From positions 1-60,067 of the IMG/VR virus record IMGVR_UViG_3300034523_000297: a DNA stretch of 60,067 bases, one strand, 5' to 3'. The translations under genes and the position numbers were made by a program. Shown piece by piece: positions 1 through 60,067 of this stretch (positions within the stretch are counted from its first letter, which is position 1; each line of letters starts with the position of its first letter). Source of the stretch: a virus. Lineage: Duplodnaviria; Caudoviricetes. The notes beneath the pieces were generated by a model. The model was not told where the DNA came from, made no database searches, and saw only the letters and a list, made by a program, of their open reading frames with translations.

Positions 1-207
1 TCACAGATCGGCGCCTTCCAGCGCCCACAGCCTGGCCGACTCGACGATCTCCAGCATGTCGACCAGGTCGCAATCGTCGACCTCTCCCCGCCGATGCGCT
101 GCATAGGCCATTTCATCGAGCACCGCTGCGTGCCCATCGGGATCCGCGACCAGTGCGACCTGATCGTTCAGCTCGTCCAGCCAAGCCGGCGGCAAGTCAC
201 TTGCCAT
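1..207 (-). CDS. Small acidic hypothetical protein (second gene of LexA-controlled pair)
   Basis: Likely start MASDLPPAW overlapping the end of 197..505; ORF track 1..255. Confidence 0.6.
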
Positions 208-505
208 AATCACCTGCCGCCCGGCACCACCAGGACTGCGCGTACAGCACGCCATCGATCTCTTCCAGCCCGGTGATGTTCATCCCGAGCTGGGCCATGC
301 CGTTCACGCAGGCGTCGTGCAGCCGGGGGATGATGTCGGGCCCGGGGGACGGATTGAAAACCCAGGCCTGGGTCGAAACCCGGCCCAGCGGCTCACTGTG
401 GTGGTCACCGATGTGGATGTCGGCCCGCAGGGGCTGGATCTTCCTGAGCTGATCGGAAGGGATGGCCACGCCATTCACGCGGCGGCGAACGAGGAGGAAG
501 TACAT
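197..505 (-). CDS. Hypothetical protein, SOS-regulated
   Basis: 102-aa ORF directly downstream of a LexA box. Confidence 0.7.
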
Positions 506-515
506 GCTGCACCAA

Positions 516-535
516 TACTGTATATCGATACAGTA
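516..535. promoter_or_regulatory. LexA (SOS) box
   Basis: TACTG-TATATCGATA-CAGTA matches CTG-N10-CAG with TA flanks, 10 bp upstream of the ATG at 505. Confidence 0.9.
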
Positions 536-571
536 TCGTATCCACCAAGGCAGTACCTGGGCAACTGCCGG

Positions 572-1087
572 TCAGCGGGTCGACTTCATCCTGTCGACCA
601 CCGCCTCACAGGCCAGGCCGGCTATTCGGCTTCGCTCAAGCGCTGCCGCGAGGTCTCCCGCCATTCGGTCAGCGTCTTCAAGCAATCCCCCGAGCACCAC
701 GACGGCAGAGGTTCCTGCCTGGCGCTGCTGGGTAGCGATGGTGTCGCAGGTGGCTCGGTGGCCGGCGCGCAGTCTGGCGATCTCGCCGCGCAGCCCGTCA
801 GCAGCAGACTCAGCATCAGCGGCGCGGCCTTGGGCCAACTCCAGTTGTAGTCGTGCACTCTCACCCTCCTCGTCCGCCACGGCTTGGCGGCGCTGTTCTT
901 CGGTTCTGGCCTGAGCGGCTGCGCGCCGGTCCCGCTCGGAGACCTCCAGGCGGTAGTCGGACAGTTCCTTGCGTGCCTCTGTGGCTTCTCCATCGGCAAG
1001 CACAACCCGGTACTGCTGCCCGCCAGCGACCAGCACCAGAGCGATCAGCCACCAGCACCAGGCCGGTACCGCGCCCAGCCAGCTCAC
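572..1087 (-). CDS. i-spanin (Rz-like, DUF2514 type)
   Basis: N-terminal TM segment then Ala/Arg/Glu coiled coil; directly downstream of the endolysin. Confidence 0.85.
   Translation of the reverse strand: MSWLGAVPAWCWWLIALVLVAGGQQYRVVLADGEATEARKELSDYRLEVSERDRRAAAQARTEEQRRQAVADEEGESARLQLELAQGRAADAESAADGLRGEIARLRAGHRATCDTIATQQRQAGTSAVVVLGGLLEDADRMAGDLAAALERSRIAGLACEAVVDRMKSTR
622..864 (-). CDS. o-spanin (Rz1-like lipoprotein) nested in Rz in another frame
   Basis: Lipobox LLLTGC followed by Pro-rich AARSPDCAPATEPP; GTG start at 864 is inferred. Confidence 0.75.
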   Translation of the reverse strand: MRVHDYNWSWPKAAPLMLSLLLTGCAARSPDCAPATEPPATPSLPSSARQEPLPSWCSGDCLKTLTEWRETSRQRLSEAE

Positions 1088-1566
1088 GAAAGTACTGCCT
1101 TCAGGGCGGCGGCATAGTTGCGCTTGAACTTCGCCCGCAGCTCCTCGGGCTGCCGGTCATAGGCGCCAGGACGCCAAACCCGCAGGTACAGCGCCCAAGC
1201 CCCCTGCTCATCCCTGGCCGCCGGCAACGGTTTCGGATCGGTCCACAGCAGCAGCCGGGCCAGCGCCGCAGCCAGAACCGGGTCACGGCCAATGGCCAGG
1301 TAGATCGAGTCAGCAGTGAATGCAACGCCACGGGCACGGCACACGTCTTGCGCACGCGCCTTGACCGATCCATGGGTCATGACCCCGACCACGCCGCCGC
1401 CCTTCTCGAACTGGTAGTCGCCCCGTGCCGGTCCTTTGACCTGCTGCTCAAGGCGCGTCGGGTTTTCCTGCAGATTGATGGCGTGAAGGATTATCCTTGC
1501 GGGTCGCGTGCCCATCTGCGGCGGCAGCAGCGCTAGGCCTTCTCGGATATCGGTGTCCAGTGACAT
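1084..1566 (-). CDS. Endolysin (lysozyme-like fold)
   Basis: Upstream of the spanins; QE...GPARGDYQFE motif typical of Pseudomonas phage muramidases. Confidence 0.75.
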   Translation of the reverse strand: MSLDTDIREGLALLPPQMGTRPARIILHAINLQENPTRLEQQVKGPARGDYQFEKGGGVVGVMTHGSVKARAQDVCRARGVAFTADSIYLAIGRDPVLAAALARLLLWTDPKPLPAARDEQGAWALYLRVWRPGAYDRQPEELRAKFKRNYAAALKAVLS

Positions 1567-1668
1567 GGTTTCTCCAGGCTAAAGAAAGCCCGCGCTAGGC
1601 GGGCTGCATGAATTTCAGGCACAAAAAAACCGCTCAAGGGCGGCGATTCAAAGCACGAAGCGAAGGTA

Positions 1669-2427
1669 TTAAACGGTAATGCCCTTGCTGGCAGCGTACC
1701 TACGAAGCTGAGCGATAGTGTCGTCCTTCTCTTGCGGGGTCAGTACCACATCATGAGCCTGGACCAGCACGACATCACAGAAACCGTCGAAGGAGTTGAA
1801 TGCACTTCCAATCCGCAACTTGTTTGTCGATCGGCGCCGCGGCAGCCCCGCCGGCGGCGTCACGGTATTGGTTCGATTATTAGTCACATCCCGGAACGTA
1901 ATGCCCGCAGAGTTGATCGTGGCTACAAACAGCGCGAAATCAGCTCTGTTTGCCCAAGAAATCGAACACACCAAGTTCGTACGATCGGCGTCATTGTTTC
2001 CGTAAGCGGCAGTAAAAGAGAACATTCCACTGCCTGCAGCGGTCATGTACATGTTAATGCCGTCGGACGTACCACCATCCGTCGCGGCCCCCTGCTGAGT
2101 ACCGAGGAATGAAGGTCGGGTAGCGGCAGCAAGCCCGGTATCGGAGCTACGCCCAATGCAGAACACAGTCATCTCATCAGACTCTGCAATGCCGGACTGA
2201 ACATAGTTGGTCCTCCCCTTGAGAGAGGTGTAAGAAGTAGTGATCGTTGGAGATCCGATCACAGAGCCTTGATCAGCCTGGTTGGCCGGCCCGAAGTTAT
2301 GCTGGATCTTCTCTTTGTCCTTGTTCAGGAAATGAATCCCCCTGAGTCCTCGGCGCACTGCTGCTGAGTACTTTTTGGCTCCATTGTCTTCGACGCTAGT
2401 GCCCTTTGATTTAATTCGAGTTCCCAT
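1669..2427 (-). CDS. Tail spike-associated protein (probable beta-sandwich/lectin-like)
   Basis: Follows the tail spike; beta-rich composition. Confidence 0.5.
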   Translation of the reverse strand: MGTRIKSKGTSVEDNGAKKYSAAVRRGLRGIHFLNKDKEKIQHNFGPANQADQGSVIGSPTITTSYTSLKGRTNYVQSGIAESDEMTVFCIGRSSDTGLAAATRPSFLGTQQGAATDGGTSDGINMYMTAAGSGMFSFTAAYGNNDADRTNLVCSISWANRADFALFVATINSAGITFRDVTNNRTNTVTPPAGLPRRRSTNKLRIGSAFNSFDGFCDVVLVQAHDVVLTPQEKDDTIAQLRRYAASKGITV

Positions 2428-2439
2428 AATTCAACCTTC

Positions 2440-4356
2440 CTAGAAGCCGGTTTTTCGGCTGTATTCGAACATCACGCACGGATTGTGCAGCGCGAAGACA
2501 TTTCCGAGCGGGGATTCGGCTGTGTCGTACAGCCCGTGCGTGTCCCGCAAGTTGCCGCGAGCGCCGCTGACAGGTCCAGAAGCGTTAGGATCACCTGGAC
2601 GACCTCGCGCATAGCTCAGTACGGCATCGCTCGCAGCAGCGCGGCTCAGGGCGATGCGGACTGTGTCAAATGCCGTCACGCTCACAGAGCTTATTATGGA
2701 AGTGGCGACCGTATCGCTCTCGCGGATATCGAAGCCGAAGTTCGGTGCCGACGCGGCCAGTGCAGTGTCGAGAACGAGCTGTCCACTCGGGACGTGGAAC
2801 TTGATGTCGATGTGGTCGGCGGCCCAGTCAACGGATACCGGCTCAAGCGGTCGCCACTTGCCGTTGCGACGGATCATCGTCTCGTACATAGCGCGACTGA
2901 AATACTCGCCCAGCAGCCAGCTGCCCTCGTTGGTGAGGTGCAGCAGGTCGCCCAGAGTCGGGAAGATGTATACCGGCACAGCCACGACCACGTCCGGACG
3001 CTGGCGGCTTGCGCGCCACTGAGCCAATGCGATTTGCATTGTGTCGCTGGAATACCTGCGGTGGGCGCCGACTTGGTAGGTGAAAAGGTACGGTCTGAAC
3101 TTCTGGCCGGTTATGCTTGCTACTTCTCTCGAGAGCCCATCGAACAGCTCAAGTTCCAGCTGAGCGTACTTGTACGCAGACTTGGTTGCTGTCGCGCCAG
3201 ACCCGGTAGTCGAGTAGTTTGCTTCGCCTTGAATCCAAGCGTAAGCCCACACCGAATAACTTTTGTTCAGGCTCTTCGAGAGAGCAGCTTGGTCCTTTAC
3301 CAGCTGAATCAGCTTTTGGTAGTCGCCGATCCCATTGGGACCTAGGGCTTCTACGCTCTGACCGCCTCGACCTGGTGCACAACCCACGAACACCCAATTG
3401 GCTGCAAGTTCACCGTCTTCTACAGCGCGTCGGGTAACGCCGTTACATAAGCCGGTTACTGGCGTTTCAGCGTCTTCATCTCGAAGCGTCTCTATCAAAG
3501 GAATGTAAGCTGTCGGGTTGTATCCGGGATCGCCAGCCCGAACTTTCGTGCCGCTGGCTAGCATCAGATTGCTATACGGTTGCGTAGTGGAGATCACCGG
3601 AGCTGAGCCAAACCCAACTCCAAGCGACTGACCATAATCTATTACGGCCATGTGGTCGGTCATCTGCTGCTGGTTCAGCTCAAGAGCAACAAACGCCCCT
3701 TGAGAAGCACCGCTCGAAGAATCATCCGCCCCTGAGAAGTCACCGTCTGGATAGATGAAGTCAAGTTCGTCGACAATCTCAATGCCGGTCGCATTGGAGC
3801 GCTCCAATACGAGGTCGTTGATGTCAGATTCATTTGCTCCGAACTTAGCCATCGGATTGCCGGCCAAATCGTAAAGGCCCAGGCCATTCTGCTCGTTGGC
3901 AATTCGCCCTCCCATCATTTCGAGGGAGCCATCATCCAGAAACTCGGCGACTACGAACTCATCTTCTCCAGCGAACTCAGTCGCCGCATCGCTCCAAGTT
4001 GAGTCGAATGTATTGATGTCCTCCCGGATTTCGGCGACCGCCTTCGAGTTCGGATAACTATCTACGAAAACAGCGGCTCCCGCGTCGTTACGGTAGACAT
4101 TTACATACTCATCCTGAGCGCTGGACAGCACGCTGAAGTTGGTGCCATTGGCAGTACCGGCAAGCCCAAGCGCCACCGATGCATAGGGCATTGCCCCGCC
4201 CAGCAAAGTCGCAAGGTTGGTCATCACCATGGCATTGGTGGGGCGAATAACGCCACCACCAACGTCCATCATTTTCACTTCGGGCGAAAGCAGTAGCTCA
4301 TTCGTCGTCCCGACAATCCGGTCCAGCTCTTGAAGAGTCTCTTGGCCGCTCATCAA
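2440..4356 (-). CDS. Tail spike/fibre with SGNH-type (sialate O-acetylesterase-like) domain
   Basis: N-terminal virion anchor region; GQSL, WIQGEAN and DLLH motifs. Confidence 0.75.
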   Translation of the reverse strand: MMSGQETLQELDRIVGTTNELLLSPEVKMMDVGGGVIRPTNAMVMTNLATLLGGAMPYASVALGLAGTANGTNFSVLSSAQDEYVNVYRNDAGAAVFVDSYPNSKAVAEIREDINTFDSTWSDAATEFAGEDEFVVAEFLDDGSLEMMGGRIANEQNGLGLYDLAGNPMAKFGANESDINDLVLERSNATGIEIVDELDFIYPDGDFSGADDSSSGASQGAFVALELNQQQMTDHMAVIDYGQSLGVGFGSAPVISTTQPYSNLMLASGTKVRAGDPGYNPTAYIPLIETLRDEDAETPVTGLCNGVTRRAVEDGELAANWVFVGCAPGRGGQSVEALGPNGIGDYQKLIQLVKDQAALSKSLNKSYSVWAYAWIQGEANYSTTGSGATATKSAYKYAQLELELFDGLSREVASITGQKFRPYLFTYQVGAHRRYSSDTMQIALAQWRASRQRPDVVVAVPVYIFPTLGDLLHLTNEGSWLLGEYFSRAMYETMIRRNGKWRPLEPVSVDWAADHIDIKFHVPSGQLVLDTALAASAPNFGFDIRESDTVATSIISSVSVTAFDTVRIALSRAAASDAVLSYARGRPGDPNASGPVSGARGNLRDTHGLYDTAESPLGNVFALHNPCVMFEYSRKTGF

Positions 4357-4408
4357 ATCTTCCTCAATAAAAAGCCCGCACAGGGCGGGCTTGGTAACTG
4401 CTGCGGCG

Positions 4409-7400
4409 TCATGCCGGCGGGAACTGGTCGTCGTAGGTGTAAACGCGGGCGTCGTAGGGCATGCCCTTCATCGACACGTTGCCATTGGCTGGGTCGGAAC
4501 TGGTGACTAGCACCGGGTAGGCCCAGCGCGAAGCCGGCCCGAACAGAATGTGCGGCGGCTCCAGTGGGCCATCCACCACCGGTGTGAAGTCGAGCGCGTC
4601 CACTCGGACCGTGTAATGGTCCACCTGCGTGGCAGTCCATGGGCCGGACAGCGTGCCATCCAGCTTACGCACACCGATCCGGTGCTCGCCGCCGGCGCTG
4701 AAGTCCAGCGGCTCCGATGAAGTCAACAACGTACCGAATCCGGTTACTTCGAAGTGGAGCAGGACTGCGCTTTGGCACCGCTTCGGAGCGTCATCGGCAA
4801 CGGCTGCAAAGCTCAAGTAGCCGCTGTTGCTGCCATCCAGTTGGGTTTCCCAGCTGTACACGTCGGTCCTAAACTTCTGGTGGCCACGCCGGCGCATACC
4901 GACCCGCCAGGCTCTGGTCCTGTCGCTGACACCTGGCATTTTGATCTTTTCGACCTTGGTGCCAAGGTCGCCAGGCCAGCGGCACTCGACCGTTTCCCAC
5001 GCCCAGGTAATGCGCGAGAAGAACTCCACATCCACGCCGTCGAAGTCGTTGATCGACGGCATGGCGCCGCTGATCTTCAGCATCTTGGTCATGTTCTGTG
5101 GCGAGTAGGTCTGCGTTTTCGGGCCGTAGGTCACGTCGAATGCTGCGCGGGCACCATCACGGACTGGGCGTAGCAGGCCACGGAATGTGACCAGTTCGCC
5201 GAACCCGCACGCCAGCGCGTTGTTGATCATGTCCTTGACCGTGATCGTCGAATCCAACGTCTCGTCGTAGGTATCCCCGCGGGCTACGCAGATGCTGTGG
5301 AAGGCCTGCCACTCGGGCAGATCCAGATCATCGTCCGTGTACCCGCGCTGCTTCAGCTGATAGATGCACCAGGGCACGATGTCGCGGCTTGGCCCGGTAC
5401 CGCCCTCCATCAACGGCAGGATGCGGGTTGCCTCGACGCTGACCTGGCTCTCCGACTGCGCGGACAGCCGGTCACCGCCACGGATGTTGCAGGTCATCAC
5501 CGTCAGTCCCGGGTAGCTGGTGGGCGAGTTCTGCATGCGCCCGCGCAGGTCTGTCCAGGTGGCGTCATCCCGCGCTTCATCGTTGATCCGGCCAGGGCGG
5601 TCCACGTACTGCTTGCGGATGCGGGCCTCGGCTCGCATCGCATACGGCAGCGACACGCGCTCGGTGAAGCCTTGGGCGTCAAGCGACCCGCCAACGTTCA
5701 TCTTCTCGATGACCGTCCAGGCGCCAGCCACGTCCATGTCGCGGTATTCAAAGACGTAGTAGGTCGGAATCTCGTAGATCTGCCCTTCCCGACCGATACC
5801 GGCCAGGCCGTTGGCATAGGTGACCGTCCATTCCAGCTCGGTAACCTTCTCGTTGTCCGGGCAGCAGGCGAATGGCCCACGGTACCCGCCCTGCAAGTTC
5901 GAGGCGTCCAGCGTGATGAGGCCGTTCACCGTCTGCATGGCGTTGAAGCCCGGCCAGCCTGCGTCAGTCGAACCGGACGAGGTCAGGCGCTCAACCTCGA
6001 GCAAGCTCGTGCTGAAGGCCGTGATCCGATACCGAAGACCACGGGGCCCTATGGTTGCGAGGCCCTGGCCCAGCGCCAGGCCCACCACAGGCGAACCGCC
6101 ATCGTAGTCCAGCGTCATTTCCGCTGGCTGCTCTGGAATGGCGCTGGTCGTGGCCGTGCCAGTCACCCCGACCGGAGACGATCCCAGGATGGTGGATGCG
6201 CCGGTCGCCGTGATGGCCTGACCAGCGAACGGGGTGAGCTCAACGAAGCGCAGGAGCCCGCTGCTCTGCTGTGCCTGGAATGGCGTGCCGCTGAGCAGGG
6301 TATTAAGGGCAGAGACCAGGCCGGTGAGGTCGGTCGTTGCTGTGTTGAGTGTGATCGGGTAGGTGGATGCACCACGGACCAGGCTAAAGCTCAGCGGTGT
6401 GACGTTGAAGTCGTACCGGCTGGGTGCAGCTGAGCCGGTGAGCGTGGACGCGGTGCCCGGGTTGGCCGGCACCGCTGGGCTGTATGGCGTGTAGCTGTGC
6501 ACCACATACAGGCCTGCATTTGCACCGGCCACCTCGATCAGCATGCCTGCCGTTGGGTTCAGCATTTCCAGCGGACCACGCACGATGTCGCGCCCTGCCC
6601 CGCCGTCAATGACGGTGTAGGTGTACGGCGCAAGCACACGGACGATGATCCCATTCGACCAGTCAGCCGGGAACTGGCCAGAGCCGGCCGGCACGCTGAT
6701 CGTATCGCCCACGAACTGGTACGCCGAAGCCGTGGCCGACCTGGTGAGGTCGGTGGCCACGGTCAGCTCCAGGCCGGCCGAGCCGCTAGAGCTCGCCCCT
6801 ACCTCTGGAACGTTGAACCAGTTGATATGGGCAGGATCTGCGGAGAGGTCAGCGCCCGGCGGGTAAATGGTGAACGTCGCGTCGGCACCCAGGGAGATCA
6901 GCGGAGTTTCCCCAACCTTGACCTTGGCCAGTGGCACGTCGTACTCGCCTTCACCGATGTACAGAAGCATTTCCACGCGCTGGTCACGCGGCGCTACATG
7001 CGCCCGGCGTGGCTGGGTCAGGTAGGACGGATAGACCCGCTGGTGCCCGGCGATCTGGCGCACTGGCTCTCCCAGCTTGACCTTGTTGCCCTTGGCGCTG
7101 GCCTCGGTCAGTGGATCGCCCTGCTGGGTGCCGGCGCTGGATGGCATGCCGGGCATCTTAGGCATGATCGACTTCAGCACCGCCTTGGCGCCTTTGAACA
7201 GCGCGAAGGTGATGGAAAACGGGTCTGTGCCCTTGGGCTCGCGGTAGATCTGCAGCAGATCGGAAGGCTTGAACTTCACCTTGTGCCACAGGTGCTGCTC
7301 GATCACCTCATCATTGAGCACCACGCTGATCGGCGGGCTTTCCCGGCGCTCGTAGGACGGGGCCAGGGCCTTCAGCCATTCCTCGATCGACATGCGGCGG

Positions 7401-7462
7401 TTGGTCTTCCAGGTGCCGAGAGGCGCCGTTTCACTCAGCTTGTTCGGATAAAATTCGATCAT
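4409..7462 (-). CDS. Host specificity / central tail tip protein (gpJ-like)
   Basis: 1017 aa from MIEFYPNK (ATGA overlap with the NlpC gene); position after K/L/M-like genes. Confidence 0.85.
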   Translation of the reverse strand: MIEFYPNKLSETAPLGTWKTNRRMSIEEWLKALAPSYERRESPPISVVLNDEVIEQHLWHKVKFKPSDLLQIYREPKGTDPFSITFALFKGAKAVLKSIMPKMPGMPSSAGTQQGDPLTEASAKGNKVKLGEPVRQIAGHQRVYPSYLTQPRRAHVAPRDQRVEMLLYIGEGEYDVPLAKVKVGETPLISLGADATFTIYPPGADLSADPAHINWFNVPEVGASSSGSAGLELTVATDLTRSATASAYQFVGDTISVPAGSGQFPADWSNGIIVRVLAPYTYTVIDGGAGRDIVRGPLEMLNPTAGMLIEVAGANAGLYVVHSYTPYSPAVPANPGTASTLTGSAAPSRYDFNVTPLSFSLVRGASTYPITLNTATTDLTGLVSALNTLLSGTPFQAQQSSGLLRFVELTPFAGQAITATGASTILGSSPVGVTGTATTSAIPEQPAEMTLDYDGGSPVVGLALGQGLATIGPRGLRYRITAFSTSLLEVERLTSSGSTDAGWPGFNAMQTVNGLITLDASNLQGGYRGPFACCPDNEKVTELEWTVTYANGLAGIGREGQIYEIPTYYVFEYRDMDVAGAWTVIEKMNVGGSLDAQGFTERVSLPYAMRAEARIRKQYVDRPGRINDEARDDATWTDLRGRMQNSPTSYPGLTVMTCNIRGGDRLSAQSESQVSVEATRILPLMEGGTGPSRDIVPWCIYQLKQRGYTDDDLDLPEWQAFHSICVARGDTYDETLDSTITVKDMINNALACGFGELVTFRGLLRPVRDGARAAFDVTYGPKTQTYSPQNMTKMLKISGAMPSINDFDGVDVEFFSRITWAWETVECRWPGDLGTKVEKIKMPGVSDRTRAWRVGMRRRGHQKFRTDVYSWETQLDGSNSGYLSFAAVADDAPKRCQSAVLLHFEVTGFGTLLTSSEPLDFSAGGEHRIGVRKLDGTLSGPWTATQVDHYTVRVDALDFTPVVDGPLEPPHILFGPASRWAYPVLVTSSDPANGNVSMKGMPYDARVYTYDDQFPPA

Positions 7463-7836
7463 CGGTAATACACCACCCTGGGGTGAGCGGCCTCGAACTC
7501 GCCAGTCGTCCGGAGGCAGGCGCCACCGGGGTTTGTGTCCAGCACCTTCAGCCTTCCCTCGCTTTCCACCACCACGCCGACGTGCAGGCACAGCGCGCCG
7601 CGGAACACGGCAGCAATGGCTCCAGGCTCTGGGGCGCACTCCTCCATGCCCTGGCGCAGGTCGTGATAGGCGGCGGTATTGGCCTTGAGCTTGTCCTTGC
7701 CCACGGCGCCCAGGCTGGGCAGCAGCGGCAGGCCAAATACCTGGTGGCGCACGGCGATGCAGAGCCCCCAGCAATCGAAGGCAATAGGCCCCCGTGCACC
7801 CTCGCGATACGGGGCGCGCATGAATTTTTCGATCAT
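7459..7836 (-). CDS. NlpC/P60 tail assembly protein (gpK-like)
   Basis: FDCWGL and HVGV catalytic motifs. Confidence 0.85.
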   Translation of the reverse strand: MIEKFMRAPYREGARGPIAFDCWGLCIAVRHQVFGLPLLPSLGAVGKDKLKANTAAYHDLRQGMEECAPEPGAIAAVFRGALCLHVGVVVESEGRLKVLDTNPGGACLRTTGEFEAAHPRVVYYR

Positions 7837-7838
7837 GG

Positions 7839-8318
7839 TCAGATGTACTTCAGGCCAGGTGCCAGAGAGGTGGTCAGCACGGTGCGCAGACCGTTGGTGT
7901 TGAGCAGGTCGAAGAAGCCGGCGGTGAGCTTGGCGACATCGTTCTCATACTCCCGGCTGAGCAGCGTCATGCGGTACCGCTCTTGCGGGAACGTGAGGTC
8001 TTCGGCCAAGTAGCGCCGGAAGGTGATGATGAAGCGATCGTCGGCTGCTTTGGCCTCCTCCACGACCTCCTGCACCTCGCCCGTGACGTTGTCCAGGCCC
8101 AGCACCAGGTTCTGGAACGCGCTGTTGTCGTTCTTGGGCAGGGCCAGGTCCATGGCCATCGCGATGAAGGTAAGCGTGCGGCCATCCTCGGTCGTGCACA
8201 CCCGGTCTTCCCAGCCAGAGCAGTAGCAGTGCGAGACTGTTCCGCCCTCCTTCCGCGCCTCGATCGTGTCGACCAGCTCCCCACGCCCCGAGGCGTAACA
8301 CTCTTCTATCAGGCTCAT
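7839..8318 (-). CDS. Minor tail protein (DUF1833, gpL position)
   Basis: Position and LxLDNV motif; start MSLIEEC. Confidence 0.75.
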   Translation of the reverse strand: MSLIEECYASGRGELVDTIEARKEGGTVSHCYCSGWEDRVCTTEDGRTLTFIAMAMDLALPKNDNSAFQNLVLGLDNVTGEVQEVVEEAKAADDRFIITFRRYLAEDLTFPQERYRMTLLSREYENDVAKLTAGFFDLLNTNGLRTVLTTSLAPGLKYI

Positions 8319-8791
8319 CCGAAGTAATCCGTATGCCACTTATCAAGGATGGATTGCAGGCCGGCGTTGAACTGGTCGAGCGGCATGCCCAGGTAGGCGC
8401 CGAGGTACTGGTCCTCGGTGTAGACCGGCCGAGTCTTGAACTCGAGCTCAGCAGAGAACCGCCATCGCTTGATCTGCGCCAGCTCCCCGCCGGTGTACAT
8501 GCCCTTGAAGTGCACCAGATGCACCTGCAGGCCAAGAGGCGTCTGCAGCGGCATCTCGAACCATTCGAAGCCGAGATTCAGCGCCCAGGTGTGCCAGCCC
8601 TCGAAAAGGGCCGCTTCCTGCTCGCTGAAGTTGAAGGTGAACCGTGCGGATGTTGGAGGCTTCCGGGTTGTGATCCGGTACCGCGTGCGGCCCGTGACCA
8701 TCGGCGTAGCCCGCATCGGATCAACCGTGCTTAGGCCATACCCCTCCTGCAGAGGAAGTGGCAATTCTGCCGGGTATTGAATCATTGCCAC
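8315..8791 (-). CDS. Distal tail / minor tail protein (gpM-like)
   Basis: YPxxLPLP...GxxWFxMPL motifs; downstream of the tape measure gene. Confidence 0.75.
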   Translation of the reverse strand: MAMIQYPAELPLPLQEGYGLSTVDPMRATPMVTGRTRYRITTRKPPTSARFTFNFSEQEAALFEGWHTWALNLGFEWFEMPLQTPLGLQVHLVHFKGMYTGGELAQIKRWRFSAELEFKTRPVYTEDQYLGAYLGMPLDQFNAGLQSILDKWHTDYFG

Positions 8792-8893
8792 TCCTCATGT
8801 CATGGCTATTTGCGACCACTCCGTCATATCCTCCAAGCGCCCCAAGGTGTAGGAGCCGGCGGGGCTTGGATAAATACTGAACAGGAAGATCGT

Positions 8894-9148
8894 ATGAGCT
8901 ATGAAAACCCATCGGATATTGAAAGAGAGCTGCACGAAATGGTTACCAGGCTGAGCACCGAGCTTTCATCGGTTCGCTGCCTAGTGACTGGCCTCTGCCA
9001 GCACATCAAGACCAGTCAAGGCCAGGAGGCGCTGGACGCTGTAATTGCAACAGCGCTTGAGGAGGTCAAGGAATGCGATCGAGCCTATGCATTGCCGGCT
9101 GACAGACACACAGTGCAGCGCTTTGCAGACGGATTCGTGAAGCGCTAA
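8894..9148 (+). CDS. Small hypothetical moron protein
   Basis: 84 aa from MSYENPS with AGGAAG RBS; antisense to the tail operon. Confidence 0.55.
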   Translation: MSYENPSDIERELHEMVTRLSTELSSVRCLVTGLCQHIKTSQGQEALDAVIATALEEVKECDRAYALPADRHTVQRFADGFVKR

Positions 9149-9723
9149 GCGAAGGGGGCCAATCCAAGGGCCTCTTCGATCCGGGCAAGCCTGTGATGCA
9201 GTATGCGGGCTTGCCTTTCTTTCTCATCAAGCGAGCGCCGCATCCTTTCCCAGTTCACACGCCCTTGCTTGTTTTCCCGCTGCCAATCATCAAGGCCATC
9301 ATTTTCTTCTGGCTTGAGCGTGATTTTCAGCACGGTGTCGACCCGGGCATATTCGCTGGATGACGATGATTTTCGGGCCCTGACCCGAACGAGACCGTTG
9401 CCGATTAACTGAATCGCATCTGCATAATGATCCAAGGAGCCCAGGGTCCAATCGCCGCTGAAGGCGTCGACCCATTCGCCAGACTCGACGCCATCCTCGG
9501 AAACCTGCATCACCTGGATGTCAACCTTGACGGTTTCAGGCAGTAGCGTCCCGTTGCGGTCGATGATCGCCAGCCCACAAGGAAAGACAATGCTCAGGTC
9601 AACTTCCGATAGTTCGAAGACTGCTCCGCGCGCGATGTCAGTCCAGCCCTCGGAGACAAGCGCCAGAACCGGGTAATGGGTTGGTGCATTGGTTTCTGCA
9701 ACTACTTGCTGTTCCATGTGCAT
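9145..9723 (-). CDS. Hypothetical protein with a gpJ-like beta domain and C-terminal coiled coil
   Basis: VDLSIVFPCGL...VKVDIQ...GEW pattern resembles TipJ FNIII-like domains. Confidence 0.5.
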   Translation of the reverse strand: MHMEQQVVAETNAPTHYPVLALVSEGWTDIARGAVFELSEVDLSIVFPCGLAIIDRNGTLLPETVKVDIQVMQVSEDGVESGEWVDAFSGDWTLGSLDHYADAIQLIGNGLVRVRARKSSSSSEYARVDTVLKITLKPEENDGLDDWQRENKQGRVNWERMRRSLDEKERQARILHHRLARIEEALGLAPFA

Positions 9724-9738
9724 CTCCTGATTTGTCTG

Positions 9739-12700
9739 TTAGCTGCCTGTTCGACGGCGCCCATATGCACTCTCATACGAATCAACAACATCGCCGTAGC
9801 CTGTCGCGAACTGCCCAGCAACCTCTTGGACGGCCCGGTCAGTTGCCTCTCGGATAATGAAATCGATGTCTCCGTTAGGCATGCGCCGTTGTTCCACCTG
9901 TGCGCTGGAGTAGTTGTGCACGTTGATGTTTTGCTGGATTCCAGCCGCGCTTCCGGACTGACCCTGCGAGCCGCCGGTCATGCGTGCCGAGGTGATCGGC
10001 GTGACGTTGCCAGTACGTAGGGCCTCGACTGCAGAGACACCGCCAAAGCGGCGGATATCAGCCTGGGACCAGACCACCTCACCTTTGTGCACCACGCCGG
10101 CCGGCTCGTACTTACCGCCTGCACCGGTGTAGCCGCCCTCGGAGAAACCTTTGAGCAGGGCATACGCCGCGACCAACGCGCTGCCGCCCACAACAGCCGC
10201 GGCGCCGAAGGTACCAATCGATGCCGTCAGCGCAGCCGGAGCCCAGGACGCCAGCGTCTCAGCTGCTGCAGCCAGGTTGGCGGTCAGGACAGTGCCGATC
10301 GACGACAGGCTACTGGCCGTCGTGACCGCGTCCGTGGTCAGCTTGGCTGTGGTCTTGACGCCTTCCGCCGCGACCGTCTCCGTTGCCTCTGCTTCGATCC
10401 CGGCAAGCTTGAGAGCCTGCATGACAAGGAATCGAGCAGTGATTTCGGAGAACGCGCTGAGCATCGAGTTGGCAATGTCTCCGGCCAGATTGCCGAAGGC
10501 ATCACTGAGGCTTTCCGTACCCTTGACCAACCCTTGGATGCTGCCGGAAATCGACGAGGTGGTATCACCCAGGATCGACTCGGTAGCCGCCCGGGCCTGC
10601 TCGTTGTAGTTGGTCGCAAGATCGACGTAGTTCTGCCACGACTCCGACACACCGATCAGCCACTCGCCTCGCATCGCATCCTGCGCGGCGTAGTAGTTCT
10701 GCTGATCAGCCATGCGCGTGGCCAGAGCTGCTTGCAGGGCCTGGGTCTCGCCCTTGTAGAGGTCGGTGTCCTCAGCCGTGGGGTTCTTGATCTTGTTGTA
10801 GTCGTAGGTCAGCTTTTCCAGCTTCTTCTGATAATCCTGCTGGATTTTCAGATCATCTTGGAGTCGCTTGCGTGCTCTGTCGCTTTGCCCGGCGCCAGCC
10901 AGTTCGGCCTCCTGACCCTGGCGTGAGAGATCAGTCTCAGACTTTAGGCTCTCCGTAAATGCCAGGAGTTTTGCCTCGTTCTCTAGCCTGATGTTGGTTA
11001 GTTCGTTCTCCTTCTCAAGAGCAGCATTCCGCTTCAGTTGGGCGGTTATCAGCTCCTGGCTTGCCAGCAGTGACTTTTGATCAGCTGTCAGCGTTTTCTT
11101 GCCCTTGATGTCGGCGAGTTCTTGCTCCCACTTGATGAGTTCTCTGGCTGCAGCGCCAAGCTTGCTCGACTCGCCTGCCTGGGCGGTGATCAGTGACTTC
11201 TGCTCTACGAGAACGGCGTACTGCTTGCGCGCATCGTCGAGCGCCTTGTTGCCAGCGCTTTCGGTGTACGCTTTGTTGGAGTCGCGGATGGCTTTTGCAG
11301 CATCCTTGTTTGCCTGCTCCTGAGCTTTCTTCGCGCTCGCGGCCGATAGGATTGCGGCCTTGTCAGCCTCGGTCAGATCGGCGTGCTCGGCAATGTACCG
11401 GTTGGCTTCCTTGACCGCGTCGTTGTTGTCTTGGAGCTTGGCCAGTTGCTTCTGAATGCCGTCAAGGTACGTTTTCCCTGCCGCAGTCATACCTGAAACG
11501 GCGACGGAAGCCGAATTAGCGACCTCTGGAGTTTTGGAGTATTCCGCGTTTAGGGTTGCTAGTCGCTCTGCTGCCGTCTTCTGCAGCTCATTCTGCGTCG
11601 ACCAGGCCTCACCTGCCTTCTTCAGGTCGTTGAGGAGGCTAGCGGGCACACCTGGTACTTTTGCCGCATCCTCAAGTATTGGAACGATGGACTTGCCGCT
11701 TTTGGCTGCCTCCTCAATCCTCTCGCTGAGATTTTGAAAAGCCTTTGCCCGGTCAATGACCGCCTGATTGCTTGATCCGGCTATACGGGCTGGAAGAGAG
11801 AGTGAATCCGAACCAAGTACTCCCTTCTTCAGGGTGGCCTGAAGGGAGTCCAGTTCTGATCTGGCGGCCTTCACCGCCTCTGCCTGCGCTTCGCCCCACC
11901 GCACCAGCGCGCCAGCCCGTTGCTCTTGGGTCATGGCCTTGAAGCGAGCAATCACCTCATCCATTGGTCCTTTCAACTGCTCAAGGCCTTCCTTCGCCTT
12001 GTCGCTACTGCTGCGGAAATCAATGAACGAGGCAGCAACGGCGCCGGTTATGAATAGAAGCCCAAGAGGTCCTCCCATCATGCTAAGCAAGCCAGAGCCA
12101 GCAGCGGAAAGCCCTGTCAGAGCTCTGGAAGTAAGGCTCGCTGCCTCTGCAGCCTTCGTCGAAGCCACGGTTGCCGCATTCACTACGGCAGTCGTCTCCC
12201 CGTATGCCAGGACTGCGGCTGTTCTAGCAGCATAAGCAGCCTCAATCTGCACTGAGGAAGCGACTGTCGTAGCAGCCAGGGTACGCTCAGCAGTAGCAAC
12301 CTGAGCAGTTATTGCGGCGTGCGCCTGACTTAGCTCAGCAAGGCGAGCAACCGAAGCTGCACGGCCCTTCTCGGATATCTGGGCGCGAAGCCTTTGGGCC
12401 TCAAGCTCTCGCTCAGCAGCCAGAGAGGCCTGCACTGCAGTGATTCGATTTAGTTCGGCGCCAAGTGCCTCCCGCTCGGCGACTACCTGGCGCTGAGCCG
12501 AGGCAATTTGAGCATTCGCCCTGTCCACCGACGCCTTGGCATCTGCTTGCTTCGACTGGGCAGCCTCAAGATCAAGCTTGGCAGAGAGCGCAGTCTCTTT
12601 GTTTGCCACTCTGGTCGAGTTGGCGGCATAAACAGCCTGAGCGCCCTGTTGAGCAAAACCACCAGCAACTCTTGCAAGGGCCGCGTAAAGACCCGTCGTC

Positions 12701-13665
12701 ATCACCTGCTCAAGCGCAGACGAGTTTTCTTGCACCAGGGAAAGCGCCTTGGGCAAGCCGCCATCGATAGCGCTCGAAAGAGTCAGGATCTGCTTGGCAA
12801 ATGCACCGGTTGTTCCAATCGCCTGATCGAGTTCACCCACGAATCCAGTGAACGAGTTTCCTAGCGCAACTAGGCTGCTGCCGATGGTTGGCGCGATCTT
12901 CGAGAACTGGTCATCCACTGCATTGGCCTGGGCCTGGAGCGCCTTCACAACAGCGTCAGCAGTCAAAGCACCTTCTGCACCAAGGCTTCTCAGCTCGCCA
13001 ACTGTTTTCCCCATGCCTTTGGCAATAGCCTGAGCAAGCGCCGGCGCCTGCTCCAAGACACTATTCAGTTCTTCTCCGCGAAGCGTGCCCGATGCGAATG
13101 CCTGTCCAAGCTGGACCAGCGCAGCATCGGCGGCCTGGGCAGAAGTACCAGAAATTGCTAGGGTTTTGCTGATGGTTCCAACAATTCCTGCAACGCCTTT
13201 GCCGGTCAGGTTCAACTCAGCCTGGTTGGTTGCAATTCTCTGAAATAATTCTGCAGTCGCGCTCAACGGCTGGCGCGCTTCCTGCGCAATCGCGAATATG
13301 GACTTCTGCGCTTCCGCCAACTGCGCAGACCCATCGGTAACCAGCCGGAGCCGGTTGTTCAAAGTGGCGTACGCCTCAGACGCATCATAAAACGCCTTCA
13401 CGCTGAATGCCGCTGCCAGCGGCCCAGCAAGCCCGGATGCAGCCGAGGCCAGCGACTTCACTTGGCGCTCCAGGCTCTGCATCTGCACTGCCGACGACTG
13501 AGCGTTCCTGCCTGCGCCAGATATCGAGCTGCCCGCACTGGACATTGTCGGCACAGTGCGCAGGCCTGCGTCGTTCAGCCCCTCCAGGGCGCGCCGCATG
13601 TCCGCCGCCTTTTGCTCTGCGCTGCGCGCATCAAGCTCAATAACGAGCCGGGATGTCAGGGCCAT
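9739..13665 (-). CDS. Tail tape measure protein
   Basis: 1308 aa, Ala-rich; QLGQAFASGTLRGEELNSVLEQAP and C-terminal GGYTGAGGKYEPAGVVHKGE motifs. Confidence 0.96.
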   Translation of the reverse strand: MALTSRLVIELDARSAEQKAADMRRALEGLNDAGLRTVPTMSSAGSSISGAGRNAQSSAVQMQSLERQVKSLASAASGLAGPLAAAFSVKAFYDASEAYATLNNRLRLVTDGSAQLAEAQKSIFAIAQEARQPLSATAELFQRIATNQAELNLTGKGVAGIVGTISKTLAISGTSAQAADAALVQLGQAFASGTLRGEELNSVLEQAPALAQAIAKGMGKTVGELRSLGAEGALTADAVVKALQAQANAVDDQFSKIAPTIGSSLVALGNSFTGFVGELDQAIGTTGAFAKQILTLSSAIDGGLPKALSLVQENSSALEQVMTTGLYAALARVAGGFAQQGAQAVYAANSTRVANKETALSAKLDLEAAQSKQADAKASVDRANAQIASAQRQVVAEREALGAELNRITAVQASLAAERELEAQRLRAQISEKGRAASVARLAELSQAHAAITAQVATAERTLAATTVASSVQIEAAYAARTAAVLAYGETTAVVNAATVASTKAAEAASLTSRALTGLSAAGSGLLSMMGGPLGLLFITGAVAASFIDFRSSSDKAKEGLEQLKGPMDEVIARFKAMTQEQRAGALVRWGEAQAEAVKAARSELDSLQATLKKGVLGSDSLSLPARIAGSSNQAVIDRAKAFQNLSERIEEAAKSGKSIVPILEDAAKVPGVPASLLNDLKKAGEAWSTQNELQKTAAERLATLNAEYSKTPEVANSASVAVSGMTAAGKTYLDGIQKQLAKLQDNNDAVKEANRYIAEHADLTEADKAAILSAASAKKAQEQANKDAAKAIRDSNKAYTESAGNKALDDARKQYAVLVEQKSLITAQAGESSKLGAAARELIKWEQELADIKGKKTLTADQKSLLASQELITAQLKRNAALEKENELTNIRLENEAKLLAFTESLKSETDLSRQGQEAELAGAGQSDRARKRLQDDLKIQQDYQKKLEKLTYDYNKIKNPTAEDTDLYKGETQALQAALATRMADQQNYYAAQDAMRGEWLIGVSESWQNYVDLATNYNEQARAATESILGDTTSSISGSIQGLVKGTESLSDAFGNLAGDIANSMLSAFSEITARFLVMQALKLAGIEAEATETVAAEGVKTTAKLTTDAVTTASSLSSIGTVLTANLAAAAETLASWAPAALTASIGTFGAAAVVGGSALVAAYALLKGFSEGGYTGAGGKYEPAGVVHKGEVVWSQADIRRFGGVSAVEALRTGNVTPITSARMTGGSQGQSGSAAGIQQNINVHNYSSAQVEQRRMPNGDIDFIIREATDRAVQEVAGQFATGYGDVVDSYESAYGRRRTGS

Positions 13666-13726
13666 GCGTTTTCTCCGGGCGAAAAAAAGCCCGCGTCTAA
13701 GCGGGCGCTATAAATTTTGTCTTTGC

Positions 13727-14086
13727 TTAACGGTCAGCCACACCATCAATCAGTGTGTTGACATCAGTTCGAACGGAATTCATGCAAGAGTCGTAATAGC
13801 GCTTTGGGTCTGCCCTTCCTGCGGCTGAGTCAGAGACGGCCAGAGCAATCAGCGCCGCCCCCTTTTTGTCGCCGGAAAGGCCTGACGCTTCGAGGATTTT
13901 CCCTTCCTGCACGCCGTTCCTCGCAGCCAAGACCGCACCTTGATAGACAGCCTGGCTATTGTGGCAATACGAGGCTGCGTTGAAGGCCGCATCAGCAGCC
14001 GCCTTCAGCTCATCCCGACTACTGCCATCCGCCAGTATCGGCATCGATACCGGAAATAGAGCTAACAAAACTAACGCCTTGCGCAT
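13727..14086 (-). CDS. Secreted hypothetical moron protein
   Basis: Signal peptide MRKALVLLALFPVSMPILA; two Cys. Confidence 0.6.
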   Translation of the reverse strand: MRKALVLLALFPVSMPILADGSSRDELKAAADAAFNAASYCHNSQAVYQGAVLAARNGVQEGKILEASGLSGDKKGAALIALAVSDSAAGRADPKRYYDSCMNSVRTDVNTLIDGVADR

Positions 14087-14165
14087 GAGGCATCCCCGAT
14101 CCATTGAGTTCGAGGAAATCTACCATCATCGGCACGATGCGCCAAAACCCCGCCAATGCAGGGTG

Positions 14166-14191
14166 AAAAAGAAAAGGCACCCGAAGGTGCC
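14166..14191 (-). terminator. Intrinsic terminator closing the RAMP/repeat operon
   Basis: Minus strand GGCACC-TTCG-GGTGCC followed by TTTTCTTTTT. Confidence 0.85.
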
Positions 14192-14210
14192 CTCTCGATG
14201 CCGTTTACGG

Positions 14211-14290
14211 CCCATGCCACACCGAGCCATACCATGCCCAGGCGTGCCGCTGCCTGCCAAACCTAACCACGCCGTAACGCGCCAAGTCAT
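14211..14290 (-). repeat. Period-5 (NN-GGY)n array, 16 units
   Basis: Minus strand: AT GAC TT GGC GC GTT AC GGC GT GGT TA GGT TT GGC AG GCA GC GGC AC GCC TG GGC AT GGT AT GGC TC GGT GT GGC AT GGG; every triplet starts with G, 11 of 16 are GGY. Confidence 0.93.
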
Positions 14291-14338
14291 CGGTGCTTAT
14301 GCACCGCAATGTCTCCTCGCAGAAGAGACATTACGCTG
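14211..14338 (-). ncRNA. Putative guide-like RNA unit 2 (hairpin leader + 16-unit NN-GGY array)
   Basis: Leader CGTAATGTCTCTTC-TGC-GAGGAGACATTGCG then GGTGC-ATAA-GCACC, directly followed by the array. Confidence 0.7.
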
Positions 14339-14345
14339 TTTTCAG

Positions 14346-14410
14346 CCCCTGCCGAACCATGCCGGGCCTGACCTTGCCTCACCTAACCCGGGCTAGTCGC
14401 AGCTCGACAT
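14346..14410 (-). repeat. Period-5 (NN-GGY)n array, 13 units
   Basis: Minus strand: AT GTC GA GCT GC GAC TA GCC CG GGT TA GGT GA GGC AA GGT CA GGC CC GGC AT GGT TC GGC AG GGG; 8 consecutive GGY units. Confidence 0.92.
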
Positions 14411-14460
14411 CATGATGCTTTCGCACCGCAATGCCCTCTCATAGAAAGGGCATTACGCTA
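14346..14460 (-). ncRNA. Putative guide-like RNA unit 1 (hairpin leader + 13-unit NN-GGY array)
   Basis: Leader CGTAATGCCCTTTC-TAT-GAGAGGGCATTGCG then GGTGC-GAAA-GCATC; begins right after the stop codon at 14462. Confidence 0.7.
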
Positions 14461-14461
14461 C

Positions 14462-14920
14462 TCAGCGCAAGGCCTTCGTCGCCATCCCGCGCAGCGCGGA
14501 GAACTTAGCCACCTGGTCCAGGTTTTCGCGCCTCTGATCGTCGGTCAGCTCCGTGATCCGCAGATTTCTGAGCTTCTGCCCGGCCCCGCGAAACACCTTG
14601 CGAACACCACGACCCAACTCCTCCATGGCCACGCCAGTCTGCTCATGCGGCGGAACCCAACGGTACCCACGCCCTCGCACCGACTGCAGGCAGACCTGGT
14701 GATCGCGCAGAAGCTCAGCCTTGAACGCCTCCACGTTTGCCAGCCATTCGAACTGCCGGTCGCGGAACTGCTCGACCGTGAGCGACTTGGATTCGCCCAT
14801 GGAGGGCATGCCGAATCGGGCTTCAAGCCAGTCGTGCCCCACAAGGTCGCCGTACTTGAAAGCTTTGAGGAAGTCTTCGACCGCCTGCTTGTGGCTTGGA
14901 TACTTTGTCACCTCAGACAT
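14462..14920 (-). CDS. Partner protein of the RAMP-like gene (possible winged-helix nucleic-acid-binding protein)
   Basis: 152 aa from MSEVTKY; overlaps the RAMP gene stop by 8 nt; LQSVRGRGYR wing-like motif; basic C-terminus. Confidence 0.7.
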   Translation of the reverse strand: MSEVTKYPSHKQAVEDFLKAFKYGDLVGHDWLEARFGMPSMGESKSLTVEQFRDRQFEWLANVEAFKAELLRDHQVCLQSVRGRGYRWVPPHEQTGVAMEELGRGVRKVFRGAGQKLRNLRITELTDDQRRENLDQVAKFSALRGMATKALR

Positions 14921-15488
14921 AGGCCACCTCAAATCGACCGAAGCGTGGGCGGTACTCGCAGACGCCGATCAGCTTGCCGGAGTCCTCGATGGCCTTCTTC
15001 ACCTCCTGAAGGTCAAGCACATCGGCATTGATCGCCACCTCAAGCTGGCAGGCCCAATCGAGGAAGATCGGCCGGTATCGCATGATCTTTGCCTGGCCAA
15101 CCTTCACGCCTCGGCAGTCGACGAAGCGCTGATCCTCCCAAAGCGACTCCGGCGTGTCCGGTCCATTGAATTCCAGGCTGGCCCTGTCGGTCATCACAAG
15201 CGCGCCGCGCTTCCAATGGGTTCCCAGCTTCTGCAGCTTGGCGCCAGCAAGGAAGGTGGCGTCAAAGTTTGCCCCCGGAATGTGGATGCCTGCTCGCTCG
15301 TCGAAGTAAACGCCTGCAATGAACTCGGACTTGGCGATGGCGACATGATCATCATCGACTTTTTTCCGCTTGCTGGTTAGCTCGCGGTGCGCCTTCGTCG
15401 CCGGGTGCAGCGGGTTGGCCAGCTTGTCGCTGTGCATCATCAATGGCGAAGTGCCCTTGATGCTCAGGGTAAGAAGCTCCATGGTCAT
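14913..15488 (-). CDS. Stand-alone Cas7/RAMP-superfamily-like protein
   Basis: N-terminal strand LSIKGTSPLMMH, IPGANF (cf. RAMP IPGSS), R-P-F-W strand, C-terminal Gly-rich loop GKLIGVCEYRPRFGRFEV. Confidence 0.75.
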   Translation of the reverse strand: MTMELLTLSIKGTSPLMMHSDKLANPLHPATKAHRELTSKRKKVDDDHVAIAKSEFIAGVYFDERAGIHIPGANFDATFLAGAKLQKLGTHWKRGALVMTDRASLEFNGPDTPESLWEDQRFVDCRGVKVGQAKIMRYRPIFLDWACQLEVAINADVLDLQEVKKAIEDSGKLIGVCEYRPRFGRFEVAYV

Positions 15489-16369
15489 TTCACCGCCCTC
15501 CGCGCCATGTACTCGAACCGACCGCGAAGGTTCACCACTGCTGCCATCAAGAACTCGAACATGTCCGGGGTCGATACTGGGATATCGCCTGGTGACATGA
15601 CCATCCCCTTGATGAGCTCGCGCGTTGACAGCACGCAGGCATCGTCAGCCACTTCCTCCACTCGCTGATCGCCCTTGTGGTCGAACGAGACCAGATAACG
15701 CTTTTGTGGGCCACCAACGATTTGGACCTGTTCACGCTTCGGTAAAAACTCACCCTCAACCACCGCATAGGCTGCAATGAAGTTCCGGGCGCCATCCAGG
15801 TGCTCTGCCGGGATATCAGCTGCGGATCGGACGCCGAACGCCGCATGCACCTGAGACCAGATCTTTGCCGTCGCGCGCCGCTGCATCTGAACAGGCAGCG
15901 CAGCTACCTTGCCCTTAACGATGGCGCCGAGCATGTGAAATCCATCGGTGCCAATGGTCTGACCGAGGAGGGTCATTGATTGGTTTGCCTCGCGATGATT
16001 CACTGCGCGCCCCTGATTCCAGTAGGACCACAGTGCGTCGTCGCATTCGTTCTGGTAGTCAATCACGCCATCGCGTAGTTCGGGGCGAACCTTGCTTGCA
16101 TGAATCGACATTAACCAGCCCGCGAGCTTACGCAGAGGCAGGCATGCCATTTCGTACTGCTTACCATCGGCACCAGTTGTGGTGATCATCACCATAACTG
16201 AATTGAACCGGCCTCCCTGGAGCTTTGTATGCTGGCTCTTCCAATCCAAGCCCATGCCTTCGACCACTGGCTTCATTGGAATGAATGGTTGTCCGTCTCG
16301 CTCGACGAGCAAAAGCTTCGCTGAACGGAACGGGATGACACTGGATGCAGCTGTGCTATTATCACTCAT
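15485..16369 (-). CDS. Phage antirepressor (P22 Ant N-terminal domain)
   Basis: PMKPVVEGMGLDWKSQ, CLPLRKLAGWL and YQNECDDALW motifs; start could extend to 16462. Confidence 0.9.
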   Translation of the reverse strand: MSDNSTAASSVIPFRSAKLLLVERDGQPFIPMKPVVEGMGLDWKSQHTKLQGGRFNSVMVMITTTGADGKQYEMACLPLRKLAGWLMSIHASKVRPELRDGVIDYQNECDDALWSYWNQGRAVNHREANQSMTLLGQTIGTDGFHMLGAIVKGKVAALPVQMQRRATAKIWSQVHAAFGVRSAADIPAEHLDGARNFIAAYAVVEGEFLPKREQVQIVGGPQKRYLVSFDHKGDQRVEEVADDACVLSTRELIKGMVMSPGDIPVSTPDMFEFLMAAVVNLRGRFEYMARRAVK

Positions 16370-16439
16370 GACGTTGTTTTCCTGATCGATGACTGCGTTG
16401 ATTCCCAAAGCCCTGGCCGTTGGCGCGACCGGGGCTTTT

Positions 16440-16607
16440 TCATGCCCGTTGTTTTTGCTCATCCTGCATCTCCTGCTCCAAGGACTTCCTCAGCCGAAAA
16501 ACGATTTCGCCGCTCAGGCTGCGGCCGTTCTCCTCCGCACGCTGCTCCAGCTTTTGCCGCAGCGTGCAAAGCATCCGTACTGCCGTAGTGATTTTCTCGC
16601 TTCCCAT
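16440..16607 (-). CDS. Arc-family ribbon-helix-helix repressor (55 aa, not in the ORF track)
   Basis: Own translation: MGSEKITTAVRMLCTLRQKLEQRAEENGRSLSGEIVFRLRKSLEQEMQDEQKQRA; typical A..NGRSL..EI..RL..SL motif. Confidence 0.85.
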   Translation of the reverse strand: MGSEKITTAVRMLCTLRQKLEQRAEENGRSLSGEIVFRLRKSLEQEMQDEQKQRA

Positions 16608-16612
16608 TACCC

Positions 16613-16669
16613 TGCTTCCTTTGCTTCATTTACAAGGACGATTCTTGCTTCCTTTGCTTCATTTGTCAA
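16613..16669 (-). promoter_or_regulatory. Sigma70 promoter of the arc-ant-RAMP operon with tandem operator repeats
   Basis: Minus strand TTGACA(16669-16664)-17 bp-AAGAAT(16646-16641); 19-bp direct repeat TGCTTCCTTTGCTTCATTT at 16613 and 16646. Confidence 0.75.
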
Positions 16670-16746
16670 ACACCAATGTGTCATTTGTTGCTTTGTACGT
16701 TTCTGGGAACGTACGCTGTACGCATGCAACAACCTTTGAGCGCTAA

Positions 16747-17235
16747 ATGACTGATCTCTTCGCTGACAAGCTAATCCGACTCCGCACGCAAAAAGGCCTT
16801 ACACAGAGGGACCTTGCCGCGATGGCCGGCCTTTCCTGGTCGCAGATATCGAAATACGAGTCGGGAAAATCGAAGCCCCGCAAGAAAGCTTTATGGGCGC
16901 TGGAGGAGGCGCTTGACTGTCCCGGTGAATTGTCCAGTCAGATAGAAGCCTCGGCAGACGGTACCCATGCAGCCAGCCCCACAATGCAAGATCGCCTAGT
17001 GGAAGCACTCCACTCGCTCGACCCCGAAATCCAAAAGAGATGGAAGGAAGAAGCTAGAGAAAAAGGGCTCAGCTATGAGGATTACATCTTCCGCAGTGTC
17101 AAAGCGAACATGCTGGAGATGTCGCGCGATGCCGAAAAACAGGGTGATAAGAAGACAGCTAACGTCTTGCGGATAGTGGCTCTTGCGCTTTTCCGGTGGA
17201 TGGAAGATCCGGGTGAATCCGCCGAAGATGACTAA
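16747..17235 (+). CDS. XRE-family HTH regulator, divergent from arc
   Basis: LIRLRTQKGLTQRDLA...ISKYESGKSKP. Confidence 0.9.
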   Translation: MTDLFADKLIRLRTQKGLTQRDLAAMAGLSWSQISKYESGKSKPRKKALWALEEALDCPGELSSQIEASADGTHAASPTMQDRLVEALHSLDPEIQKRWKEEAREKGLSYEDYIFRSVKANMLEMSRDAEKQGDKKTANVLRIVALALFRWMEDPGESAEDD

Positions 17236-17303
17236 ACTGCAATGACACAAAACCTTAGCCCGGCCAAGCGCCGGGCTCCACATGTCACGCCAAGAGGTCA
17301 GCA

Positions 17304-17579
17304 GTGCAACGAGACTTCGCAAAGCTAAGGCAAGCACTTAAAGACCCTGCAGATGGGCCGTATGCTGTGGGAAAAATGCGTGAGCTCCTTGTTGATCTAC
17401 TGCGTGACTATCCAAGAGAGCGTTACCAGGTCGCCGATTTGCTTCTACCGCATGGGCGACCTATCAGCCAAAATTCGCGCAAGGTAGTTGACTACCTCAT
17501 CGACGTGCTCGAAAAAGGCAACATTGAGCCCAGTGGCATTCTCTACCTAGCTGACAGCTATAGGCTCATGTGCGGCTAG
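17304..17579 (+). CDS. Hypothetical protein
   Basis: 91-aa ORF with GAGG RBS, followed by a hairpin. Confidence 0.55.
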   Translation: MQRDFAKLRQALKDPADGPYAVGKMRELLVDLLRDYPRERYQVADLLLPHGRPISQNSRKVVDYLIDVLEKGNIEPSGILYLADSYRLMCG

Positions 17580-17591
17580 GTCACCAGACAC

Positions 17592-17617
17592 AAAAAGCCC
17601 AGCGCGGGGCTGGGCTT
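17592..17617. terminator. Terminator hairpin between convergent genes
   Basis: AAAAAGCCCAGC-GCGGG-GCTGGGCTT. Confidence 0.7.
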
Positions 17618-17623
17618 GGGAAG

Positions 17624-18085
17624 TCAGGTATAGATCCATTTGTGCGCCGGCAACCGGACGGAGTAGGCTTGGGCCTCTTCGGCAAACATCTCGCCCATCG
17701 CCCTCATCCCGACTATGTCATCCATGAGCTGGTGCCCTTTAGGGGTTAGCAAATCGACGAGCATTATGGGATGCAAATGAGCAGGGTACGTCAGATCTGG
17801 GATGCCGCCGTAAACTAGGATTTTGTCCGATGTATAGTCATCCTGGGGTCCGTTACGATCCCAGACCGCCTGCCATTGCCGCTCTACTGATTCCTCTTCC
17901 ATGTGAACATGGCGCAACCCCTGCTTTACCACCACGTCAGGGAACAAAAAACCTTTGTCGCGCCCAAAAATCCTGCCAAACTCGTTGGCTTGATCCATTT
18001 TGTAGGTTTGAAAATCCTGAGCGAGCTCAAGAGCTAAATCATCGCCAAGAGACCGAGCTAGCGGGCGACTGACGATAATCCTCAT
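17624..18085 (-). CDS. YafO-like type II toxin (mRNA interferase)
   Basis: FGRDKGF...LRHVH...TSD.ILVY...P.GH pattern characteristic of the YafO family. Confidence 0.65.
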   Translation of the reverse strand: MRIIVSRPLARSLGDDLALELAQDFQTYKMDQANEFGRIFGRDKGFLFPDVVVKQGLRHVHMEEESVERQWQAVWDRNGPQDDYTSDKILVYGGIPDLTYPAHLHPIMLVDLLTPKGHQLMDDIVGMRAMGEMFAEEAQAYSVRLPAHKWIYT

Positions 18086-18279
18086 TCACCACGCTGCTTA
18101 CGCACGCGTGCGACGAGACGCGCATCGCCTTCGGCGGCGACACGATTGAGAACGTCAGGGTTCAGATAGGCAGGACGCTTACCGCTCGGACGGCGTTCGC
18201 CGCGAGGGTTATGGGCACCGCTCTGATAGGACATGATCACAGCTATTCTCCCTGCCATGCTTGGCAGTCGTTGAGTCAT
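18082..18279 (-). CDS. Small protein, candidate antitoxin
   Basis: Overlaps the toxin start (ATGA coupling). Confidence 0.45.
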   Translation of the reverse strand: MTQRLPSMAGRIAVIMSYQSGAHNPRGERRPSGKRPAYLNPDVLNRVAAEGDARLVARVRKQRGE

Positions 18280-18412
18280 TAGTCAAATTTGATCAACCTG
18301 ACCTAATGATACTCAACGCTGAGCGACTATTCCACTTTTAGTGGAATACCACCTTGATGGACCATGGCCTGATTCCTATCAGGCGTCATTTCTCGCATCC
18401 GCCAAAGGAAGC

Positions 18413-18574
18413 TCATCTGGTAAGCGACTGCAGCCCTAACGCCTCTTCCAGGCGCGAAAGCCGACGCTCCAGCAGCTCATCTGCCCTGCGCTTCTCCTCG
18501 ATCATCGCTTCAGGCGAAAGCGGGGTATCACCCCGGGTCATATCCTGCTCACTCTCATCCTGTTGCTCTGCCAT
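18413..18574 (-). CDS. 53-aa hypothetical protein (not in the ORF track)
   Basis: Own translation: MAEQQDESEQDMTRGDTPLSPEAMIEEKRRADELLERRLSRLEEALGLQSLTR. Confidence 0.5.
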   Translation of the reverse strand: MAEQQDESEQDMTRGDTPLSPEAMIEEKRRADELLERRLSRLEEALGLQSLTR

Positions 18575-18739
18575 GTTTACGCCCCTGTTTTCTGTAGGTG
18601 ACTTAAGCTCACCGAGCTGGATGGAATCCCAGTAGCCGTTGACCTAGGCGCCGTAGTAGCGTTTCGCCTCCCATCACCCGCTCCGGTCCACTGCCGGCAA
18701 GCCTATGGACCTGGGCGATTATGACCTTGGAGGTCAACT

Positions 18740-18991
18740 ATGGCAGAGCCAATAACCCAGCAGACCTTGATCGATACGCTGGAGCTATTCAGCAAGCATG
18801 CGAATGATGAAATCGATCGCGGGCAGCTTTTGAATGCCGTGAACTACCGCGCCGCCCAGATACTATCCGAACGACACCTCATTGGTTTCCGATTCACGAA
18901 AATGGTGACTGGGAGGTACGTAGCGCGCAAAAAAGGTCCAGTGCTCACTCCGCTGGGAGAAAAGGAACTAGAGAACATTCGCTCGAGATAG
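18740..18991 (+). CDS. Hypothetical moron protein
   Basis: Strong GGAGG RBS; 83 aa. Confidence 0.6.
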   Translation: MAEPITQQTLIDTLELFSKHANDEIDRGQLLNAVNYRAAQILSERHLIGFRFTKMVTGRYVARKKGPVLTPLGEKELENIRSR

Positions 18992-18997
18992 CGTTCG

Positions 18998-19273
18998 CTA
19001 CACCTGCGTCGCGCTGTTGCTAGCACGGCGCAGTTCTTCGCCCAACCCTTCCATGTCGAGCCACAGCTTGGTTATCTCGCCCTGCAATCTGCCGGCTAGG
19101 CCACTAAGTTCAGAGCCTTCAGAGGTATCCCAGAAGCCATCCTTGAGCATTTCTGACATGGCGATTACGCCGCGTTCAAGCTCTTTTAGCCTGGCCAGGT
19201 CTTCCTCTTCGCTTTGAGTTGTCGGCGATGGAAGCTTAGGCAACACAGCGGGAAATGGTTGATTTCCAGTCAT
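18998..19273 (-). CDS. Hypothetical protein
   Basis: GAGG RBS; 91 aa. Confidence 0.5.
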   Translation of the reverse strand: MTGNQPFPAVLPKLPSPTTQSEEEDLARLKELERGVIAMSEMLKDGFWDTSEGSELSGLAGRLQGEITKLWLDMEGLGEELRRASNSATQV

Positions 19274-19287
19274 ACTAGATCCTCTGT

Positions 19288-19611
19288 TTAGTCCTCGTCT
19301 TCCGCAAGTGCGGCCTCATCCAAGGCGAATATCACCTCGTCGACGAGCCGCCTGGGCAAGGGCAACGGGTGCACCTCAAGCCAGTCAGTGATCTCCCGCG
19401 CAGATAGCCTCAGCGGCTGTACTGCTGCTGCGCCCACCAGGTAGCGCCGGCCGCGCGCCGCATTTCGGAACGCGTTTAGCAGGCTGCCGGTGATCACATC
19501 CAGTTCCGGCTCATCCGGTACCGCGATTCGCAGCTTCTGGTAGATTAGGCTTCGCTTTTCGGTTCGCTGGCCCCAGGTTCGCTCCCATTGGAAGCGCTCG
19601 ACTGCTTTCCC
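19288..19611 (-). CDS. Tail assembly chaperone GT extension (-1 frameshift product)
   Basis: The -1 frame is open from GGGAAAG (19611-19605): AVERFQWERTWGQ...DVITGSLL...DED. Confidence 0.8.
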   Translation of the reverse strand, partial: GKAVERFQWERTWGQRTEKRSLIYQKLRIAVPDEPELDVITGSLLNAFRNAARGRRYLVGAAAVQPLRLSAREITDWLEVHPLPLPRRLVDEVIFALDEAALAEDED

Positions 19612-20018
19612 TTGATGTCGTCCTGCTCCTTCTTGTTGTCAGCGGCAATGGCGGCAGCCCGCCTGATGGCGAATAGGAAAAAGTCGATATCACCGCGCAG
19701 CATATCTGCGCCAACAGTTTCGCTGTAGGCCAGCGGCTTGCCCTTCTCGTCCTGGGCGCCCTGCCAATCTCGGACGATGAACTGGGCCAGCAACATGCAG
19801 TGGTTGTCGTGCTCGGTCTTCTCCCCCTCGATCACGCCAACGCTACCTTCGCCGAACTGGGCGTCATTTCGGGCCAGGCGACGGCGCATACGCTCAAGGG
19901 CAACCTGGTACTGCTCGTTGTCCAGCGGCATCAGCAGGACCTTGGTGTCAGAATCGTATTCTTCCCAGCGCGCCTCTGCGCTCTTGGTGGTGCCGACCTT
20001 CTTCAGCTTGAGAGCCAT
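19545..20018 (-). CDS. Tail assembly chaperone (gpG-like)
   Basis: Downstream of the tail tube gene; slippery site near its 3' end. Confidence 0.85.
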   Translation of the reverse strand: MALKLKKVGTTKSAEARWEEYDSDTKVLLMPLDNEQYQVALERMRRRLARNDAQFGEGSVGVIEGEKTEHDNHCMLLAQFIVRDWQGAQDEKGKPLAYSETVGADMLRGDIDFFLFAIRRAAAIAADNKKEQDDIKGKQSSASNGSEPGASEPKSEA

Positions 20019-20093
20019 GAATCATCCTCACGCCACGCCATAAAAGGGCCGCCCCGGGCGGCGTTATCCCGGGACGGTCAAAGGTTATGCTGG

Positions 20094-21257
20094 TTACGCG
20101 GTGACCGTGATCGCCGAAGTCGCGGTTTTGGTCGGGTCCGACACGCTAGTGGCGGTGATGACTGCCGAGCCAGCAGCAACGCCGGTGACCAGGCCAGACG
20201 AGTTGACAGTGGCAATCGACGGGTCCGAGCTGCCCCAGGTAACTTCCTGAGAAGCGCCAGATGGCAGCGCAGATGCTGACAACTGGCGGGTCGCGGCTAC
20301 TGCAATCGAAGCGGTAGACGGGGTGACTGACACGCTGGTGACGGGCACGAACGGCACGCGGGTGATGGTCGGGGCCTGCTTGGCAACGGTCCAGTTCAAG
20401 GTCACTTCGATCAGGTCACGCTTACCACCATTCGGCAGATCGCCATCGACCTCAATCGCCGGGAAGGACAGCTCATAGCGGTTGCCCAGGCTATCAGTGA
20501 TCGGGAACTCGGCCGCGATAGTTTTCCGGGTGAACGTGTTCTTCCAGATTTGCCAGGCGCGGCTCGACCAGGCCAGGGTGATGGTGCCGGTGATGGCTGC
20601 CTCAGTCGCGATCTGCGCCCCCGGCCCGAGCTTGCCGCTGCCAATGCAGCGCTGCGCCTGGAGGCTGTTGTCCAGATTTACGGTAAGCGCCGAAACGCAC
20701 GCCACACCTTCCAGGCTCTGCCCGTCGACCGAGATGCTACCAATGTTCAAATTGCTCATGAACGGCGTGGTTGTAGGCGGGCTTATGGTGCCTACGGTAT
20801 TGGTGTCGCCGTCGGCATAGTCCAGGCCAGCCATGGTGAAGGTGGCGGTGATCTTGCCGTCGGACGGGATGTCCAGGGCGAAGACCGAAACGTGCATGCC
20901 GCGGAACAAGGTGTACACGCTCACGTCGTTGAAGTTTTTCGCGACACTGAATGTCCGTCGAGTGCTGCCTACGGTCAGAACGTCATCAGTCCAGGTTCCG
21001 TAGAAGGCCGCCTCCAGCAGCTTATCGAAGGTGCCATAGGACAGCTCGCCAACCAGATCGCCTTGAATATTGGCGCTGGATACGACCGAACCCTGGCTGA
21101 TCCGTGAATCGGTGATCTCATCACTAACCTGAGTGCTCACTGTCGGCGACAGGGTGTTACCGGTTAGGCGCAAGGTATCCCAGGCCCCAGTGGCTGGGGT
21201 TACACCCGGAGAGAGCTCAGTGATCATGTAACTTGTGACTTGGGCGCCGCTGCTCAT
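20094..21257 (-). CDS. Major tail tube protein with C-terminal Ig-like (Big_2) domain
   Basis: MSSGA start typical of the tube family; VTSVSVTP...VTWGSSDPSIATV Ig motif. Confidence 0.92.
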   Translation of the reverse strand: MSSGAQVTSYMITELSPGVTPATGAWDTLRLTGNTLSPTVSTQVSDEITDSRISQGSVVSSANIQGDLVGELSYGTFDKLLEAAFYGTWTDDVLTVGSTRRTFSVAKNFNDVSVYTLFRGMHVSVFALDIPSDGKITATFTMAGLDYADGDTNTVGTISPPTTTPFMSNLNIGSISVDGQSLEGVACVSALTVNLDNSLQAQRCIGSGKLGPGAQIATEAAITGTITLAWSSRAWQIWKNTFTRKTIAAEFPITDSLGNRYELSFPAIEVDGDLPNGGKRDLIEVTLNWTVAKQAPTITRVPFVPVTSVSVTPSTASIAVAATRQLSASALPSGASQEVTWGSSDPSIATVNSSGLVTGVAAGSAVITATSVSDPTKTATSAITVTA

Positions 21258-21323
21258 GGGTTATCTCCGTTCTGCGGGCATAAAAAAACCCGCTCGCGGC
21301 GGGTGGGGTCATGGTCTTTCTGG

Positions 21324-21746
21324 TCAGCCGGCGCGGAACCGGACGTTTACGTTGTATTGGCGGAAGCCTTCCAACTCGTCAGCGTCAACAACACCAGTTT
21401 CGATGCACTCGAGCCCTCCTGAGCTCCAGTACGAGAAATGCGCCTCCAGGGCGTCAGCTAGTGCATTCAGACCCTTAATCCCGGTCTGCTCCCGGGCAAA
21501 GCACTGGACGACGATCATGCCAGGCTTCCGTGTGTGCGGGCGATCAGCCATACCGGCCATGAATGGCGTTGCATAGGCTATGTTCAGCCGGCACCAAAGA
21601 CCTGATGCGGGGGGCTTGAAAGTCCCTGAGGTGTCCTTGTCTTTGGCTTGAAACTGGGCGTTTGGGTAGTAAATCCTGTCCTGCTCGATGCCCGGAAAGG
21701 CCCTCATGCGCAGGATTATTGCGTCGTAGATTTCACTGTAAGTCAT
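21324..21746 (-). CDS. Tail terminator-like protein
   Basis: Position before the tube gene; YPN...W.R pattern. Confidence 0.75.
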   Translation of the reverse strand: MTYSEIYDAIILRMRAFPGIEQDRIYYPNAQFQAKDKDTSGTFKPPASGLWCRLNIAYATPFMAGMADRPHTRKPGMIVVQCFAREQTGIKGLNALADALEAHFSYWSSGGLECIETGVVDADELEGFRQYNVNVRFRAG

Positions 21747-22126
21747 GATGCATACGCCGCCGCTACGCTGGTAAAGGCAAGCCCAAATACACCGCTTGGA
21801 GCCTGCTTAGAGTGGCCATTTTCAAGGCGCTCGGCATATGCCAAGTTATTTTGCAGAAAGACCAGGCTGTATGGCTTCAACCCTTCCAGGATCGTTTGGC
21901 CGGCTGCCAAGGTCGCCCCGCCGCCTTTGTCCGTCTTGTCGACGGTGGCGAACACCGGAGAGCCGATGCTAACTATGGTGTTTCCACGAAAACGCCCGGT
22001 ATCTACCGGAGATCTGAGAACAATCTCCCCAAGAATCGCCATGGCAATGATTCGAGTCTGCCTGGCCAGGTCGCTCTCGATCTGATCCATGAAGGCTGTT
22101 GGCGACATCGACCAGCCGGCCATCAC
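21743..22126 (-). CDS. HK97 gp10-like neck/tail completion protein
   Basis: SPVDTGRFR and NNLAYAERLENGHSKQAP motifs. Confidence 0.85.
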   Translation of the reverse strand: MMAGWSMSPTAFMDQIESDLARQTRIIAMAILGEIVLRSPVDTGRFRGNTIVSIGSPVFATVDKTDKGGGATLAAGQTILEGLKPYSLVFLQNNLAYAERLENGHSKQAPSGVFGLAFTSVAAAYAS

Positions 22127-22509
22127 AACCTCCTGAGCTGAAGGCGGTATGTGGCCGATGCTGGGTCAGCCCGGGCGGTCTTGACTTCGTAGGTGAGCTG
22201 CTTCGCACGATCCATCAGGTCAGGCGCGATTACCTTGTGGCCAACATCAGGCACATCGGTTATCTCATTGGCGAGGACCGTCAGGCGGAGATCGCCGACC
22301 AAGATGTTGATGTTGTCGATCCGCCGATCCTCGTAGCGAGACAGCACGCCACGGCCCGTATAGGTCACTGGCTGCGCCGTGCTGACCTCCTCGACCGGAT
22401 CCCAATCGCCAGACCCCATATACTCGCCCGTGAAGTTCACGACCGCATCAGCCAAGTCCGTGTTGAAAGCTTCAGCCAGGTCAGCCTGCAGTTCATCGCG
22501 AAGTCCCAT
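22123..22509 (-). CDS. Head closure / head-tail joining protein
   Basis: Size and position in the neck module. Confidence 0.7.
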   Translation of the reverse strand: MGLRDELQADLAEAFNTDLADAVVNFTGEYMGSGDWDPVEEVSTAQPVTYTGRGVLSRYEDRRIDNINILVGDLRLTVLANEITDVPDVGHKVIAPDLMDRAKQLTYEVKTARADPASATYRLQLRRL

Positions 22510-22510
22510 A

Positions 22511-22882
22511 TCAGCCCCTCACGATTTTGGTCTGGCCGCTGCTGTTCAGGTAATGCGCCAGCAGAGCCAGGGCGAACGATTCGCCTGCGCTGATGGTGCG
22601 GGAGGATTCCGAATAGGTTTTGCTGCTGGAAACCCCGTCAGCGTTGACCGACTTGGCCAGCACACCGGTTTCCTTCCTGCCGTAGATGTTGCCCGCCGCA
22701 GCCTCCCGGGCGATCTCGGCGCCTGCCTGAATCACGTCATCCGGAACCGGATCGAACTCAGGAAGGCCGAGATTGGTGAGCCAGGTATTGGCCATCAGCA
22801 CCGCCCGGGCCTTCTGGTCGTCTGGCGCCCAGGCAGGCCCAAGCAGGGCGTCTACCTGCTCGACGGTGATGTAGATGGTCAT
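22511..22882 (-). CDS. Head-tail adaptor protein
   Basis: YITVEQVD start; position after the capsid gene. Confidence 0.7.
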   Translation of the reverse strand: MTIYITVEQVDALLGPAWAPDDQKARAVLMANTWLTNLGLPEFDPVPDDVIQAGAEIAREAAAGNIYGRKETGVLAKSVNADGVSSSKTYSESSRTISAGESFALALLAHYLNSSGQTKIVRG

Positions 22883-23208
22883 TACGCGGCCTCGTCCAGC
22901 AGCTTCTGCAGGTCTTCCAGGGTGACGGCGGCAGCGAAGTCGACGCCTTTTTCGGTCAGCTTGGCCTTCAGGTCGTCAGCCTTGGCAGCGTCATCGAGCA
23001 GCTTCTGAAGCTCAGGCTTCTTGGCCTTTTCATCGAACTGAATGCCCTTGGCGGTCAGCGCGGCGCGGATATCGTCGATGGTCGGGGCCTTCTTGGGCTT
23101 CTCGGCCTCGTCCAGCACCTCATGGAAGTCCGGATTGAAGTCTTCCTCGTTGATGTGCACGAAGTCGCCCTGCCCTTCGCCCCACGGCTTCACCTTGATC
23201 AATTTCAT
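22882..23208 (-). CDS. Small virion-associated protein with two HeH/LEM-like repeats
   Basis: Repeated LTxKGxxF...LQKLLD. Confidence 0.65.
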   Translation of the reverse strand: MKLIKVKPWGEGQGDFVHINEEDFNPDFHEVLDEAEKPKKAPTIDDIRAALTAKGIQFDEKAKKPELQKLLDDAAKADDLKAKLTEKGVDFAAAVTLEDLQKLLDEAA

Positions 23209-23256
23209 GCGCTTCTCCAGCGAAAGTTAGGGGCCCGAAGGCCCCGGGCAGGTTGA

Positions 23257-24411
23257 TCAACCCAGCAGGGTCGCAATGTGCTCGGACTTGACCGCCTTGG
23301 TGCCCCAGGCCAGCGACACTTCGTATTGCATCTGGCGATACTGGGCGTACATCGCTACCTCGAAGGTCAGACCGCTGACAGGGTCAGTGACCAACATGCG
23401 GTCGATAGCCGAGTCCCCCTGAGGCGGCAGAGCCGGTGCTCGGGTAGCCAGCGCGATCGCCGAGCGGGCGAATGCCGCGCTACGGGTGCTGGCAGACACG
23501 ACGGTCAGCGCAGTGGCGGCGGCCGGGATGGCTTTGCGCAGGCCCGGAGCGGCCAGGGTGATGGTGCCACCGTTGGAAACATCGGCATCGCCGGCAGCGA
23601 CGACGTATTTGTTGCTGTCGCCGGCGAAGGTGATGATGTCGCCAGCCAGAACGCCACCGGTACCGGCCGAAGCCAGAACGATGGCGGTAGCACCAACGGC
23701 GTAGCCGGCAGTGTTGGTGGTCGCGGCGGCAGCGCTGCCGATGATCGGGGTCTTGACCTGGGCCGACTCGCGGATAGCGAAGCCGTGCACATCCAGCAGC
23801 ACGCCGCGGCGCAGCAGACTGTCGTCGTTGGCTTCGTTCGCCTTCGACAGTTGGGTCAGGGTCCGCATGTTCGCGCCAGCGGAGGTGTCGATCACCATCT
23901 GGAGGTCGCCAAGCGGTGCACCGTTGTCGGAGAGGATGCGACGCAGCTGGGCGCTGTCAGCCAGGTTGCTGGCAAACGGGGAGGTACCAGCAGTGCCGTA
24001 GGCGCGGGAGGCATTGATGGCCACCGCTGCCAGGTCAGCCTCGACCTCGTTGACCAGAGTGCGCATGCCCTGTGCCATCTGATCGCGCAGGATAACGTTG
24101 AACGAAGCGCCGTTGTTGTCCAGCCCCAGTTTTTCCTCGCCATTCCAGCGAATCGGCACGCGGCGTGCCTTGTTGATGGTCATCGACACGGCGCCGACGT
24201 TCTGGTCGCCGTCGTTTGGCGGGGTAACCGCCGGGGTGATGTCGGTGGCGGTCGCGCCATTGGTTACCGGCGAGGTAACGGTCTGGCCGACAGCGGCACG
24301 GGCGAAAGTCATGTCCGAGGACACGGCCGGGATGAAGCCAACCAGCTCACGCGACACGACATCAAGCGCGTTGTAAATGGTTGGGACCAGGCCAGTAAGG
24401 GTGTTAGCCAT
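23257..24411 (-). CDS. Major capsid protein (P22 coat-like)
   Basis: 384 aa, MANTLT start, directly after the scaffold gene. Confidence 0.9.
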   Translation of the reverse strand: MANTLTGLVPTIYNALDVVSRELVGFIPAVSSDMTFARAAVGQTVTSPVTNGATATDITPAVTPPNDGDQNVGAVSMTINKARRVPIRWNGEEKLGLDNNGASFNVILRDQMAQGMRTLVNEVEADLAAVAINASRAYGTAGTSPFASNLADSAQLRRILSDNGAPLGDLQMVIDTSAGANMRTLTQLSKANEANDDSLLRRGVLLDVHGFAIRESAQVKTPIIGSAAAATTNTAGYAVGATAIVLASAGTGGVLAGDIITFAGDSNKYVVAAGDADVSNGGTITLAAPGLRKAIPAAATALTVVSASTRSAAFARSAIALATRAPALPPQGDSAIDRMLVTDPVSGLTFEVAMYAQYRQMQYEVSLAWGTKAVKSEHIATLLG

Positions 24412-24513
24412 TTGGATCTCCTAAGGATCGGCGTTTGGGTTTTGTGAAGACGGGTCATCCGACCCAAGCACCGACCCCTATCCAGGGGCGCGGCATAGAC
24501 TGCTTGCCAGCGG

Positions 24514-25305
24514 CTACTCGGTAACGGTGCCGCCCGAACCGACGAAGGTGGACTTCTCGGCCGGATTCATCTGGTCGAACTGCTGGCGGGTGACGGACTT
24601 CTTACCGCCTTGACCATTGCCGCCACCGTGCTGTGAACCACCGCCATTAGCGCCCGAGCTTTTCAGGATGTAGTCCTTATGCGGGTAGCGCTCGACGAGG
24701 GTTTCCAGCGCCTCGTCGAAGTCTGCGAGCTCGCCTGCGCGAACCCGGGAGAAAATCTTGTTGCCGTCGTCGCCATAGGCCACGACCTTGCCGTCCTCGA
24801 CCTTGAAAGCCTTGCCGAAGTGCGACTCCACCATGTCGGCTGGGATGGCGAACTTCTCGCTGATGAGCTTGGAGCCCTTGAACGAGCCACCGATGAGCAG
24901 GTTGTGGATGGTCTGGTCGCGTTGGGCCAGACCTTGCTGAGCCTTGGCGAGCTCTTCAGTGTGCGTCTTGCTGGCAGCAGCCACCTGGTCCTGAGCAGCC
25001 TTCTGGGCAGCGGCCTTGATCTCTTCAACCTTACCGGCGGCGATGAGCTTACCTTCGTCAATGTTCTTGATGGTCTCCAGCGCCTTTCGGGCTGCTTCGC
25101 CATCCTCGATCCCGTCAAAGAGCTTCAGCTTTGCCTCTGCGGCCTCGGCACGCTCTCGGTGGGACTTTGCCTCGCCATTCAGGCGGGAGATAGTCCCGGC
25201 AGTGCCGGCCGCATCGAAGGGCAACTCCTTGCCGTCGTCGTAGATGTAGACAGGTTTACCGTCTTGAAGCACCGCATGGCCTTGGTCGTCGAGTTTCAGT
25301 TTCAT
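24514..25305 (-). CDS. Capsid scaffolding protein
   Basis: MKLKLDD...GKPVY start, coiled coil, Gly-rich tail; upstream of the capsid gene. Confidence 0.8.
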   Translation of the reverse strand: MKLKLDDQGHAVLQDGKPVYIYDDGKELPFDAAGTAGTISRLNGEAKSHRERAEAAEAKLKLFDGIEDGEAARKALETIKNIDEGKLIAAGKVEEIKAAAQKAAQDQVAAASKTHTEELAKAQQGLAQRDQTIHNLLIGGSFKGSKLISEKFAIPADMVESHFGKAFKVEDGKVVAYGDDGNKIFSRVRAGELADFDEALETLVERYPHKDYILKSSGANGGGSQHGGGNGQGGKKSVTRQQFDQMNPAEKSTFVGSGGTVTE

Positions 25306-25419
25306 ATCGGTCTCCGGGCGTCCGCCCATCACAGGCCATCCGGCCTAATTGCGCCCCGTCCATCCGAACCGCAGGCAAAAAAAACCCCAGCGGAGGCTGG
25401 GGATGTGTAGTCGGGACAA

Positions 25420-26046
25420 TCAGAATGGAAGTTCGTCATCTGGTATGAGGCGCTTTTCAAATGCGGTTGCAGCTTCTTCCAGAAGATCGATCGTCCACTT
25501 GTGAAAATCGAATTTGTGTACGGAGATGCCAGTCACAACCTCAAAATAGAGCCCTTCCAGGCTTTTCAATCCGAGATTGTTAACAATGTCCACAATCTGC
25601 TCCAGTTCGTGCCCACTCCAGTCCAGTTCGAAAGAATCGCCCGGGTCAAGCTTGCAAGGAAACTTTCCTTTGCTCTTGTCCGAAAGGTTGTGTCTCAGGG
25701 ATCTGTGCTTCTTACCGTGGCATATCCGAACGTCTTTGACTGCGCACGCCCTCAACCCACTACAGCCAACTCTCAGCGTCAGCCAAGCGAGGTCCTGTTC
25801 CTGGACTAACATCAATTGCTCGCTATCACGCGCCAGCTGAAAGCGCTCACTACGCTTGACCATATACAGGCTGGCGATCACAGCAAGCAGCGCACCAACC
25901 CCTGAAACCCAATCTCCCACGCTACCCCAGTCGGGCACGAACTTAACCGTTGACTGTGGGTTCAGATTAATTCCGGCCGTCAGACCTGCCAGCGCGGACA
26001 AGGCTGCAACCACCAGGACTGCAGCAACTACAGCGACAACCTTCAT
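25420..26046 (-). CDS. Membrane-anchored moron protein
   Basis: Two N-terminal hydrophobic segments; atypical composition; inserted in the head module. Confidence 0.6.
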   Translation of the reverse strand: MKVVAVVAAVLVVAALSALAGLTAGINLNPQSTVKFVPDWGSVGDWVSGVGALLAVIASLYMVKRSERFQLARDSEQLMLVQEQDLAWLTLRVGCSGLRACAVKDVRICHGKKHRSLRHNLSDKSKGKFPCKLDPGDSFELDWSGHELEQIVDIVNNLGLKSLEGLYFEVVTGISVHKFDFHKWTIDLLEEAATAFEKRLIPDDELPF

Positions 26047-26078
26047 CGAAATCTACCTGCGCCGAGAAAAGCCGCGGA

Positions 26079-27167
26079 TTATAGGGCAGCAGTCACTCGA
26101 CTGCGCAGCTCTTCAAGGCTCAAGAATTTCCCCTTGTCGTTGTAGAAGTCCTGCAGTTTTAGCTTGCCCCGGCGTAGCAGCCTCCCGCGCTCTGGCCCGA
26201 GGATCTCGTCCTGGCGGGCTGCAGACTGGCGAGAAAGCCATTGTGCGTACGTGGTCTGCTGCGGTACCTGGCCGTCCATGCTCGCCCGGGTCGCCGCGTC
26301 ACTGATCCCCAGCGCCAGGGCGCTCTTGAGGATCGGCAGCTTGGTCGACCGGCAGCAGAAGTGAATACGGCCAGGGCCAGCGAGCCAAGGCACCTTGTGC
26401 CCGATTGGCCGGTAGGTGCCCAGCGTGTACGGCAGGCGGTCACGGATTCGGCACGTCGTCGATGTCCGGTTATCCAGCGTGCTCAGCCATTCAACGTGGC
26501 TGATGATGTCACTGTTGGCTTCGAACGCCTTGTCGCTGGCCGTTTCCGCCGTGCTGGACACCGCTGAGCGGACAACCGCCTCCACCTCCCGGCGAGACCT
26601 CTGCAGGATGCCGTCAGCGTACTTCTCCGCCTTGGTACCCATGATCTGCCGGACGATCTCCGGCGTCGTGCGGCCTTCAATCACTCCAGACCGCACCGCA
26701 TTGCGGATGGACGCAGCGCGGTCAGCTTCAATGCCGGCCATCCACTCGCTTAGTAGCCGCCCCTGGAACGGCCTTGCCAGCGCAATGGCGCGTACCTGAC
26801 TGAACTGAGCCGCGGCAACGGGGAATCTCGCCTGCACAAGCTCAGGAACAGCCGCTGTAAGCGCGGCAGCCTGGAACGCGATCTCGTAGCTTGCTACGCC
26901 GTCGATGACGCCTGTGAGCGCCTGCTGCAGGCTAAAGAACGTCGATTGGTTGACCCGCAGCACGGGCGCCAGGGCAGCATCGATCGCGGCAACGGACGCA
27001 CCGGCGTCCAGGCTGTCGATGGCAGCAATGAGCGCTTCCCTCAGCTCAGGGTCAGAACTGTTCAGGATCCTGATGATCGCCACGACCTGGCTGTTGCTCA
27101 GCCTGGACAGGTCAACCTCATGGCCGATCAGCTCGTCCAGCAGCTTCTCGTTGGCCGTCTTCATCAC
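26079..27167 (-). CDS. Minor head morphogenesis protein (SPP1 gp7 / Mu F-like)
   Basis: WLSTLDNRTSTTC and HFCCRS motifs. Confidence 0.9.
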   Translation of the reverse strand: MMKTANEKLLDELIGHEVDLSRLSNSQVVAIIRILNSSDPELREALIAAIDSLDAGASVAAIDAALAPVLRVNQSTFFSLQQALTGVIDGVASYEIAFQAAALTAAVPELVQARFPVAAAQFSQVRAIALARPFQGRLLSEWMAGIEADRAASIRNAVRSGVIEGRTTPEIVRQIMGTKAEKYADGILQRSRREVEAVVRSAVSSTAETASDKAFEANSDIISHVEWLSTLDNRTSTTCRIRDRLPYTLGTYRPIGHKVPWLAGPGRIHFCCRSTKLPILKSALALGISDAATRASMDGQVPQQTTYAQWLSRQSAARQDEILGPERGRLLRRGKLKLQDFYNDKGKFLSLEELRSRVTAAL

Positions 27168-28549
27168 AGCGTACCGAGAGCCGGGCCCTGGGCTTCAATC
27201 TTCGCCAGTTCCTCTTCCCAGTCGTATTCGTCGCTGATCACCCCACGGCGCTGCATCTCGGTGAACAGCGTCTCCTTGCTGATCATCCCGGCATTGGCCA
27301 TGGATACCAGCGTCGGCAGCGACACCTCCGGCATGTAGTCGACATCGAAGTTGCCGCGCATCTCGACGGTGCCGCCCTCGCCCAGGCCGCGATAATCGGC
27401 CATGAACTGGAGCAGTTGAGCCAGGCAGTCAGCGAAGTGGTGCGCCATGCGCGCCAGCGGGGACAGCTCCTGAGCAGCCTCCTCCTCCGCCTGTGTGGCG
27501 GTCTTGGTGGCCGTCTTGTCCGGCGTCAGCAGCTTGGCCCCAGCCATGCGCATCTCGTTGATCAGGTCCTGCAGCGCAGTGCGACCCGACTCTACGGCCT
27601 GGCCGGTGTGCTCGACGTACTTGAGGTCACAGTCCCTAGGCAGATCGGTCAGCTGGCCGGTGCCCACCTTGAACTCTGGCGGGACCACTTTCCCCTGATT
27701 GTCGTACTGGGTCTGGATGCCGATGCGCACCAGGATCGGCACGCGGATGACGTGCAGGATGTTGTCCTGGTCGCTCTGGCTCTGCCAGTGTTTCACATTC
27801 AAGTGCGCCAGCTCGATCAGCGGCGGCTTGGCCGTCATGAAGCCGGTGCGGCCGGTGTAGAAGGTTACCCACGGGATAACCGAGAGACTTGTCTCGCCCT
27901 GGTCGTGAATAGACCATTCGCCGGTCTTGTCGCTCTTGCGGTAGATGAGCCATGCGCCGGGCACAAGAACTCGAATCTGCTCGATGCACTTGGTCCCAAA
28001 CGCACCATCCGCCTCCTCGACCACCTCCAGGTAGCGAACCATTGTCAGTACGCCGTTCTTGGACCTCCAGCCCAGTACCTGCTCAGGCTTCACCATCACA
28101 ACGTATGGTCGGACGCCAGCTGCCTGTTCTTCTGCCCGGTTACGGATGCCATTGGTGCTGGGATGGTCTACTACCGCATGGCACAGGCCATGGCTCAACC
28201 CCTCGGTGAAGAACCCGACCGCCCAGGAGTTGAGGTCATTGCCAGCGTGGTCGATGTCCTTGGTCATCTCGACAATGGCCTCTGGCACATCGTCACCCAC
28301 CTGCAGCGGCTCGGCGAACACTCGGGACGTCATGTTGCCGACCGTTTCGGAGTATGCAGGCAGCAGGGTCGAGAGACGCAGGCGCTCCTTGTAGGCCTCG
28401 TCATCCTCGGCTGGATACTGAGGCAGCAGGGTTTTGCCCGCGGCACGCATCGCCATCGTCCCGCCCATGAGCGGCGAGATCACGGCCCAGTAGGCGCGCA
28501 TCGCGTCGACAGCGGGCAGCGTGATGCTCGGATTATCGCTCATGGTCAC
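27164..28549 (-). CDS. Portal protein (DUF4055 type)
   Basis: 461 aa directly after TerL; YKERL and KTATQA motifs. Confidence 0.88.
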   Translation of the reverse strand: MTMSDNPSITLPAVDAMRAYWAVISPLMGGTMAMRAAGKTLLPQYPAEDDEAYKERLRLSTLLPAYSETVGNMTSRVFAEPLQVGDDVPEAIVEMTKDIDHAGNDLNSWAVGFFTEGLSHGLCHAVVDHPSTNGIRNRAEEQAAGVRPYVVMVKPEQVLGWRSKNGVLTMVRYLEVVEEADGAFGTKCIEQIRVLVPGAWLIYRKSDKTGEWSIHDQGETSLSVIPWVTFYTGRTGFMTAKPPLIELAHLNVKHWQSQSDQDNILHVIRVPILVRIGIQTQYDNQGKVVPPEFKVGTGQLTDLPRDCDLKYVEHTGQAVESGRTALQDLINEMRMAGAKLLTPDKTATKTATQAEEEAAQELSPLARMAHHFADCLAQLLQFMADYRGLGEGGTVEMRGNFDVDYMPEVSLPTLVSMANAGMISKETLFTEMQRRGVISDEYDWEEELAKIEAQGPALGTL

Positions 28550-29844
28550 ATTCTCAGGGATTGGGTCGTGAAGACCGGTCGCTCAATTGGGTAGTCGTGG
28601 TGGATGAAGTAGCCACCCGCGTCGTTCGCGTGGTCCACGCCAGATTTCTTGTCAGGCTCGCCATTGGCTGCCCATACCTGCTGCTCCAAGCCGTCCGCAT
28701 AGGTCGGGCAGCGCAGCGGGTTGATCAGGTAACGCCGCTCGCCATTCGCGTTGCAGAACATCGCGTTCATGGCGTTGATCCGGTCCTTCACTGGCGGGTT
28801 GGCATCGGGCACGATGACGCTGAACCCGGCCTGGCGCAGGATGGCGATGTCCGTCTCGCTGGCGTTTACCGACTTTCGCGACCCGCCCGAGGCGTCGGGA
28901 TAGATCCTGATCTCACAGGTCTTCTCGTAGTCCCTGCCGTTGTGCCGCCAGTAGCGCTCCTTGATGCGCCGGATCATGTCCGGGGTATCGAAGCCGTCGA
29001 TCAGCTCATCCACAGCCCTGGGCTTTCCGTCAGGCCGTTTGACATGGACGATCGCCGCCATCTTGCCGACGTTGAAGTCCATGCCGATGAACAGGGGCTC
29101 TCCAGGCTCTACGGTGTCGAAGCAGGAATTCAGCTTCCGGTCGTAGGCGTGGTAGATCGACCCGGAGTTCAGGTTGACGAACTGGCCGTTGAGGTAGGCC
29201 AGGATGAGCTGGGCCGGATAGGACTCCATCAGGGATGGGATGTAGTCGGGCGGTAGGTTCAGCTCGTTGTCGAACGTGCTGGCTTGCACCAGGCCGTACA
29301 TGCCCTGCAGGGCCGGTTTCTCGCGCAGCTGCTTCACGAACTGCTGGTAGACGAACTTGAACCCCTCGGGGGTGGTCGTCACATCCACGCCGTTCTTCAG
29401 CCCAGGCACGTTGTAGCGCATCCTGGCAATGATCTTGCGCCAGGCGTGCTCGGCCTTGAGCGCGGGCAGAACATCGAGTTCGTCGACCAGGGCGTGCCCG
29501 ATCTTGAAGCCCACGATGGTCTGCGGCTTCTCCATCGAGCGGCAGATGGTCGTGCTGCGGTACTGGCCGCCGCTGTAGAACTCGACCTCCTTGTCGCTCT
29601 CCTTCGTCTTGACCTTCAGGCCCCAGTCGAAGGCGACCTCCTCGATGGTCGGGAAGAAGATGTCGCGGATCTGCGGGTACGTCGGGGCGAAGTAGCCGGA
29701 GTCGATCCGGGGCCACTCCCACACGTGCTTGCACAGCGCTGCACAGCCTACCCAGGTCTTGCCCGAGCCGAACCCGGCCACGAAGCCACGGAACTTGTTC
29801 TCCATGCGGAGGAAGCTGGCCTGGGGCACGTTAAGTGACGGCAT
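28546..29844 (-). CDS. terL: Terminase large subunit
   Basis: Walker A AGFGSGKT, Walker B LVDELD, TTTPEG, nuclease motifs GMDFN and DHANDA. Confidence 0.96.
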   Translation of the reverse strand: MPSLNVPQASFLRMENKFRGFVAGFGSGKTWVGCAALCKHVWEWPRIDSGYFAPTYPQIRDIFFPTIEEVAFDWGLKVKTKESDKEVEFYSGGQYRSTTICRSMEKPQTIVGFKIGHALVDELDVLPALKAEHAWRKIIARMRYNVPGLKNGVDVTTTPEGFKFVYQQFVKQLREKPALQGMYGLVQASTFDNELNLPPDYIPSLMESYPAQLILAYLNGQFVNLNSGSIYHAYDRKLNSCFDTVEPGEPLFIGMDFNVGKMAAIVHVKRPDGKPRAVDELIDGFDTPDMIRRIKERYWRHNGRDYEKTCEIRIYPDASGGSRKSVNASETDIAILRQAGFSVIVPDANPPVKDRINAMNAMFCNANGERRYLINPLRCPTYADGLEQQVWAANGEPDKKSGVDHANDAGGYFIHHDYPIERPVFTTQSLRM

Positions 29845-30292
29845 CAGGCTTCCTCGCATCCACCACATCAACCTGCACCCGGGTGGGCGGCACGTTGTCG
29901 TGGGGATTCTCGTTCTTGGTCTGGCGATTCACGTAGACATCGCCGACCTCTTTGGCCGCCTGCTCCAGCAGCTGAGCCGTCAGGGCCATGTTCTTCATGT
30001 TCTCGGCCTTCTCAGCCATCCGCCCCAGCACACGAAGCCGAAACGCTCGGTTGGCGATCGGTATCTCGGCCGTCTCCTCGCGGAAACGCTTTCGGGTATC
30101 TTCGAACAGGGTTACCCAGCGCTTGGCCAGGTCACGCCCAGCACGCTTGGTCGGGTCGTGCGCCTCACACTTCTGCCGGGTAATCTCAAGGCCGAATTCT
30201 TCTCGGACGGCTGCCGCGACTTGCGAGGGGGTATCGAAACAGGCCAGGGCCTGAACGATGAAGGCTTTCACCTCGTTGCTCAGGGCCGCCAT
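29831..30292 (-). CDS. terS: Terminase small subunit (DUF2280)
   Basis: FIVQALACFDTPSQVA motif; directly upstream of TerL. Confidence 0.85.
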   Translation of the reverse strand: MAALSNEVKAFIVQALACFDTPSQVAAAVREEFGLEITRQKCEAHDPTKRAGRDLAKRWVTLFEDTRKRFREETAEIPIANRAFRLRVLGRMAEKAENMKNMALTAQLLEQAAKEVGDVYVNRQTKNENPHDNVPPTRVQVDVVDARKPDAVT

Positions 30293-30323
30293 AGGTTTTC
30301 ATCCGTCGTGGGTCTGTCAGGGG

Positions 30324-30947
30324 TCAGGCAGACTTGAGCAGACAGGTTCCGCAGGCCCTCGAAATGTTGATCTTGGCCACCTCAGGCGGCCGGCTTGCAG
30401 CATCGATCAGCTGCTGTACGTCGTGCCCTGCACCGTAGCGGCGTACCACGCCGACAAACTCTTCCACATCGTGACCACGGATCGTCAGGCTGGGCAGCCC
30501 GTCCTGGGTGAACTTGGGCGCGCCGTACTGATCGAGCTTCTGGGCTATGTGGTAAAGCTCGTGCTCGATGAGGGCGCAGAACTCGGTGTCGGAGCACTGG
30601 GAGCAGTAATCCGCAGCCAGGGTGATGACGAAGCCCGGAACCTCCCCGAACCAGTCGATCATCTGCTGCTCTTGTCGAGCCTTCTGCCACCCGCCTGCAC
30701 GGAACATCACGGCTTCGGCCTGGCCTACCACGATTCGCCCTTGCTTCTCGAAGCAGGCTGAGGCCCACAGGAAGCGCAGCGGCGCGTCGATCAGGTGAGC
30801 ATGGTCAGGGTTATGCAGCTCGCCACCCTCGCTGAGGATCGCTGCCTGCACCCATTCGCCAATCTCGGGCGCTGGCTGAAGCCTGGTGCCGAGCATCGAT
30901 AGCTCAGTCAGCTCCAGCAATGCAGGCGGCGGCATGGGCCTGGCCAT
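30324..30947 (-). CDS. Phage putative metallopeptidase
   Basis: HELYH (HExxH) and HDVEEF motifs. Confidence 0.8.
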   Translation of the reverse strand: MARPMPPPALLELTELSMLGTRLQPAPEIGEWVQAAILSEGGELHNPDHAHLIDAPLRFLWASACFEKQGRIVVGQAEAVMFRAGGWQKARQEQQMIDWFGEVPGFVITLAADYCSQCSDTEFCALIEHELYHIAQKLDQYGAPKFTQDGLPSLTIRGHDVEEFVGVVRRYGAGHDVQQLIDAASRPPEVAKINISRACGTCLLKSA

Positions 30948-30955
30948 CGCTCCGC

Positions 30956-31171
30956 TCACTTGCATACCATCTTGTGCGTCTCAGCGTGAGCATGGCCATG
31001 CAGCAGGCCGACTATCAATCCTTGCGGCAGCCCGGCAGCCTTTGCAACGTCAATCGCAGCCGCCAGCGCGGCGTCTAGGCCGGATACAGCAGACCTGATG
31101 TCGTTACTGACCGGTAGTTCGTGGCGGATCCGAGTGACACGGCCCGTCATCAAATCGTCTCGATGAGTCAT
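30956..31171 (-). CDS. Hypothetical protein
   Basis: Small ORF in the late operon. Confidence 0.55.
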   Translation of the reverse strand: MTHRDDLMTGRVTRIRHELPVSNDIRSAVSGLDAALAAAIDVAKAAGLPQGLIVGLLHGHAHAETHKMVCK

Positions 31172-31230
31172 GTTGATGGCTTCCCTTTGCGGTACTAATA
31201 CTTAGTTGTCTGCCTGGGGAGGCTCGAAAA

Positions 31231-31467
31231 ATGCAACAAAGATTCGTTATCGTTCCGGCTGTACCTATCGAAGGTGAGTCCTTCCAAATCGGTAACCGGT
31301 TCTATGCCGCCACCACTTCGGGTGGCTTCGACATTTACGACAACCAGGAAAAAGAACGCCTGAAACGCGGGTTTATCAACCGATCTGAGGCTGCGGTTGC
31401 GTGCGAGAAAATGAATGCCGAGTCACGCGATTCAGAGCAGCTATTCCCTTTGCTTCGCACAGACTGA
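31231..31467 (+). CDS. Hypothetical moron protein
   Basis: GGAGG RBS; antisense to the late operon. Confidence 0.6.
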   Translation: MQQRFVIVPAVPIEGESFQIGNRFYAATTSGGFDIYDNQEKERLKRGFINRSEAAVACEKMNAESRDSEQLFPLLRTD

Positions 31468-31503
31468 TACGCACGAACCGGCGCATTGGGAGTTCGTGGC
31501 GCC

Positions 31504-31773
31504 TTACCCTGGCTGGAACACATGGCCGCGCCTGGCGACTGCATACGAGACGATCCCCAGCTTGAGGATCACGCCGTACAGGGTGGGCACGTGGCCATTC
31601 ATGGCTAGGACGAAGGCGCCGAATGCGCCGATGGCCACCAGGTAGAACGCGACGGCCAGCAGTGGCGCATCCATCGGCTTGATCCGGCGCAGGTAGTCGC
31701 ACGCGGCAATCACCACCATCACGCTCAGGAAGGCATTGGCGCCGATCAGGACTGAAATCAGGGTCGAGCTCAT
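31504..31773 (-). CDS. Holin-associated membrane protein
   Basis: Three TM segments; coupled to the holin gene. Confidence 0.65.
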   Translation of the reverse strand: MSSTLISVLIGANAFLSVMVVIAACDYLRRIKPMDAPLLAVAFYLVAIGAFGAFVLAMNGHVPTLYGVILKLGIVSYAVARRGHVFQPG

Positions 31774-32084
31774 CAGGTAGCTCCTTTGGCTCCGAACGAC
31801 CCCACGAGCGACTTCAGCACCGGGATGATGTTCATTGCCAGAAGGCCTATCAGAAAGGCCACGCCGTATTGGGTTTCTCCGCTGGTGCCAAGGCTGAAGT
31901 AGCTGATGGCGAGCGGGGTGCAGAAGACTGCCGAAGCGAAGCCGGTGAAGAAGGCGGCGACCGCCTGGCCCCGGGTGAGGCCTCGCAGGAAGGTCAGCGA
32001 GAGGATTGCTCCTGCGAAGCCGCCAATGATCACGCCGTACTTCACCAGCAGGACGCCGGCGGTCGTGCTTGCTGGTTCGGCCAT
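31773..32084 (-). CDS. Holin
   Basis: 103 aa, multiple TM segments, MAEP start; early in the late operon. Confidence 0.75.
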   Translation of the reverse strand: MAEPASTTAGVLLVKYGVIIGGFAGAILSLTFLRGLTRGQAVAAFFTGFASAVFCTPLAISYFSLGTSGETQYGVAFLIGLLAMNIIPVLKSLVGSFGAKGAT

Positions 32085-32258
32085 GAGTGGTTCCTAAAAA
32101 ATGACCCGATTTAGACCCTTATTAGGGCGCGGGCAAGTAAAAACGGTACACAGAGAGTCAGTTACATGGCCAACAGGCTCTATGCCAGGCATCGGCCGGT
32201 ATGATTACCTAGGCACAAAAAAGCCCGCACAGGGCGGGCAAAGAGGGATCGTGCTTTT

Positions 32259-32768
32259 TTAAATCTGGTGGCTGTAGAACAGCGAGTACGACTCGATACC
32301 GTCGTTGGGCTGCTTAATGCCAGCGTTGGAGTAGTGAATCGCTCGGATGCCAACCTTCTGCGTCTCGCCGATCTTCAAGCCCGCACCGATGCGGTCTTCG
32401 AAGTTGAAGGCCGAACCAAAGTCCTGGTCACCTGCGGACGTACCAGAGAAGACCGCCAGGCCGATGCCAGCCTCAACGAATGGCTTCACGTTACCGCTGC
32501 CGAACTCGTAAACGAAAACTGGCGCAAAGGACAGCGAGTGAGCGCCACCGGAAGCATCTCCTGCTTCCCAATAGGTATACCCAGCATCCCAGTAACCGGT
32601 TAGACGGCCAGTACTGGATTCAAACCAGCTTTTGTCCCAGTTAAAGCCAACGCCTGCACGCGCCGTAATGCCGCCTTGACTTGTCGCACCCAGCGCCCCG
32701 GAAAGCTCAGCTGCTCCGGCAGACGCAGCGACAAGGGACAGTGCTGCAGCAGCTAGAACGGTTTTCAT
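32259..32768 (-). CDS. pagL: Lipid A 3-O-deacylase PagL
   Basis: Signal peptide, beta-barrel pattern, FEDRIGAG and catalytic HYSNAG..QPNDGIESYSLFY. Confidence 0.93.
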   Translation of the reverse strand: MKTVLAAAALSLVAASAGAAELSGALGATSQGGITARAGVGFNWDKSWFESSTGRLTGYWDAGYTYWEAGDASGGAHSLSFAPVFVYEFGSGNVKPFVEAGIGLAVFSGTSAGDQDFGSAFNFEDRIGAGLKIGETQKVGIRAIHYSNAGIKQPNDGIESYSLFYSHQI

Positions 32769-32903
32769 AATCACGGTCTTCCATGTTTGTTTAGTTAGCA
32801 ACCTATCAGAATCATAGCGCCATCAAAACGTTCCGTGCTACACAAAAAAAATCTGACCTCGCCAGAGGTGGCGTCGGGCCTCTTGAGGGCCTCTTCGGGC
32901 AAT

Positions 32904-32929
32904 AAAAAACCCGGCTCATTGGCCGGGTT
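32904..32929 (-). terminator. Terminator downstream of the Q-like gene
   Basis: AAAAAACCCGGC-TCATTG-GCCGGGTT. Confidence 0.65.
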
Positions 32930-33011
32930 CTGTGTGTCAATCCGTAACGCGCAAGATCGACAGGATGGGCAAATATTCTCTCACTTTCTCACTCATTGCA
33001 ATGGCTATTTG

Positions 33012-33683
33012 CTACGCCGCGCAACTTTCTATCAACCCCTCTGCGTCGAGAAGCTCCTGAGCGGCAGTGAGAGCCTCGTTGACCTGGTTGTCCAGCGTCT
33101 TTCGGATGGACGAGCGCCAACGGTACCGAGTCGACTCTGGCTTGCCGTCATTGTCCCAGTTGTCGATGTTGTACCAGGCAGCCGGCAGCACAGCTGCGGA
33201 CCTCTTGAGCGTCTGCTTTCGATCCACCGCATCGCTCATGCCGCTCAACCCTTTCTCGTTGAACGAATCCACAAGGGCCTTGTTCTTGGCGATAGCTTCG
33301 GCCTCCCTGCTCACCATCTCGATCGCGGCCGACTCATGCTTCCCTCCTACCTGAGGGATTGCCCAGGTCAAAATGGCGCACTCACGGAAGCGCTGAGGTG
33401 CAGGCGACTTGATCGTCTTCATCAGCTCCAGTATTGCGTTGTGCTTGCGATCCTCGTGAGTGGAGTACTTCGCCACCAGCGCACGCCAGTGCTCAGCTGA
33501 GAGCGACTTGTGCAGCCGGCCGAACACCCAGCAGTCCACGAGGAATGCAGCCTCCTTGCCGACGATCTCGCCCTTCTGCTTGGCCGCCTGAACCTTCGGC
33601 TCGAACTCGCAACCGCCCGCGCTGTTGATCGTCTCGGCCGCCAGGGCGCGGACCACTGCCGATACCACGTTCTGATAGTTCAC
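33012..33683 (-). CDS. Late antiterminator (Q-like)
   Basis: Last nin-region gene before the late operon; SAVVRALAAETIN family, C-terminal HTH-like PESTRYRWR. Confidence 0.6.
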   Translation of the reverse strand: MNYQNVVSAVVRALAAETINSAGGCEFEPKVQAAKQKGEIVGKEAAFLVDCWVFGRLHKSLSAEHWRALVAKYSTHEDRKHNAILELMKTIKSPAPQRFRECAILTWAIPQVGGKHESAAIEMVSREAEAIAKNKALVDSFNEKGLSGMSDAVDRKQTLKRSAAVLPAAWYNIDNWDNDGKPESTRYRWRSSIRKTLDNQVNEALTAAQELLDAEGLIESCAA

Positions 33684-33822
33684 TGCCCACCCCCTGCCTG
33701 CTTAGCCTTGCTCAAGACGAGTTCTTCGTAGCTGCGCTTGCGGCGCACTGCGCCCGCCCAGGAAAACGCCACACCACCAACCACCATGAGGGTGGCCATA
33801 ATCAGGAATACCCATGCTGGTG

Positions 33823-34182
33823 TCATGCTGCTTGCTCCTGGGCCTGGATACGGACGCGCACAGCGCCGCCCTTGATCGTTTCCTTGCTCACCTTGATCTG
33901 GGTTGCGAACACGTTGTCGTCGATGCCCAGGGCATCAGCCAGGCCGTCACGGCCCGCCTTGAACATCGCCAGCAGATTGTCGTCGTCGCGCCGGCGGCGA
34001 TCCGGTGGCAAGAACTCGAGCATGAGCAGCGCTTCACCCTCGGGTGCCTGGATGCCGGCCTGCTTCGCCAGCAGGTGGCAGGCTGCCCGGTACGACTTGG
34101 CCGCCTTGCTCTTCTCTCTCCAGTGCACTCGGGCGTTCGGGCTGCATGCGGCCGGTGGCCACGGTAGTGTCAGTTCCATCAA
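33823..34182 (-). CDS. RusA-like Holliday junction resolvase
   Basis: LPWPP..SPN, PPDRRRRDDDN and DGLADALGIDD motifs. Confidence 0.85.
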   Translation of the reverse strand: MMELTLPWPPAACSPNARVHWREKSKAAKSYRAACHLLAKQAGIQAPEGEALLMLEFLPPDRRRRDDDNLLAMFKAGRDGLADALGIDDNVFATQIKVSKETIKGGAVRVRIQAQEQAA

Positions 34183-34481
34183 GCAGCCCCTTTCACGGTC
34201 AGAATGCCGGCCCGGATCAGGGCCTCATGAGTCTCAGCGATCGCCCGTGGCATGTCGGACCAGTCCACTTCGCCTTTCCCACGGCCATCGAGGACGTCGT
34301 GACAGGCGCTGCAGGCGTAGACCGCCACGGTGTCGAACCCCTTCATGCCCATGCCCTTCTGCCCGCATGGCAGGTGGGCCAGTACGGTGGTCTCCGGGTT
34401 GAAATTGCACGTGCCAGGGATACGGACGGTGCAGTCTTGTCCTCGGGCGCTCTCCCTCACCTTCTTGCTGACTACGCGCAT
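34179..34481 (-). CDS. DUF1364 (YbcO-like) putative nuclease
   Basis: SARGQDCTVRIPGTC...AH...ACSACHD. Confidence 0.85.
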   Translation of the reverse strand: MRVVSKKVRESARGQDCTVRIPGTCNFNPETTVLAHLPCGQKGMGMKGFDTVAVYACSACHDVLDGRGKGEVDWSDMPRAIAETHEALIRAGILTVKGAA

Positions 34482-34771
34482 GGCTCGGCCTCCGATGCGT
34501 AGATGATTCCTGCCGCCACTGCCTTAGCGACCAATTCCGTACGGTTGGAGGCTCCCAGGTGCAGGCGGGCATCCGCCATCCTGCTGGTGACCGTTCCCGG
34601 CGAAATGCCGAGTTCGCGAGCGATCTGCTTTCCGCTCTTTCCTGTTGCGGCGAGAACCACGCACTGCACCCCGCGCCGCGTCAGGCCCTGGCCATACAGC
34701 CCTCGCCAGCCGGGCGCTGCGAAAATGCCTTGGTCCTTGTTCCGCTTGAGATTTGCTTCCTGGCTCTTCAT
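34472..34771 (-). CDS. LuxR-type HTH protein
   Basis: GKSGKQIARELGISPGTV...LGASNRTELVAKA. Confidence 0.8.
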   Translation of the reverse strand: MKSQEANLKRNKDQGIFAAPGWRGLYGQGLTRRGVQCVVLAATGKSGKQIARELGISPGTVTSRMADARLHLGASNRTELVAKAVAAGIIYASEAEPCA

Positions 34772-35238
34772 GCCGCCTCCTCGCTCAGCAGGTCGCTGAA
34801 CACCACACCCTGCGGCGCGAACTCGGCCACGATACGGTCGGTGTACTGGCAGCCCTGGGCGCGGTCGAACAGCCTGGTAACTGGGAAGCCATCCGGCCCG
34901 AACATGGCGCAAGGTCCCATCAGGCGTAGCTTCACCTCATACGGCAGGTGGATGAACGACTCAGCCCAGCCGGTGCGGAACTCATCGCAGCCAGCGCGCA
35001 TGATCGGCACGCCAAAGTGCAGCTTGCAGTACCTGCGCACATCCTCGATGTCGCCCATCTCGGTGCTTTTGGCGATGCGGTCGTACATGGCGAACCACAG
35101 GGCGTTCTGGTCCAGGGTGCGATCCTTGCCCGGACGCATGGTGACCACGACGAACTTCTTGTCGCGGAACAGGCGGGTGAGCATGGTGACGGCCTCGGAC
35201 AGCTTGGCCTGGGAGTTGACGGAGATTTTCTCAGCCAC
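34768..35238 (-). CDS. NinB-like protein
   Basis: RTLDQNALW motif; nin region. Confidence 0.65.
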   Translation of the reverse strand: MAEKISVNSQAKLSEAVTMLTRLFRDKKFVVVTMRPGKDRTLDQNALWFAMYDRIAKSTEMGDIEDVRRYCKLHFGVPIMRAGCDEFRTGWAESFIHLPYEVKLRLMGPCAMFGPDGFPVTRLFDRAQGCQYTDRIVAEFAPQGVVFSDLLSEEAA

Positions 35239-35573
35239 GCTTCACCCCCTTGCATGCCGCCCTGATAACCCTGGCCGCCCTGACGAAGCCGCTGGCAGTT
35301 CCGCAAAACATCGCCCAGGCCAGGTACAGCGCGTACATGGCCAACATCGCACCACCAGCGCCCATGACCGCGTAGCCAACGAGTTGAGCGAAATTATTCA
35401 TGGTCATGGCTTACCCCTTACGCAGCTGGTACGCACGATGCTGAAAGTGCCTTCAAGGTCGGCCTTGGCCTGCACAGCCGCCTGCTGACAAGCCTCGGCA
35501 GACTCCATCGGGACGGAGGTAATCGCCGAATCCTTGCCGGCGGTGAACAGAACGATCAGGAAGTAGGCAGCGA

Positions 35574-35864
35574 TCATGGCTTCACCTCGACCTTCAGGCC
35601 CTGGGCCTCGATGGCTTCGACAACTTCGTCAGGCCATAGCACTGCTTCGCGATAACCATCACGGGAATCAATCTCCACAGGTTTAGGCAGCTCCAACACC
35701 ACGGCCTCACGGGAGGCCTGCCAGGCCCACCATGCATCCTTCACGCGGGTGTTGCAGTAATCCTCGGGGTCGAGGCCGCTTCGCTTCAGCGCGATATCGC
35801 CATGCTCTGAATAACGGGCGCGCCATGCCGCCTCGAACTCTGCGCGCATCTTGTTGGTGTCCAT
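35574..35864 (-). CDS. Hypothetical phage protein
   Basis: Coupled ORF; AWWAWQASR motif common in Pseudomonas phages. Confidence 0.65.
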   Translation of the reverse strand: MDTNKMRAEFEAAWRARYSEHGDIALKRSGLDPEDYCNTRVKDAWWAWQASREAVVLELPKPVEIDSRDGYREAVLWPDEVVEAIEAQGLKVEVKP

Positions 35865-36109
35865 CAGTGCGCCTCCTGCGTGAACAGCACGTCAAATCGC
35901 TCGTCCGGGTACGAAACGGCGTAGCCCAGCTTCTTGCCTGTGGCGGCCTCGTCCAGATCGCACAGGCACTCATCCTCATCCAGCGCCCGCCCGGAAAGGC
36001 TCACCAGATCGGAGGGCTGGCAGCCAAAGGAGCGAGCCAGTTCGTAAACGCTCGTGACCACGTCGCCGGAGCCGTCGAGTTTTTCGGTTTCAGCCCAGGT
36101 ACACATCAC
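35864..36109 (-). CDS. Hypothetical protein
   Basis: Translationally coupled ORF. Confidence 0.5.
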   Translation of the reverse strand: MMCTWAETEKLDGSGDVVTSVYELARSFGCQPSDLVSLSGRALDEDECLCDLDEAATGKKLGYAVSYPDERFDVLFTQEAH

Positions 36110-36297
36110 ACCCCCTCCCCAGCCGACTGCCCGGCGCGCTTGAACCCAACGTGATACCCGCGCTTCTGGCTGCCATCGGCCATGACGACACGGCGGTCTG
36201 CGCCCTTGGTCATGCGGACGATTTCCCGGCCTTCCACGATCTGCGCAAAGCCCTGGCTCTTGAGCTGGGCAACTGTGATCTCTTGTGCAGGCGTCAT
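36106..36297 (-). CDS. Hypothetical protein
   Basis: Translationally coupled ORF. Confidence 0.55.
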   Translation of the reverse strand: MTPAQEITVAQLKSQGFAQIVEGREIVRMTKGADRRVVMADGSQKRGYHVGFKRAGQSAGEGV

Positions 36298-36665
36298 TGG
36301 ACTGGCTCCCAGACTTTCACGTTGGCTTTCTGGCTCTGGCGCTTCATATCGGCAGTTTCTGCGCCGCCTGCGAAGGCAACGAGCCCTACCGTTTCGCCAC
36401 GTTGTGCGCCAATGCTGATTGCCGCCTTGAGCATCTCGGTATTTCTCCTCGGGCCAGCCGCCTTACCGTGCTTCTTCCAGTTGGCGTGGTAGGTGATGTG
36501 GTCAACCCCCGCAGAAGCTGCCCACATCAAGGCATGGCGATCAGCTCCAGTTGCACCGCCGTTGAGCAATACGCTGATCGGGGTTTTACGGTGCAAGGCG
36601 TCCAGCGCACTCACCACAAACGCACCATCAGCGAAATCTCGTCCGCCACATGCGATAACGATCAT
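36294..36665 (-). CDS. SLOG-family (DUF2493/YspA-like) protein
   Basis: CGGRDF, GGATGAD, AGPRRN and GGAETADM motifs. Confidence 0.85.
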   Translation of the reverse strand: MIVIACGGRDFADGAFVVSALDALHRKTPISVLLNGGATGADRHALMWAASAGVDHITYHANWKKHGKAAGPRRNTEMLKAAISIGAQRGETVGLVAFAGGAETADMKRQSQKANVKVWEPVQ

Positions 36666-37471
36666 CAGATGCCCTCCTTCCCACGGTGCGATTCCCACTC
36701 AAACGGGACCACGATCATTCCGCCCTCGCGCAGGCGGTCGACGCAGCGCTCGCCCATGGCCACCGGCAGATGCTCGGGTCCCAGGTTGGAAATCACCACG
36801 GTTGGGCGCACCTGCTCGTACCGGCCGTTGATGATCGCGAACAGGGTGGTCAGCTCGAAGTCGCTCGGCTGCTCCTTGCTCACGCCTACCTCGTCCAGTA
36901 CCAGCAAGTCAGGAGTGACCAGGCTGGACAGGATGTCGGCCTCGCTTCGTTCGCTGTGTCGGTCGTACGTGGCGCGGATGGCCTGCAGGATCGAACCCAC
37001 GGTGCGGTACACGGCTGTACGGGAAGTTTTGTGCAGCAGCTCGTTGGCAATGGCCACGCCCAAGTGGGTCTTTCCGGTGCCTGGCTTGCCGATCAGGACC
37101 ATGCATCGGCCAGACTCGGCGATCTCGTCGAACACCTTCACGTAGTGCCGGCAGAAGCTCAGGGCTTTGCGCTGGCCTTCGTTGTCGGCGCTGTAGTTCG
37201 CCAGCGTGCGTTTCTCGAAGCGTTTCGGGATCAAGGCATCCCCAAGCTTGCGGGAGATCGCCATTCGCTTCGTGAGCGCTTCCTGGGCCTTCTGGCGCTC
37301 TTCGCGCTCATCGTTGGCGATTCGGTGGCACTCAGGGCAGCCGCCGCGAAGCTCGCGGTCAAGGATGACCACCACGCTTTGGTCGTACGGCCCGTGCTTG
37401 TCGCAATGGGCTGGCTGGGTGCGGACGGGGGCCGGCGCGATGTTTGCTGGCTTGGCTGACTCAGAGCGCAT
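36665..37471 (-). CDS. DnaC/IstB-like helicase loader ATPase
   Basis: Zn-binding CDKHG/CPEC, Walker A GKPGTGKT, LLVLDEVG, DRLRE. Confidence 0.92.
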   Translation of the reverse strand: MRSESAKPANIAPAPVRTQPAHCDKHGPYDQSVVVILDRELRGGCPECHRIANDEREERQKAQEALTKRMAISRKLGDALIPKRFEKRTLANYSADNEGQRKALSFCRHYVKVFDEIAESGRCMVLIGKPGTGKTHLGVAIANELLHKTSRTAVYRTVGSILQAIRATYDRHSERSEADILSSLVTPDLLVLDEVGVSKEQPSDFELTTLFAIINGRYEQVRPTVVISNLGPEHLPVAMGERCVDRLREGGMIVVPFEWESHRGKEGI

Positions 37472-38270
37472 AGCTGCCGTCCTCCCGTTTCTTCAGGCCT
37501 GCCGTGTAGTCGCGATCAGCGAAGCCGTGATGGCGGCTGGTGGGCAGGTGGTGAACGTTGTCAGCAGGAAGCTCTACCTCATCCTCCCAGCGCTTCCCGT
37601 TGAGCCAGGTAGCCGCGTGGGGGATGAACTGGCCGTTGTCCTTGGTCCAGCCGGGCAACTGCCGATGCTTGGCCAGAGCGGTGACGATGGTGTCGAACAG
37701 GTCGGCGGTCAGCTTGAGCTTTGCCCATGCCTTCTCGGCTTTGTCCTTCCCAACCTTGCGCGGATACAGCTTCCAGAACCGCGAGAACAGCTCGGCCGAA
37801 TCCACCGGAGCGGGCGACGGAGTGAGGGAATCAGGAATCAGGAATCCGGAATCAAGAGAGAGGGAATCAGCAGGGAAAGAACTGTGCGAGTCTGGTGCTT
37901 GCACCGTGCTTTCCTCATGCTTTCCCTGGCATGCGTCTACTACGGGCATTTCAGGGATGGTGCTCTTGGCTTCCTTGACGTGTGGGTTCTGGTGCTTCGA
38001 CCAGTTGATGACCTGAATAGCCTTCACGTCGCCCACGTTGTAACGCTTGATGAACCCCAAATGATCCAGGTCATCGAGCATGCGATCGATGTCGACATTG
38101 TCGGCTGGGAACAAGGCCATTTTGAGGCGGCGTGGGCGATCTTCCAGGCGTCCTTCACGGTCTGCCTCGGTCCAAAGGCCGATGAACAGGAGGCGCGTGG
38201 CAAAGTCCAGCTCTGCCAGGTGTTCATTCGAGAAGAACCCTGGTTTGATGTTTCTTGAACGGGCCATCAT
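37461..38270 (-). CDS. Replication initiator protein (O-like)
   Basis: MARSRNIKPGFF N-terminus; FWKLYPRKVGK and HAATWLNGKRWEDE C-terminus. Confidence 0.88.
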   Translation of the reverse strand: MMARSRNIKPGFFSNEHLAELDFATRLLFIGLWTEADREGRLEDRPRRLKMALFPADNVDIDRMLDDLDHLGFIKRYNVGDVKAIQVINWSKHQNPHVKEAKSTIPEMPVVDACQGKHEESTVQAPDSHSSFPADSLSLDSGFLIPDSLTPSPAPVDSAELFSRFWKLYPRKVGKDKAEKAWAKLKLTADLFDTIVTALAKHRQLPGWTKDNGQFIPHAATWLNGKRWEDEVELPADNVHHLPTSRHHGFADRDYTAGLKKREDGSYAL

Positions 38271-39019
38271 TGGGCCTCCAGGTTGTACTGAGCCCACAGA
38301 CCAGCCACCCAAGTGACGCCCTTGGGTGTGAATTTGGCTTGGTTGAAGGCGTGACCGCTCTCGCTAGTACCGGTCTTCACGGCGAAACGACCGGCGTCGA
38401 TGTGGTTCTGGTAGGCCTGCCACTCGCCGCCCATGCGATACATGATCTTCTTGTCGAGCAGGAACTCGCGGAAGCGTGCCTCATTGGCCTTCAGCAGCTT
38501 GGCGGTTTGGCGGAAGCCCTTGAGGCCGGTTGACTCGACGTACTTGTCGACAAACTCGACCTTGGGCGCGGCAACCTCCAGGGCCTGCTGGGCGATCTGG
38601 CGTTGCTCGTATTGCTCTGCCCAGGCGCGAGCTGCGGCAGCAGGATTTGAGAAGTCAGGCAGCGTAGCGATGACTCGAGGCGATTCGAGTGACTTGAGCT
38701 TATCGAGAACGCTGCGGCGAACCGACTTCGATTCACGCATACCGACCAGCATGCACTGGTCCAGAGTCAGGTCGTAAGTGGCTACCTGGTTTCCGTAGAC
38801 AGGGGTGTAATATTTTTGCACCCCCTCCAACTCGTCTCCCAGCTCGTCCTCAACCCGAGAAAGGAACTGGTCATTGCGCACCTGGGGTTCTCCAGCAGAC
38901 CTCCTAGAGGCGTTGATCAGGTCGCGCAATTCAAGGCTGCTCATCCTCCGCGCCACAGAATCGTGGTTCGAATTTTGTGGCGCGAGGGCCACGGTATTGC
39001 TTTGGGTGCTCAGGTGCAT
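38267..39019 (-). CDS. Antirepressor with KilAC (ANT) domain
   Basis: LPDFSNPAAAARAWA, APKVEFVD, FTPKG motifs. Confidence 0.88.
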   Translation of the reverse strand: MHLSTQSNTVALAPQNSNHDSVARRMSSLELRDLINASRRSAGEPQVRNDQFLSRVEDELGDELEGVQKYYTPVYGNQVATYDLTLDQCMLVGMRESKSVRRSVLDKLKSLESPRVIATLPDFSNPAAAARAWAEQYEQRQIAQQALEVAAPKVEFVDKYVESTGLKGFRQTAKLLKANEARFREFLLDKKIMYRMGGEWQAYQNHIDAGRFAVKTGTSESGHAFNQAKFTPKGVTWVAGLWAQYNLEAQ

Positions 39020-39132
39020 ATATGATTACCTCACTCAAGCGTTACGAATGCAGTACAAGAAGCCACCCTGCCCGGTGGTTTTTTTGTGCCTGCCATTTGA
39101 GGGTCTCTTCAGTCCCTATGTGAGGGCCTCAC

Positions 39133-39333
39133 CTATCCGGTAGAGGGCCTCTTCAGTCCCACCAGCTCCAGAACCGGCGCCTTTCGCCTGCCTACAAACA
39201 CCGTTGCGCCGGACGTAATTGCTTCGAGCAAGACCTCATTCACGGCCTCCTCAAACGTCCAACCCCTGGCTTCCATCAGGCGATGAATCTTGGCTCTGGT
39301 CTCTGGCGGCACGTTCTCTTCACAAAATTCCAT
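39133..39333 (-). CDS. Small putative DNA-binding protein
   Basis: GGAGG RBS; 66 aa. Confidence 0.55.
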   Translation of the reverse strand: MEFCEENVPPETRAKIHRLMEARGWTFEEAVNEVLLEAITSGATVFVGRRKAPVLELVGLKRPSTG

Positions 39334-39352
39334 CGTGCCCTCCTGAGGGCCT

Positions 39353-39559
39353 CTAGCCCGCGATATCCTTCAAGTCGTCAGGCATGAGGGCTTCGATGCC
39401 GCCATTAACAGCGGCCCACTCGAGCATCTCGAACAGGTAGGTCGCGTACTCGCGGCGAGCCTTGTGGGCGGCTCGCTGAAGCTGCCGATCGAGCAACGGG
39501 TACAAGCGAACCTTTCTGGCCAGGTCGCGGCGCTGCGTCAGGGGGTCTTTGAATCCCAT
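39353..39559 (-). CDS. CII-position regulator (RHH-like)
   Basis: Immediately downstream of cro; AGGAG RBS. Confidence 0.55.
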   Translation of the reverse strand: MGFKDPLTQRRDLARKVRLYPLLDRQLQRAAHKARREYATYLFEMLEWAAVNGGIEALMPDDLKDIAG

Positions 39560-39589
39560 AGGGGTGCTACTCCTTGCGGTTGGAATTGG

Positions 39590-39799
39590 TTAGGCGGCGG
39601 TTTTAGCTGATGGGCGAACGCACAGCTCGCGAGCGGTGACCGCTCCGGACGTGAGTTCTTCTGCCTTGAATGCCTTTTCGGCACTCATGAAATGGATCCC
39701 TGACACCCAGTACGAAACCGCAGCCTGGGATACGCCAAGAGCCAATGCTGTTTTGGTCTGGCCGCCGAAGAATTCGACGAGCCTTTCGATGGGGGTCAT
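39590..39799 (-). CDS. cro: Cro-like repressor
   Basis: FFGGQTKTALALGVSQAAVSYW HTH; divergent from cI. Confidence 0.9.
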   Translation of the reverse strand: MTPIERLVEFFGGQTKTALALGVSQAAVSYWVSGIHFMSAEKAFKAEELTSGAVTARELCVRPSAKTAA

Positions 39800-39814
39800 G
39801 CGCGATCCCTCCTG

Positions 39815-39875
39815 ATAAGCCTGCTTATATCGTATGAATAAGGAGGCTTATTTGCAACCCCATAAGGCAACTTAT
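39815..39875. promoter_or_regulatory. OR: three operators ATAAG-N4-CTTAT
   Basis: ATAAGCCTGCTTAT (39815), ATAAGGAGGCTTAT (39838), ATAAGGCAACTTAT (39862) between cro and cI. Confidence 0.9.
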
Positions 39876-39887
39876 AAATTGCTCTGC

Positions 39888-40553
39888 ATGACGACACTTG
39901 CCCAACGAATGAAAATCGCGCGATCCCACGCCAATCTCACCCAGAAAAAGCTGGCTGAGACGGCAGGGGTTGAGCAGCCAGCCATATCGCAACTGGAAAC
40001 AGGAAAAAGCCTAAAGAGCGCCCACATCGCAGCCATAGCTAAGGCTTGTGGCGTCAGCGCTATATGGCTGGATAAGGGTATTGGCGGAATGACCGATGAC
40101 ACGTCAGGATTCGACGCCAACGTAGAACCTATTCCTGGTCCTGTCAGGTATTACGAATACCCAGAAATCAGCTGGGTTCAGGCTGGGATGCCAATGGAAG
40201 CGATAGAAATCTCGAACGTTGCGTCGTGCGAGGTTCATCCATCAGACGCTTGGGCTGGCCCGCACGGGTTTTGGCTCAAGGTGAAGGGGCCGTCGATGAC
40301 CTCTTCTAACGGCATGTCCTTTCCCGAGGGAATGGTGATCCTGGTAGCCCCTGGATTTGATGTGGAGAGCAGCCAGTTCGTAGTGGCCAAGATGGTCGAC
40401 ACCAACGAGGCGACGTTCAAACAGTTCATCTGGGATTCCGGCCGCGCCTTCCTCAAACCACTTAACCCATCGTTCCCCACTGTTGAGATGGATGGCGAAT
40501 GGGTCTTGGTTGGCCGAGTGGTGGATGCCAAGTGGCCGCGATCAGCTCTGTGA
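39888..40553 (+). CDS. cI: CI repressor (HTH + S24 autopeptidase)
   Basis: HTH, VQAG cleavage site, GPSM catalytic Ser, ATFK catalytic Lys. Confidence 0.96.
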   Translation: MTTLAQRMKIARSHANLTQKKLAETAGVEQPAISQLETGKSLKSAHIAAIAKACGVSAIWLDKGIGGMTDDTSGFDANVEPIPGPVRYYEYPEISWVQAGMPMEAIEISNVASCEVHPSDAWAGPHGFWLKVKGPSMTSSNGMSFPEGMVILVAPGFDVESSQFVVAKMVDTNEATFKQFIWDSGRAFLKPLNPSFPTVEMDGEWVLVGRVVDAKWPRSAL

Positions 40554-40560
40554 GGTTGTC

Positions 40561-40815
40561 ATGCCCCTAACCAAGCCCAACCAAGAACTCCACCGCGACC
40601 TCCAAGGCCTGGCCTCTGACCTGAAGTGGTCGGCGGTCGAGCTGAAACGGATTGCTGAGCGCATCAGCCTGTCCGGGAATGACCCAGATGCTCAAGCCGT
40701 ACTGAGGATGTGCCGGTCCTTTCAGGACGCCGAGGAAAGGCTTGCCGGATATGCAGAGGAAACCCACCTGGGGCTAATTGTCCGGGTAAAGACACCTTGC
40801 GAGCTGCCAGAGTGA
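40561..40815 (+). CDS. Hypothetical protein downstream of cI
   Basis: GAGG RBS; MPLTKPNQEL start. Confidence 0.6.
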   Translation: MPLTKPNQELHRDLQGLASDLKWSAVELKRIAERISLSGNDPDAQAVLRMCRSFQDAEERLAGYAEETHLGLIVRVKTPCELPE

Positions 40816-41084
40816 GGATCCGCCGGGCTGGGGAGGATCGGTTGGTGGGGTATGAGGAGGAGGTGAACGTGGGAAGGATTGCCAGACTAATCCAAGTGGT
40901 CCGCCAGGATAAAGACTAAATCCAAGCCTGGGGTGACTCTGGTCCAAAGCACGAAATTAGTATGAAAGCAGTGGATGAGCGATATTTTCTAAGAGGCATG
41001 CTTCCTAGCGAATACTAATAACAGGCGACCATCCCAAGCACCTCCATTACTGTACATAAAAAATTCTATCAAGGACGTAAGCGC

Positions 41085-42830
41085 ATGGCTGGGGCCAAAA
41101 AATCACGCTCTGCGCGTGGCACGCAAGTCGAAAAAATCTCTATCGCCAAATTTAGGGGATTGCAGGACCTGACCATTCCGCTAGGGGAAAGAATCACCCT
41201 ATTATGCGGTAAAAACGGCACATCAAAATCTTCAATCCTAGGGATAGCCGCCCAAGTATTTAGCTTCGAAACGGATTACACAACCGGGGACAGCCTTAAC
41301 TATACGACCCTTACAGGGAGTAAATTTGAGTCACGAGTTTCCGAGCACTTCAGGCTTTCAAAAAAATTTGATCAGCCCGATTCGATGGATACAACAGTAA
41401 CCATCTATGATGGCTATACCTCGTCCCAAGCAGACCTCAACCTTCGCCTATACGACTCAAAAGACAGAAATAAGCCGCGCCCAATAGTTCGCGGGAATAC
41501 GCTGGCCGGTGACGAAAAAAACACCAGTAGAAATGCAACGCACCCAGTCATTTACTTGAGCCTGAAGCGGCTGACACCAATTTCTCAGCGTGCAAAATAT
41601 ACCGAGCATGATATTGATTTCTTAAATCAACATCGTAGATCGTTTGTCTCTCTTAGCAATCGCCTGTTGAGCAAGCAGTCGGCAACGTCTGTGACTGCTA
41701 CGACCGGGACTATTAAGTCTGCTGCCGCCCACGGCACAAATTATGATCATGACTCAGTCTCTGCCGGAGAAGACAATGCTGGTCAGATTTTGCTAGCAAT
41801 CTATTCTTTCCGCAAGCTAAAGGAGGAGTACCCCAAATATCAAGGAGGACTACTTCTCATAGATGAAGCGGATGCCGGACTATTCCCAGCCGCGCAAAGA
41901 CAGCTAATTAAAATACTTACAGAAGAATGTAAGGACCTAAACCTCCAAGTCATTATGACTTCACATTCTCCGACCATGATTCAGGATATACACGAACTCA
42001 GCGAAAAGTCGCCAGGACAATATCAGAATATATACTTAAGCGACAGCTATGGACCTATCAGAATCTTTGAAAATGTGACCTGGCCACAGATTTATGCCGA
42101 TCTTCACGTCCAAACCATAGCTATAGACGACAAGCAACTGCCGCTGGTGAATATCTACTTTGAAGATAAAGAGGCTTACGACCTCTATACAGCCATCATA
42201 AGTGACCGGTCCATAAAAAGGCTATCAAATCCTCTCAAGGACATTGCATTAGGCTGCAGCGAATACATAAAGTTAGTTAAGAGAAAGGTCCCAGAATTCC
42301 ACTCAAAAAGCCTTATCATTCTCGATGGTGATGTCGATGCCAGTGAGACAAAGGGCATGGACAGCATCGTAAAATTACCAGGCTTACTTCCACCCGACCA
42401 GATGATTTTCGAGTTCCTCTACAATCTAGAAGCAGCTGATGCGTTTTGGAAAAACAGCCGCGGCTTCTCTAAGCCAGTTTTTCTCCAGCTGGCTCAAAAA
42501 ATCATCGACACTTTGGAAATTGATCCCGCTGACGGCAAGATTGATATGCATGTCCTTGTGGATCGACACAAGGCTAGGTCGTCGCCAGACGATCAGAGGT
42601 TGAGAAGTCATTTCAAAAATTTTGCTAAAGAAAAAGATTTTCTGTCCATGGTTGCAGGTCGGGTCACAGAGAATCCATATAGAGCCTGGGCCAAACGTAA
42701 TTATGAGCTTTCCACAAATTTCAAGGAAGAGGTTCGCAAAAAGCTCAAGTCGACGCTGGTTAATGGCCACGGTATTGATACGGCCATGCTAGCCATATTG
42801 GACCCCTCCCCCGATCTCAAAAAAGCCTGA
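41085..42830 (+). CDS. ABC-type (AAA_15/AAA_21-like) ATPase with probable C-terminal TOPRIM domain
   Basis: Walker A GKNGTSKS, signature SAGE, Walker B LLLIDE, TSHS; then YFED and ILDGD TOPRIM-like acidic motifs. Confidence 0.85.
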   Translation: MAGAKKSRSARGTQVEKISIAKFRGLQDLTIPLGERITLLCGKNGTSKSSILGIAAQVFSFETDYTTGDSLNYTTLTGSKFESRVSEHFRLSKKFDQPDSMDTTVTIYDGYTSSQADLNLRLYDSKDRNKPRPIVRGNTLAGDEKNTSRNATHPVIYLSLKRLTPISQRAKYTEHDIDFLNQHRRSFVSLSNRLLSKQSATSVTATTGTIKSAAAHGTNYDHDSVSAGEDNAGQILLAIYSFRKLKEEYPKYQGGLLLIDEADAGLFPAAQRQLIKILTEECKDLNLQVIMTSHSPTMIQDIHELSEKSPGQYQNIYLSDSYGPIRIFENVTWPQIYADLHVQTIAIDDKQLPLVNIYFEDKEAYDLYTAIISDRSIKRLSNPLKDIALGCSEYIKLVKRKVPEFHSKSLIILDGDVDASETKGMDSIVKLPGLLPPDQMIFEFLYNLEAADAFWKNSRGFSKPVFLQLAQKIIDTLEIDPADGKIDMHVLVDRHKARSSPDDQRLRSHFKNFAKEKDFLSMVAGRVTENPYRAWAKRNYELSTNFKEEVRKKLKSTLVNGHGIDTAMLAILDPSPDLKKA

Positions 42831-42912
42831 TCATGCGTGCGCCGGGGAGGCTGGCCAAGTATACTGCCGGCCGCTAGACTGAGGCTGGCCAGCCTCCAAG
42901 GACGAGATTCTT

Positions 42913-43791
42913 ATGTACTCCAACAAGCTTTACAGCCCGCTTCGCTACCCCGGCGGCAAGGCGCGTTTCGCGCCGTTCATCGCTGAGGTCATGCGCGCCA
43001 ATGGCTTGGACGGTGGTCACTATTTAGAACCCTTTGCGGGCGGGGCTGGCGTAGCTCTGGAGCTTCTATTTGACGGGCATGCTAGCCACGTCCATATCAA
43101 TGATCTCGATCCAGCTGTGCATGCTTTTTGGTCTGCGGTGACTTCTGATTCGGAAGGCTTGCTACGCCTCCTTCGCGATACCCCTATTACGATGGATGAG
43201 TGGCATCGCCTGCGCCAGGTGATGCTGGATCAAGATCCAAGCTTGTCGATTACGGAGAGAGGTTTCGCCACCCTCTTTGTCAATCGGACCAATCGCTCTG
43301 GCATCCTCAAAGGCGGCGTCATCGGAGGCAAGGCCCAAACTGGGACCTATAAGCTAGACGCTCGCTTCAACAAGGACATGATCGCAGCTAGACTTGATCG
43401 TATCGCACAGCATGCACACAACATCACGGTCCATCAGGAGGATGCGTACAGCCTTCTCAGTCGCGCATCAGAGCTACTTCCTGATCGCTCATTGATCTAT
43501 CTAGACCCCCCATACTACGTGAAGGGGCGTGATCTGTACCGGAATTTCTACAAACATGACGACCATTTGCAGATTGCCCAGCTGCTCCAGTCACCAGGGT
43601 TCATGAGGCAATGGGTTGTGTCGTATGACAGCGCCCCCGAAATTTGCGAGATGTACAGCGGCTCAGAAGCGTTGAAGTATGGCCTTCATTACACCGCCCA
43701 GGCCCGGTATGTTGGCGATGAAGTGATGTTCTTCAAGGATGGTCTTAAAGTGCCTGATGCCGAAATCCCTAAGGCGGCAGCCGCAGGCTGA
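42913..43791 (+). CDS. Dam/D12-class N6-adenine DNA methyltransferase
   Basis: SPLRYPGGK, EPFAGGAG, YLDPPY. Confidence 0.93.
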   Translation: MYSNKLYSPLRYPGGKARFAPFIAEVMRANGLDGGHYLEPFAGGAGVALELLFDGHASHVHINDLDPAVHAFWSAVTSDSEGLLRLLRDTPITMDEWHRLRQVMLDQDPSLSITERGFATLFVNRTNRSGILKGGVIGGKAQTGTYKLDARFNKDMIAARLDRIAQHAHNITVHQEDAYSLLSRASELLPDRSLIYLDPPYYVKGRDLYRNFYKHDDHLQIAQLLQSPGFMRQWVVSYDSAPEICEMYSGSEALKYGLHYTAQARYVGDEVMFFKDGLKVPDAEIPKAAAAG

Positions 43792-43808
43792 ACCCTGGGC
43801 CTCAAATC

Positions 43809-43831
43809 AGCCCACCTCGGCGGGCTTTTTC
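43809..43831 (+). terminator. Intrinsic terminator
   Basis: AGCCCACC-TC-GGCGGGCT-TTTT. Confidence 0.75.
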
Positions 43832-43982
43832 ATGCCTTCACGCTTTTTTCACGCCCTACCCTGCACAGTGAAGGCTCATCCGATTTCCCTAAGTTAGCCC
43901 GCATTGCGGTGCGGGCTTTTCTTTGTCTGCGTGATGGCGGATGGCCAGAGTGGTAGCATGGCGGCTCATTTACCTGGGAGGG

Positions 43983-44552
43983 ATGTCCATGCGGGGCTTT
44001 GGAATTCTGGCGCTGATCGTAGGCTTGATTGCTGTGATCGGCGCAATGGCTATGGACGTGTCTGTTTCGACTGGAATGGGCGGCAGAGTTAATAACATCG
44101 GCCTCATGGCCCAGCAGCAGAATTACCTGATCATAGGGGCACTGATAGCGCTGGCAGGCCTGCTGATGACGATCTTTGTTGGCAAGAAGCAGCTGAGCAG
44201 CGAACAGATCGCGAGCATCATGGATGCAAAAGACTCGAGGCCCTGCCCCTTCTGTGCCGAGCCGATCAAGCACGCCGCCATCAAGTGCAAGCACTGCCAG
44301 GCTGATGTGCCGGCAGTTGAGCGTGAGCTGCCTTCAAAGGGATGGACTGTGCGTGTTCCATGTCGAACTGGTGATGAGTACGTGACAACGCGGGACAACC
44401 TGAAGGCAGAAGACCTGCCGGTAGGGAAATCTGAACACCCTGTCGTTGTGATCGGACCATACGACTTGAAGGTCGCTGCATTTGATGTGCTGCGCATCCT
44501 CCGTGAGCGTCACTCTATTTTTGGTGAGATCTACTACGAAGACGGCCGCTGA
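43983..44552 (+). CDS. Membrane protein with zinc ribbon
   Basis: Two TM segments, CPFCAE..CKHC; start approximate. Confidence 0.7.
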   Translation: MSMRGFGILALIVGLIAVIGAMAMDVSVSTGMGGRVNNIGLMAQQQNYLIIGALIALAGLLMTIFVGKKQLSSEQIASIMDAKDSRPCPFCAEPIKHAAIKCKHCQADVPAVERELPSKGWTVRVPCRTGDEYVTTRDNLKAEDLPVGKSEHPVVVIGPYDLKVAAFDVLRILRERHSIFGEIYYEDGR

Positions 44553-44665
44553 GCCGATATCAACCGAAACCCAAAGGCCCGCCCCGCGCGGGCTTTTTTG
44601 TGCACGCACCCTCAAAAGAGCACAAATGTGCTCTATCCAGTATTGCCATTTACGGGCAGATTAAA

Positions 44666-44685
44666 TACTGTTCATTTATACAGTA
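44666..44685. promoter_or_regulatory. LexA (SOS) box
   Basis: TACTG-TTCATTTATA-CAGTA, 15 bp upstream of the GTG at 44701. Confidence 0.85.
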
Positions 44686-44700
44686 AATGGAGTTTGTACC

Positions 44701-44964
44701 GTGGCTAAAGCCAAGACCGCATCCAAGTCCCAAGCCCATACCCCGCCTACGCGATACGAGCTGATGGGTGCCCGCATCCAGAAGATCGTCAATTCCCCAG
44801 CAGCTCAAAGCTCACGCTCCGTCATCCTGGCCAAGGCCGAACATGAGGCCCAGGAAGATTGGGAGCGCTTCCTTGACGAGGTGGCCGAGAACGACAATGT
44901 GACCATCGCTCCGCGCGAGGACGGCTCCGTCCGGCTGAGCTGGGTCGTACCCAAGGAAGACTGA
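44701..44964 (+). CDS. DUF1654-family protein
   Basis: YELMGARIQKIVNSPAAQ...W...ENDNVT motif. Confidence 0.8.
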   Translation: MAKAKTASKSQAHTPPTRYELMGARIQKIVNSPAAQSSRSVILAKAEHEAQEDWERFLDEVAENDNVTIAPREDGSVRLSWVVPKED

Positions 44965-45012
44965 TTTTCAGCATCCCTCTTTGCCCGCCTAGCGCGGGCT
45001 TTTTTGTGGGCG

Positions 45013-45840
45013 TTAAGCCTTACCGCCGTAGCGCTCCCAAGCCAAGATCATATCTTTCATGGCGCGCTTTTGAGAGTCCGGCAGGATAAAGTCGTTGTAA
45101 TACTGCTTCCCGTCGAACCTGATGGTCACCTTTTTGGCATCTGCAATTTTTCTAAGCATGGCCTTGTTCTCGGCAACGGTGTCCGACCACTCCCAGATTC
45201 CGCCGTAACCGTTATCCCGCTCGAAGTCGAGGCTTCCAAGCTGGAATGTCTGGTCATCAGCTTTGATCGTTACGCTCTGGACGAATAGCCAGCTATCAGA
45301 ATGGTATTGGAGTTTCAGCCTCAGGGGCATAACCCGAGAGTTCTCGCCCTCCAGTCCGAAATACAGGGACATATAGGTGTCGAGCGTAGGGATGGACTTG
45401 TGGGAAACCCAGGTTATCCCTTTGATCTCATCGGTATTTTTCTTCAGGTTCTTATCCAGTCGGGCTAGGGCGGCCCTCGCCTCCTCCGCTTTCTTTGCTT
45501 CTGCTGCCAGTCTTTCAGCTTCCGCAGCCTTTTCCTCACGCTCAATGGCATCAAGCAGAGATTTAGCCGTGATCGCTTCTGATTTTTCCGGGTAGCGTGC
45601 GATCAGGTCTTGCAGGCCTGATTTGGCAGCAGCGTTATCTCCGGCGGCCTTGGCGTCCTTCGCTCGCGCCAGCAGCCTTTGAGCCCCATGTTTTTCAGCA
45701 TCCAGCTCCGCCTTGAGCGTGGCGACCTCGGACTGTAGCCTGCTTACCTCTCCTTGAAGCTGTTCAGCCTTCTCCCTGTCGGCATTCCCGCATCCGGCAA
45801 GCGCCAACCCAACAGCCAATGCAACAACCGCCCTCTTCAT
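45013..45840 (-). CDS. Lipoprotein with coiled coil (moron)
   Basis: Lipobox LALAGC after MKR. Confidence 0.75.
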   Translation of the reverse strand: MKRAVVALAVGLALAGCGNADREKAEQLQGEVSRLQSEVATLKAELDAEKHGAQRLLARAKDAKAAGDNAAAKSGLQDLIARYPEKSEAITAKSLLDAIEREEKAAEAERLAAEAKKAEEARAALARLDKNLKKNTDEIKGITWVSHKSIPTLDTYMSLYFGLEGENSRVMPLRLKLQYHSDSWLFVQSVTIKADDQTFQLGSLDFERDNGYGGIWEWSDTVAENKAMLRKIADAKKVTIRFDGKQYYNDFILPDSQKRAMKDMILAWERYGGKA

Positions 45841-45945
45841 CGCCAAAAGCTCCTTGTGTGGTTGGGTGACTCTATCAAAACGCCACCACCCACACGACAT
45901 CTCGCCATGGGCTTGTGCGGATTTTTTGTGGGCACGAGAAAAAAT

Positions 45946-45987
45946 ATAAGCATGCTTATTGACTCACTAAATAAGCAGGCTTATATT
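45946..45987 (+). promoter_or_regulatory. OL operators and PL promoter
   Basis: ATAAGCATGCTTAT (45946) and ATAAGCAGGCTTAT (45971); TTGACT(45959)-17 bp-TATATT(45982). Confidence 0.88.
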
Positions 45988-46036
45988 TTGACCCATCGAG
46001 GCGCTACACAGCCCCTCGGGAGGCCCTCAAGCCGAC

Positions 46037-46049
46037 CGCTCTTTAACAA
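46037..46049 (+). promoter_or_regulatory. boxA antitermination element
   Basis: CGCTCTTTAACAA just downstream of PL. Confidence 0.8.
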
Positions 46050-46365
46050 CCCAATCGCAGAAAGGCTGCCAGCCAGCGAAACGACTAACGCACCGGGCGT
46101 GGGCGACTCCCACCCTGCTGCGCTGTATCGGATAGCCCTGGCAGCCCAAACCAGAAAACGTATGGAAAGAAATCATCGCCCAGTCGCAGGTGGCGGGTAA
46201 CAGCGACCTGGAACACCCGTTGAACTGTAGCGCCCGGCACGCCGACGCATCGGTCAACACGACATTCGATTTGAGCCAGCGACCGACGCCAGTAGCGGGT
46301 CGCGGCAGATTTCCTCGATGCCCTTCCTGTGAGGGGTATCAGGGAAATCACACGGGAGTCACAAC

Positions 46366-46782
46366 ATGAGTGTTGATGCATACGCCGGGATCGACCCGGC
46401 ACGGAAACGCTGCTGCGCCGTTGGCGAGGCGGATGCCCATAACGTGATGGAGGCGTTGCGGGATGGCCTGATTGTCGTCCCGGTTTCGGTCGATACGGCC
46501 AGGATGATTTGGGGTAGTGAGCCGGTTGATATCTACGCCATCGCCCTTGGCGGAAGCGTAACTCCCGCCAAGGTGGAAGGCCTAAGCGCCCAGCAAATTG
46601 AACGGTTTCGTCAGATCGTTCAGGAGATCTCGACCGACGAGAAAGTTAGCTTCGATGAGGCATTCTCAATCGCTTCAAATCACCTGGCCTACTGGGTCAG
46701 CGAGATGCCCAAGGGGCGACAGGCTTCAGGTGGCAGCAAGGCTCATGCTGGTGAAAGCCATGCCGACCAAGTTTCTGACTGA
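46366..46782 (+). CDS. Hypothetical early protein
   Basis: GGGAG RBS; 138 aa. Confidence 0.55.
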   Translation: MSVDAYAGIDPARKRCCAVGEADAHNVMEALRDGLIVVPVSVDTARMIWGSEPVDIYAIALGGSVTPAKVEGLSAQQIERFRQIVQEISTDEKVSFDEAFSIASNHLAYWVSEMPKGRQASGGSKAHAGESHADQVSD

Positions 46783-47027
46783 GATACGAAAATCCACGGC
46801 CCGCCAGGACCGGAAAGCGGAGTAGCGAGCCCTCTTATCCGCTCGCGAAGCGCGGTTATTTCAAGGTTGCTTGATCCGTAATAGGTGCCGATTGGGAGTT
46901 TTCGCAACGTCCCGTCTGAGAACGCAATTGTCTTCATCAGCCCCAACGCCTCCATCCCAGCATGAAGATCATCGTAGTCGTCCCATCCGGCCTTCAGTAA
47001 CTCAACCCGAACCATGTAATCCGCCAT
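46743..47027 (-). CDS. GhoS/DUF2622-like protein
   Basis: MADYMVRVEL...YDDLHAGMEALG...LPIGTY pattern; AGGA RBS. Confidence 0.65.
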   Translation of the reverse strand: MADYMVRVELLKAGWDDYDDLHAGMEALGLMKTIAFSDGTLRKLPIGTYYGSSNLEITALRERIRGLATPLSGPGGPWIFVSQSETWSAWLSPA

Positions 47028-47210
47028 ACCGATGTTCCTTATCTCGACTGTGGAGATCGGAGCATAGGGTTTTCCCTCGACTGTGGAAAGCGAGGAAACA
47101 GGGAGCCTGCCCCTGCAAAAACAGGCACTCACAACGTTGCAGACGATTCCCCGGTGCGCCCCAAGCGGGGCGCATCAGGGGGAATCCACTGAATAGCAGA
47201 GGGCAAGACA

Positions 47211-47423
47211 ATGTCAGGCACGTTCGAGCAAGGCTGGGCAGCGCGTCCCTTCGCGCAGCAGTTCCCGGGAATGAACGCGGACGAGGCAAAGCGCCTTGAC
47301 CACATCAATACCTCCATCACCACGCTGTATCTGGCGGGGCTGCTCACCGACAAGCAGGCGAACGAGATCCGCACCAAGAAATTCCCCAAGGTCGTCACCA
47401 AGGCGGTCCTGGGCAAGAGCTGA
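47211..47423 (+). CDS. Hypothetical early protein
   Basis: RBS and 70-aa ORF after a hairpin. Confidence 0.55.
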   Translation: MSGTFEQGWAARPFAQQFPGMNADEAKRLDHINTSITTLYLAGLLTDKQANEIRTKKFPKVVTKAVLGKS

Positions 47424-47482
47424 TTCCCTGACAGCCGGAAAGACGGCCCGATGCCCTGCTCCCCATCGCAGGGTGTGATCGG

Positions 47483-47604
47483 GATGCGACTTGTAGTTTG
47501 CCTCGGCGGATCAGGGGCGCCACACCAAGCTGGTGCGGTCAGTTAGGTAGCGCTGCCGAAGCTGGCGTAAGTCTTTGGGGTTCGAATCCCCGCCAGGTCG
47601 CATC
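47483..47604 (+). ncRNA. tRNA-like structured element
   Basis: T-arm GGGG-TTCGAAT-CCCC (47577-47591); closing stem GATGCGACTTG / CAGGTCGCATC; longer than a standard tRNA. Confidence 0.4.
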
Positions 47605-47739
47605 ACCGATACACCCCGCATCCCCTTCCTTCACATCGACCGCATCAGACAGGTGCCAGTACTGCGCTCTCACGGCGCGCAGAGGTTGGTCGCCTGCGCT
47701 GGCATCTGCCTCATGCGGTTGGCTACTGAGGTTCACACG

Positions 47740-48009
47740 ATGAGCAAACCAACTGGCGGCCCGGCATTCCCAGTGCCAGGCCTGCAGGACGACGAAACCT
47801 TCAATGGAATGACCCTGCGCGACTACTTCGCGGCTCAGGTCGATGTTTCGGACGAAGTCGGCGTCCGCTACGCGGAGGCAATTGTCGGTCGCGCAATGCC
47901 TGACTTCGCATCGGCGCCGCTGGACAACATCGCTTTTTGGGCAGATTACCGTGCGATCAGTCGCTACATCGAAGCGGATGCAATGCTCGCCGCCCGGGTG
48001 AAGCCATGA
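47740..48009 (+). CDS. Hypothetical phage protein
   Basis: GGPAFP...GMTLRDYFAA...ADAML family motif. Confidence 0.7.
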   Translation: MSKPTGGPAFPVPGLQDDETFNGMTLRDYFAAQVDVSDEVGVRYAEAIVGRAMPDFASAPLDNIAFWADYRAISRYIEADAMLAARVKP

Positions 48010-48440
48010 ACAAGCTCGGTTACTGCGAGGGTGAACCCTGCGCCCGCGACGGCTGCGAAGGCTCCATCGAAATTGAGCCGGTTAAGGATTGCAGCTGCCA
48101 CATCGCCGCACCTTGCTGGAATCACGAAAACGCCGACATGCATTGCCCTGATTGTGGGTGGCGCGCAGCCGATGACCCTCTCTGTGTTCGCGAAATCGAA
48201 TCCATCAGCCTGGGCGCGCCTCTCCCATACATTCAGACAAAGCCACGCGTGCTCGATCCGACCAAGATCGATTGGGTGGACAAGCCTTACAGCAGCAGCT
48301 CGATGATCAAGGAAGGCGTGTTCCCCATCGGTACCACTTCCAAGGAAGTCGAGGACAAGGTGCGCGGAACCTTCGGCGGGCGCTTTGAGCGATTCGACGC
48401 GAAGAACGGCCTTTTCAAGTACATCGCATACACCGACTGA
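48006..48440 (+). CDS. Cys-rich hypothetical protein
   Basis: Coupled start MNKLG; CSCH and CPDC motifs. Confidence 0.6.
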   Translation: MNKLGYCEGEPCARDGCEGSIEIEPVKDCSCHIAAPCWNHENADMHCPDCGWRAADDPLCVREIESISLGAPLPYIQTKPRVLDPTKIDWVDKPYSSSSMIKEGVFPIGTTSKEVEDKVRGTFGGRFERFDAKNGLFKYIAYTD

Positions 48441-48461
48441 ACCCACCACCTGGAGGCGACC

Positions 48462-48716
48462 ATGGCTCGCGAGCATGAGCTCTACGCAGACAGTGCCCAG
48501 GCCCGCGAGATCGACCGCCAGTACCAGCTCTTTGGTGACTCGTCGTGGGTTGACCATATGACCTCGGAGCAGGCCCGGGCAAACAACGAGGCCTGGAACA
48601 CGATGATCCGCGAGCGCGATGAACGCCAGCGGGCAGACAGCCGCAGAGTGATCGGATCGGCTCTCGACAGGATGGAAGCCATGTGCGGCTCAGGTGCCGC
48701 CCGGAGGACAGCATGA
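48462..48716 (+). CDS. Hypothetical protein
   Basis: GGAGG RBS. Confidence 0.6.
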   Translation: MAREHELYADSAQAREIDRQYQLFGDSSWVDHMTSEQARANNEAWNTMIRERDERQRADSRRVIGSALDRMEAMCGSGAARRTA

Positions 48717-48943
48717 ACAAGGGTACCCGTCAGGCGGTGGTCGACATCATCGACTCCCGCTTCACAGCGATCTGCGCGAACTTCAACGAGATCCTGCGCG
48801 GCGAGTTGGTCATGGCCATCGACCTGGCCGGCCTCACCGGCGCCATCGACCTGGCCGAACAGCGTAGCTACACCGAGCGCTTGAACCGCATCATCGAGCG
48901 CGAACACGAGCGATGGATGGAAGCCAACGGGAGAGTGGCATGA
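48713..48943 (+). CDS. Hypothetical protein
   Basis: GGAGG RBS; ATGA coupling. Confidence 0.6.
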   Translation: MNKGTRQAVVDIIDSRFTAICANFNEILRGELVMAIDLAGLTGAIDLAEQRSYTERLNRIIEREHERWMEANGRVA

Positions 48944-49206
48944 GCACAGCACCTGTGAAGTCCTTGATCGATGAGCAGCTGGAGCAGATCGAGCGCAGCC
49001 TGGCCATGTTCGGAGCCGGAGTTTCGCGCGACCTGCCGGAATCCATGGCCATGCCGACCGATCGCGTCATGATGCTGTTCAAGGGACCGACCTTCGCTGC
49101 CGCGGTTCACGAGGCCGAACTGGCCAGCATCGAGAACCCTCTGGCCTGGAAGTGCCGGGCCTGCATCTGTGGCGAGTGGACCGTGGGATATGAGGTGCGG
49201 GTATGA
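48940..49206 (+). CDS. Hypothetical protein
   Basis: ATGA coupling; MSTAPVKSL start. Confidence 0.55.
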   Translation: MSTAPVKSLIDEQLEQIERSLAMFGAGVSRDLPESMAMPTDRVMMLFKGPTFAAAVHEAELASIENPLAWKCRACICGEWTVGYEVRV

Positions 49207-49655
49207 GCGAGCTAATTGAAGTGAATGTCGGCGACCTGAAAGGGCCGGCTCTTGATTGGGCGGTAGCCCATGCGACCAAGGCATGGGAATGGGCGCACAA
49301 CTGGTTTCCTACCATGACCCTTGATCCTACGTTCTCCGGTATTTCGGACGACGCGTGCGGGGTCGACGGTGCCGTGGTTTTGATTCCCCGAAACGCAATG
49401 CGCCAAGAGCCGCAAGAGTTCAGGCCAAGCCTTGACTGGAGCCAGGGTGGAAGGCTGATCGAGGAACACGGAATCAAGATCGAAAGATCTGTGAACGGTT
49501 ACACGTGGTATGCCGGCTGGCTTATCCCTGGCATTGGCTGGAATCAAAAGCATCAAATGTGGGATGGCGAAACAGCCCTTGAGGCAGCCTGTCGCGCCCT
49601 TGTGGACTTGAAGCTTGGCAACGAGGTCAAGGTACCCAGGCAGCTCTTACCATGA
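49203..49655 (+). CDS. NinX/DUF2591-like phage protein
   Basis: LKGPALDWAVA, PSLDWSQGGRLIE, GETALEAACRA motifs. Confidence 0.75.
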   Translation: MSELIEVNVGDLKGPALDWAVAHATKAWEWAHNWFPTMTLDPTFSGISDDACGVDGAVVLIPRNAMRQEPQEFRPSLDWSQGGRLIEEHGIKIERSVNGYTWYAGWLIPGIGWNQKHQMWDGETALEAACRALVDLKLGNEVKVPRQLLP

Positions 49656-49930
49656 CCAGCTACCAGCGCGCCCGCCGCTTCTCCATGTGGCGCGGAAGCT
49701 TCATCACCCTCTCCTTGTGCACCGCATGGATGCTCGCAAGCGCTTACGCAGGCTGCATCACCTCCTGAGGTAACCATGAACACAACACCCCGCCTGGCCG
49801 CCCAGCTCGACTGGATGACGGTCGGATCGTTCTCGCCTGAGCGGTACCAGGGCGATGAGCGCAAAGAGTACGAAGAAGAGGCCGCTCGCATTGAGCGGCA
49901 GTGGGACAACCAACCCAGCTGAGGTGCCGC

Positions 49931-50563
49931 ATGGCAACCGTAACCCTGATCCTCGGCAAGTCCGGGGCCGGCAAGAGCGCGTCGTTGCGCAACTTCAAGC
50001 CTGATGATGTGGCTTTGGTCCAGGTCATCAAAAAGCCGCTTCCCTTCCCCGGCTCTAAAGCGTGGAAGTCCTATGTCACCGACAACTGGGTCAAGGTCAT
50101 CGGCGCCTGCCGCCAGACCAAGCGCAAGGTGATCGTGATCGACGACTTCCAGTACATCCTGGCCAACGAGTTCATGCGCCGGAGCGAGGAGAAAGGGTTC
50201 GACAAGTTCACCGAGATCGGCCGGCACACCTGGAACATCTTCGAGGCACTGCTCGGTCTGCCCGATGACGTTCGCGTCTACATCCTTAGCCACACCGAGG
50301 AGACGGACGCCGGTCAGATCAAGATGAAGACCATCGGCAAGATGCTGGACGAGAAGATCACGCTGGAAGGCATGGTCACCATCGTCTTGCGCTCTGTGGT
50401 CAGCGACGGCCAGCATCTGTTCAGCACCCGAAACAACGGGTCGGACACCACCAAAGCCCCGATGGGCATGTTCAACGAGGCGATGATCGATAACGACCTC
50501 GCCTTGGTCGATGCCGCGATCTGCGAGTACTACGACCTCACCAACACAACTCAGGCCGCATAG
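49931..50563 (+). CDS. AAA_24 / Sak4-like recombination ATPase
   Basis: GKSGAGKS and IVIDD motifs; next to SSB-like and exonuclease genes. Confidence 0.85.
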   Translation: MATVTLILGKSGAGKSASLRNFKPDDVALVQVIKKPLPFPGSKAWKSYVTDNWVKVIGACRQTKRKVIVIDDFQYILANEFMRRSEEKGFDKFTEIGRHTWNIFEALLGLPDDVRVYILSHTEETDAGQIKMKTIGKMLDEKITLEGMVTIVLRSVVSDGQHLFSTRNNGSDTTKAPMGMFNEAMIDNDLALVDAAICEYYDLTNTTQAA

Positions 50564-50574
50564 GAGCCTTCTGA

Positions 50575-51228
50575 ATGTTCAATCTGGACGCAAATGCCGC
50601 GCGATCCGCGGACAACAAGTCAGCATTCATCGACGAGGCAGGCAAGTTTATTGGCGAGTTCCTGCGCGCCGAATACATGGAGAAGCAGGACACAGGTTCT
50701 ACCGGTATCGGCTTCACCTTCAAGAGTCGCGACGGGGCTGAGGCGACCTTCTACCTCAACCTGACCTACCAGCACGGCACCCGAAACGAGGGCGGCTACG
50801 CCATGATGAACGCCATCATGGCCTGCCTGCAGCTGCGCACAGTCGGAGCGCCACAGCCAACCCAGTTCGAGAAGTGGAACAACGACACCAAGCAGCGTGA
50901 GCAGGTAACCGCCCCTGGCTTCCCCGAGCTCCTGAAGAAGCCAATCGGCCTGCTCATCCAGATGGAGATCGAGAAGAGCAGCCAGACCGGCATGCCGCGA
51001 CCGATCATTTACGCGCCATTCAGCGCCGAATCGGAAAAGACGGCATCCGAGATCCTCGACCCGCGTTGCACTACCCCAGCGAAGCTGGAAAAGATGGTCC
51101 AGCAGTTGATGAAGAAGCCAGTGCATGACCGTCGACCGAAGTCAGCGCAGGTATCCAGCGGATACGCCCAGCAAGACAACTACGACTACGGCGCACCGCC
51201 TGACTTCTCAGACGAAATCCCGTTCTGA
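50575..51228 (+). CDS. Putative single-stranded DNA-binding protein
   Basis: Follows the Sak4-like gene; acidic C-terminal tail DFSDEIPF. Confidence 0.65.
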   Translation: MFNLDANAARSADNKSAFIDEAGKFIGEFLRAEYMEKQDTGSTGIGFTFKSRDGAEATFYLNLTYQHGTRNEGGYAMMNAIMACLQLRTVGAPQPTQFEKWNNDTKQREQVTAPGFPELLKKPIGLLIQMEIEKSSQTGMPRPIIYAPFSAESEKTASEILDPRCTTPAKLEKMVQQLMKKPVHDRRPKSAQVSSGYAQQDNYDYGAPPDFSDEIPF

Positions 51229-51291
51229 TTGCTCATGAGCAGCAGTCCAGCCCGCTGCTGCCACCCCTTCCTCTTCCGCGATGGACCTCAT

Positions 51292-51957
51292 ATGACCGCC
51301 TACATTTTCGACTCTGAAACCACCGGCCTGAACAACCCCGAGTTAGTTGAGGCCGCCTGGCTGCAGCTCGGTGCCGGCCTGGCCGTAACCGGCGAGTTCT
51401 TGCAGCGATACAAGCCATCCAAGCCCATCGAACTGGGCGCCCTGGCGACCAGCCACATCCTGGACGAAGAGCTTGTCGACTGCCCGCCGCATGATTCCTT
51501 CAAGCTGCCCGAGGACGCCACCTACCTAATCGGTCACAACGTGGATTACGACTGGAGTGTGATCGGCAAGCCGGATATCAAGCGCATCTGCACCAAGGCC
51601 CTAAGCTCAATGCTTTGGCCCGACGCTGACTCGCACACCCAGTCGGCGATGATCTATCTCCACTACCGGTCGGAAGCTCCCGAGCTTCTGAGAAACGCCC
51701 ACGCCGCGCTTGATGATGTGAAGAACTGCCGTCGCCTCCTGGCCGCCATATTCAGCACCCTGAAGGCGCAGCTGGGGCGACCGGTGGCCAGCTGGGAAGA
51801 ACTCTGGGAAATCTCCGAAGACGCTCGCATCCCGAAGGTCATCCGCTTCGGCAAGCATGCCGGCTCGAAGATCGAAGACATCCCGCGCGACTACAAGCGC
51901 TGGCTGCTCGGCCAGGCCGACATCGATCCATACCTGCGGAAAGCTCTGGAAAAATAA
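51292..51957 (+). CDS. DEDDh 3'-5' exonuclease (ExoX-like)
   Basis: FDSETTG, GHNVDYD, AHAALDD, FGKHAG. Confidence 0.9.
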   Translation: MTAYIFDSETTGLNNPELVEAAWLQLGAGLAVTGEFLQRYKPSKPIELGALATSHILDEELVDCPPHDSFKLPEDATYLIGHNVDYDWSVIGKPDIKRICTKALSSMLWPDADSHTQSAMIYLHYRSEAPELLRNAHAALDDVKNCRRLLAAIFSTLKAQLGRPVASWEELWEISEDARIPKVIRFGKHAGSKIEDIPRDYKRWLLGQADIDPYLRKALEK

Positions 51958-51960
51958 GCC

Positions 51961-52149
51961 ATGGCACTCGCAAACATCCTTGATCTGCTCCAGCGCCGGA
52001 AGGAACTGGAGCAGCACCTGCAGCTGCTGTTCAACCGCAGTTGCCAATGGGGCCGCGCCGAACGTGTGCGCGGCGCCGCCACCATCGAGAACCTGACCCA
52101 GCAACTGGTCGAGGTCACCGAGCAGATCGAAACGGCGCGCGCGGCATGA
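51961..52149 (+). CDS. Hypothetical protein
   Basis: Small coupled ORF. Confidence 0.5.
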   Translation: MALANILDLLQRRKELEQHLQLLFNRSCQWGRAERVRGAATIENLTQQLVEVTEQIETARAA

Positions 52150-52230
52150 GGCGGATCAACAACCTGGTCCGCCAGCGCCGGCGGCAAGAACAGTTCCACC
52201 TGCCGCCAAGCGGCCTATCGGAGCACCGAA

Positions 52231-52596
52231 ATGCAGAAAGCCCCCTCTGGAGTCGTCACCCTGCCGTCCTGGATGAATCGCCCGGTCAAGAAGCTGTACA
52301 ACACTCGCAGCGGCGGCCAGTACCGGCCTGATGATGTGGCCCTGGCCTTTGCGCTGAGCCTGAAGTTTCACGACAGCGCCGATGAGCTGCGCAAGCTGGC
52401 CCGCCGCCTGGTCGACAAGGTCTGCCTGGAGCACCAGCCGAACATGAAGCGCCTGGCCCGCGAGCCGGACGACGCCAAGGTGTTCGACGCCGCGCTAAAG
52501 ATCATCAACCGGGTATGCGACCTGCTGGATATCAGCCCGGGCACCCGCTTTGTGCGCAATGGAGGCGATGATGGCTCTGACGCCGAAGCAGCGTGA
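52231..52596 (+). CDS. Hypothetical protein
   Basis: GGAG RBS; 121 aa. Confidence 0.6.
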   Translation: MQKAPSGVVTLPSWMNRPVKKLYNTRSGGQYRPDDVALAFALSLKFHDSADELRKLARRLVDKVCLEHQPNMKRLAREPDDAKVFDAALKIINRVCDLLDISPGTRFVRNGGDDGSDAEAA

Positions 52597-53134
52597 TCAG
52601 CGCAGGCGAGATAAGCAGGAGCGCCTGGGCGAGCAAGATTTGCGCTTGAAGGTGACCTCCACCCACGCCAGCCAGCTTGCTGAACTGATGTCCTGGGGCG
52701 AGATTGAGGAAAGCGGCGAAGCGCTCACCTTGCTGATCTACAACGCCCACAAGCTGGGCCGTTCGAAGTTTCCATTCTTCGCCGTCGGCGCCCGCCTTGA
52801 GATTGAAAGCGACCAGCACATCAAAGCAGATCGAACCGAAATCAGGCTCATGGCAAGGCGCGGCACCATCCAGCAGCTCGATGAAATGGGCGAGTGGATC
52901 AATGCCACCGACCGAAGTTTCATCGTCCGTACGCTGATCGAGCGCGCCCATGCGCTTGGGCCGATTCAGGCCCTCACGCTGCTGTCGCTGCCTCCGCGCC
53001 ACAAGTACGCAGTCAGCAATTCCGTGGCGCGGGCGCTGGATCAATGGCGAATGCAACGTGAATTTCGTGCGCCAGACATCAGGCTTGGCGCTGACCCTGA
53101 CGACAAAGGCCTGCTGCTGCTCGCCAACGTCTGA
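52568..53134 (+). CDS. Hypothetical protein with internal duplication
   Basis: GGAGG RBS; two similar L..L...AH.LG segments. Confidence 0.6.
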   Translation: MMALTPKQRDQRRRDKQERLGEQDLRLKVTSTHASQLAELMSWGEIEESGEALTLLIYNAHKLGRSKFPFFAVGARLEIESDQHIKADRTEIRLMARRGTIQQLDEMGEWINATDRSFIVRTLIERAHALGPIQALTLLSLPPRHKYAVSNSVARALDQWRMQREFRAPDIRLGADPDDKGLLLLANV

Positions 53135-53197
53135 CTCGCGCTGCCCGCCAGCGCCTTCCCCTATTCAACGATAACGCCGACCCGGCGAGGATCGACC

Positions 53198-54742
53198 ATG
53201 CCCATCACCTACGGAAGCGTCTGCAGCGGCATTGAAGCTGCGACCGTGGCCTGGCACGTGCTTGCCTGGAAGGCCGCGTGGTACGCCGAGATCGAGCCAT
53301 TTCCGTGCGCGGTTCTGGCTCACCACTACCCGGACACGCCAAACCACGGCGACATGACCCGCCTGGCAGCCATGGTGCTTTCCGGCAAGATCCAGGCGCC
53401 CGAGGTGCTGGTCGGCGGAACGCCCTGCCAGGCCTTCAGCGTGGCAGGTATGAGGGAAGGCCTGGCCGATCCGCGCGGGGCCCTCACCATCAAATATGTG
53501 GAGCTGTTCGATGCAATTGACCATGTTCGAACCATGCGCGGCGAACCCGAGGCCGTCTGCACCTGGGAAAACGTCCCCGGCGTCCTCTCCGACAAAGGCA
53601 ACGCGTTTGGCTGCTTCCTCGGCGCCCTGGTGGGCGAGTCCGAAGAACTCCAACCGCCAGGGGGCAAATGGAAGGACGCTGGTTGTGTGTATGGACCCAC
53701 GCGAACAGTCGCATGGCGGGTTCTGGATGCCCAATATTTCGGCCTGGCCCAACGACGCCGCCGTGTGTTCGTTGTCGCAAGTGCTCGAGCAGGGTTCGAT
53801 CCCCTCGAAGTACTTTTTGAGCGCGAAGGCCTGCGCCGGGATACTCCGCCGCGCCGAGGCGAGGGGCAAGACCTTACCGGACGAGCTCCATTCGGCCCTG
53901 CGCTCCAGTGCGGCTGCGGATGGGTCTTTGGCTTAGACCTTGGCCAGTACGGATGCCCGAATTGTGAGGGTGATGAAGGACCAGCGGTTGAGGTTCTGGC
54001 CGGCGTTCCTGCTTACGGCGGCCACAGCCTACAGGGTGATGTCAGCCAGGCCGCCACACTGACGGCCAAGGACACCAGAATGGACATGGAGAGCGAGACG
54101 TTTTGCATCGCACCGACCATCACCGGAGGCGCAAGAAAGTCGGGCGGCTACAGCCATGACGATATCCCAATGGTCGCTGGCACCTTGCAGGCAAACGGCA
54201 AAGCGGCCGGCAGCGCCACTCAGCAGGACGCCGAGAACGGCATGCTGGTGGTGCACGGCACGCAGGATCCCGATGTTCTCCACGGCCTGGCCCATCCTCT
54301 GGGCAGGAACAGCGGGCAGGAGAACGCTCTGCTTGCTTTCAGCTGCAAGGACCACGGCGCCGATGCCGGCGATCTGGCCCCGACGCTTCGTGCTATGGGA
54401 CACGGCGCCAGCCACCCCAACGCCGGCGGCCAGGTCGCAGTGTGCATTACTGGCGAGATAACCCACACGCTGAAGGCCGAAGGCTTCGATGCCAGCGAGG
54501 ATGGAGCCGGCCGTGGCCAGCCAATGGTCCAGGGGGGATCTGGTGTTCGACGGCTCACCCCGTGTGAGTGCGAATGGCTCCAGGGCTTTCCTGGCGACCA
54601 CACCCGAATACCCTATCGCGGCAAGCCCGCCGATGATTGCCCGGACGGGCCGCGCTACAAGGCGATCGGCAACAGCAAGGCCGTATTCGTCGTTCGCTGG
54701 ATCGGCCGGCGCATCCAACAACAACTTGAACGTCTCGCTTGA
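53198..54742 (+). CDS. C5 cytosine DNA methyltransferase
   Basis: SVCSGIEA, GGTPCQAFS, WENVPG, QRRRRVF, RRLTP, IGNS. Confidence 0.95.
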   Translation: MPITYGSVCSGIEAATVAWHVLAWKAAWYAEIEPFPCAVLAHHYPDTPNHGDMTRLAAMVLSGKIQAPEVLVGGTPCQAFSVAGMREGLADPRGALTIKYVELFDAIDHVRTMRGEPEAVCTWENVPGVLSDKGNAFGCFLGALVGESEELQPPGGKWKDAGCVYGPTRTVAWRVLDAQYFGLAQRRRRVFVVASARAGFDPLEVLFEREGLRRDTPPRRGEGQDLTGRAPFGPALQCGCGWVFGLDLGQYGCPNCEGDEGPAVEVLAGVPAYGGHSLQGDVSQAATLTAKDTRMDMESETFCIAPTITGGARKSGGYSHDDIPMVAGTLQANGKAAGSATQQDAENGMLVVHGTQDPDVLHGLAHPLGRNSGQENALLAFSCKDHGADAGDLAPTLRAMGHGASHPNAGGQVAVCITGEITHTLKAEGFDASEDGAGRGQPMVQGGSGVRRLTPCECEWLQGFPGDHTRIPYRGKPADDCPDGPRYKAIGNSKAVFVVRWIGRRIQQQLERLA

Positions 54743-54751
54743 GGTATCCCC

Positions 54752-55588
54752 ATGCCCACAGAAAACCGATCCAGCAACACCGACCCACGCGATGTGTTCA
54801 TCAGGCTCAACCCGCTCGGCCTGGGCGAGGCTGAGCTGCGCAAGGGCAGCACCGGCTTCGAAGACCAGCGCACCCACAGCGACTACCTTCTGTTCCTGGC
54901 TGGCTACCGCGAAACGCATTCAGAGTCCCTGCAGCACACCGAGCAGCACCAGGGCGAGCCGGTGGCGCTGCCTGCGCGCATCAACATGACCAAGCTACCT
55001 ACCGAACAATCGAGTCGCTATCACATCGGTGAGCGTCATGGTTGGAACGCCTGCCTCGACGAAATCGCCAAGCTGGGGCCGCTGTACACCCGCCCGGTGC
55101 AGGGCGAGCCGGTGGCGTGGCAGGATCCTGACAACGACAGTCGTATGTGCACGGCTGAGCATAAGGCCTATGCACTTTCGAAAGGCGGAGCGCCTGCAGC
55201 CGCACTAGCCACGCTGACTCGACCGCTCTACACCCGAGCCGATCCTGCCGAGATTGAGCGGCTGACAGAACAGCTTGAGGTCGCCAACCAAACAATCGCA
55301 TACGCTGCACGGCAGGCAGAGGAAAAGCAAAAGGTCACCGACGCCCTGATGGCCGACGCCAAGCAATTCAGGGGTGAGCGCGACACCCTGCGCGCCCAGC
55401 TGGCCGAGCGGGATGCGCTGCTGCGCGAACTGGCAGACGCGCCGCCAGCCGCTATGGAGTTCAGGTTGCAGCAGAAGGTGAAAGCTGCCCTATCCGCCAG
55501 CGCAGAGCCGGGCGCGCCGGGGGTTCTGCCGCGAGCGCATGACGTCAACATGTTCCAGCGCACCGCACAGCCAGGAGCGAAGTCGTGA
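54752..55588 (+). CDS. Mosaic hypothetical phage protein
   Basis: MPTENRSS start; repeated QGEPVA and PLYTR modules. Confidence 0.65.
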   Translation: MPTENRSSNTDPRDVFIRLNPLGLGEAELRKGSTGFEDQRTHSDYLLFLAGYRETHSESLQHTEQHQGEPVALPARINMTKLPTEQSSRYHIGERHGWNACLDEIAKLGPLYTRPVQGEPVAWQDPDNDSRMCTAEHKAYALSKGGAPAAALATLTRPLYTRADPAEIERLTEQLEVANQTIAYAARQAEEKQKVTDALMADAKQFRGERDTLRAQLAERDALLRELADAPPAAMEFRLQQKVKAALSASAEPGAPGVLPRAHDVNMFQRTAQPGAKS

Positions 55589-55809
55589 AAACGCACTTCG
55601 CACCATTCACCGACCTGGAAGACATTGAGCAGGCGCCCTGCGGTACCTGGCTGGGTGAGGCCAGCGAGCTATCAGGCGACTGGGCAGAAGTCGATTGCCT
55701 GCTCTGCCAGAAACGCAAGGACAGGATCATCGCAGCCGCAGCAGAAGAAGAACGCTTCATCGTCGAGCAGATGGGCGACATGGCAGCATTCATGCGCGCA
55801 CAAGGCTAG
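55585..55809 (+). CDS. Hypothetical protein
   Basis: GTGA coupling; CG and CLLC motifs. Confidence 0.6.
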   Translation: MKTHFAPFTDLEDIEQAPCGTWLGEASELSGDWAEVDCLLCQKRKDRIIAAAAEEERFIVEQMGDMAAFMRAQG

Positions 55810-55857
55810 ACCGCTACGGAGCACATCTGTACTCCACCCCGGTGTAACCAATCCGCC

Positions 55858-56157
55858 CTATCCCGAGCAGGCAACCTTGTCGAATTTCGGCTGGGTATCC
55901 GTGGCGATACGGCGAGCGCGACCTACGCCCCAGGCCAAAGCCCTGGTCATGGATTCACCGGGACGGGAATCGAACGCCTCTTCGTGAAGGGCCATGCCAC
56001 TCGCGGCATATACTCCAATGAACATCTGCGTGTTACCCGTCCGCGACAATCGCACCTGAACATCAATGACCGTTCCATCCTCGAGTTCTTCGTCATGAGT
56101 TCGGTGGTGAAGCGTTGGATCAGCCCACTCCCAGAAAACTTCACCGCGAATCCTCAT
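55858..56157 (-). CDS. Hypothetical moron protein
   Basis: AGGAGG RBS; antisense to the early operon. Confidence 0.65.
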   Translation of the reverse strand: MRIRGEVFWEWADPTLHHRTHDEELEDGTVIDVQVRLSRTGNTQMFIGVYAASGMALHEEAFDSRPGESMTRALAWGVGRARRIATDTQPKFDKVACSG

Positions 56158-56338
56158 GTCGGCCTCCTACGATTTTAGTTGTATGCCACGGGTGAACTCT
56201 CACCATAGCCAAAGCGAGGCGAGACGCAATCTCGGTATCGCAGCTTGAGAACTGAATCGGACCACCGGCCGATTTTCTTGTACCGAACCCAACCACTTGT
56301 ACAACTTACTGCCGCGATATGGCGGCCAAGGAATCATC

Positions 56339-56677
56339 GTGCCCGAAGAAAAGAACCTGGATCACGAACTGCTGAAGCTGGCCGCCAAGGGTGGTGGCTT
56401 GGATATCGAGCCCTGCACCTGCCGCGACCCGAAATGGCCGTTCCGCCTGAAAGGCCAGTCCGGCGTGCGAGGCCACTGGAATCCGCTAATCAATGACGGT
56501 GATGCGCTGAAACTGGCGGTTGAGCTTCGCCTGAACATCGAAATCAACGCCGGTGGCGTCGATGTCTACAGCGGTGACCTGGATGATGGCCTGTATTTGC
56601 CTGTCTCCGGCGATCTTCGAGAATGCACGCGCCGAGCCATTGTTCACGCTGCTGCCAAAGTCGGAGAGCTGCCATGA
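56339..56677 (+). CDS. Hypothetical phage protein
   Basis: AAGGA RBS, GTG start; WNPL..DGDAL.LA and TRRAIV.AAA motifs. Confidence 0.6.
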   Translation: MPEEKNLDHELLKLAAKGGGLDIEPCTCRDPKWPFRLKGQSGVRGHWNPLINDGDALKLAVELRLNIEINAGGVDVYSGDLDDGLYLPVSGDLRECTRRAIVHAAAKVGELP

Positions 56678-56940
56678 CCCGCCTCGCCCTCTGCCTCCTG
56701 CTGCTGGCCACCGGCGCCAGCGCAGGCCAATTGCCCAAAGGTGTCAGCGTCTTCCATGACGACGAGCGCGGCGCAACCTGCTGGACATTCGGCTTCGACT
56801 GGCGCGGCGGCATCAGCTGCATCCCCGACAGCCAGCTGCAGGCCGGCAACGAGCGCCAGCTCTCCCCGCACGAAACCCAACCCGAACCTACACCAGCTCT
56901 GGCGCCTGGGCGCTGGATTGATGAGAGGTATGAGCTGTGA
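56674..56940 (+). CDS. Small secreted hypothetical protein
   Basis: Signal peptide MTRLALCLLLLATGASA; HDDERGATCW motif. Confidence 0.6.
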   Translation: MTRLALCLLLLATGASAGQLPKGVSVFHDDERGATCWTFGFDWRGGISCIPDSQLQAGNERQLSPHETQPEPTPALAPGRWIDERYEL

Positions 56941-57503
56941 GCAAGATCGATTGGAGCAAGGCGCCCGAGTGGGCAGAAGGCCACGGCTTGGTCGCCCACC
57001 ACGGTATCACCGAAGTGTGGCTCAGCATGGACCAGTACGCCGTGGTCGGCGCCGAGGATCGCGCCTATCCCTACGGCGGCGGCACCGGCGATCACCGGCA
57101 CAACTTCACCCGGGGCCAGGTGCAGTACATCACGCCCCGCCCTGGGCAATGGGACGGCACAGGACTCCCGCCAGTAGGAACGGTGTGCGAACGAAGGTTC
57201 CATGATAATGAAGGAAGCAGTTGGCAGCGCGTCACGGTCACCGCCCACGGTCACAAGAAAATCATGTGCCTAGAAGAAACGGGTGATGAGTGGGCCCACT
57301 TTGGGCTGGAAGTTTCCTTCCGGCCTGCCCGCACGCCCGAGCAGATCGCCGCGAATGAGCGTCTGCACAAGCTCCGTAACGCTCACACTGCCATAGCAAG
57401 AACGCTTGAGTCTTTCCGGGGCGATATCCCCGCAGAGGCAGTTTCCCGGCAGGTGATCGAGGCGATGATCGACGCCGGCTACAGTAAGCAGGTGGCGCCA
57501 TGA
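56937..57503 (+). CDS. Hypothetical phage protein
   Basis: IDWSKAPE and WDGTGLPPVGTVCE motifs. Confidence 0.65.
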   Translation: MSKIDWSKAPEWAEGHGLVAHHGITEVWLSMDQYAVVGAEDRAYPYGGGTGDHRHNFTRGQVQYITPRPGQWDGTGLPPVGTVCERRFHDNEGSSWQRVTVTAHGHKKIMCLEETGDEWAHFGLEVSFRPARTPEQIAANERLHKLRNAHTAIARTLESFRGDIPAEAVSRQVIEAMIDAGYSKQVAP

Positions 57504-57786
57504 TCGCCCTCGCCTACATGGCCTACCTGATCTACAAAGGCCCGCGACCATGAAAGCGCGCATGACCTACTGGAACGGCTCCTGGTGGTGCCGGAGGATG
57601 GGGTGCACCGGCCAGGGCTCAACGATGAAAGAGGCCTGGGACGACATGTGGAGCCTCTACTTCGAGGCTGTCCGCCCCGCTCGCCCGCAGACGTTCCACT
57701 CGTCGCGCGTCCGCTGCGGCTGATTCCAGCCTAACCCCTCCCCCAACTACTCAAGCCCGCCGACATGCGCGGGCGAGGATTCTGCA

Positions 57787-58520
57787 TGCTCGAAAACATC
57801 GAGGTGGTGCGCATCAAGCGCTTCGCCACAAACACGGCTGGCCGCGATTTCGCGGTCGGCGACATCCATGGGCACTTCACCCGGCTGCAGTCTGCCCTGG
57901 ACGCGGCCGGATTCGATCCGGCGGTTGACAGGCTGTTCAGCGCCGGCGATCTGGTCGACCGCGGGCCAGAGTGCCGCGACGTGCTCGAATGGCTGGCCAA
58001 GCCCTGGTTCCACCCGGTGCGCGGCAACCACGACGACTACGTCTGCCGATTCGACACCTGCGACGTAGACAACTGGGTCTACAACGGCGGCGCCTGGTTC
58101 GCCGGCCTGGCCTGGGACGAACAGCGCGAGTTCGCCGCCCAGTTCCGCGAGCTGCCGATCGCAATTGAGGTAGAGACCGCCGAGGGCCTGGTCGGCATCG
58201 TGCATGCCGACTGCCCTTTCCCGTCCTGGGACGAGTTGCGCGCCAGGCTTGAGGCGCCCGAGAGCGCAAAACAGCTCAAGCTGACCCAGAACACCTGCAT
58301 GTGGTCGCGCAGCCGAGTTCAGGATGGCGACAAAGAGGGTGTCGACGGCCTTCGCGCACTGGTGTGTGGCCATACCCCACTACGCCAGCCGGCCGTCCTC
58401 GGCAATGTCTACCACATCGATACCGCCGGCTGGATGGATGGTCACTTCACCCTGCTGGAGCTTGGCTCTCTCCAGTGCACACCACCAATCAAGCCAGGCG
58501 TCAGCCACGACTGGGACTGA
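57787..58520 (+). CDS. Ser/Thr protein phosphatase (lambda NinI/PphA-like metallophosphoesterase)
   Basis: GDIHG, GDLVDRG, RGNH, GHT and IDT motifs; ATG MLENI at about 57786 (ORF track start 57765). Confidence 0.92.
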
Positions 58521-58535
58521 CCAAGGAGACCATCC

Positions 58536-58712
58536 ATGAACCTGATCGACTGCTACGTCACGAAGATCCTCGGCGAGCCGTACCGCAAGTTCGGCGCCTG
58601 GTGGGTCGACGCCAAATACGAGGCCTATGGCCGCATCAGCAAAACCCGGCTCATGTTCCGCACCGAGGAAGCCGCCCGGGCGGCGCAAGTCGGATACCAC
58701 TTCACGGCCTGA
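58536..58712 (+). CDS. Small hypothetical protein
   Basis: AAGGAG RBS; MNLIDCYVTKILGEPY. Confidence 0.55.
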   Translation: MNLIDCYVTKILGEPYRKFGAWWVDAKYEAYGRISKTRLMFRTEEAARAAQVGYHFTA

Positions 58713-58724
58713 GGAGGCCCAGCC

Positions 58725-59003
58725 ATGGTCCGATACAAGACCGTCGAACAGTTCTCCCGCGAATCCGGCTACACACCGGACGCCATAAGGACCAAAATTC
58801 GCGACGGCAAATGGCCGAAGCACATGGTCTGGCGTAAAGCGCCCGACGGAAGAATCCTAATTGACGTTGAGGGGTATTACTCATGGGTAGAGATGGGGGA
58901 GGCGTCAGGCCCGCGTCTTCAAGTAGTATCGAAATCACATTCCAATACCAGGGCGTCCGGTGCCGGGAGCGGGTCCAGCTCAAGCCCACCGCCGCTAACC
59001 TGA
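58725..59003 (+). CDS. xis: Excisionase
   Basis: Basic HTH-like protein (GYTPDAIRTKIRDGKW, KAPDGRILID) overlapping int. Confidence 0.85.
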   Translation: MVRYKTVEQFSRESGYTPDAIRTKIRDGKWPKHMVWRKAPDGRILIDVEGYYSWVEMGEASGPRLQVVSKSHSNTRASGAGSGSSSSPPPLT

Positions 59004-60067
59004 AAAAGGCGGAGCAGCACAAGTCTGCAATCGAGTATGCCATATCAAATGGCACATTCGATTACGCCGCCACATTCCCGCGATCAAAGCGCGCCGCCCA
59101 GTTTGCCAGGGCCAGCTCAAACCAGAATGTCGGCGTCTACCTGGACGAATGGCTGGAGCGGAAAACGAAGACCTTCAAATCGAGCACCACGGCCCTATAC
59201 CGGTCAATCATCAGATCGATACTCAAGCCAATGTTTGGGGATCTGTCGCTCGGAGAGCTCAACAAGAAGGTAATCAAGGATCAGTTGTCCGATTACCAAG
59301 TTTCGAACAGTAGGCTGACCACAGTTCAGACCTGCTTTCGGTCGGCGCTCAATGACGCGGTAGAGGACGAAATCATTGAGAGCAACCCGCTTTCGGGGTG
59401 GGCATACAAGAATCGGGAGGAGATCAAGGAGGAGGATGACGTAGATCCGTTCACCCGGGAGGAGCAGGAGGCCCTGCTCAGGGCGGCGCGGGGGGAGACG
59501 TGGGCTCAGCTGCAGTTCGCGTTCTGGACGGGCCTTCGTCCTAGTGAGCTAATCGCGCTGGAGTGGGGGGATATTGATTGGATCGCTGGGGAAATCCGAA
59601 TTGTTCGGGCCAAGACCAGGGCTGCCAAGGTTCCCGAGTCGACCAAAACCGCATCTAGCAGGAGAACGGTTAAGCTGCTTGGCCCTGCAAGAGAGGCGCT
59701 GCTCAAGCAGAAGGAACTGACCTTCCTGGCCGGAAAGCATGTGTTCCTGAACACCATCACTGGCGAACCATGGCGACATGCCGGCTACATCTACCGAGTG
59801 ATTTGGGTTCCCGCAATGAAAAAAGCGGGCGTGCGGTGGCGTCGCCCTTACCAGAGCCGACACACATACGCCTCGATGATGCTCAGCGCTGGCGAAAATC
59901 CAATGTGGGTTGCTCAGCAAATGGGCCACAAAGACTGGACCATGATCGCCAAGGTTTATGGTCGCTGGATGCCCTCTGCTGACGTGGGAGCCGGAGGTCG
60001 CGCAGAGGCTCTTTTTGCAAGTAATGCCAGCGTTATGACAACATCATCTCTAGACCCCGCGTTGTAA
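58883..60067 (+). CDS. int: Tyrosine integrase with Arm DNA-binding domain
   Basis: TGLRPSEL, KT, YQSRHTYAS, QMGH and VYGRW catalytic motifs. Confidence 0.96.
   Translation: MGRDGGGVRPASSSSIEITFQYQGVRCRERVQLKPTAANLKKAEQHKSAIEYAISNGTFDYAATFPRSKRAAQFARASSNQNVGVYLDEWLERKTKTFKSSTTALYRSIIRSILKPMFGDLSLGELNKKVIKDQLSDYQVSNSRLTTVQTCFRSALNDAVEDEIIESNPLSGWAYKNREEIKEEDDVDPFTREEQEALLRAARGETWAQLQFAFWTGLRPSELIALEWGDIDWIAGEIRIVRAKTRAAKVPESTKTASSRRTVKLLGPAREALLKQKELTFLAGKHVFLNTITGEPWRHAGYIYRVIWVPAMKKAGVRWRRPYQSRHTYASMMLSAGENPMWVAQQMGHKDWTMIAKVYGRWMPSADVGAGGRAEALFASNASVMTTSSLDPAL

What the first reader, a model, noticed from the sequence alone, without database searches (positions are those of the whole stretch)
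14166..15488. Candidate compact RNA-guided system: solo Cas7/RAMP-like protein plus (NN-GGY)n repeat RNAs, with no CRISPR array
Seen: on the minus strand, a 191-aa gene with RAMP/Cas7-like motifs (LSIKGTSPLMMH, IPGANF, C-terminal Gly-rich GVCEYRPRFGRFEV) is followed by a coupled 152-aa gene, two non-coding units (double-hairpin leader + period-5 array of near-constant GGY triplets separated by variable dinucleotides) and a terminator. I found no cas1/2/3/5/6 genes or repeat-spacer array in the window. Known: Cas7 proteins polymerise along guide RNA with a fixed per-subunit period. Inference: one subunit binds each GGY, and the exposed NN pairs spell a discontinuous target, giving a phage-encoded RNA-guided binder or repressor, probably aimed at competing phages or mobile elements. 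From memory this matches the recently reported 'VIPR'-type architecture (Cas7-ancestral protein + GGY/NN RNAs). I could not verify that here, so the system may be an instance of that family rather than wholly new.
Basis: partly seen in the sequence, partly recalled or inferred. Interest (0 to 1): 0.97.

Follow-up and report, generated by a model that had tools for sequence, protein, structure and literature searches.

The report
Prophage VIPR locus targeting rival tail-tube gene
This Pseudomonas prophage carries a further example of the VIPR system published in 2026, a small Cas7-like protein with guide RNAs built from five-base repeats, and its two guides appear to be aimed at the tail-tube gene of a rival phage lineage.

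Summary
The 191-aa protein matches the solved SUSP1 Vipr protein over its full length (PDB 36pp, E 6.3e-43). The 152-aa gene is a homologue of the SUSP1 partner gene, vap1. The only two period-5 GGY tracts in the 60-kb provirus lie just downstream. 46 of 50 IMG/VR relatives have such tracts in the same place.

One correction. The hairpins are a conserved three-hairpin 3' tail, repeated like punctuation, rather than a leader.

I decoded the guides with the published one-base-skip rule:
- vrRNA1 matches 22 of 22 informative bases at the ribosome-binding site and start codon of a different tail-tube allele in 20 viral contigs.
- vrRNA2 matches 21 of 22 inside the same gene in 49 contigs.
- The phage's own allele is spared.
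- A relative with the rival allele carries a guide matching this phage's tube gene.

Expression and binding were not testable.

VIPR is in print (three bioRxiv preprints, 2026). This scan has noted it before on other DNA, including one tail-tube case. This is a new member of a known kind.

The parts
16641..16669 (-). Context: promoter-like site TTGACA-17-AAGAAT in front of the arc-like gene. It is the only sigma-70-like match on this strand upstream of the module.
   Evidence: This is a consensus match only: 2 sites were found in the region against 1.7 expected from shuffles.
16440..16607 (-). Context: 55-aa Arc-like ribbon-helix-helix gene, first gene of the presumed operon.
   Evidence: Pfam Arc PF03869, E 3.3e-08.
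15485..16462 (-). Context: antirepressor (Ant)-like gene. Its stop overlaps the vipr start (ATGA).
   Evidence: Pfam P22_AR_N, E 3e-46. PHROG anti-repressor Ant. Sequence.
14913..15488 (-). vipr: 191-aa Vipr protein, a minimal Cas7-like RAMP.
   Evidence: PDB 36pp_D 'SUSP1 Vipr protein', E 6.3e-43, residues 3-189 against 1-188. GGY-contact residues are kept. The AF2 model's best PDB fold matches are Csm3/Cas7 chains.
14462..14920 (-). vap (vap1-like): 152-aa accessory protein whose start overlaps the vipr stop.
   Evidence: BLASTP against the gene that follows SUSP1 vipr gives E 1e-13, 23% identity over 134 aa. phrog_5926. The AF2 model has pLDDT 88.4, with only weak winged-helix-type fold matches, best E 0.08.
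14414..14466 (-). Head copy of the tail element (P1-like stem overlapping the vap stop codon, then P2 and P3). No tract lies upstream of it.
   Evidence: It folds at -32 kcal/mol, z -5.57. It closely resembles the internal tail in sequence.
14346..14400 (-). vrRNA1 guide tract: 11 units. NN series: GC TA CG TA GA AA CA CC AT TC AG. The first two scaffolds are degenerate (GAC, GCC), then come 8 GGY and a terminal GGG.
   Evidence: All 11 NN match the rival target.
14292..14348 (-). vrRNA1 3' tail: P1 GCUG-AAAA-CAGC (14346-14335), P2 13-bp hairpin (14334-14306), P3 GGUGC-AUAA-GCACC (14305-14292).
   Evidence: Fold z -6.15. Covariation across 72 tails: 97.5% of cells paired, and 12 of 13 P2 pairs show changes on both sides.
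14211..14285 (-). vrRNA2 guide tract: 15 units. NN series: TT GC AC GT TA TT AG GC AC TG AT AT TC GT AT. Three scaffolds are degenerate (GTT, GCA, GCC), and the tract ends in GGG.
   Evidence: Units 4-14 match the rival tube gene at 21 of 22 bases.
14166..14211 (-). vrRNA2 terminal tail: P1 variant GCCG-UAAA-CGGC (14211-14200), then an intrinsic terminator hairpin (14196-14171) and a U-run.
   Evidence: The same terminal form occurs in 28 of 100 unique tail junctions from relatives.
20380..20423 (+). The phage's own allele of the vrRNA2 site, inside its tail-tube gene (20094-21257, minus strand). It matches 22 of 30 bases, below the published 80% cut-off. The skip bases fall on third codon positions.
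   Evidence: 3 of 1000 permuted guides reach 22. Tube protein: PF18906.
20815..20846 (+). Site in this phage's own tail-tube gene that is matched by a guide of the related VIPR phage L029. Of 22 bases, 20 match: all 10 variable NN match, and only the conserved terminal AT does not.
   Evidence: 0 of 1000 permuted guides reach 20; maximum 18.

Best explanation
This is a type II VIPR (Viral Interference Programmable Repeat) locus in a complete Pseudomonas siphophage provirus. It consists of vipr, a vap1-like gene and two vrRNAs. It sits at the end of an arc-ant (P22 immI-like) operon and is closed by an intrinsic terminator.

Mechanism, taken from the published SUSP1 and P. fulva systems and inferred here:
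- Vipr protomers polymerise along each vrRNA, one per five-base unit, and hold the GGY bases.
- The NN pairs are left exposed to pair with double-stranded DNA, skipping every third target base.
- The bound filament blocks transcription.

Shown here by sequence:
- The protein, its GGY-contact residues, the accessory gene, the repeat tracts and a conserved structured 3' tail are all present.
- Decoded by the skip rule, both guides converge on the tail-tube gene of a sister lineage of phages. I call that gene 'type B': 389 aa, about 40% identical to this phage's own tube protein.
- vrRNA1 covers the ribosome-binding site and start codon of that gene. vrRNA2 covers about 11 codons near codon 285.
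- The phage's own allele is not matched.

Inferred consequence: when the operon is on, a type-B phage in the same cell cannot make its tail tube, so this phage wins co-infection or excludes superinfection.

The tails flank each tract. I therefore infer that the vrRNAs are cut out of the operon transcript, with each tail serving as the 3' handle of the guide before it.
For: Family membership
- phmmer finds PDB 36pp_D 'SUSP1 Vipr protein' at E 6.3e-43 over the full length.
- tblastn finds homologues in 136 phage records, including SUSP1 (39.7% identity) and Pseudomonas phage Medea1 (78.9%).
- SUSP1 residues named in the cryo-EM paper map as follows. H17, R39, K82, R138 and R179 are invariant across the 5 aligned proteins. 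D177 is E here, W178 is Y and K33 is R.
- Foldseek on the AF2 model (pLDDT 72.9) ranks Csm3/Cas7 chains first: 6nud_C at E 6.5e-4, then 6ifn_E.
- Vap is homologous to the SUSP1 partner gene (E 1e-13).

Arrays
- The window holds only two phased GGY tracts, against 0.02 expected from shuffles.
- 46 of 50 IMG/VR relatives carry at least one tract on the same strand just after vap.
- SUSP1 shows 1 upstream and 3 downstream tracts, as the paper reports.

Tail
- 72 unique internal tails align. 97.5% of cells form pairs, 12 of 13 P2 pairs show double changes, and 0 of 500 shuffles reach the observed covariation.
- The tract-to-tail junction (GGG then C-Y-G) is fixed, whereas the spacer before each tract varies.
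- 12 of 57 loci start the first tract less than 45 nt after vap, with no hairpins in front of it.

Targets
- The 9-NN pattern of vrRNA1 has 21 exact hits in IMG/VR. Twenty are one homologous site: terminator, ribosome-binding site, then ATG of a gene starting MSSGAK.
- The two upstream degenerate units also match, giving 22 of 22.
- The same pattern read backwards gives 0 hits.
- vrRNA2 units 4-14, with one position left free, have 49 exact hits. All lie at one site in the same gene family, and the skip bases vary as wobble positions.
- 32 of 73 type-B loci score at least 18 of 22 for both guides.
- Both alleles are Phage_tube_2 plus Big_2 proteins.
- There is no self-target. vrRNA1's best match in the window is 13 of 18, which is chance level (877 of 1000 permutations reach it). 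vrRNA2 matches the phage's own allele at 22 of 30.
- vrRNA1 has the same sense as the target mRNA, so it can only pair with DNA.
Against: - No expression or binding data exist for this locus. Three RNA runs of the same species label gave 0 reads, which is no test. The one run that holds the locus is probably DNA.
- Over its whole length, vrRNA2 matches type-B genes at only 22-23 of 30 bases. That is below the paper's 80% rule. The strong match needs the guide to be read as units 4-14.
- A full-length vrRNA2 target was not found anywhere: 0 in IMG/VR, 0 of 401 Pseudomonas genomes at up to 3 mismatches, and 0 in the metagenome contigs.
- By the whole-guide rule, vrRNA2 scores 24 of 30 (80%) on 40 of 56 close relatives' type-A tube genes, so its target is ambiguous.
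- The 20 vrRNA1 hits are homologous copies of one site, not 20 independent events.
- SUSP1 residues E71, M72 and K88 are not conserved.
- The Cas7 fold matches are weak, with TM about 0.3-0.4.
- The 5' ends of the RNAs, and the idea that they are processed out of the operon transcript, are inference only.
Confidence: 0.85

Rival explanations
1. The VIPR locus is the same, but vrRNA2, and perhaps the system as a whole, is aimed at close relatives carrying the same type-A tube gene. That would make it superinfection exclusion of near kin rather than of the type-B lineage.
For: By the published whole-guide criterion (at least 80% of NN), vrRNA2 reaches 24 of 30 on 40 of 56 type-A tube homologues, with units 1-7 matching 14 of 14. 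The phage's own allele scores 22 of 30.
Against: - In type-A genes the mismatches are spread through the 3' half of the guide. The cryo-EM paper shows that R-loop formation starts at that end.
- In type-B genes, 11 consecutive units match 21 of 22.
- vrRNA1 matches only type B, at 22 of 22. At its own type-A start region I counted about 9 of 22 by hand on the sequence. The window scan found no site at 70% or more for the 11-NN guide.
- The margin between 24 and 22 of 30 is only two bases.
Confidence: 0.15
2. The module is a decaying or silent passenger. The genes are intact, but the guides are degenerate and no longer work (5 of 26 scaffolds are not GGY), or the RNAs are never made because the immI-like operon is repressed.
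For: - Degenerate units GAC, GCC, GTT, GCA and GCC.
- No promoter-like site between ant and the tracts.
- No RNA evidence.
Against: - vipr and vap are intact and closely similar to many relatives (up to 98% identity; 91%).
- The paper says internal degeneracy is frequent in vrRNAs.
- The NN beside the two degenerate units of vrRNA1 still match the target, which would be unlikely if those units were drifting freely.
- The tails keep their pairing through compensatory changes.
Confidence: 0.07
3. The tracts act as ordinary antisense small RNAs on mRNA, or are G-rich structural or repeat DNA such as REP-like elements, and are unrelated to the protein.
For: The cryo-EM paper reports that VIPR can also pair with an RNA target in vitro. 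vrRNA2 is antisense to the tube mRNA.
Against: - vrRNA1 has the same sense as its target gene and cannot pair with that mRNA.
- Matches appear only when every third base is skipped and the GGY bases are removed, which ordinary antisense pairing does not explain.
- The tracts co-occur with vipr in 46 of 50 relatives.
- Tandem Repeats Finder does not call them, because the NN differ from unit to unit. This is unlike slippage repeats.
Confidence: 0.03
4. The protein is a remnant or hijacked subunit of a CRISPR-Cas type I/III/IV system, or a decoy that interferes with host CRISPR complexes.
For: The fold matches are to Csm3, Cmr4 and Cas7 subunits.
Against: - No Pfam RAMP match, no Cas1 and no CRISPR-like repeats in the provirus.
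- The direct sequence match is to Vipr, not to any Cas7 chain in the PDB. Only one chain was found even at E up to 10.
- The accessory gene and the RNA architecture are those of VIPR.
Confidence: 0.02

Closest known systems
Type II VIPR of Escherichia phage SUSP1 (Vipr, vap1, four vrRNAs; PDB 36pp; bioRxiv 10.64898/2026.04.26.720920, .720927 and 10.64898/2026.10.15.759431)
   Same: - Vipr is homologous over its full length (about 40% identity), with the key GGY-binding residues kept.
- The vap1 homologue follows directly.
- The vrRNAs are built of YNNGG units, end in GGG, and are followed by a conserved structured 3' tail.
- Predicted targets are in competing mobile elements, with skip bases on codon wobble positions.
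- There is no self-target.
   Different: - The host is Pseudomonas, and the phage is temperate rather than a lytic Felix O1-like phage.
- There is no vrRNA upstream of vipr.
- The tail is three hairpins (4-bp P1, 13-bp P2, about 5-bp P3), not the roughly 40-nt pseudoknot tail described for SUSP1. One extra copy precedes the first tract.
- The module is fused to an arc-ant operon.
- The predicted target is a rival phage's tail-tube gene, not a satellite's recombinase.
Pseudomonas fulva prophage VIPR and its clade (same preprints; 32 loci, 96 vrRNAs)
   Same: - Pseudomonas prophage setting, a type II system with vap1, and vrRNAs downstream of the genes.
- Nearest genomic relatives of this Vipr (96% identity) are in P. 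entomophila, P. laurentiana and a Pseudomonas sp..
- The paper reports targets in resident Pseudomonas prophages and in other VIPR systems.
   Different: - I could not obtain the P. fulva sequence, so identity to it and membership of its '>90%' clade are untested.
[quoted passage not shown] Here both guides hit a structural gene.
- The paper's target tables (data S3, fig. S15) were not visible to me and may already list tail genes.
Class 1 CRISPR Cas7 (Csm3/Cmr4/Cas7) backbone filaments
   Same: - RRM-type fold with a glycine-rich C-terminal loop. The best PDB fold matches of the model are Csm3/Cas7 chains.
- One subunit per fixed RNA period, with periodic bases flipped out of the guide-target duplex (mechanism taken from the papers).
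   Different: - No match to the Pfam RAMP model.
- No CRISPR array, Cas1 or other cas genes seen.
- The period is 5 nt with 2 pairing bases, not 6 nt with 5 pairing bases.
- The guides are hard-wired genes, not acquired spacers.
P22 immI region (mnt-arc-ant)
   Same: A divergent HTH repressor gene, then an Arc-like gene and an Ant-like gene in one operon inside the late/tail region.
   Different: Here the operon continues into vipr, vap and the vrRNAs. Regulation by Arc or the HTH protein is inferred, not tested.

Membership tests
VIPR (type II) | Vipr protein homologous to the reference Vipr | tested here: met
   PDB 36pp_D SUSP1 Vipr, E 6.3e-43, full length. 39.7% identity to the SUSP1 gene by tblastn.
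VIPR (type II) | Minimal RAMP fold (single RRM core, thumb, glycine-rich loop) | tested here: met
   The top Foldseek PDB hits of the AF2 model (pLDDT 72.9) are Csm3/Cas7 chains, with 6nud_C at E 6.5e-4 and prob 0.97, then 6ifn_E. The scores are weak (TM 0.3-0.4). The fold library predates the Vipr entry. The C-terminal GVCEYRPRFGRF loop aligns with the SUSP1 G-loop.
VIPR (type II) | Residues that read GGY in the SUSP1 structure (H17, R138, D177, W178, R179) | tested here: met
   H17, R138 and R179 are invariant. D177 is E and W178 is Y, both conservative changes (residue roles).
VIPR (type II) | Adjacent vrRNA tract of at least 4 YNNGG repeats with variable NN (the paper's calling rule) | tested here: met
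   Tracts of 11 and 15 units. They are the only two in the window, against 0.02 expected by chance. Calling rule.
VIPR (type II) | Conserved structured 3' tail directly after the last repeat | tested here: met
   The junction is fixed (GGG then P1). There are three hairpins with strong covariation across 72 tails. The sequence and fold differ from the SUSP1 pseudoknot tail.
VIPR (type II) | vap1 accessory gene next to vipr | tested here: met
   BLASTP against the SUSP1 gene after vipr gives E 1e-13 over 134 aa. A winged-helix fold is only weakly suggested.
VIPR (type II) | Viral or proviral location, with no CRISPR array or cas genes | tested here: met
   The window is a whole IMG/VR provirus record. 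No CRISPR-like repeats, Rfam hits, Cas1 or Pfam RAMPs were found. Other cas families were not searched.
VIPR (type II) | Natural targets under the 1-nt skip rule (at least 80% of NN), and none in the element itself | tested here: met
   vrRNA1 matches 22 of 22 in 20 contigs. vrRNA2 matches 21 of 22 over units 4-14 in 49 contigs, but 22-23 of 30 over the whole guide. The best self matches are 13 of 18 and 22 of 30.
VIPR (type II) | vrRNAs are expressed and co-purify with Vipr | not testable with these tools
   No RNA reads were found. Three RNA runs gave 0 reads, which is no test.
VIPR (type II) | NN-programmed binding of dsDNA and transcriptional silencing | not testable with these tools
   Needs a bench assay. 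This is inferred from the homologous SUSP1 and P. fulva systems.
CRISPR-Cas Cas7/RAMP subunit | Match to curated RAMP/Cas7 sequence families | tested here: not met
   No Pfam family above cut-off. PF03787 is not found in six frames. No PADLOC or NCBIfam model matches.
CRISPR-Cas Cas7/RAMP subunit | Associated CRISPR array and adaptation genes | tested here: not met

The most novel reading that the evidence does not exclude
Two lineages of Pseudomonas siphophages differ in their tail-tube allele and carry VIPR guides against each other's tube gene.

- This phage (type A) holds guides that match type B at 22 of 22 and 21 of 22 bases.
- The type-B phage L029 holds a guide whose 10 variable NN all match this phage's tube gene.

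VIPR would then work as a reciprocal, allele-specific incompatibility system. It would decide which tail type is assembled in a co-infected or poly-lysogenic cell, and it could drive diversification of tube genes at the DNA level.

In addition, the three-hairpin tail would act as CRISPR-repeat-like punctuation, letting the guides be cut out of an arc-ant (immI-type) operon transcript. The weapon would then be timed by the antirepressor switch.
Probability: 0.4. Interest if true: 0.5.

Novelty: new member of a known kind. Interest (0 to 1): 0.3.

Why it matters
VIPR was described in 2026 as an RNA-guided DNA-silencing system that uses a gapped code, and it is proposed to be older than CRISPR. 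Another instance does not change that picture.

This locus is a clean natural example. Both guides converge on one structural gene of a rival lineage: one sits on its ribosome-binding site and start codon, the other on codons with the skipped bases at wobble positions. The phage's own allele escapes, and a rival carries the reverse guide.

This gives a directly testable pair of phages for asking how many mismatches VIPR tolerates. It also allows tests of which end of the guide matters, how guides are processed in the Pseudomonas clade, and whether VIPR shapes the mosaic exchange of tail genes.

Tried and rejected
RNA evidence
- The look-up of sequencing runs listed 24 runs. I laid 4 of them.
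- Three single-cell RNA runs of the same species label gave 0 reads, which is no test.
- X2 (contigs, probably DNA) holds 14100-15491 with 12 differences. It therefore shows that the DNA is present, not that it is expressed.

Search for a full-length vrRNA2 target
- All 15 NN, exact: 0 in IMG/VR.
- 0 of 5 related genomes at up to 3 mismatches.
- 0 of 401 Pseudomonas genomes at up to 3 mismatches.
- First 10 NN: 0 in IMG/VR.
- Units 1-14: 0 in metagenome contigs.
- Units 4-14 exact: 0 in metagenome contigs.
- A perfect target is therefore not in these collections. The best match is 21 of 22 over units 4-14.

Fold searches
- The Foldseek PDB library ends on 2026-04-08 and does not hold the Vipr entry, so it could only show the Cas7 resemblance.
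- The Vap model gave no match at E 0.001 or better, only weak winged-helix-type rows. I do not claim a fold for Vap.

Family libraries
- Rfam gave only a sub-threshold Trp_leader match at 13681-13769 (E 0.023, 25.7 bits against a gathering score of 41). It lies on a terminator-like hairpin and I treat it as chance.
- Pfam, NCBIfam and PADLOC hold no model for Vipr or Vap.

Guides of relatives scanned against the window
- Of 75 unique guides, 9 reach 80%, against 4 of 75 permuted guides.
- The short guides (7-8 NN) are at chance level. Only the L029 guide stands out.
- The L008 guide on vipr is at chance level (69 of 500 permutations reach it). The L031 guide is borderline (1 of 500).

Limits on what I saw
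- The output was cut, so I saw only part of the loci by eye.
- Before the tail counts I dropped 6 of 106 unique junction calls as false positives, by eye.
- Supplementary files of the papers (target tables data S3, figs S6, S8, S15) were not available. They may already describe the Pseudomonas tail structure and tail-gene targets.

Reading considered and rejected
- That the double hairpin is a 5' leader. Twelve of 57 loci lack it before the first tract. Several loci, such as Medea1, L015 and L038, end with it and have no tract after it.


Full report
What is there

The window is a complete IMG/VR provirus record of 60,067 bases. On the minus strand, a 191-aa ORF (14913-15488) is followed by a 152-aa ORF (14920-14462) whose start overlaps the first gene's stop. 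About 300 nt of non-coding sequence then ends in an intrinsic terminator at 14196-14171.

The non-coding part holds two tracts with a GGY triplet every five bases and a variable dinucleotide between triplets:
- Tract 1 has 8 of 8 GGY at 14351-14388, plus a terminal GGG. Two degenerate units (GAC, GCC) lie upstream in the same phase.
- Tract 2 has 11 GGY in 14 units at 14216-14283, plus a terminal GGG.

A scanner for phased GGY finds no other tract on either strand of the window. Fifty dinucleotide-preserving shuffles gave a mean of 0.02 tracts. Tandem Repeats Finder does not report the tracts, because the NN differ from unit to unit.

No CRISPR machinery was found. There are no CRISPR-like repeats, no Rfam family above threshold, no Cas1 and no Pfam RAMP domain in the window.

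What it is

The 191-aa protein has no Pfam, NCBIfam or PADLOC family, only PHROG 4652 of unknown function. Against the sequences of solved structures it finds a single chain, 36pp_D 'SUSP1 Vipr protein', at E 6.3e-43 over its whole length. tblastn finds homologues in 136 phage records, among them SUSP1 (39.7% identity) and Pseudomonas phage Medea1 (78.9%).

VIPR is described in three bioRxiv preprints of 2026:
- 10.64898/2026.04.26.720920: I read the abstract, the whole Results, four Methods sections and some legends.
- 10.64898/2026.04.26.720927: I read the abstract and most of the Results.
- 10.64898/2026.10.15.759431: I read the abstract and some passages.
- A fourth preprint (10.64898/2026.10.21.760802, passages only) recovers VIPR arrays with a language model.

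The published system consists of a Vipr protein, an accessory vap gene, and vrRNAs of 9-16 YNNGG repeats followed by a conserved 3' tail. One protomer binds each repeat, the GGY bases are held by the protein, and the NN pair with double-stranded DNA while every third target base is skipped. The result is transcriptional silencing of competing mobile elements.

In an alignment with SUSP1 Vipr, the residues that paper 720927 names for reading GGY are kept. H17, R138 and R179 are invariant, D177 is E and W178 is Y. R39 and K82 are also invariant and K33 is R, while E71, M72 and K88 are not conserved.

An AlphaFold2 model (24-sequence alignment, pLDDT 72.9) finds Csm3/Cas7 chains as its best PDB fold matches (6nud_C at E 6.5e-4, then 6ifn_E and others). 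The scores are weak. The fold library predates the Vipr entry.

The 152-aa protein is homologous to the gene that follows vipr in SUSP1, which the paper calls vap1 (E 1e-13, 23% identity over 134 aa). Its model is confident (pLDDT 88.4) but has no significant fold match. The weak rows are mostly winged-helix DNA-binding domains.

Relatives

The search for related loci returned 50 IMG/VR loci with 65-98% identical Vipr and 10 genome loci. The nearest genome loci (96%) are in Pseudomonas entomophila, P. laurentiana and a Pseudomonas MAG. A wider search found 513 proteins at E 1e-5 or better. All that were named are called hypothetical, and none carries a Pfam domain.

In 46 of the 50 IMG/VR loci, at least one phased GGY tract (5 or more units) lies on the vipr strand just after vap. 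The four misses:
- L018 and L024 have visibly degenerate tracts.
- L036 ends soon after vipr.
- L046 has a truncated vipr.

Three further tracts lie elsewhere in these loci (L006, L047, L053). The scanner also recovers one upstream and three downstream tracts in SUSP1, as the paper reports.

Every tract ends in NN-GGG. The terminal NN is AT in 63 of 100 unique junctions. Each tract runs straight into three hairpins:
- P1, a 4-bp hairpin (GCUG-NAAA-CAGC).
- P2, a 13-bp hairpin with a conserved CUUC...GAG top.
- P3, a short hairpin.

In the window this element folds at z -6.15. Across 72 unique internal tails, 97.5% of cells form standard pairs and 12 of 13 P2 pairs show changes on both sides. 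None of 500 shuffles reaches the observed covariation, and sliding the partners by one to three columns drops pairing to 34-58%.

The last tract of an array instead carries a compensated P1 (GCCG-UAAA-CGGC) followed by the terminator. This terminal form accounts for 28 of 100 junctions.

Three things point to a 3' tail, as published, rather than a 5' leader:
- The junction between tract and tail is fixed, while the spacer before each tract is variable.
- 12 of 57 loci have their first tract less than 45 nt after vap, with no hairpins in front of it.
- Several loci end with a full tail and no following tract, for example Medea1, L015 and L038.

In this window and most close relatives, one extra tail copy sits at the head of the array and overlaps the vap stop codon. 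The layout is therefore tail-tract-tail-tract-terminal tail. I infer, without data, that the tails also mark where the guides are cut out of a longer transcript. The only promoter-like site on this strand lies at 16669-16641, in front of an Arc-like gene (Pfam Arc) and an Ant-like gene (P22_AR_N) whose stop overlaps the vipr start.

Targets

I read the NN series in the YNNGG register:
- vrRNA1: GC TA CG TA GA AA CA CC AT TC AG
- vrRNA2: TT GC AC GT TA TT AG GC AC TG AT AT TC GT AT

I searched them as NN-x-NN patterns on both strands.

Within the window nothing reaches the paper's 80% cut-off. vrRNA1's best match is 13 of 18, a level that 877 of 1000 permuted guides also reach. vrRNA2's best match is 22 of 30 at 20380-20423, which only 3 of 1000 permuted guides reach. 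That site lies in the phage's own tail-tube gene (20094-21257; Phage_tube_2 plus Big_2), with the skipped bases on third codon positions.

In IMG/VR the nine clean NN of vrRNA1 have 21 exact hits. Twenty are one homologous site: a terminator hairpin, then the ribosome-binding site and ATG of a gene starting MSSGAK. The two degenerate upstream units match there too, giving 22 of 22. The pattern read backwards has no hit.

The gene at that site is a 389-aa tail-tube protein, 39-43% identical to the window's own. I call it type B. At the window's own start region I count about 9 of 22 by hand on the sequence. The scan found no site at 70% or more for the 11-NN guide. vrRNA1 has the sense of the target's coding strand, so it can pair only with DNA.

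In the same type-B genes, vrRNA2 matches at a fixed offset of 837 nt from the ATG. With units 4-14 and one position left free, 49 contigs match exactly. All are at this one site, which encodes [S/A]T[D/E]IIQVELNYTARR. The NN positions are constant and the skipped bases vary. This is 21 of 22 for the core but 22-23 of 30 for the whole guide. Of 73 type-B loci, 32 score at least 18 of 22 for both guides, 37 for the vrRNA2 core only, and 4 for vrRNA1 only. One contig (L124) has 22 of 22 and 21 of 22.

Results that count against this reading

- No full-length target of vrRNA2 exists in the collections searched.
- By the whole-guide rule, vrRNA2 scores 24 of 30 on 40 of 56 type-A relatives (23 on 9, 22 on 5, 21 on 1 and 19 on 1). 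Its units 1-7 match those genes 14 of 14.
- The guide therefore looks chimeric between the two allele families.

I favour type B for three reasons. The match there is an unbroken run next to the 3' tail, which is where paper 720927 sees R-loop formation begin. The mismatched last NN is the conserved AT. And vrRNA1 points to the same gene. This choice is still an inference.

Reciprocity

I scanned 75 unique guides taken from 53 related loci against the window. One stands out. The first vrRNA of L029 matches 20 of 22 bases at 20815-20846, inside this phage's tube gene. All ten variable NN match, only the terminal AT does not, and the skips fall on wobble positions. None of 1000 permuted guides reaches 20.

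The L029 phage has a type-B tube gene (41% identity). Some vrRNA1 or vrRNA2 target contigs are themselves VIPR-bearing relatives: L142 is on the same contig as L037, L159 as L008, and L170 as L027. The best target phage, L124, has no Vipr.

Two guides of relatives (L031 at 20 of 26, L008 at 18 of 24) fall on the window's vipr gene at 15367-15404. Both are below 80%, and only the L031 match is unusual against permutations (1 of 500).

What is not shown

Expression, processing, Vipr binding and silencing were not tested for this locus. The only sequencing run that holds the locus is probably DNA, and three RNA runs gave no reads. Type II assignment rests on homology to SUSP1 Vipr and vap1. I could not compare with the P. 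fulva sequence. The papers' supplementary tables were not available and may already list such targets.

Verdict

It is a new member of a known kind.

This scan has noted VIPR loci many times on other DNA: 1038 notes in at least 599 genomes. They include a related Pseudomonas prophage whose guides were also read as aimed at rival tail-tube genes (e1-6203737). I reached the tube-gene reading from my own searches before seeing that note.

What this locus adds is a clean and apparently reciprocal natural pair of guide and target alleles, together with a covariation-supported three-hairpin tail for the Pseudomonas clade.

Noticed in passing
window 15485-17235: The VIPR module is the distal end of a P22 immI-like unit. 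A divergent HTH repressor gene (16747-17235, plus strand; RstR/DicA-like) faces a promoter-like site at 16669-16641. That site is followed by an Arc-like gene (16607-16440) and an Ant-like gene (16462-15485) whose stop overlaps the vipr start. Pseudomonas phage Medea1 has the same order: HTH, Arc, Rha/Ant, vipr, vap.
   Followed up: partly
window 20815-20846 (+): A guide of the related VIPR phage L029, which has the other tube allele, matches all 10 of its variable NN in this phage's own tail-tube gene. None of 1000 permuted guides does as well. The targeting therefore looks reciprocal.
   Followed up: yes
window 15367-15404 (-): Guides from two relatives fall on the same stretch of this phage's vipr gene, which encodes PATKAHRELTSKR: L031 at 20 of 26 and L008 at 18 of 24. 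Both are below the 80% cut-off, and L008's match is at chance level. The papers report guides aimed at other VIPR systems.
   Followed up: partly
L012-L014, L016, L019-L022 (about 4089-4231 in each locus): Some relatives have single uninterrupted tracts of 17-29 phased units, for example 26 GGY in 29 units in L013. This is well beyond the 9-16 repeats given in the paper. They may be very long guides, or two guides fused without a tail between them.
   Followed up: no
L042 about 3180-3222; also L041, L043, L045, L049, L051, L058, L061, L062, L064: In these loci the first tract begins within about 30 nt of the vap stop. In L042 it overlaps the stop codon, so coding sequence and guide share bases. 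No head copy of the tail is present.
   Followed up: partly
window 15491: A 34-kb contig of run X2 matches 14100-15491 with 12 differences and then diverges exactly upstream of the vipr start. This suggests that vipr, vap and the vrRNAs move as a cassette, independently of the antirepressor gene.
   Followed up: no
window 14211-14285: vrRNA2 looks chimeric. Units 1-7 match the type-A tube family 14 of 14, while units 4-14 match the type-B family 21 of 22. No sequence matching the whole guide was found. How such guides arise is unexplained. Recombination between guides, or copying from a tube allele that has not been sampled, are two possibilities.
   Followed up: partly
window 13727-14104 (-): A 125-aa ORF lies between the VIPR terminator and the tape-measure gene. 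Its N-terminus looks like a signal peptide, it matches no Pfam or PHROG family, and it has its own terminator-like hairpin at 13706-13689. It may be a moron. Relatives carry different small genes in this position.
   Followed up: no

Follow-up and report, generated by a model that had tools for sequence, protein, structure and literature searches.

Systems of the VIPR (Viral Interference Programmable Repeat) type, first described in April 2026, are the subject of three bioRxiv preprints from one laboratory (10.64898/2026.04.26.720920, PMC13142463; 10.64898/2026.04.26.720927; 10.64898/2026.10.15.759431). In them, VIPR is presented as a phage-borne system consisting of a minimal RAMP protein, Vipr, an accessory gene, vap, and vrRNAs of 9–16 repeats, in which the GGY triplet is hidden by Vipr and the NN dinucleotide reads DNA with a 1-nt skip. 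Targets may lie on either DNA strand with no PAM, binding represses transcription, and the system is proposed as an ancestor of CRISPR effectors. Type II VIPR comprises the clades of Escherichia phage SUSP1 and of Pseudomonas fulva prophages, with vap1 encoding a DNA-binding, winged-helix-like protein; the P. fulva clade is delimited in the supplement by more than 90% Vipr identity, its targets are stated to be 'primarily' lysis-lysogeny regulators, and natural targets are called at a cut-off of 80% NN identity (PMC13142463).

According to the same preprints, VIPR resembles class 1 CRISPR-Cas, with its Cas7 filament on crRNA, in having a RAMP polymer on the guide, thumb-flipped bases at a fixed period and base pairing with the target. 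The VIPR period is 5 with three bases hidden and a target in which one base in three is skipped, whereas the CRISPR period is 6 with one base flipped, and VIPR guide information is interleaved in the repeat while that of CRISPR resides in the spacer. The trp RNA-binding attenuation protein (TRAP) recognises (G/U)AG-NN repeats, with one subunit of the oligomer per triplet and 2–3 spacer bases; the spacers of TRAP sites are, to our knowledge, uninformative, and the bound RNA is a regulated leader rather than a guide. The immI region of phage P22 (mnt, arc, ant, sar) is an antirepressor cassette with small repressors, situated among late/tail genes and with a non-coding RNA nearby that is antisense to ant.

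In the current study, a stretch of viral DNA of 60,067 bases (the window) was analysed, and the locus summarised in Table 1 is very probably a type II-like VIPR system within an immI-like cassette of a Pseudomonas prophage, which would serve to silence the tail genes of rival siphophages. Its tentative placement in type II and in the P. fulva clade follows the descriptions in the papers. The system is already known in print (2026) and the VIPR classification is unchanged by our findings; our modest additions are (i) structural tail targets at two sites, (ii) matching units that deviate from GGY, (iii) co-variation of guide and target and (iv) arrays of 19–30 units, although some of these may be tabulated in data S3/S4 of the discovery preprint. 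The gapped VIPR code is hereby confirmed independently, and by computation alone, on a natural Pseudomonas prophage, and a concrete natural target pair is provided, with one site of 35 bp where a rival major tail gene starts and another within that gene.

Table 1. Positions of the VIPR-like locus, its cassette genes and the resident tail gene in the window
Feature	Position	Strand	Description
HTH regulator	16747-17235	+	HTH_3, E 3e-15; divergent from ant
Sigma-70-like promoter candidate	16641..16669	-	TTGACA-17-AAGAAT; consensus scan, 10/12 matches; upstream of ant
ant, antirepressor	15485..16462	-	P22 Ant N-terminal domain, Pfam PF10547, E 3e-46; first gene of the cassette
vipr	14913..15488	-	191 aa, RAMP-family Vipr, phrog_4652
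vap	14462..14932	-	152-156 aa, phrog_5926; likely start ATG at 14920
Leader before array 1	14414..14460	-	Long hairpin (GCGUAAUGCCCUUUC...GAGAGGGCAUUGC) and short hairpin (GGUGCGAAAGCAUC)
vrRNA 1 guide region (array 1)	14349..14408	-	12 period-5 units, then GGG
Inter-array element	14292..14348	-	Mini-hairpin GGGCUG-AAAA-CAGC (14348-14335), 13-bp hairpin (14334-14306), short hairpin (14305-14292)
vrRNA 2 guide region (array 2)	14214..14288	-	15 period-5 units, then GGG
Terminal mini-hairpin and intrinsic terminator	14165..14213	-	GGGCCG-UAAA-CGGC at 14213-14200; terminator stem 14196-14171, then T-run
Own major tail protein gene	20094..21257	-	387 aa, phrog_290, E 2e-114

The vipr-vap pair and its cassette

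A phmmer comparison of the 191-aa protein with PDB chains retrieved 36pp_D, 'SUSP1 Vipr protein' (E 6.3e-43), the alignment running from residues 3–189 of the window protein against residues 1–188 of 36pp_D, such that 187 of 191 residues are aligned at approximately 39% identity. The residues of SUSP1 Vipr that recognise G1, G2 and Y3 or contact DNA are named in 10.64898/2026.04.26.720927, and of eight such residues five are identical in the phmmer alignment (H17, R138, R179, R39 and K82 of SUSP1 corresponding to H19, R139, R180, R41 and K84 of the window protein) and three are conservatively replaced (D177 by E178, W178 by Y179 and K33 by R35). Three further SUSP1 residues named there, E71, M72 and K88, are not kept; the window protein has A73, N74 and T90, respectively, in their place. 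Relatives of Vipr were detected by tblastn in 132 phage records, mostly of SUSP-like Escherichia, Salmonella and Shigella phages. Neither vipr nor vap had a match in Pfam, NCBIfam or PADLOC, and phrog_4652 and phrog_5926, to which they belong, are PHROGs of unknown function. The idea of a TRAP-like protein-binding RNA was dropped after the match to SUSP1 Vipr (36pp). In its Vipr homology, its combination of vipr and vap and its GGY/NN repeats of 12 and 15 units, the locus is like VIPR type II.

For Vap, an AlphaFold model with a mean pLDDT of 76.9 was compared with known structures. Foldseek returned no match at an E value of 0.001 or better, the weak rows being mostly winged helices of the OmpR/PhoB, GntR and MarR types, while comparison of Vap residues 1–93 with winged-helix domains using VIA gave Z scores of 5.0–6.8, under the caution line of 8. 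The model, with these weak fold matches, suggests an N-terminal winged-helix-like domain followed by a C-terminal helical hairpin.

Related loci, 54 in total, came from three sources: 42 from IMG/VR, found in a scan with the 156-aa protein, two from phages (Medea1 and LESphi2) and 10 from genomes. In all 54, vipr and vap are adjacent, with an overlap of 1–4 bases or a gap of at most 20 bases, and in most of them arrays lie beside the pair; period-5 GG arrays are located directly downstream in 42 of the 42 IMG/VR loci. In the window the arrays likewise lie downstream of vap, whereas those of LESphi2 lie upstream of vipr.

The gene order in the window is HTH regulator, Ant, vipr, vap, two vrRNAs and terminator, and phage Medea1 shares this order (HTH, Arc, Ant, vipr, vap). 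The Medea1 cassette sits between tail genes K and I, and that of the window is located upstream of the tape-measure gene. The cassette resembles a module of the immI type placed into a tail-gene region. Compared with P22 immI, it additionally contains vipr, vap and the vrRNAs, and its RNA is a guide array rather than an antisense RNA to ant. Genes ant, vipr and vap could be co-transcribed with the vrRNAs from the candidate promoter at 16669-16641, a weak consensus match; this promoter call is weak since the scan of the region returned two sites where 1.4 were expected from shuffled sequence. Of four sequencing runs compared with the locus, two labelled 'RNA?' are probably DNA contigs and two raw RNA runs contributed no reads, so that they bear on expression in neither direction.

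Repeat arrays and flanking RNA elements

The initial annotation had described two minus-strand arrays in which a GGY scaffold alternates with free dinucleotides, and an independent parse reproduced both NN series: GA GC TA CG TA GA AA CA CC AT TC AG for array 1 and TT GC AC GT TA TT AG GC AC TG AT AT TC GT AT for array 2. The shared ATG.C start was likewise recovered (ATGTC in array 1, ATGAC in array 2), as were the closing GGG triplets and the degeneracy at the 5' end of array 1, where the first four units read GTC-GA, GCT-GC, GAC-TA and GCC-CG (14408-14389) and are followed by eight perfect GGY-NN units (14388-14349). Imperfect scaffolds occur at 4 of the 15 units of array 2 (GAC, in the first unit, GTT, GCA and GCC), and perfect GGNNN runs comprise nine units in array 1 and four and six units in array 2. 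The NN that directly precedes GGG probably belongs to the tail and not to the guide.

A GGYNN caller applied to both strands of the 60,067 bases called arrays 1 and 2 and no others, so that they cannot be put down to chance. No array of period 5 was listed by Tandem Repeats Finder, its only row being one of 19 bases with period 10 and a score of 31, which is consistent with units that have not been homogenised and upholds the earlier view that the arrays differ from a slippage microsatellite. Neither program showed a repeat family of another kind in the examined region. Rfam returned no family at its gathering score anywhere in the window, what it listed below that score for this region being terminator look-alikes, and the RNA region had no blastn match among 50,697 phage records.

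Across 44 loci (the 42 from IMG/VR and the two phage records) 74 arrays were called, every one on the strand of the genes and none on the opposite strand. A set of 71 unique arrays from related loci contains 822 units, with G at position 1 in 99%, G at position 2 in 86% and C or T at position 3 in 98%, while the entropy of the NN positions is 1.95 bits (position 4) and 1.98 bits (position 5); since GGY is what the caller selects on, the entropy at NN is the one independent result here. The NN series differ even between loci whose Vap proteins are 90–96% identical. The annotation had proposed that NN positions as invariant as GGY across homologous loci would speak against a guide, and this comparison shows the NN positions to be hypervariable with GGY retained, between units as well as between loci. 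Arrays of 19–30 units occur in some relatives, a length that differs from the 9–16 repeats of published VIPR.

Structured elements flank both arrays. The leader of array 1 begins two bases past the vap stop codon, and the same two-hairpin element precedes arrays in related loci. For 36 inter-array elements RNAalifold predicted 17 pairs, with compensatory changes in 13 of the 17, and the element between the arrays is a structured RNA that would serve vrRNA 1 as tail, vrRNA 2 as leader, or both. Where published vrRNAs have a structurally conserved 3' tail, each array here is followed by a mini-hairpin, and this by the 13-bp covarying hairpin, as a candidate tail. In 86 copies, the stem of the mini-hairpin is GCUG/CAGC in 57, GCCG/CGGC in 28 and GCUG/CGGC in one, the first two forms being compensatory. 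The locus is accordingly composed of two modules of like build, each with a long hairpin, a short hairpin, a GGY-NN run and a mini-hairpin GGGCYG-NAAA-CRGC, and the array 2 unit is closed by a terminator-like site with 11 pairs. Tandem arrays with structured elements between them are a feature of VIPR type II, although the 3' element here, consisting of the mini-hairpin and the 13-bp hairpin or terminator, is unlike the pseudoknot of SUSP1.

These data leave very little room, close to none, for the arrays being a slippage microsatellite, a G-quadruplex tract or another DNA-level repeat devoid of an RNA role. GG at every fifth base could in principle form two-tier quadruplexes, yet the units are non-homogenised, 74 of 74 arrays keep to one strand relative to the genes, the flanking hairpins carry compensatory changes, a terminator closes the unit and the third position is a pyrimidine in nearly all units, which a quadruplex does not need.

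Targets of the two arrays

The annotation had further read the two arrays as separate guides, each with an NN series predicting a gapped target, to be sought with 0, 1, 2 or 3 wildcard bases between dinucleotides. For array 1, the eight NN of the perfect-scaffold units were joined by one wildcard and used as query in an exact scan of IMG/VR, the four upstream NN being left out of the query, and the scan was repeated with the other gap lengths. At gap 1, 50 stretches matched, of which 41 represent one homologous site, TACGCCTATCGA-TAGGAGAAACACCCCATGTCCAG, in contigs of 58–64% G+C; the other nine are scattered hits in contigs of 32–42% G+C. Gaps of 0, 2 and 3 gave 17, 13 and 8 hits, all scattered. 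The upstream NN, although outside the query, match at 5 or more of 8 positions in those 41 stretches, and in none of the hits at gaps 0, 2 and 3; 6 or more of 8 match in 31 of the 50. Full-length scores at the site are 23/24 in 20 loci, 22/24 in 11 and 21/24 in 10. A pattern of all 12 NN with up to three mismatches was found in 5 of 201 Pseudomonas species genomes, each time at the tail-gene site, and the reversed control pattern was found in 0 of the same 201. The array 1 gap series, the 201-genome scan and the scan of related guides described below are counted here as unbiased, whereas a comparison within the tail-gene loci is biased since these loci were picked by 1-skip matches.

The site runs from the end of a terminator through the ribosome binding site to the start codon (ATG) of a gene encoding 389 aa, and is matched on the sense strand. 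Array 1 is of the same sense as the mRNA and so cannot pair with it, which argues for a DNA target. The targeted gene belongs to phrog_290 and lies downstream of the tail-terminator gene (phrog_179). PHROGs labels phrog_290 'minor tail protein'; we read the gene as encoding the major tail (tube) protein because its product has a C-terminal Ig domain and because it follows the tail-terminator gene. Among named phages, blastn with this gene yielded partial matches only, at 67–84% identity, in Klebsiella and Stenotrophomonas phages.

The four 5' units of array 1 carry NN that match the target at 7 of 8 positions in spite of their non-GGY scaffolds, a departure from published VIPR that suggests that such units may still act as guide. 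Both guides point to a major tail gene, array 1 to its ribosome binding site and start codon and array 2 to its coding body, unlike the regulators given for the P. fulva clade, although such targets may already be contained in data S3. Structural tail genes, besides regulators, are suggested by these matches to be common VIPR targets in the Pseudomonas clade.

A site for array 2 is located approximately 880 bases into the same rival gene, on the antisense strand, and scores 22/30. It encodes the peptide TDIIQVELNYT, and the skipped bases coincide with codon wobble positions. The central 11 units match at 21 of 22 NN positions (95%), as against 73% over the full length (22/28 when the last unit is omitted), which is under the 80% cut-off of the preprint. 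The mismatches lie in the three 5' units, in the last unit and in unit 8, where the guide has GC and the target always TC. A 21-base query built on the 11 central units, designed after the match had been seen and fixing the NN positions, retrieved 49 IMG/VR stretches, all at the same tail-gene site, across which the skipped positions vary as wobble bases do. None of the Pseudomonas genomes in samples of 4 and of 401 contained the full pattern of 14 NN with up to three mismatches, and a 19-base pattern from the 5' part gave no IMG/VR hit, so that no allele fitting the 5' units was recovered there. An exact IMG/VR scan with the eight 3' NN gave 18 scattered hits with 1–8 of 14 upstream matches, where about 3.5 are expected by chance. 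Array 2 is clearly related to the rival major tail gene. The proposal that each array is a guide is supported, over the full length for array 1, at 23/24 (96%), and with a qualification for array 2, where the full-length NN identity of only 73% is borderline. In the 1-nt skip, the use of either strand, the skipping of wobble positions and the presence of targets in other Pseudomonas prophages, both arrays conform to VIPR type II.

The prophage itself carries an allele of the targeted gene, with 39.5% identity in tblastn. Array 1 scores 9/24 at the aligned self site (21284-21250) and at best 16/24 (67%) anywhere in the window, and neither guide has a self-match of 80% or more in the window. At every skip, target scores stayed at the null level in the window itself and over an initial 300 kb of related loci. 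Array 2 scores 22/30 (73%) at the self site 20380-20423, equal to its score at the rival site, and its first four units match there at 8 of 8 positions. This equality, together with the imperfect scaffolds in 4 of the 15 units and the want of a full-length match among the 401 Pseudomonas genomes and with the partial patterns in IMG/VR, would be expected if vrRNA 2, instead of attacking rivals, tunes the resident major tail gene or is a decaying or orphaned guide for an unsampled allele. We consider this unlikely, since the self mismatches are spread over 8 of the 15 units while the rival match is concentrated in one central block, the self match is partly expected from the homology of the two alleles, and the supplement of the preprint gives no self-targeting at 80% or more for the P. 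fulva clade (PMC13142463). The self/rival mosaic of array 2 is most simply read as pointing to a third allele outside the sample (...QVALNYTVAK...); a perfect target of array 2 would be a tail gene that encodes ...TDIIQVALNYTVAK....

With the locus read as a VIPR system directed at rival tail genes, the following sequence of events may be proposed. By homology, Vipr protomers would polymerise along each vrRNA, one per pentanucleotide, burying the GGY triplets and presenting the NN pairs, which would base-pair with DNA read as NNxNNx, every third base being skipped. As proposed in the preprints, an R-loop triplex would then form and the filament would block transcription. vrRNA 1 would read the sense strand of the terminator-RBS-ATG segment preceding the rival major tail allele, and vrRNA 2 the antisense strand of a conserved coding stretch of the same gene, and the sequence matches suggest that the prophage would in this manner silence tail production by related Pseudomonas siphophages with which it competes. 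Being an allele that vrRNA 1 does not match, the tail gene of the prophage itself would be spared by that guide.

Guides of related loci

Since the note of the annotation also called for comparison with shuffled dinucleotide orders, 63 unique guides of at least nine units from the clade were scanned against 709 kb of collected DNA with arrays masked, using 20 shuffles per guide and counting a guide as positive where its best hit exceeded the best of its 20 shuffles by more than 1. At skip 1, 19 of the 63 guides exceeded their shuffles; at skips 0 and 2 none of the 63 did so, and the 5 of 63 recorded at skip 3 were all hits to unmasked sister arrays. Enrichment over shuffled controls is thus seen at the 1-nt skip. 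The targets of these guides include the same tail-gene start, the body of the tail gene, a rival tape-measure gene, tail genes J and I in Medea1 and, as in the preprint, vipr genes of other loci. One sister guide matches the window's own tail gene at 18/20. In a P. laurentiana prophage, the sister guide has TG in place of the CG of array 1 in one unit, a difference which fits the TGA variant of the site; guide and target co-vary between relatives.

It was also considered whether the arrays could be a TRAP-like decoy or sponge RNA, in which the GGY triplets are bound by a ring or filament protein and the NN serve as mere spacers. The likeness to TRAP is confined to the triplets placed two bases apart on a strict scaffold with free spacers, and this explanation is most improbable: the NN series singles out one particular site at 23/24, including four units that were outside the query, sister guides find targets at skip 1 only, and co-variation of guide and target contradicts uninformative spacers. 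Unlike those of TRAP, the spacers here specify DNA targets.

A more far-reaching proposal, which we regard as doubtful, is that otherwise homologous prophages wage allele-level VIPR warfare over tail genes, with guides directed at one another's major tail, tape-measure, J and vipr genes and one sister guide at the window's own tail gene. In this proposal the non-GGY units serve as guide, and the mosaic of vrRNA 2, whose 5' units fit the self allele and whose centre fits the rival one, was copied or recombined from tail genes. If this were true, the vrRNA 2 mosaic would fit a primitive form of guide renewal from tail-gene sequence.

Predicted targets of the guides

Among the guides of the related vipr-vap loci, those from L002, L003, L024 and L046 shared as their match a single site in a rival tape-measure gene, at up to 22/22 dinucleotide (NN) positions. 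Tail genes J and I of phage Medea1 were in turn matched by guides of L023, L031, L043 and L048. For the guides of L009 and L034, matches lie in vipr coding sequences outside their own loci, at 21/22 and 21/24 NN positions (see table).

Positions 20818-20846 (+) of the window, which lie within its own major tail gene, match a guide of L006 (3021-3070) at 18/20 NN positions when one nucleotide is skipped between pairs. Since this guide belongs to a related VIPR prophage, the window's own phage is, on the basis of sequence, a predicted target of a relative.

Features of the window and of related vipr-vap loci
Feature	Record	Position	Strand	Remark
Tape-measure gene (phrog_24) target	L009	4113-4159		convergent guides L002, L003, L024, L046
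Tail gene J and I targets	L044 (Medea1)	6706-6737 and 5413-5441		guides L023, L031, L043, L048
vipr site matched by guides	L002	2032-2063		one of two vipr sites matched by L009 and L034 guides
vipr site matched by guides	L023	2029-2063		one of two vipr sites matched by L009 and L034 guides
Last unit preceding GGG tail (example)	window	14218-14214		
Long array	L013	3030-3174		
Long array	L014	3030-3174		
Long array	L012	3029-3123		
Long array	L019-L022	3021-3115		
Long array	L036	3089-3188		
Three arrays of LESphi2	L045	3003-3307		
125-aa ORF	window	13727-14104	-	between vrRNA terminator and tape-measure gene

Extent of the arrays

The 3'-most NN, which is often AT, was fully matched in only four of the 19 significant guide-target pairs, and this dinucleotide probably belongs to the conserved tail (..AUGGGCYG) and not to the guide. 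Some related loci carry arrays of 19 to 29-30 units, far beyond the published 9-16, and for these long arrays no target above shuffled controls was found in the 709 kb of DNA scanned.

Arrangement and spread of the locus

The 125-aa ORF obtained no family match in family-library searches; its N-terminus, as judged by eye, looks like a signal peptide. Related loci encode differing small membrane proteins at the equivalent position, and this stretch, flanked by the vrRNA terminator and the tape-measure gene, therefore looks like a slot for variable cargo.

Contigs of two public sequencing runs (X10 and X11) contain vipr, vap and both arrays with zero differences from the window over 14100-14972. 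Their similarity to it ends at 15491, immediately upstream of where vipr begins; the vipr-vap-vrRNA block is thus joined elsewhere to a different upstream gene. Phage LESphi2 possesses the same VIPR parts in another arrangement: its three arrays precede vipr and have a sigma-factor gene on their other side, and a 502-aa ORF comes directly after vap.

Vipr relatives of 70-76% identity, each with an adjoining Vap, are present in five records (L051-L055) whose titles name Pelagibacterium, Pusillimonas, Rhodoferax, Achromobacter and Comamonas, and the Vipr family therefore reaches beyond Pseudomonas.

What the first reader, a model, noticed from the sequence alone, without database searches (positions are those of the whole stretch)
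14291..14460. Duplicated RNA leader with compensatory base changes in front of each array
Seen: copy A CGTAATGCCCTTTC-TAT-GAGAGGGCATTGCG and copy B CGTAATGTCTCTTC-TGC-GAGGAGACATTGCG both form 14-bp stems. The three stem positions that differ (8, 10, 11) all change in compensating pairs. Each stem is followed by a small hairpin (GGTGC-GAAA-GCATC or GGTGC-ATAA-GCACC). Inference: selection acts on RNA structure; the leader may be a processing or loading handle that splits the transcript into individual guides.
Basis: seen in the sequence. Interest (0 to 1): 0.8.

Follow-up and report, generated by a model that had tools for sequence, protein, structure and literature searches.

The report
Hairpins punctuating a phage guide-RNA array

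Summary
Observation confirmed. On the minus strand, two hairpins (14457-14427 and 14335-14305) form 14-bp stems that differ at three positions, each by a compensating double change. Each is followed by a small tetraloop hairpin.

A covariance model finds the same element 114 times in 65 sources. Cells paired are 97.6% against 78.2% in shuffles (0/500), and all 13 pairs of the long stem covary.

The element belongs to a type II VIPR system (bioRxiv 10.64898/2026.04.26.720920):
- The upstream 191-aa gene folds like Cas7/Csm3 and is 40% identical to the phage SUSP1 Vipr.
- The next gene is a vap1 homologue.
- The "arrays" are 12 and 15 YNNGG pentamers, i.e. vrRNA guides.

The published one-base-skip rule holds in my data. 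22 of 75 guides find ≥80% matches at skip 1, against 0 at skip 0 and 1 at skip 2.

The window's first guide matches the tail-tube gene start region in 33 viral contigs. An order-reversed control found none.

The long hairpin flanks guides on both sides. The small hairpin goes with the downstream guide, and a mini-hairpin (P3) with the upstream one.

A role in processing or loading is plausible but not shown, because no RNA data were available. Verdict: a new member of a known kind, with structural detail I did not find in the preprint texts.

The parts
16641..16669 (-). Sigma-70-like promoter (TTGACA-17-AAGAAT) in front of the operon
   Evidence: It is the only promoter-like site on the minus strand between 13600 and 16800. 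A consensus match only.
16747..17235 (+). Divergent HTH_3 regulator gene
   Evidence: Pfam HTH_3, E 3.2e-15.
16440..16607 (-). Arc-like ribbon-helix-helix gene, first gene of the operon
   Evidence: Pfam Arc, E 3.3e-8.
15485..16462 (-). Antirepressor-like gene (P22_AR_N)
   Evidence: Pfam P22_AR_N, E 3e-46. PHROG 524 'anti-repressor Ant'.
14913..15488 (-). vipr: 191-aa minimal RAMP (Cas7-like)
   Evidence: AlphaFold2 model: pLDDT 70, pTM 0.66. The listed Foldseek PDB hits lie in CRISPR type VII, type III-A Csm or type III-B Cmr effector-complex entries, best 8z4j_J at E 4.9e-5. 40% identical to SUSP1 YP_009199429.1, pairwise E 2e-53.
14462..14920 (-). vap1 homologue, 152 aa from the ATG at 14920
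   Evidence: 23% identity, E 1e-13, to the SUSP1 gene downstream of vipr. The predicted fold has a helix-strand-helix part plus a beta-hairpin. PDB matches are weak only, all winged-helix regulators, best E 0.065.
14427..14457 (-). P1 copy A: 14-bp hairpin, loop UAU
   Evidence: Model R1 hit 14411-14468, 47.6 bits.
14414..14427 (-). P2 copy A: GGUGC-GAAA-GCAUC
14347..14406 (-). vrRNA-1 guide tract: 12 YNNGG units, the first three degenerate
   Evidence: It matches 23 of 24 NN positions at the tail-tube gene start region of 20 viral contigs.
14335..14346 (-). P3 mini-hairpin GCUG-AAAA-CAGC, closing tract 1
   Evidence: Paired in 99.4% of cells.
14305..14335 (-). P1 copy B: 13/14-bp hairpin, loop UGC
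   Evidence: Model R1 hit 14289-14348, 69.7 bits.
14292..14305 (-). P2 copy B: GGUGC-AUAA-GCACC
14212..14286 (-). vrRNA-2 guide tract: 15 YNNGG units
   Evidence: No target found.
14200..14211 (-). Terminal P3' mini-hairpin GCCG-UAAA-CGGC
   Evidence: It varies with the internal P3 as GCUG/CAGC against GCCG/CGGC.
14166..14196 (-). Intrinsic terminator: 11-bp stem, UUCG loop, U run

Best explanation
The two hairpins are the structured inter-guide elements of a type II VIPR guide-RNA (vrRNA) array in a Pseudomonas-type prophage.

**Layout**
- The operon arc - ant-like - vipr - vap1 is read on the minus strand.
- It probably starts at the single promoter-like site at 16669-16641.
- It runs through two vrRNA units to the terminator at 14196-14166.
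- Each unit is: P1 (13/14-bp hairpin) + P2 (small tetraloop hairpin), then the (YNNGG)n guide tract, then a constant last pentamer + P3 (mini-hairpin GCYG-NNAA-CRGC).

**Taken from the preprints (published for SUSP1 and P. fulva)**
- Vipr, a Cas7-like RAMP, polymerises along the tract, one protomer per pentamer.
- The NN dinucleotides read double-stranded DNA with one base skipped per repeat, which silences transcription.

**Shown here**
- The helices are under selection.
- P1 flanks guides on both sides, P2 goes with the guide downstream, and P3 with the guide upstream.
- Tandem copies never share the same P1 sequence.
- The guides hit rival phages.

**Inferred (about even odds)**
- P1-P2 marks where the polycistronic precursor is cut, and/or where the Vipr filament is bounded.
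- That would release individual vrRNAs, much as hammerhead ribozymes are drawn to do in type I/V arrays.
- The compensating differences between copies A and B would then reflect selection to keep the helix while avoiding identical tandem repeats, which could mispair or recombine.
For: **Structure**
- (covariation, energy, strand asymmetry).
- The U.G pairs at P1 pairs 2 and 11 are kept in 76 and 88 of 93 rows.

**System identity**
- Vipr fold. Homology to SUSP1 Vipr and to the gene after it.
- That protein is named as Vipr in a passage of 10.64898/2026.10.15.759431.
- YNNGG tracts. System description: 10.64898/2026.04.26.720920, Results and Discussion sections read.

**Guides are real**
- 75 guides searched against 328 kb: best NN match of 80% or more in 0/75 at skip 0, 22/75 at skip 1, 1/75 at skip 2, and 2/75 with unit order shuffled.
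- Units 2-10 of the window's vrRNA-1: 33 exact hits in viral contigs, against 0 for the same units in reversed order.
- All 33 hits lie at the start of a tail-tube ORF.

**Need for processing**
- No promoter-like site lies between vap1 and the terminator.

**Position logic**

| Unit class | n | P3 4/4 pairs | P1 at least 12/13 pairs | P2 at least 4 pairs |
|---|---|---|---|---|
| Internal | 63 | 61 | 57 | 62 |
| First (no tract upstream) | 36 | 18 | 36 | 36 |
| Terminal (no tract downstream) | 13 | 13 | 13 | 5 |

The remaining 2 of the 114 units had no tract called on either side (P3 1, P1 2, P2 2).

**P1 is not required 3' of a guide**
- 8 of the 22 well-targeted guides end in P3' plus the terminator, with no P1 after them.

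**Same logic in SUSP1-type phages**
- 10 of 10 detected tracts are directly preceded by a hairpin with a similar CUUC...GAGG apex.
- That hairpin is separate from the 3' pseudoknot tail.

**Copies within a locus**
- 0 of 71 within-locus P1 pairs are identical.
Against: - No RNA ends were seen. No listed holder of this DNA is on record as RNA, and the two raw RNA runs laid gave no reads.
- The preprint passages I read speak only of a 3' tail of about 40 nt. P3 + P1 is about 43 nt, so P1 could be just that tail.
- In seven distant loci (L036-L041, L043) the first tract starts at the vap stop codon with no hairpin before it. An upstream P1 is therefore not universal.
- Model R1's matches to the SUSP1 hairpins are weak (E 0.15-3.7). 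Homology between the two hairpin types is a resemblance, not a demonstration.
- The covariation alignment was fitted to the model, and its rows are related to one another.
- No target was found for vrRNA-2.
Confidence: 0.8

Rival explanations
1. P1 is only the 3' tail (cap) of the preceding vrRNA, as the preprint describes for SUSP1. It has no role in cutting or in the downstream guide. The first-position copy is a leftover.
For: - The preprint describes a tail of about 40 nt 3' of the last repeat; P3 + P1 is about 43 nt.
- Terminal units keep P3 and P1 (13 of 13) but mostly lose P2.
- Seven distant loci have no hairpin before the first tract.
Against: - All 36 first-position units keep P1 (at least 12 of 13 pairs) and P2, with no tract upstream. 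These include covarying variants.
- 8 of the 22 well-targeted guides have no P1 downstream.
- In SUSP1-type phages the hairpin is separate from the pseudoknot tail and lies directly 5' of the tract.
- The structural preprint saw no 3' fiducial structure in P. fulva complexes (passage).
Confidence: 0.3
2. P3-P1-P2 is a small self-cleaving ribozyme, the counterpart of the hammerheads that separate vrRNAs in type I and V arrays.
For: - It occupies the same position between guides as the published hammerheads (and the legend of fig. S19).
- It has three helices.
Against: - No Rfam family matches at E up to 10.
- The three helices abut with no conserved unpaired core.
- The conserved letters lie inside the helices and in a tetraloop.
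Confidence: 0.05
3. They are generic stabilising or attenuating hairpins of an mRNA 3' region, unrelated to the pentamer tracts.
For: - Copy A lies right after the vap1 stop codon.
- The stems are stable.
Against: - No U run follows them.
- They recur once per tract in 44 of 44 related sources.
- Their apex and base letters are conserved while the middle covaries.
- The true terminator is a separate hairpin.
Confidence: 0.05
4. It is a DNA-level element (a cruciform or protein-binding palindrome), not an RNA.
For: Inverted repeats are present in the DNA.
Against: - Conserved U.G pairs exist on one strand only, and the other strand folds worse.
- Model R1 scores 85 bits on the operon strand against 27 bits on the other for the same site.
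Confidence: 0.02

Closest known systems
Type II VIPR systems (Escherichia phage SUSP1; Pseudomonas fulva prophage), bioRxiv 10.64898/2026.04.26.720920 and 10.64898/2026.04.26.720927
   Same: - A roughly 20-kDa Cas7-like Vipr, here 40% identical to the SUSP1 protein.
- A vap1 homologue next to it.
- vrRNAs made of YNNGG repeats with variable NN.
- Arrays downstream of the genes.
- One-base-skip matches to rival phage DNA.
- A prophage setting.
   Different: - SUSP1 caps each vrRNA with a 3' pseudoknot. Here the tract ends in a 4-bp mini-hairpin (P3) followed by P1-P2.
- The operon here also carries Arc-like and antirepressor-like genes, under a divergent HTH regulator.
- The window's first guide aims at a tail-tube gene start region. 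The preprint reports lysis-lysogeny regulators as the main targets of the P. fulva clade.
CRISPR repeat hairpins (Cas6-processed class 1 arrays)
   Same: - A hairpin flanks every guide on both sides.
- A RAMP protein coats the guide.
- A polycistronic precursor must be split.
   Different: - CRISPR repeats within an array are near-identical. Here 0 of 71 within-locus P1 pairs are identical.
- The guides are non-contiguous pentamer codes, not contiguous spacers.
- There is no Cas6, Cas1 or Cas2.
Hammerhead-interspersed vrRNA arrays of VIPR types I and V (same preprint, legend of fig. S19)
   Same: A structured RNA element sits between adjacent vrRNAs, at the place where they must be separated.
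   Different: No ribozyme core and no Rfam match here. Cutting, if it happens at the hairpin, would need a protein.

Membership tests
VIPR system, type II | Vipr protein: small RAMP with RRM core, G-loop and thumb, about 20 kDa | tested here: met
   - 191 aa.
- The listed Foldseek hits lie in CRISPR type VII, type III-A Csm or type III-B Cmr effector-complex entries. The model is only moderately confident (pLDDT 70).
- 40% identity to SUSP1 YP_009199429.1, E 2e-53.
- Invariant C-terminal glycine-rich motif.
VIPR system, type II | vrRNA tract of tandem YNNGG pentamers with conserved GGY and variable NN (9-16 in the preprint) | tested here: met
   - 12 and 15 units in the window.
- 97 runs were called in 44 sources by a loose caller; some short ones are false calls.
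- Some relatives carry 20-30 units, beyond the published range.
VIPR system, type II | Conserved structured 3' extension (tail) after the last repeat | tested here: met
   P3, then P1, follow the tract. The fold differs from the SUSP1 pseudoknot.
VIPR system, type II | Adjacent vap accessory gene (vap1, predicted DNA-binding) | tested here: met
   - Homologous to the SUSP1 gene downstream of vipr.
- Called next to a vipr-like ORF in 38 of 42 viral loci.
- A DNA-binding fold has only weak support.
- That the SUSP1 gene is vap1 is inferred from its place in the operon.
VIPR system, type II | Guides match DNA by the one-base-skip rule | tested here: met
   This is sequence matching only. Binding and silencing were not tested.
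VIPR system, type II | vrRNAs are expressed, about 100 nt long, and co-purify with Vipr | not testable with these tools
   No RNA reads were found for this locus.
CRISPR-Cas array | Near-identical direct repeats separating contiguous spacers, with cas1/cas2 or cas6 nearby | tested here: not met
   - Hairpin copies differ at 2-19 of 26 arm positions within a locus.
- The tracts have a 5-nt period.
- No other cas-like gene was seen among the operon genes scanned.
Any Rfam family (ribozymes, leaders, sRNAs) | Match to a curated covariance model | tested here: not met
   No match over 14200-14460 at E up to 10.

The most novel reading that the evidence does not exclude
P1-P2 is a dedicated recognition hairpin that Vipr itself (or Vap1) binds, to cut the precursor and to seed or bound the filament. 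That would make it a functional forerunner of the CRISPR repeat. It flanks every guide, yet it is kept by structure plus a few apex and base letters (U.G, U-A, C-G) rather than by sequence identity. It is shared, in diverged form, by SUSP1-type and Pseudomonas-type type II systems.
Probability: 0.3. Interest if true: 0.75.

Novelty: new member of a known kind. Interest (0 to 1): 0.5.

Why it matters
VIPR was described only in 2026 preprints. The texts I could read say nothing about how type II arrays are split into single guides. They also say that no 3' landmark structure was seen in the Pseudomonas-type complex.

A covariation-backed three-helix element with clear position rules gives a concrete, mutable candidate for that step. 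The rules are P3 with the upstream guide, P2 with the downstream guide, and P1 with both.

It also gives a covariance model for annotating such arrays.

Two smaller points come out of the target matches. The last pentamer does not seem to take part in targeting. This prophage aims one guide at the tail-tube gene start region of its relatives while being targeted by their guides.

Tried and rejected
- **Rfam:** nothing over the element at E up to 10.
- **PADLOC and NCBIfam:** nothing for the four operon proteins.
- **Ideas held before the literature hit and then dropped:**
  - A sponge for a ring-shaped RNA-binding protein (TRAP-like), an RsmA/CsrA sponge, tandem G-quadruplexes, and a type III toxin-antitoxin RNA.
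  - They were dropped once the Cas7-like fold, the SUSP1 homology and the target matches fitted VIPR.
- **RNA evidence:**
  - No RNA holder is listed for this DNA.
  - X1 and X2 are probably DNA contigs that hold the stretch whole.
  - The raw RNA runs X21 and X23 gave no reads, which is no test.
- **vrRNA-2 target:** not found in any of four searches.
  - The window and 64 loci, best 22 of 30.
  - The two genomes holding L045 and L046, up to 3 mismatches.
  - 401 genomes of the genus of G001, the genome holding the Pseudomonas entomophila locus L045, with up to 3 mismatches.
  - Units 4-12 exact in viral contigs.
- **Model R1 on SUSP1:** only weak partial hits, E 0.15-3.7.
- **Mycobacteriophage LittleE inter-guide elements:** ARAGORN found 0 tRNA genes and Rfam nothing.
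- **vap1 fold:** no PDB match at E of 0.001 or below.
- **Terminator resemblance:**
  - The terminator's 5' arm repeats hairpin A's 3' arm.
  - It does not change when hairpin A does in other loci, so I treat it as chance.
- **Earlier findings of this scan:** none.
- **Papers:** supplementary files and figures could not be seen. Figs S6, S8 and S9 of the first preprint may already show the ends and logos of P. fulva vrRNAs.

Full report
**1. What is there**

The finding lies in a 357-base gap (14105-14461) between minus-strand genes. Read on the minus strand, the order is:

| Element | Coordinates | Detail |
|---|---|---|
| Stop codon of a 152-aa gene | 14464-14462 | |
| Hairpin A (P1) | 14457-14427 | |
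| Small hairpin (P2) | 14427-14414 | GGUGC-GAAA-GCAUC |
| Tract 1 | 14406-14347 | 12 pentamers, mostly YNNGG |
| Mini-hairpin (P3) | 14346-14335 | GCUG-AAAA-CAGC |
| Hairpin B (P1) | 14335-14305 | |
| Small hairpin (P2) | 14305-14292 | GGUGC-AUAA-GCACC |
| Tract 2 | 14286-14212 | 15 pentamers |
| Terminal mini-hairpin (P3') | 14211-14200 | GCCG-UAAA-CGGC |
| Intrinsic terminator | 14196-14166 | |

One detail needs correcting: the last G of the long stem is also the first G of the small hairpin.

**2. Is it more than chance?**

- RNAfold folds unit B exactly as P3 / P1 (13 bp) / P2 (5 bp) at -31.0 kcal/mol (z -6.7). Unit A folds at -31.8 kcal/mol (z -6.6). No shuffle of 200 does as well, and the plus strand folds worse.
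- The 152-aa protein brought in 42 related viral loci, all with the same layout downstream.
- A plain hairpin finder that demands perfect pairing found long stems with quite different letters at the same place.
- I built a covariance model from 11 uniform units. It found:
  - at least one unit on the operon strand in 44 of 44 sources at E of 0.001 or below;
  - units in 16 of 21 further genome loci from Pseudomonas, beta-, alpha- and other gamma-proteobacteria;
  - only the two units in the whole 60-kb window at E of 1e-4 or below.
- On 114 hits (93 distinct rows), 97.6% of cells pair. Shuffles give 78.2% (0/500) and slid partners give 35-60%.
- In that count, 13 of 13 P1 pairs and 5 of 6 P2 pairs change on both sides.
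- That alignment is fitted to the model and its rows are related. As an independent check, RNAalifold on an unfitted MAFFT alignment of 38 units predicted P3 and P1 by itself, with 10 of 14 pairs showing double changes.
- The middle of P1 varies freely. The base (G-C, U.G) and the apex (U.G in 88 of 93 rows, U-A in 76, C-G in 74) are kept.
- The U.G pairs fix the RNA strand as the minus strand.

**3. What it is**

A text search for pentanucleotide repeats, noncoding RNA, prophage and Pseudomonas returned bioRxiv 10.64898/2026.04.26.720920. I read its Results, its Discussion and three Methods sections.

The preprint describes VIPR systems as:
- a small RAMP protein (Vipr) and an accessory gene (vap);
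- vrRNAs of 9-16 YNNGG repeats with hypervariable NN, followed by a structured 3' tail;
- recognition of double-stranded DNA through the NN pairs, with one skipped base per repeat.

I tested each defining feature:
- **Vipr fold.** The 191-aa gene upstream (14913-15488) gave an AlphaFold2 model of moderate confidence (pLDDT 70). Its listed Foldseek PDB hits lie in CRISPR type VII, type III-A Csm or type III-B Cmr effector-complex entries, with 26 at E of 0.001 or below.
- **Vipr homology.** It is 40% identical to SUSP1 YP_009199429.1. A passage of 10.64898/2026.10.15.759431 names that protein as Vipr.
- **vap1.** The 152-aa gene is homologous to the SUSP1 gene that follows vipr.
- **Tracts.** They parse as YNNGG units anchored on P3.

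So this is a type II VIPR locus. Here it is embedded in an Arc / antirepressor-like operon with a divergent HTH regulator, and it sits among tail genes of a prophage.

**4. Independent test of the guide idea**

I took 75 distinct guides from the loci and searched 328 kb (the window plus 43 loci). The count of guides whose best NN match reached 80% was:

| Rule | Guides with best match ≥ 80% |
|---|---|
| Skip 0 | 0 of 75 |
| Skip 1 | 22 of 75 |
| Skip 2 | 1 of 75 |
| Skip 1, unit order shuffled | 2 of 75 |

Skip 3 trivially finds each guide's own tract.

In the 22 good matches the last pentamer (usually YAUGG) mismatches in 16. It seems to belong to the constant tail rather than to the guide.

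For the window's own guides:
- Units 2-10 of vrRNA-1 match 33 viral contigs exactly. The same units in reversed order match none.
- 20 of the 33 match 23 of 24 NN positions over all 12 units.
- All 33 sites cover a 12-bp palindrome, the Shine-Dalgarno sequence and the ATG of a tail-tube gene. One ORF was checked by Pfam (Phage_tube_2 + Big_2). 28 of the 33 ORFs are complete, at 307 or 389 aa.
- The window's own tube gene (20094-21257) has a different start region.
- vrRNA-2 found no target.

**5. Leader, tail or both?**

I sorted the 114 units by whether a tract lies upstream or downstream:

| Unit class | n | P3 4/4 pairs | P1 at least 12/13 pairs | P2 at least 4 pairs |
|---|---|---|---|---|
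| Internal | 63 | 61 | 57 | 62 |
| First (no tract upstream) | 36 | 18 | 36 | 36 |
| Terminal (no tract downstream) | 13 | 13 | 13 | 5 |

The remaining 2 of the 114 units had no tract called on either side (P3 1, P1 2, P2 2). A few units are misclassified by the simple tract detector.

P3 therefore goes with the upstream guide, P2 with the downstream guide, and P1 with both.

Further points bearing on this:
- 8 of the 22 well-targeted guides end in P3' plus the terminator and have no P1 after them. P1 is not an obligatory 3' cap.
- In SUSP1, Moogle and wV8, 10 of 10 detected tracts are directly preceded by a hairpin with a similar CUUC...GAGG apex. Their 3' pseudoknot tail is a separate element. 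R1 matches these hairpins only weakly.
- In P. aeruginosa phage LESphi2 the array lies upstream of vipr and shows the same P3-P1-P2 units.
- Against a universal leader role, seven distant loci start their first tract at the vap stop codon with no hairpin before it.
- Only one promoter-like site precedes the operon, and none lies inside the array. A long precursor probably has to be cut.
- The published vrRNA size (about 100 nt, under 100 nt) is shorter than my 122-nt unit. This is an inference, as I could not see the sequencing figures.
- The words leader, stem, hairpin and matur- do not occur in the VIPR preprint texts where I searched them: leader, stem and matur- in 720920, hairpin and stem in 720927, hairpin, leader and stem-loop in 759431.
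- The structural preprint says the P. fulva complexes lack a landmark like the SUSP1 pseudoknot.

**6. Why compensating changes between copies A and B?**

In 42 loci with two or more units, 0 of 71 within-locus P1 pairs are identical. The median difference is 8 of 26 arm positions.

I infer selection for the helix together with selection against identical tandem copies, which could mispair or recombine. This sets the element apart from CRISPR repeats.

**7. Verdict**

- The system is known from 2026 preprints, and this locus is a new member.
- The three-helix inter-guide element and its position rules are details I did not find in the texts I could read. Supplementary figures I could not see may cover part of this.
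- The function (cutting and/or bounding the Vipr filament) is inferred, not shown.

Noticed in passing
window 14347-14406 (-); targets in L066-L098, e.g. L098:7821-7855: The window's first guide matches 23 of 24 NN positions at a palindrome + Shine-Dalgarno + ATG site in front of the tail-tube gene of related phages (33 viral contigs). One of these is the provirus that also holds the VIPR locus L003. The window's own tube gene start region differs.
   Followed up: yes
window 15924-15955 and 20815-20846 (+): Guides of other proviruses match the window at 10 of 11 units each. The first guide of L011 matches inside the antirepressor-like gene of the window's own VIPR operon. The first guide of L007 matches inside the tail-tube gene. 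In both cases only the constant last unit mismatches.
   Followed up: partly
all arrays; last pentamer before P3 (window 14351-14347 and 14216-14212): The last pentamer is nearly constant (YAUGG). It mismatches the target in 16 of 22 good guide-target pairs, so it seems to belong to the tail rather than to the guide.
   Followed up: partly
L013-L015, L017, L020-L023: Some tracts run to 18-30 pentamers without an interruption, beyond the 9-16 given in the preprint.
   Followed up: no
L103 (Mycobacterium phage LittleE) about 1742-1796, 1867-1930, 3198-3241, 3327-3393: Between the pentamer tracts lie elements holding GGTTCGAGTCC or GTTCGATTC. From memory, this looks like a tRNA T-arm. If so, the punctuation there could be tRNA-like. 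ARAGORN and Rfam find nothing.
   Followed up: partly
L100 (Pseudomonas phage LESphi2) 2084-2470: A three-guide array with the same P3-P1-P2 units lies upstream of vipr, next to the cI/cro region, rather than downstream of vap.
   Followed up: no
window 14105-14165 and 13727-14104 (-): After the terminator comes a short conserved stretch (GATGGTAGATTG in many loci), followed by a small ORF that differs from locus to locus. Many of these ORFs have hydrophobic N-termini. It looks like a separate cargo slot.
   Followed up: no
window 17624-18085 (-): The ORF matches Pfam YafO_toxin (E 2.3e-9), a type II toxin family, just beyond the HTH regulator.
   Followed up: no
window 14188-14200 and 14440-14452: The terminator's 5' arm (GAGAGGGCA) repeats the 3' arm of hairpin A, so hairpin A's 5' arm could pair with it. 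It does not covary in loci that have a different hairpin A, so this is probably chance.
   Followed up: partly
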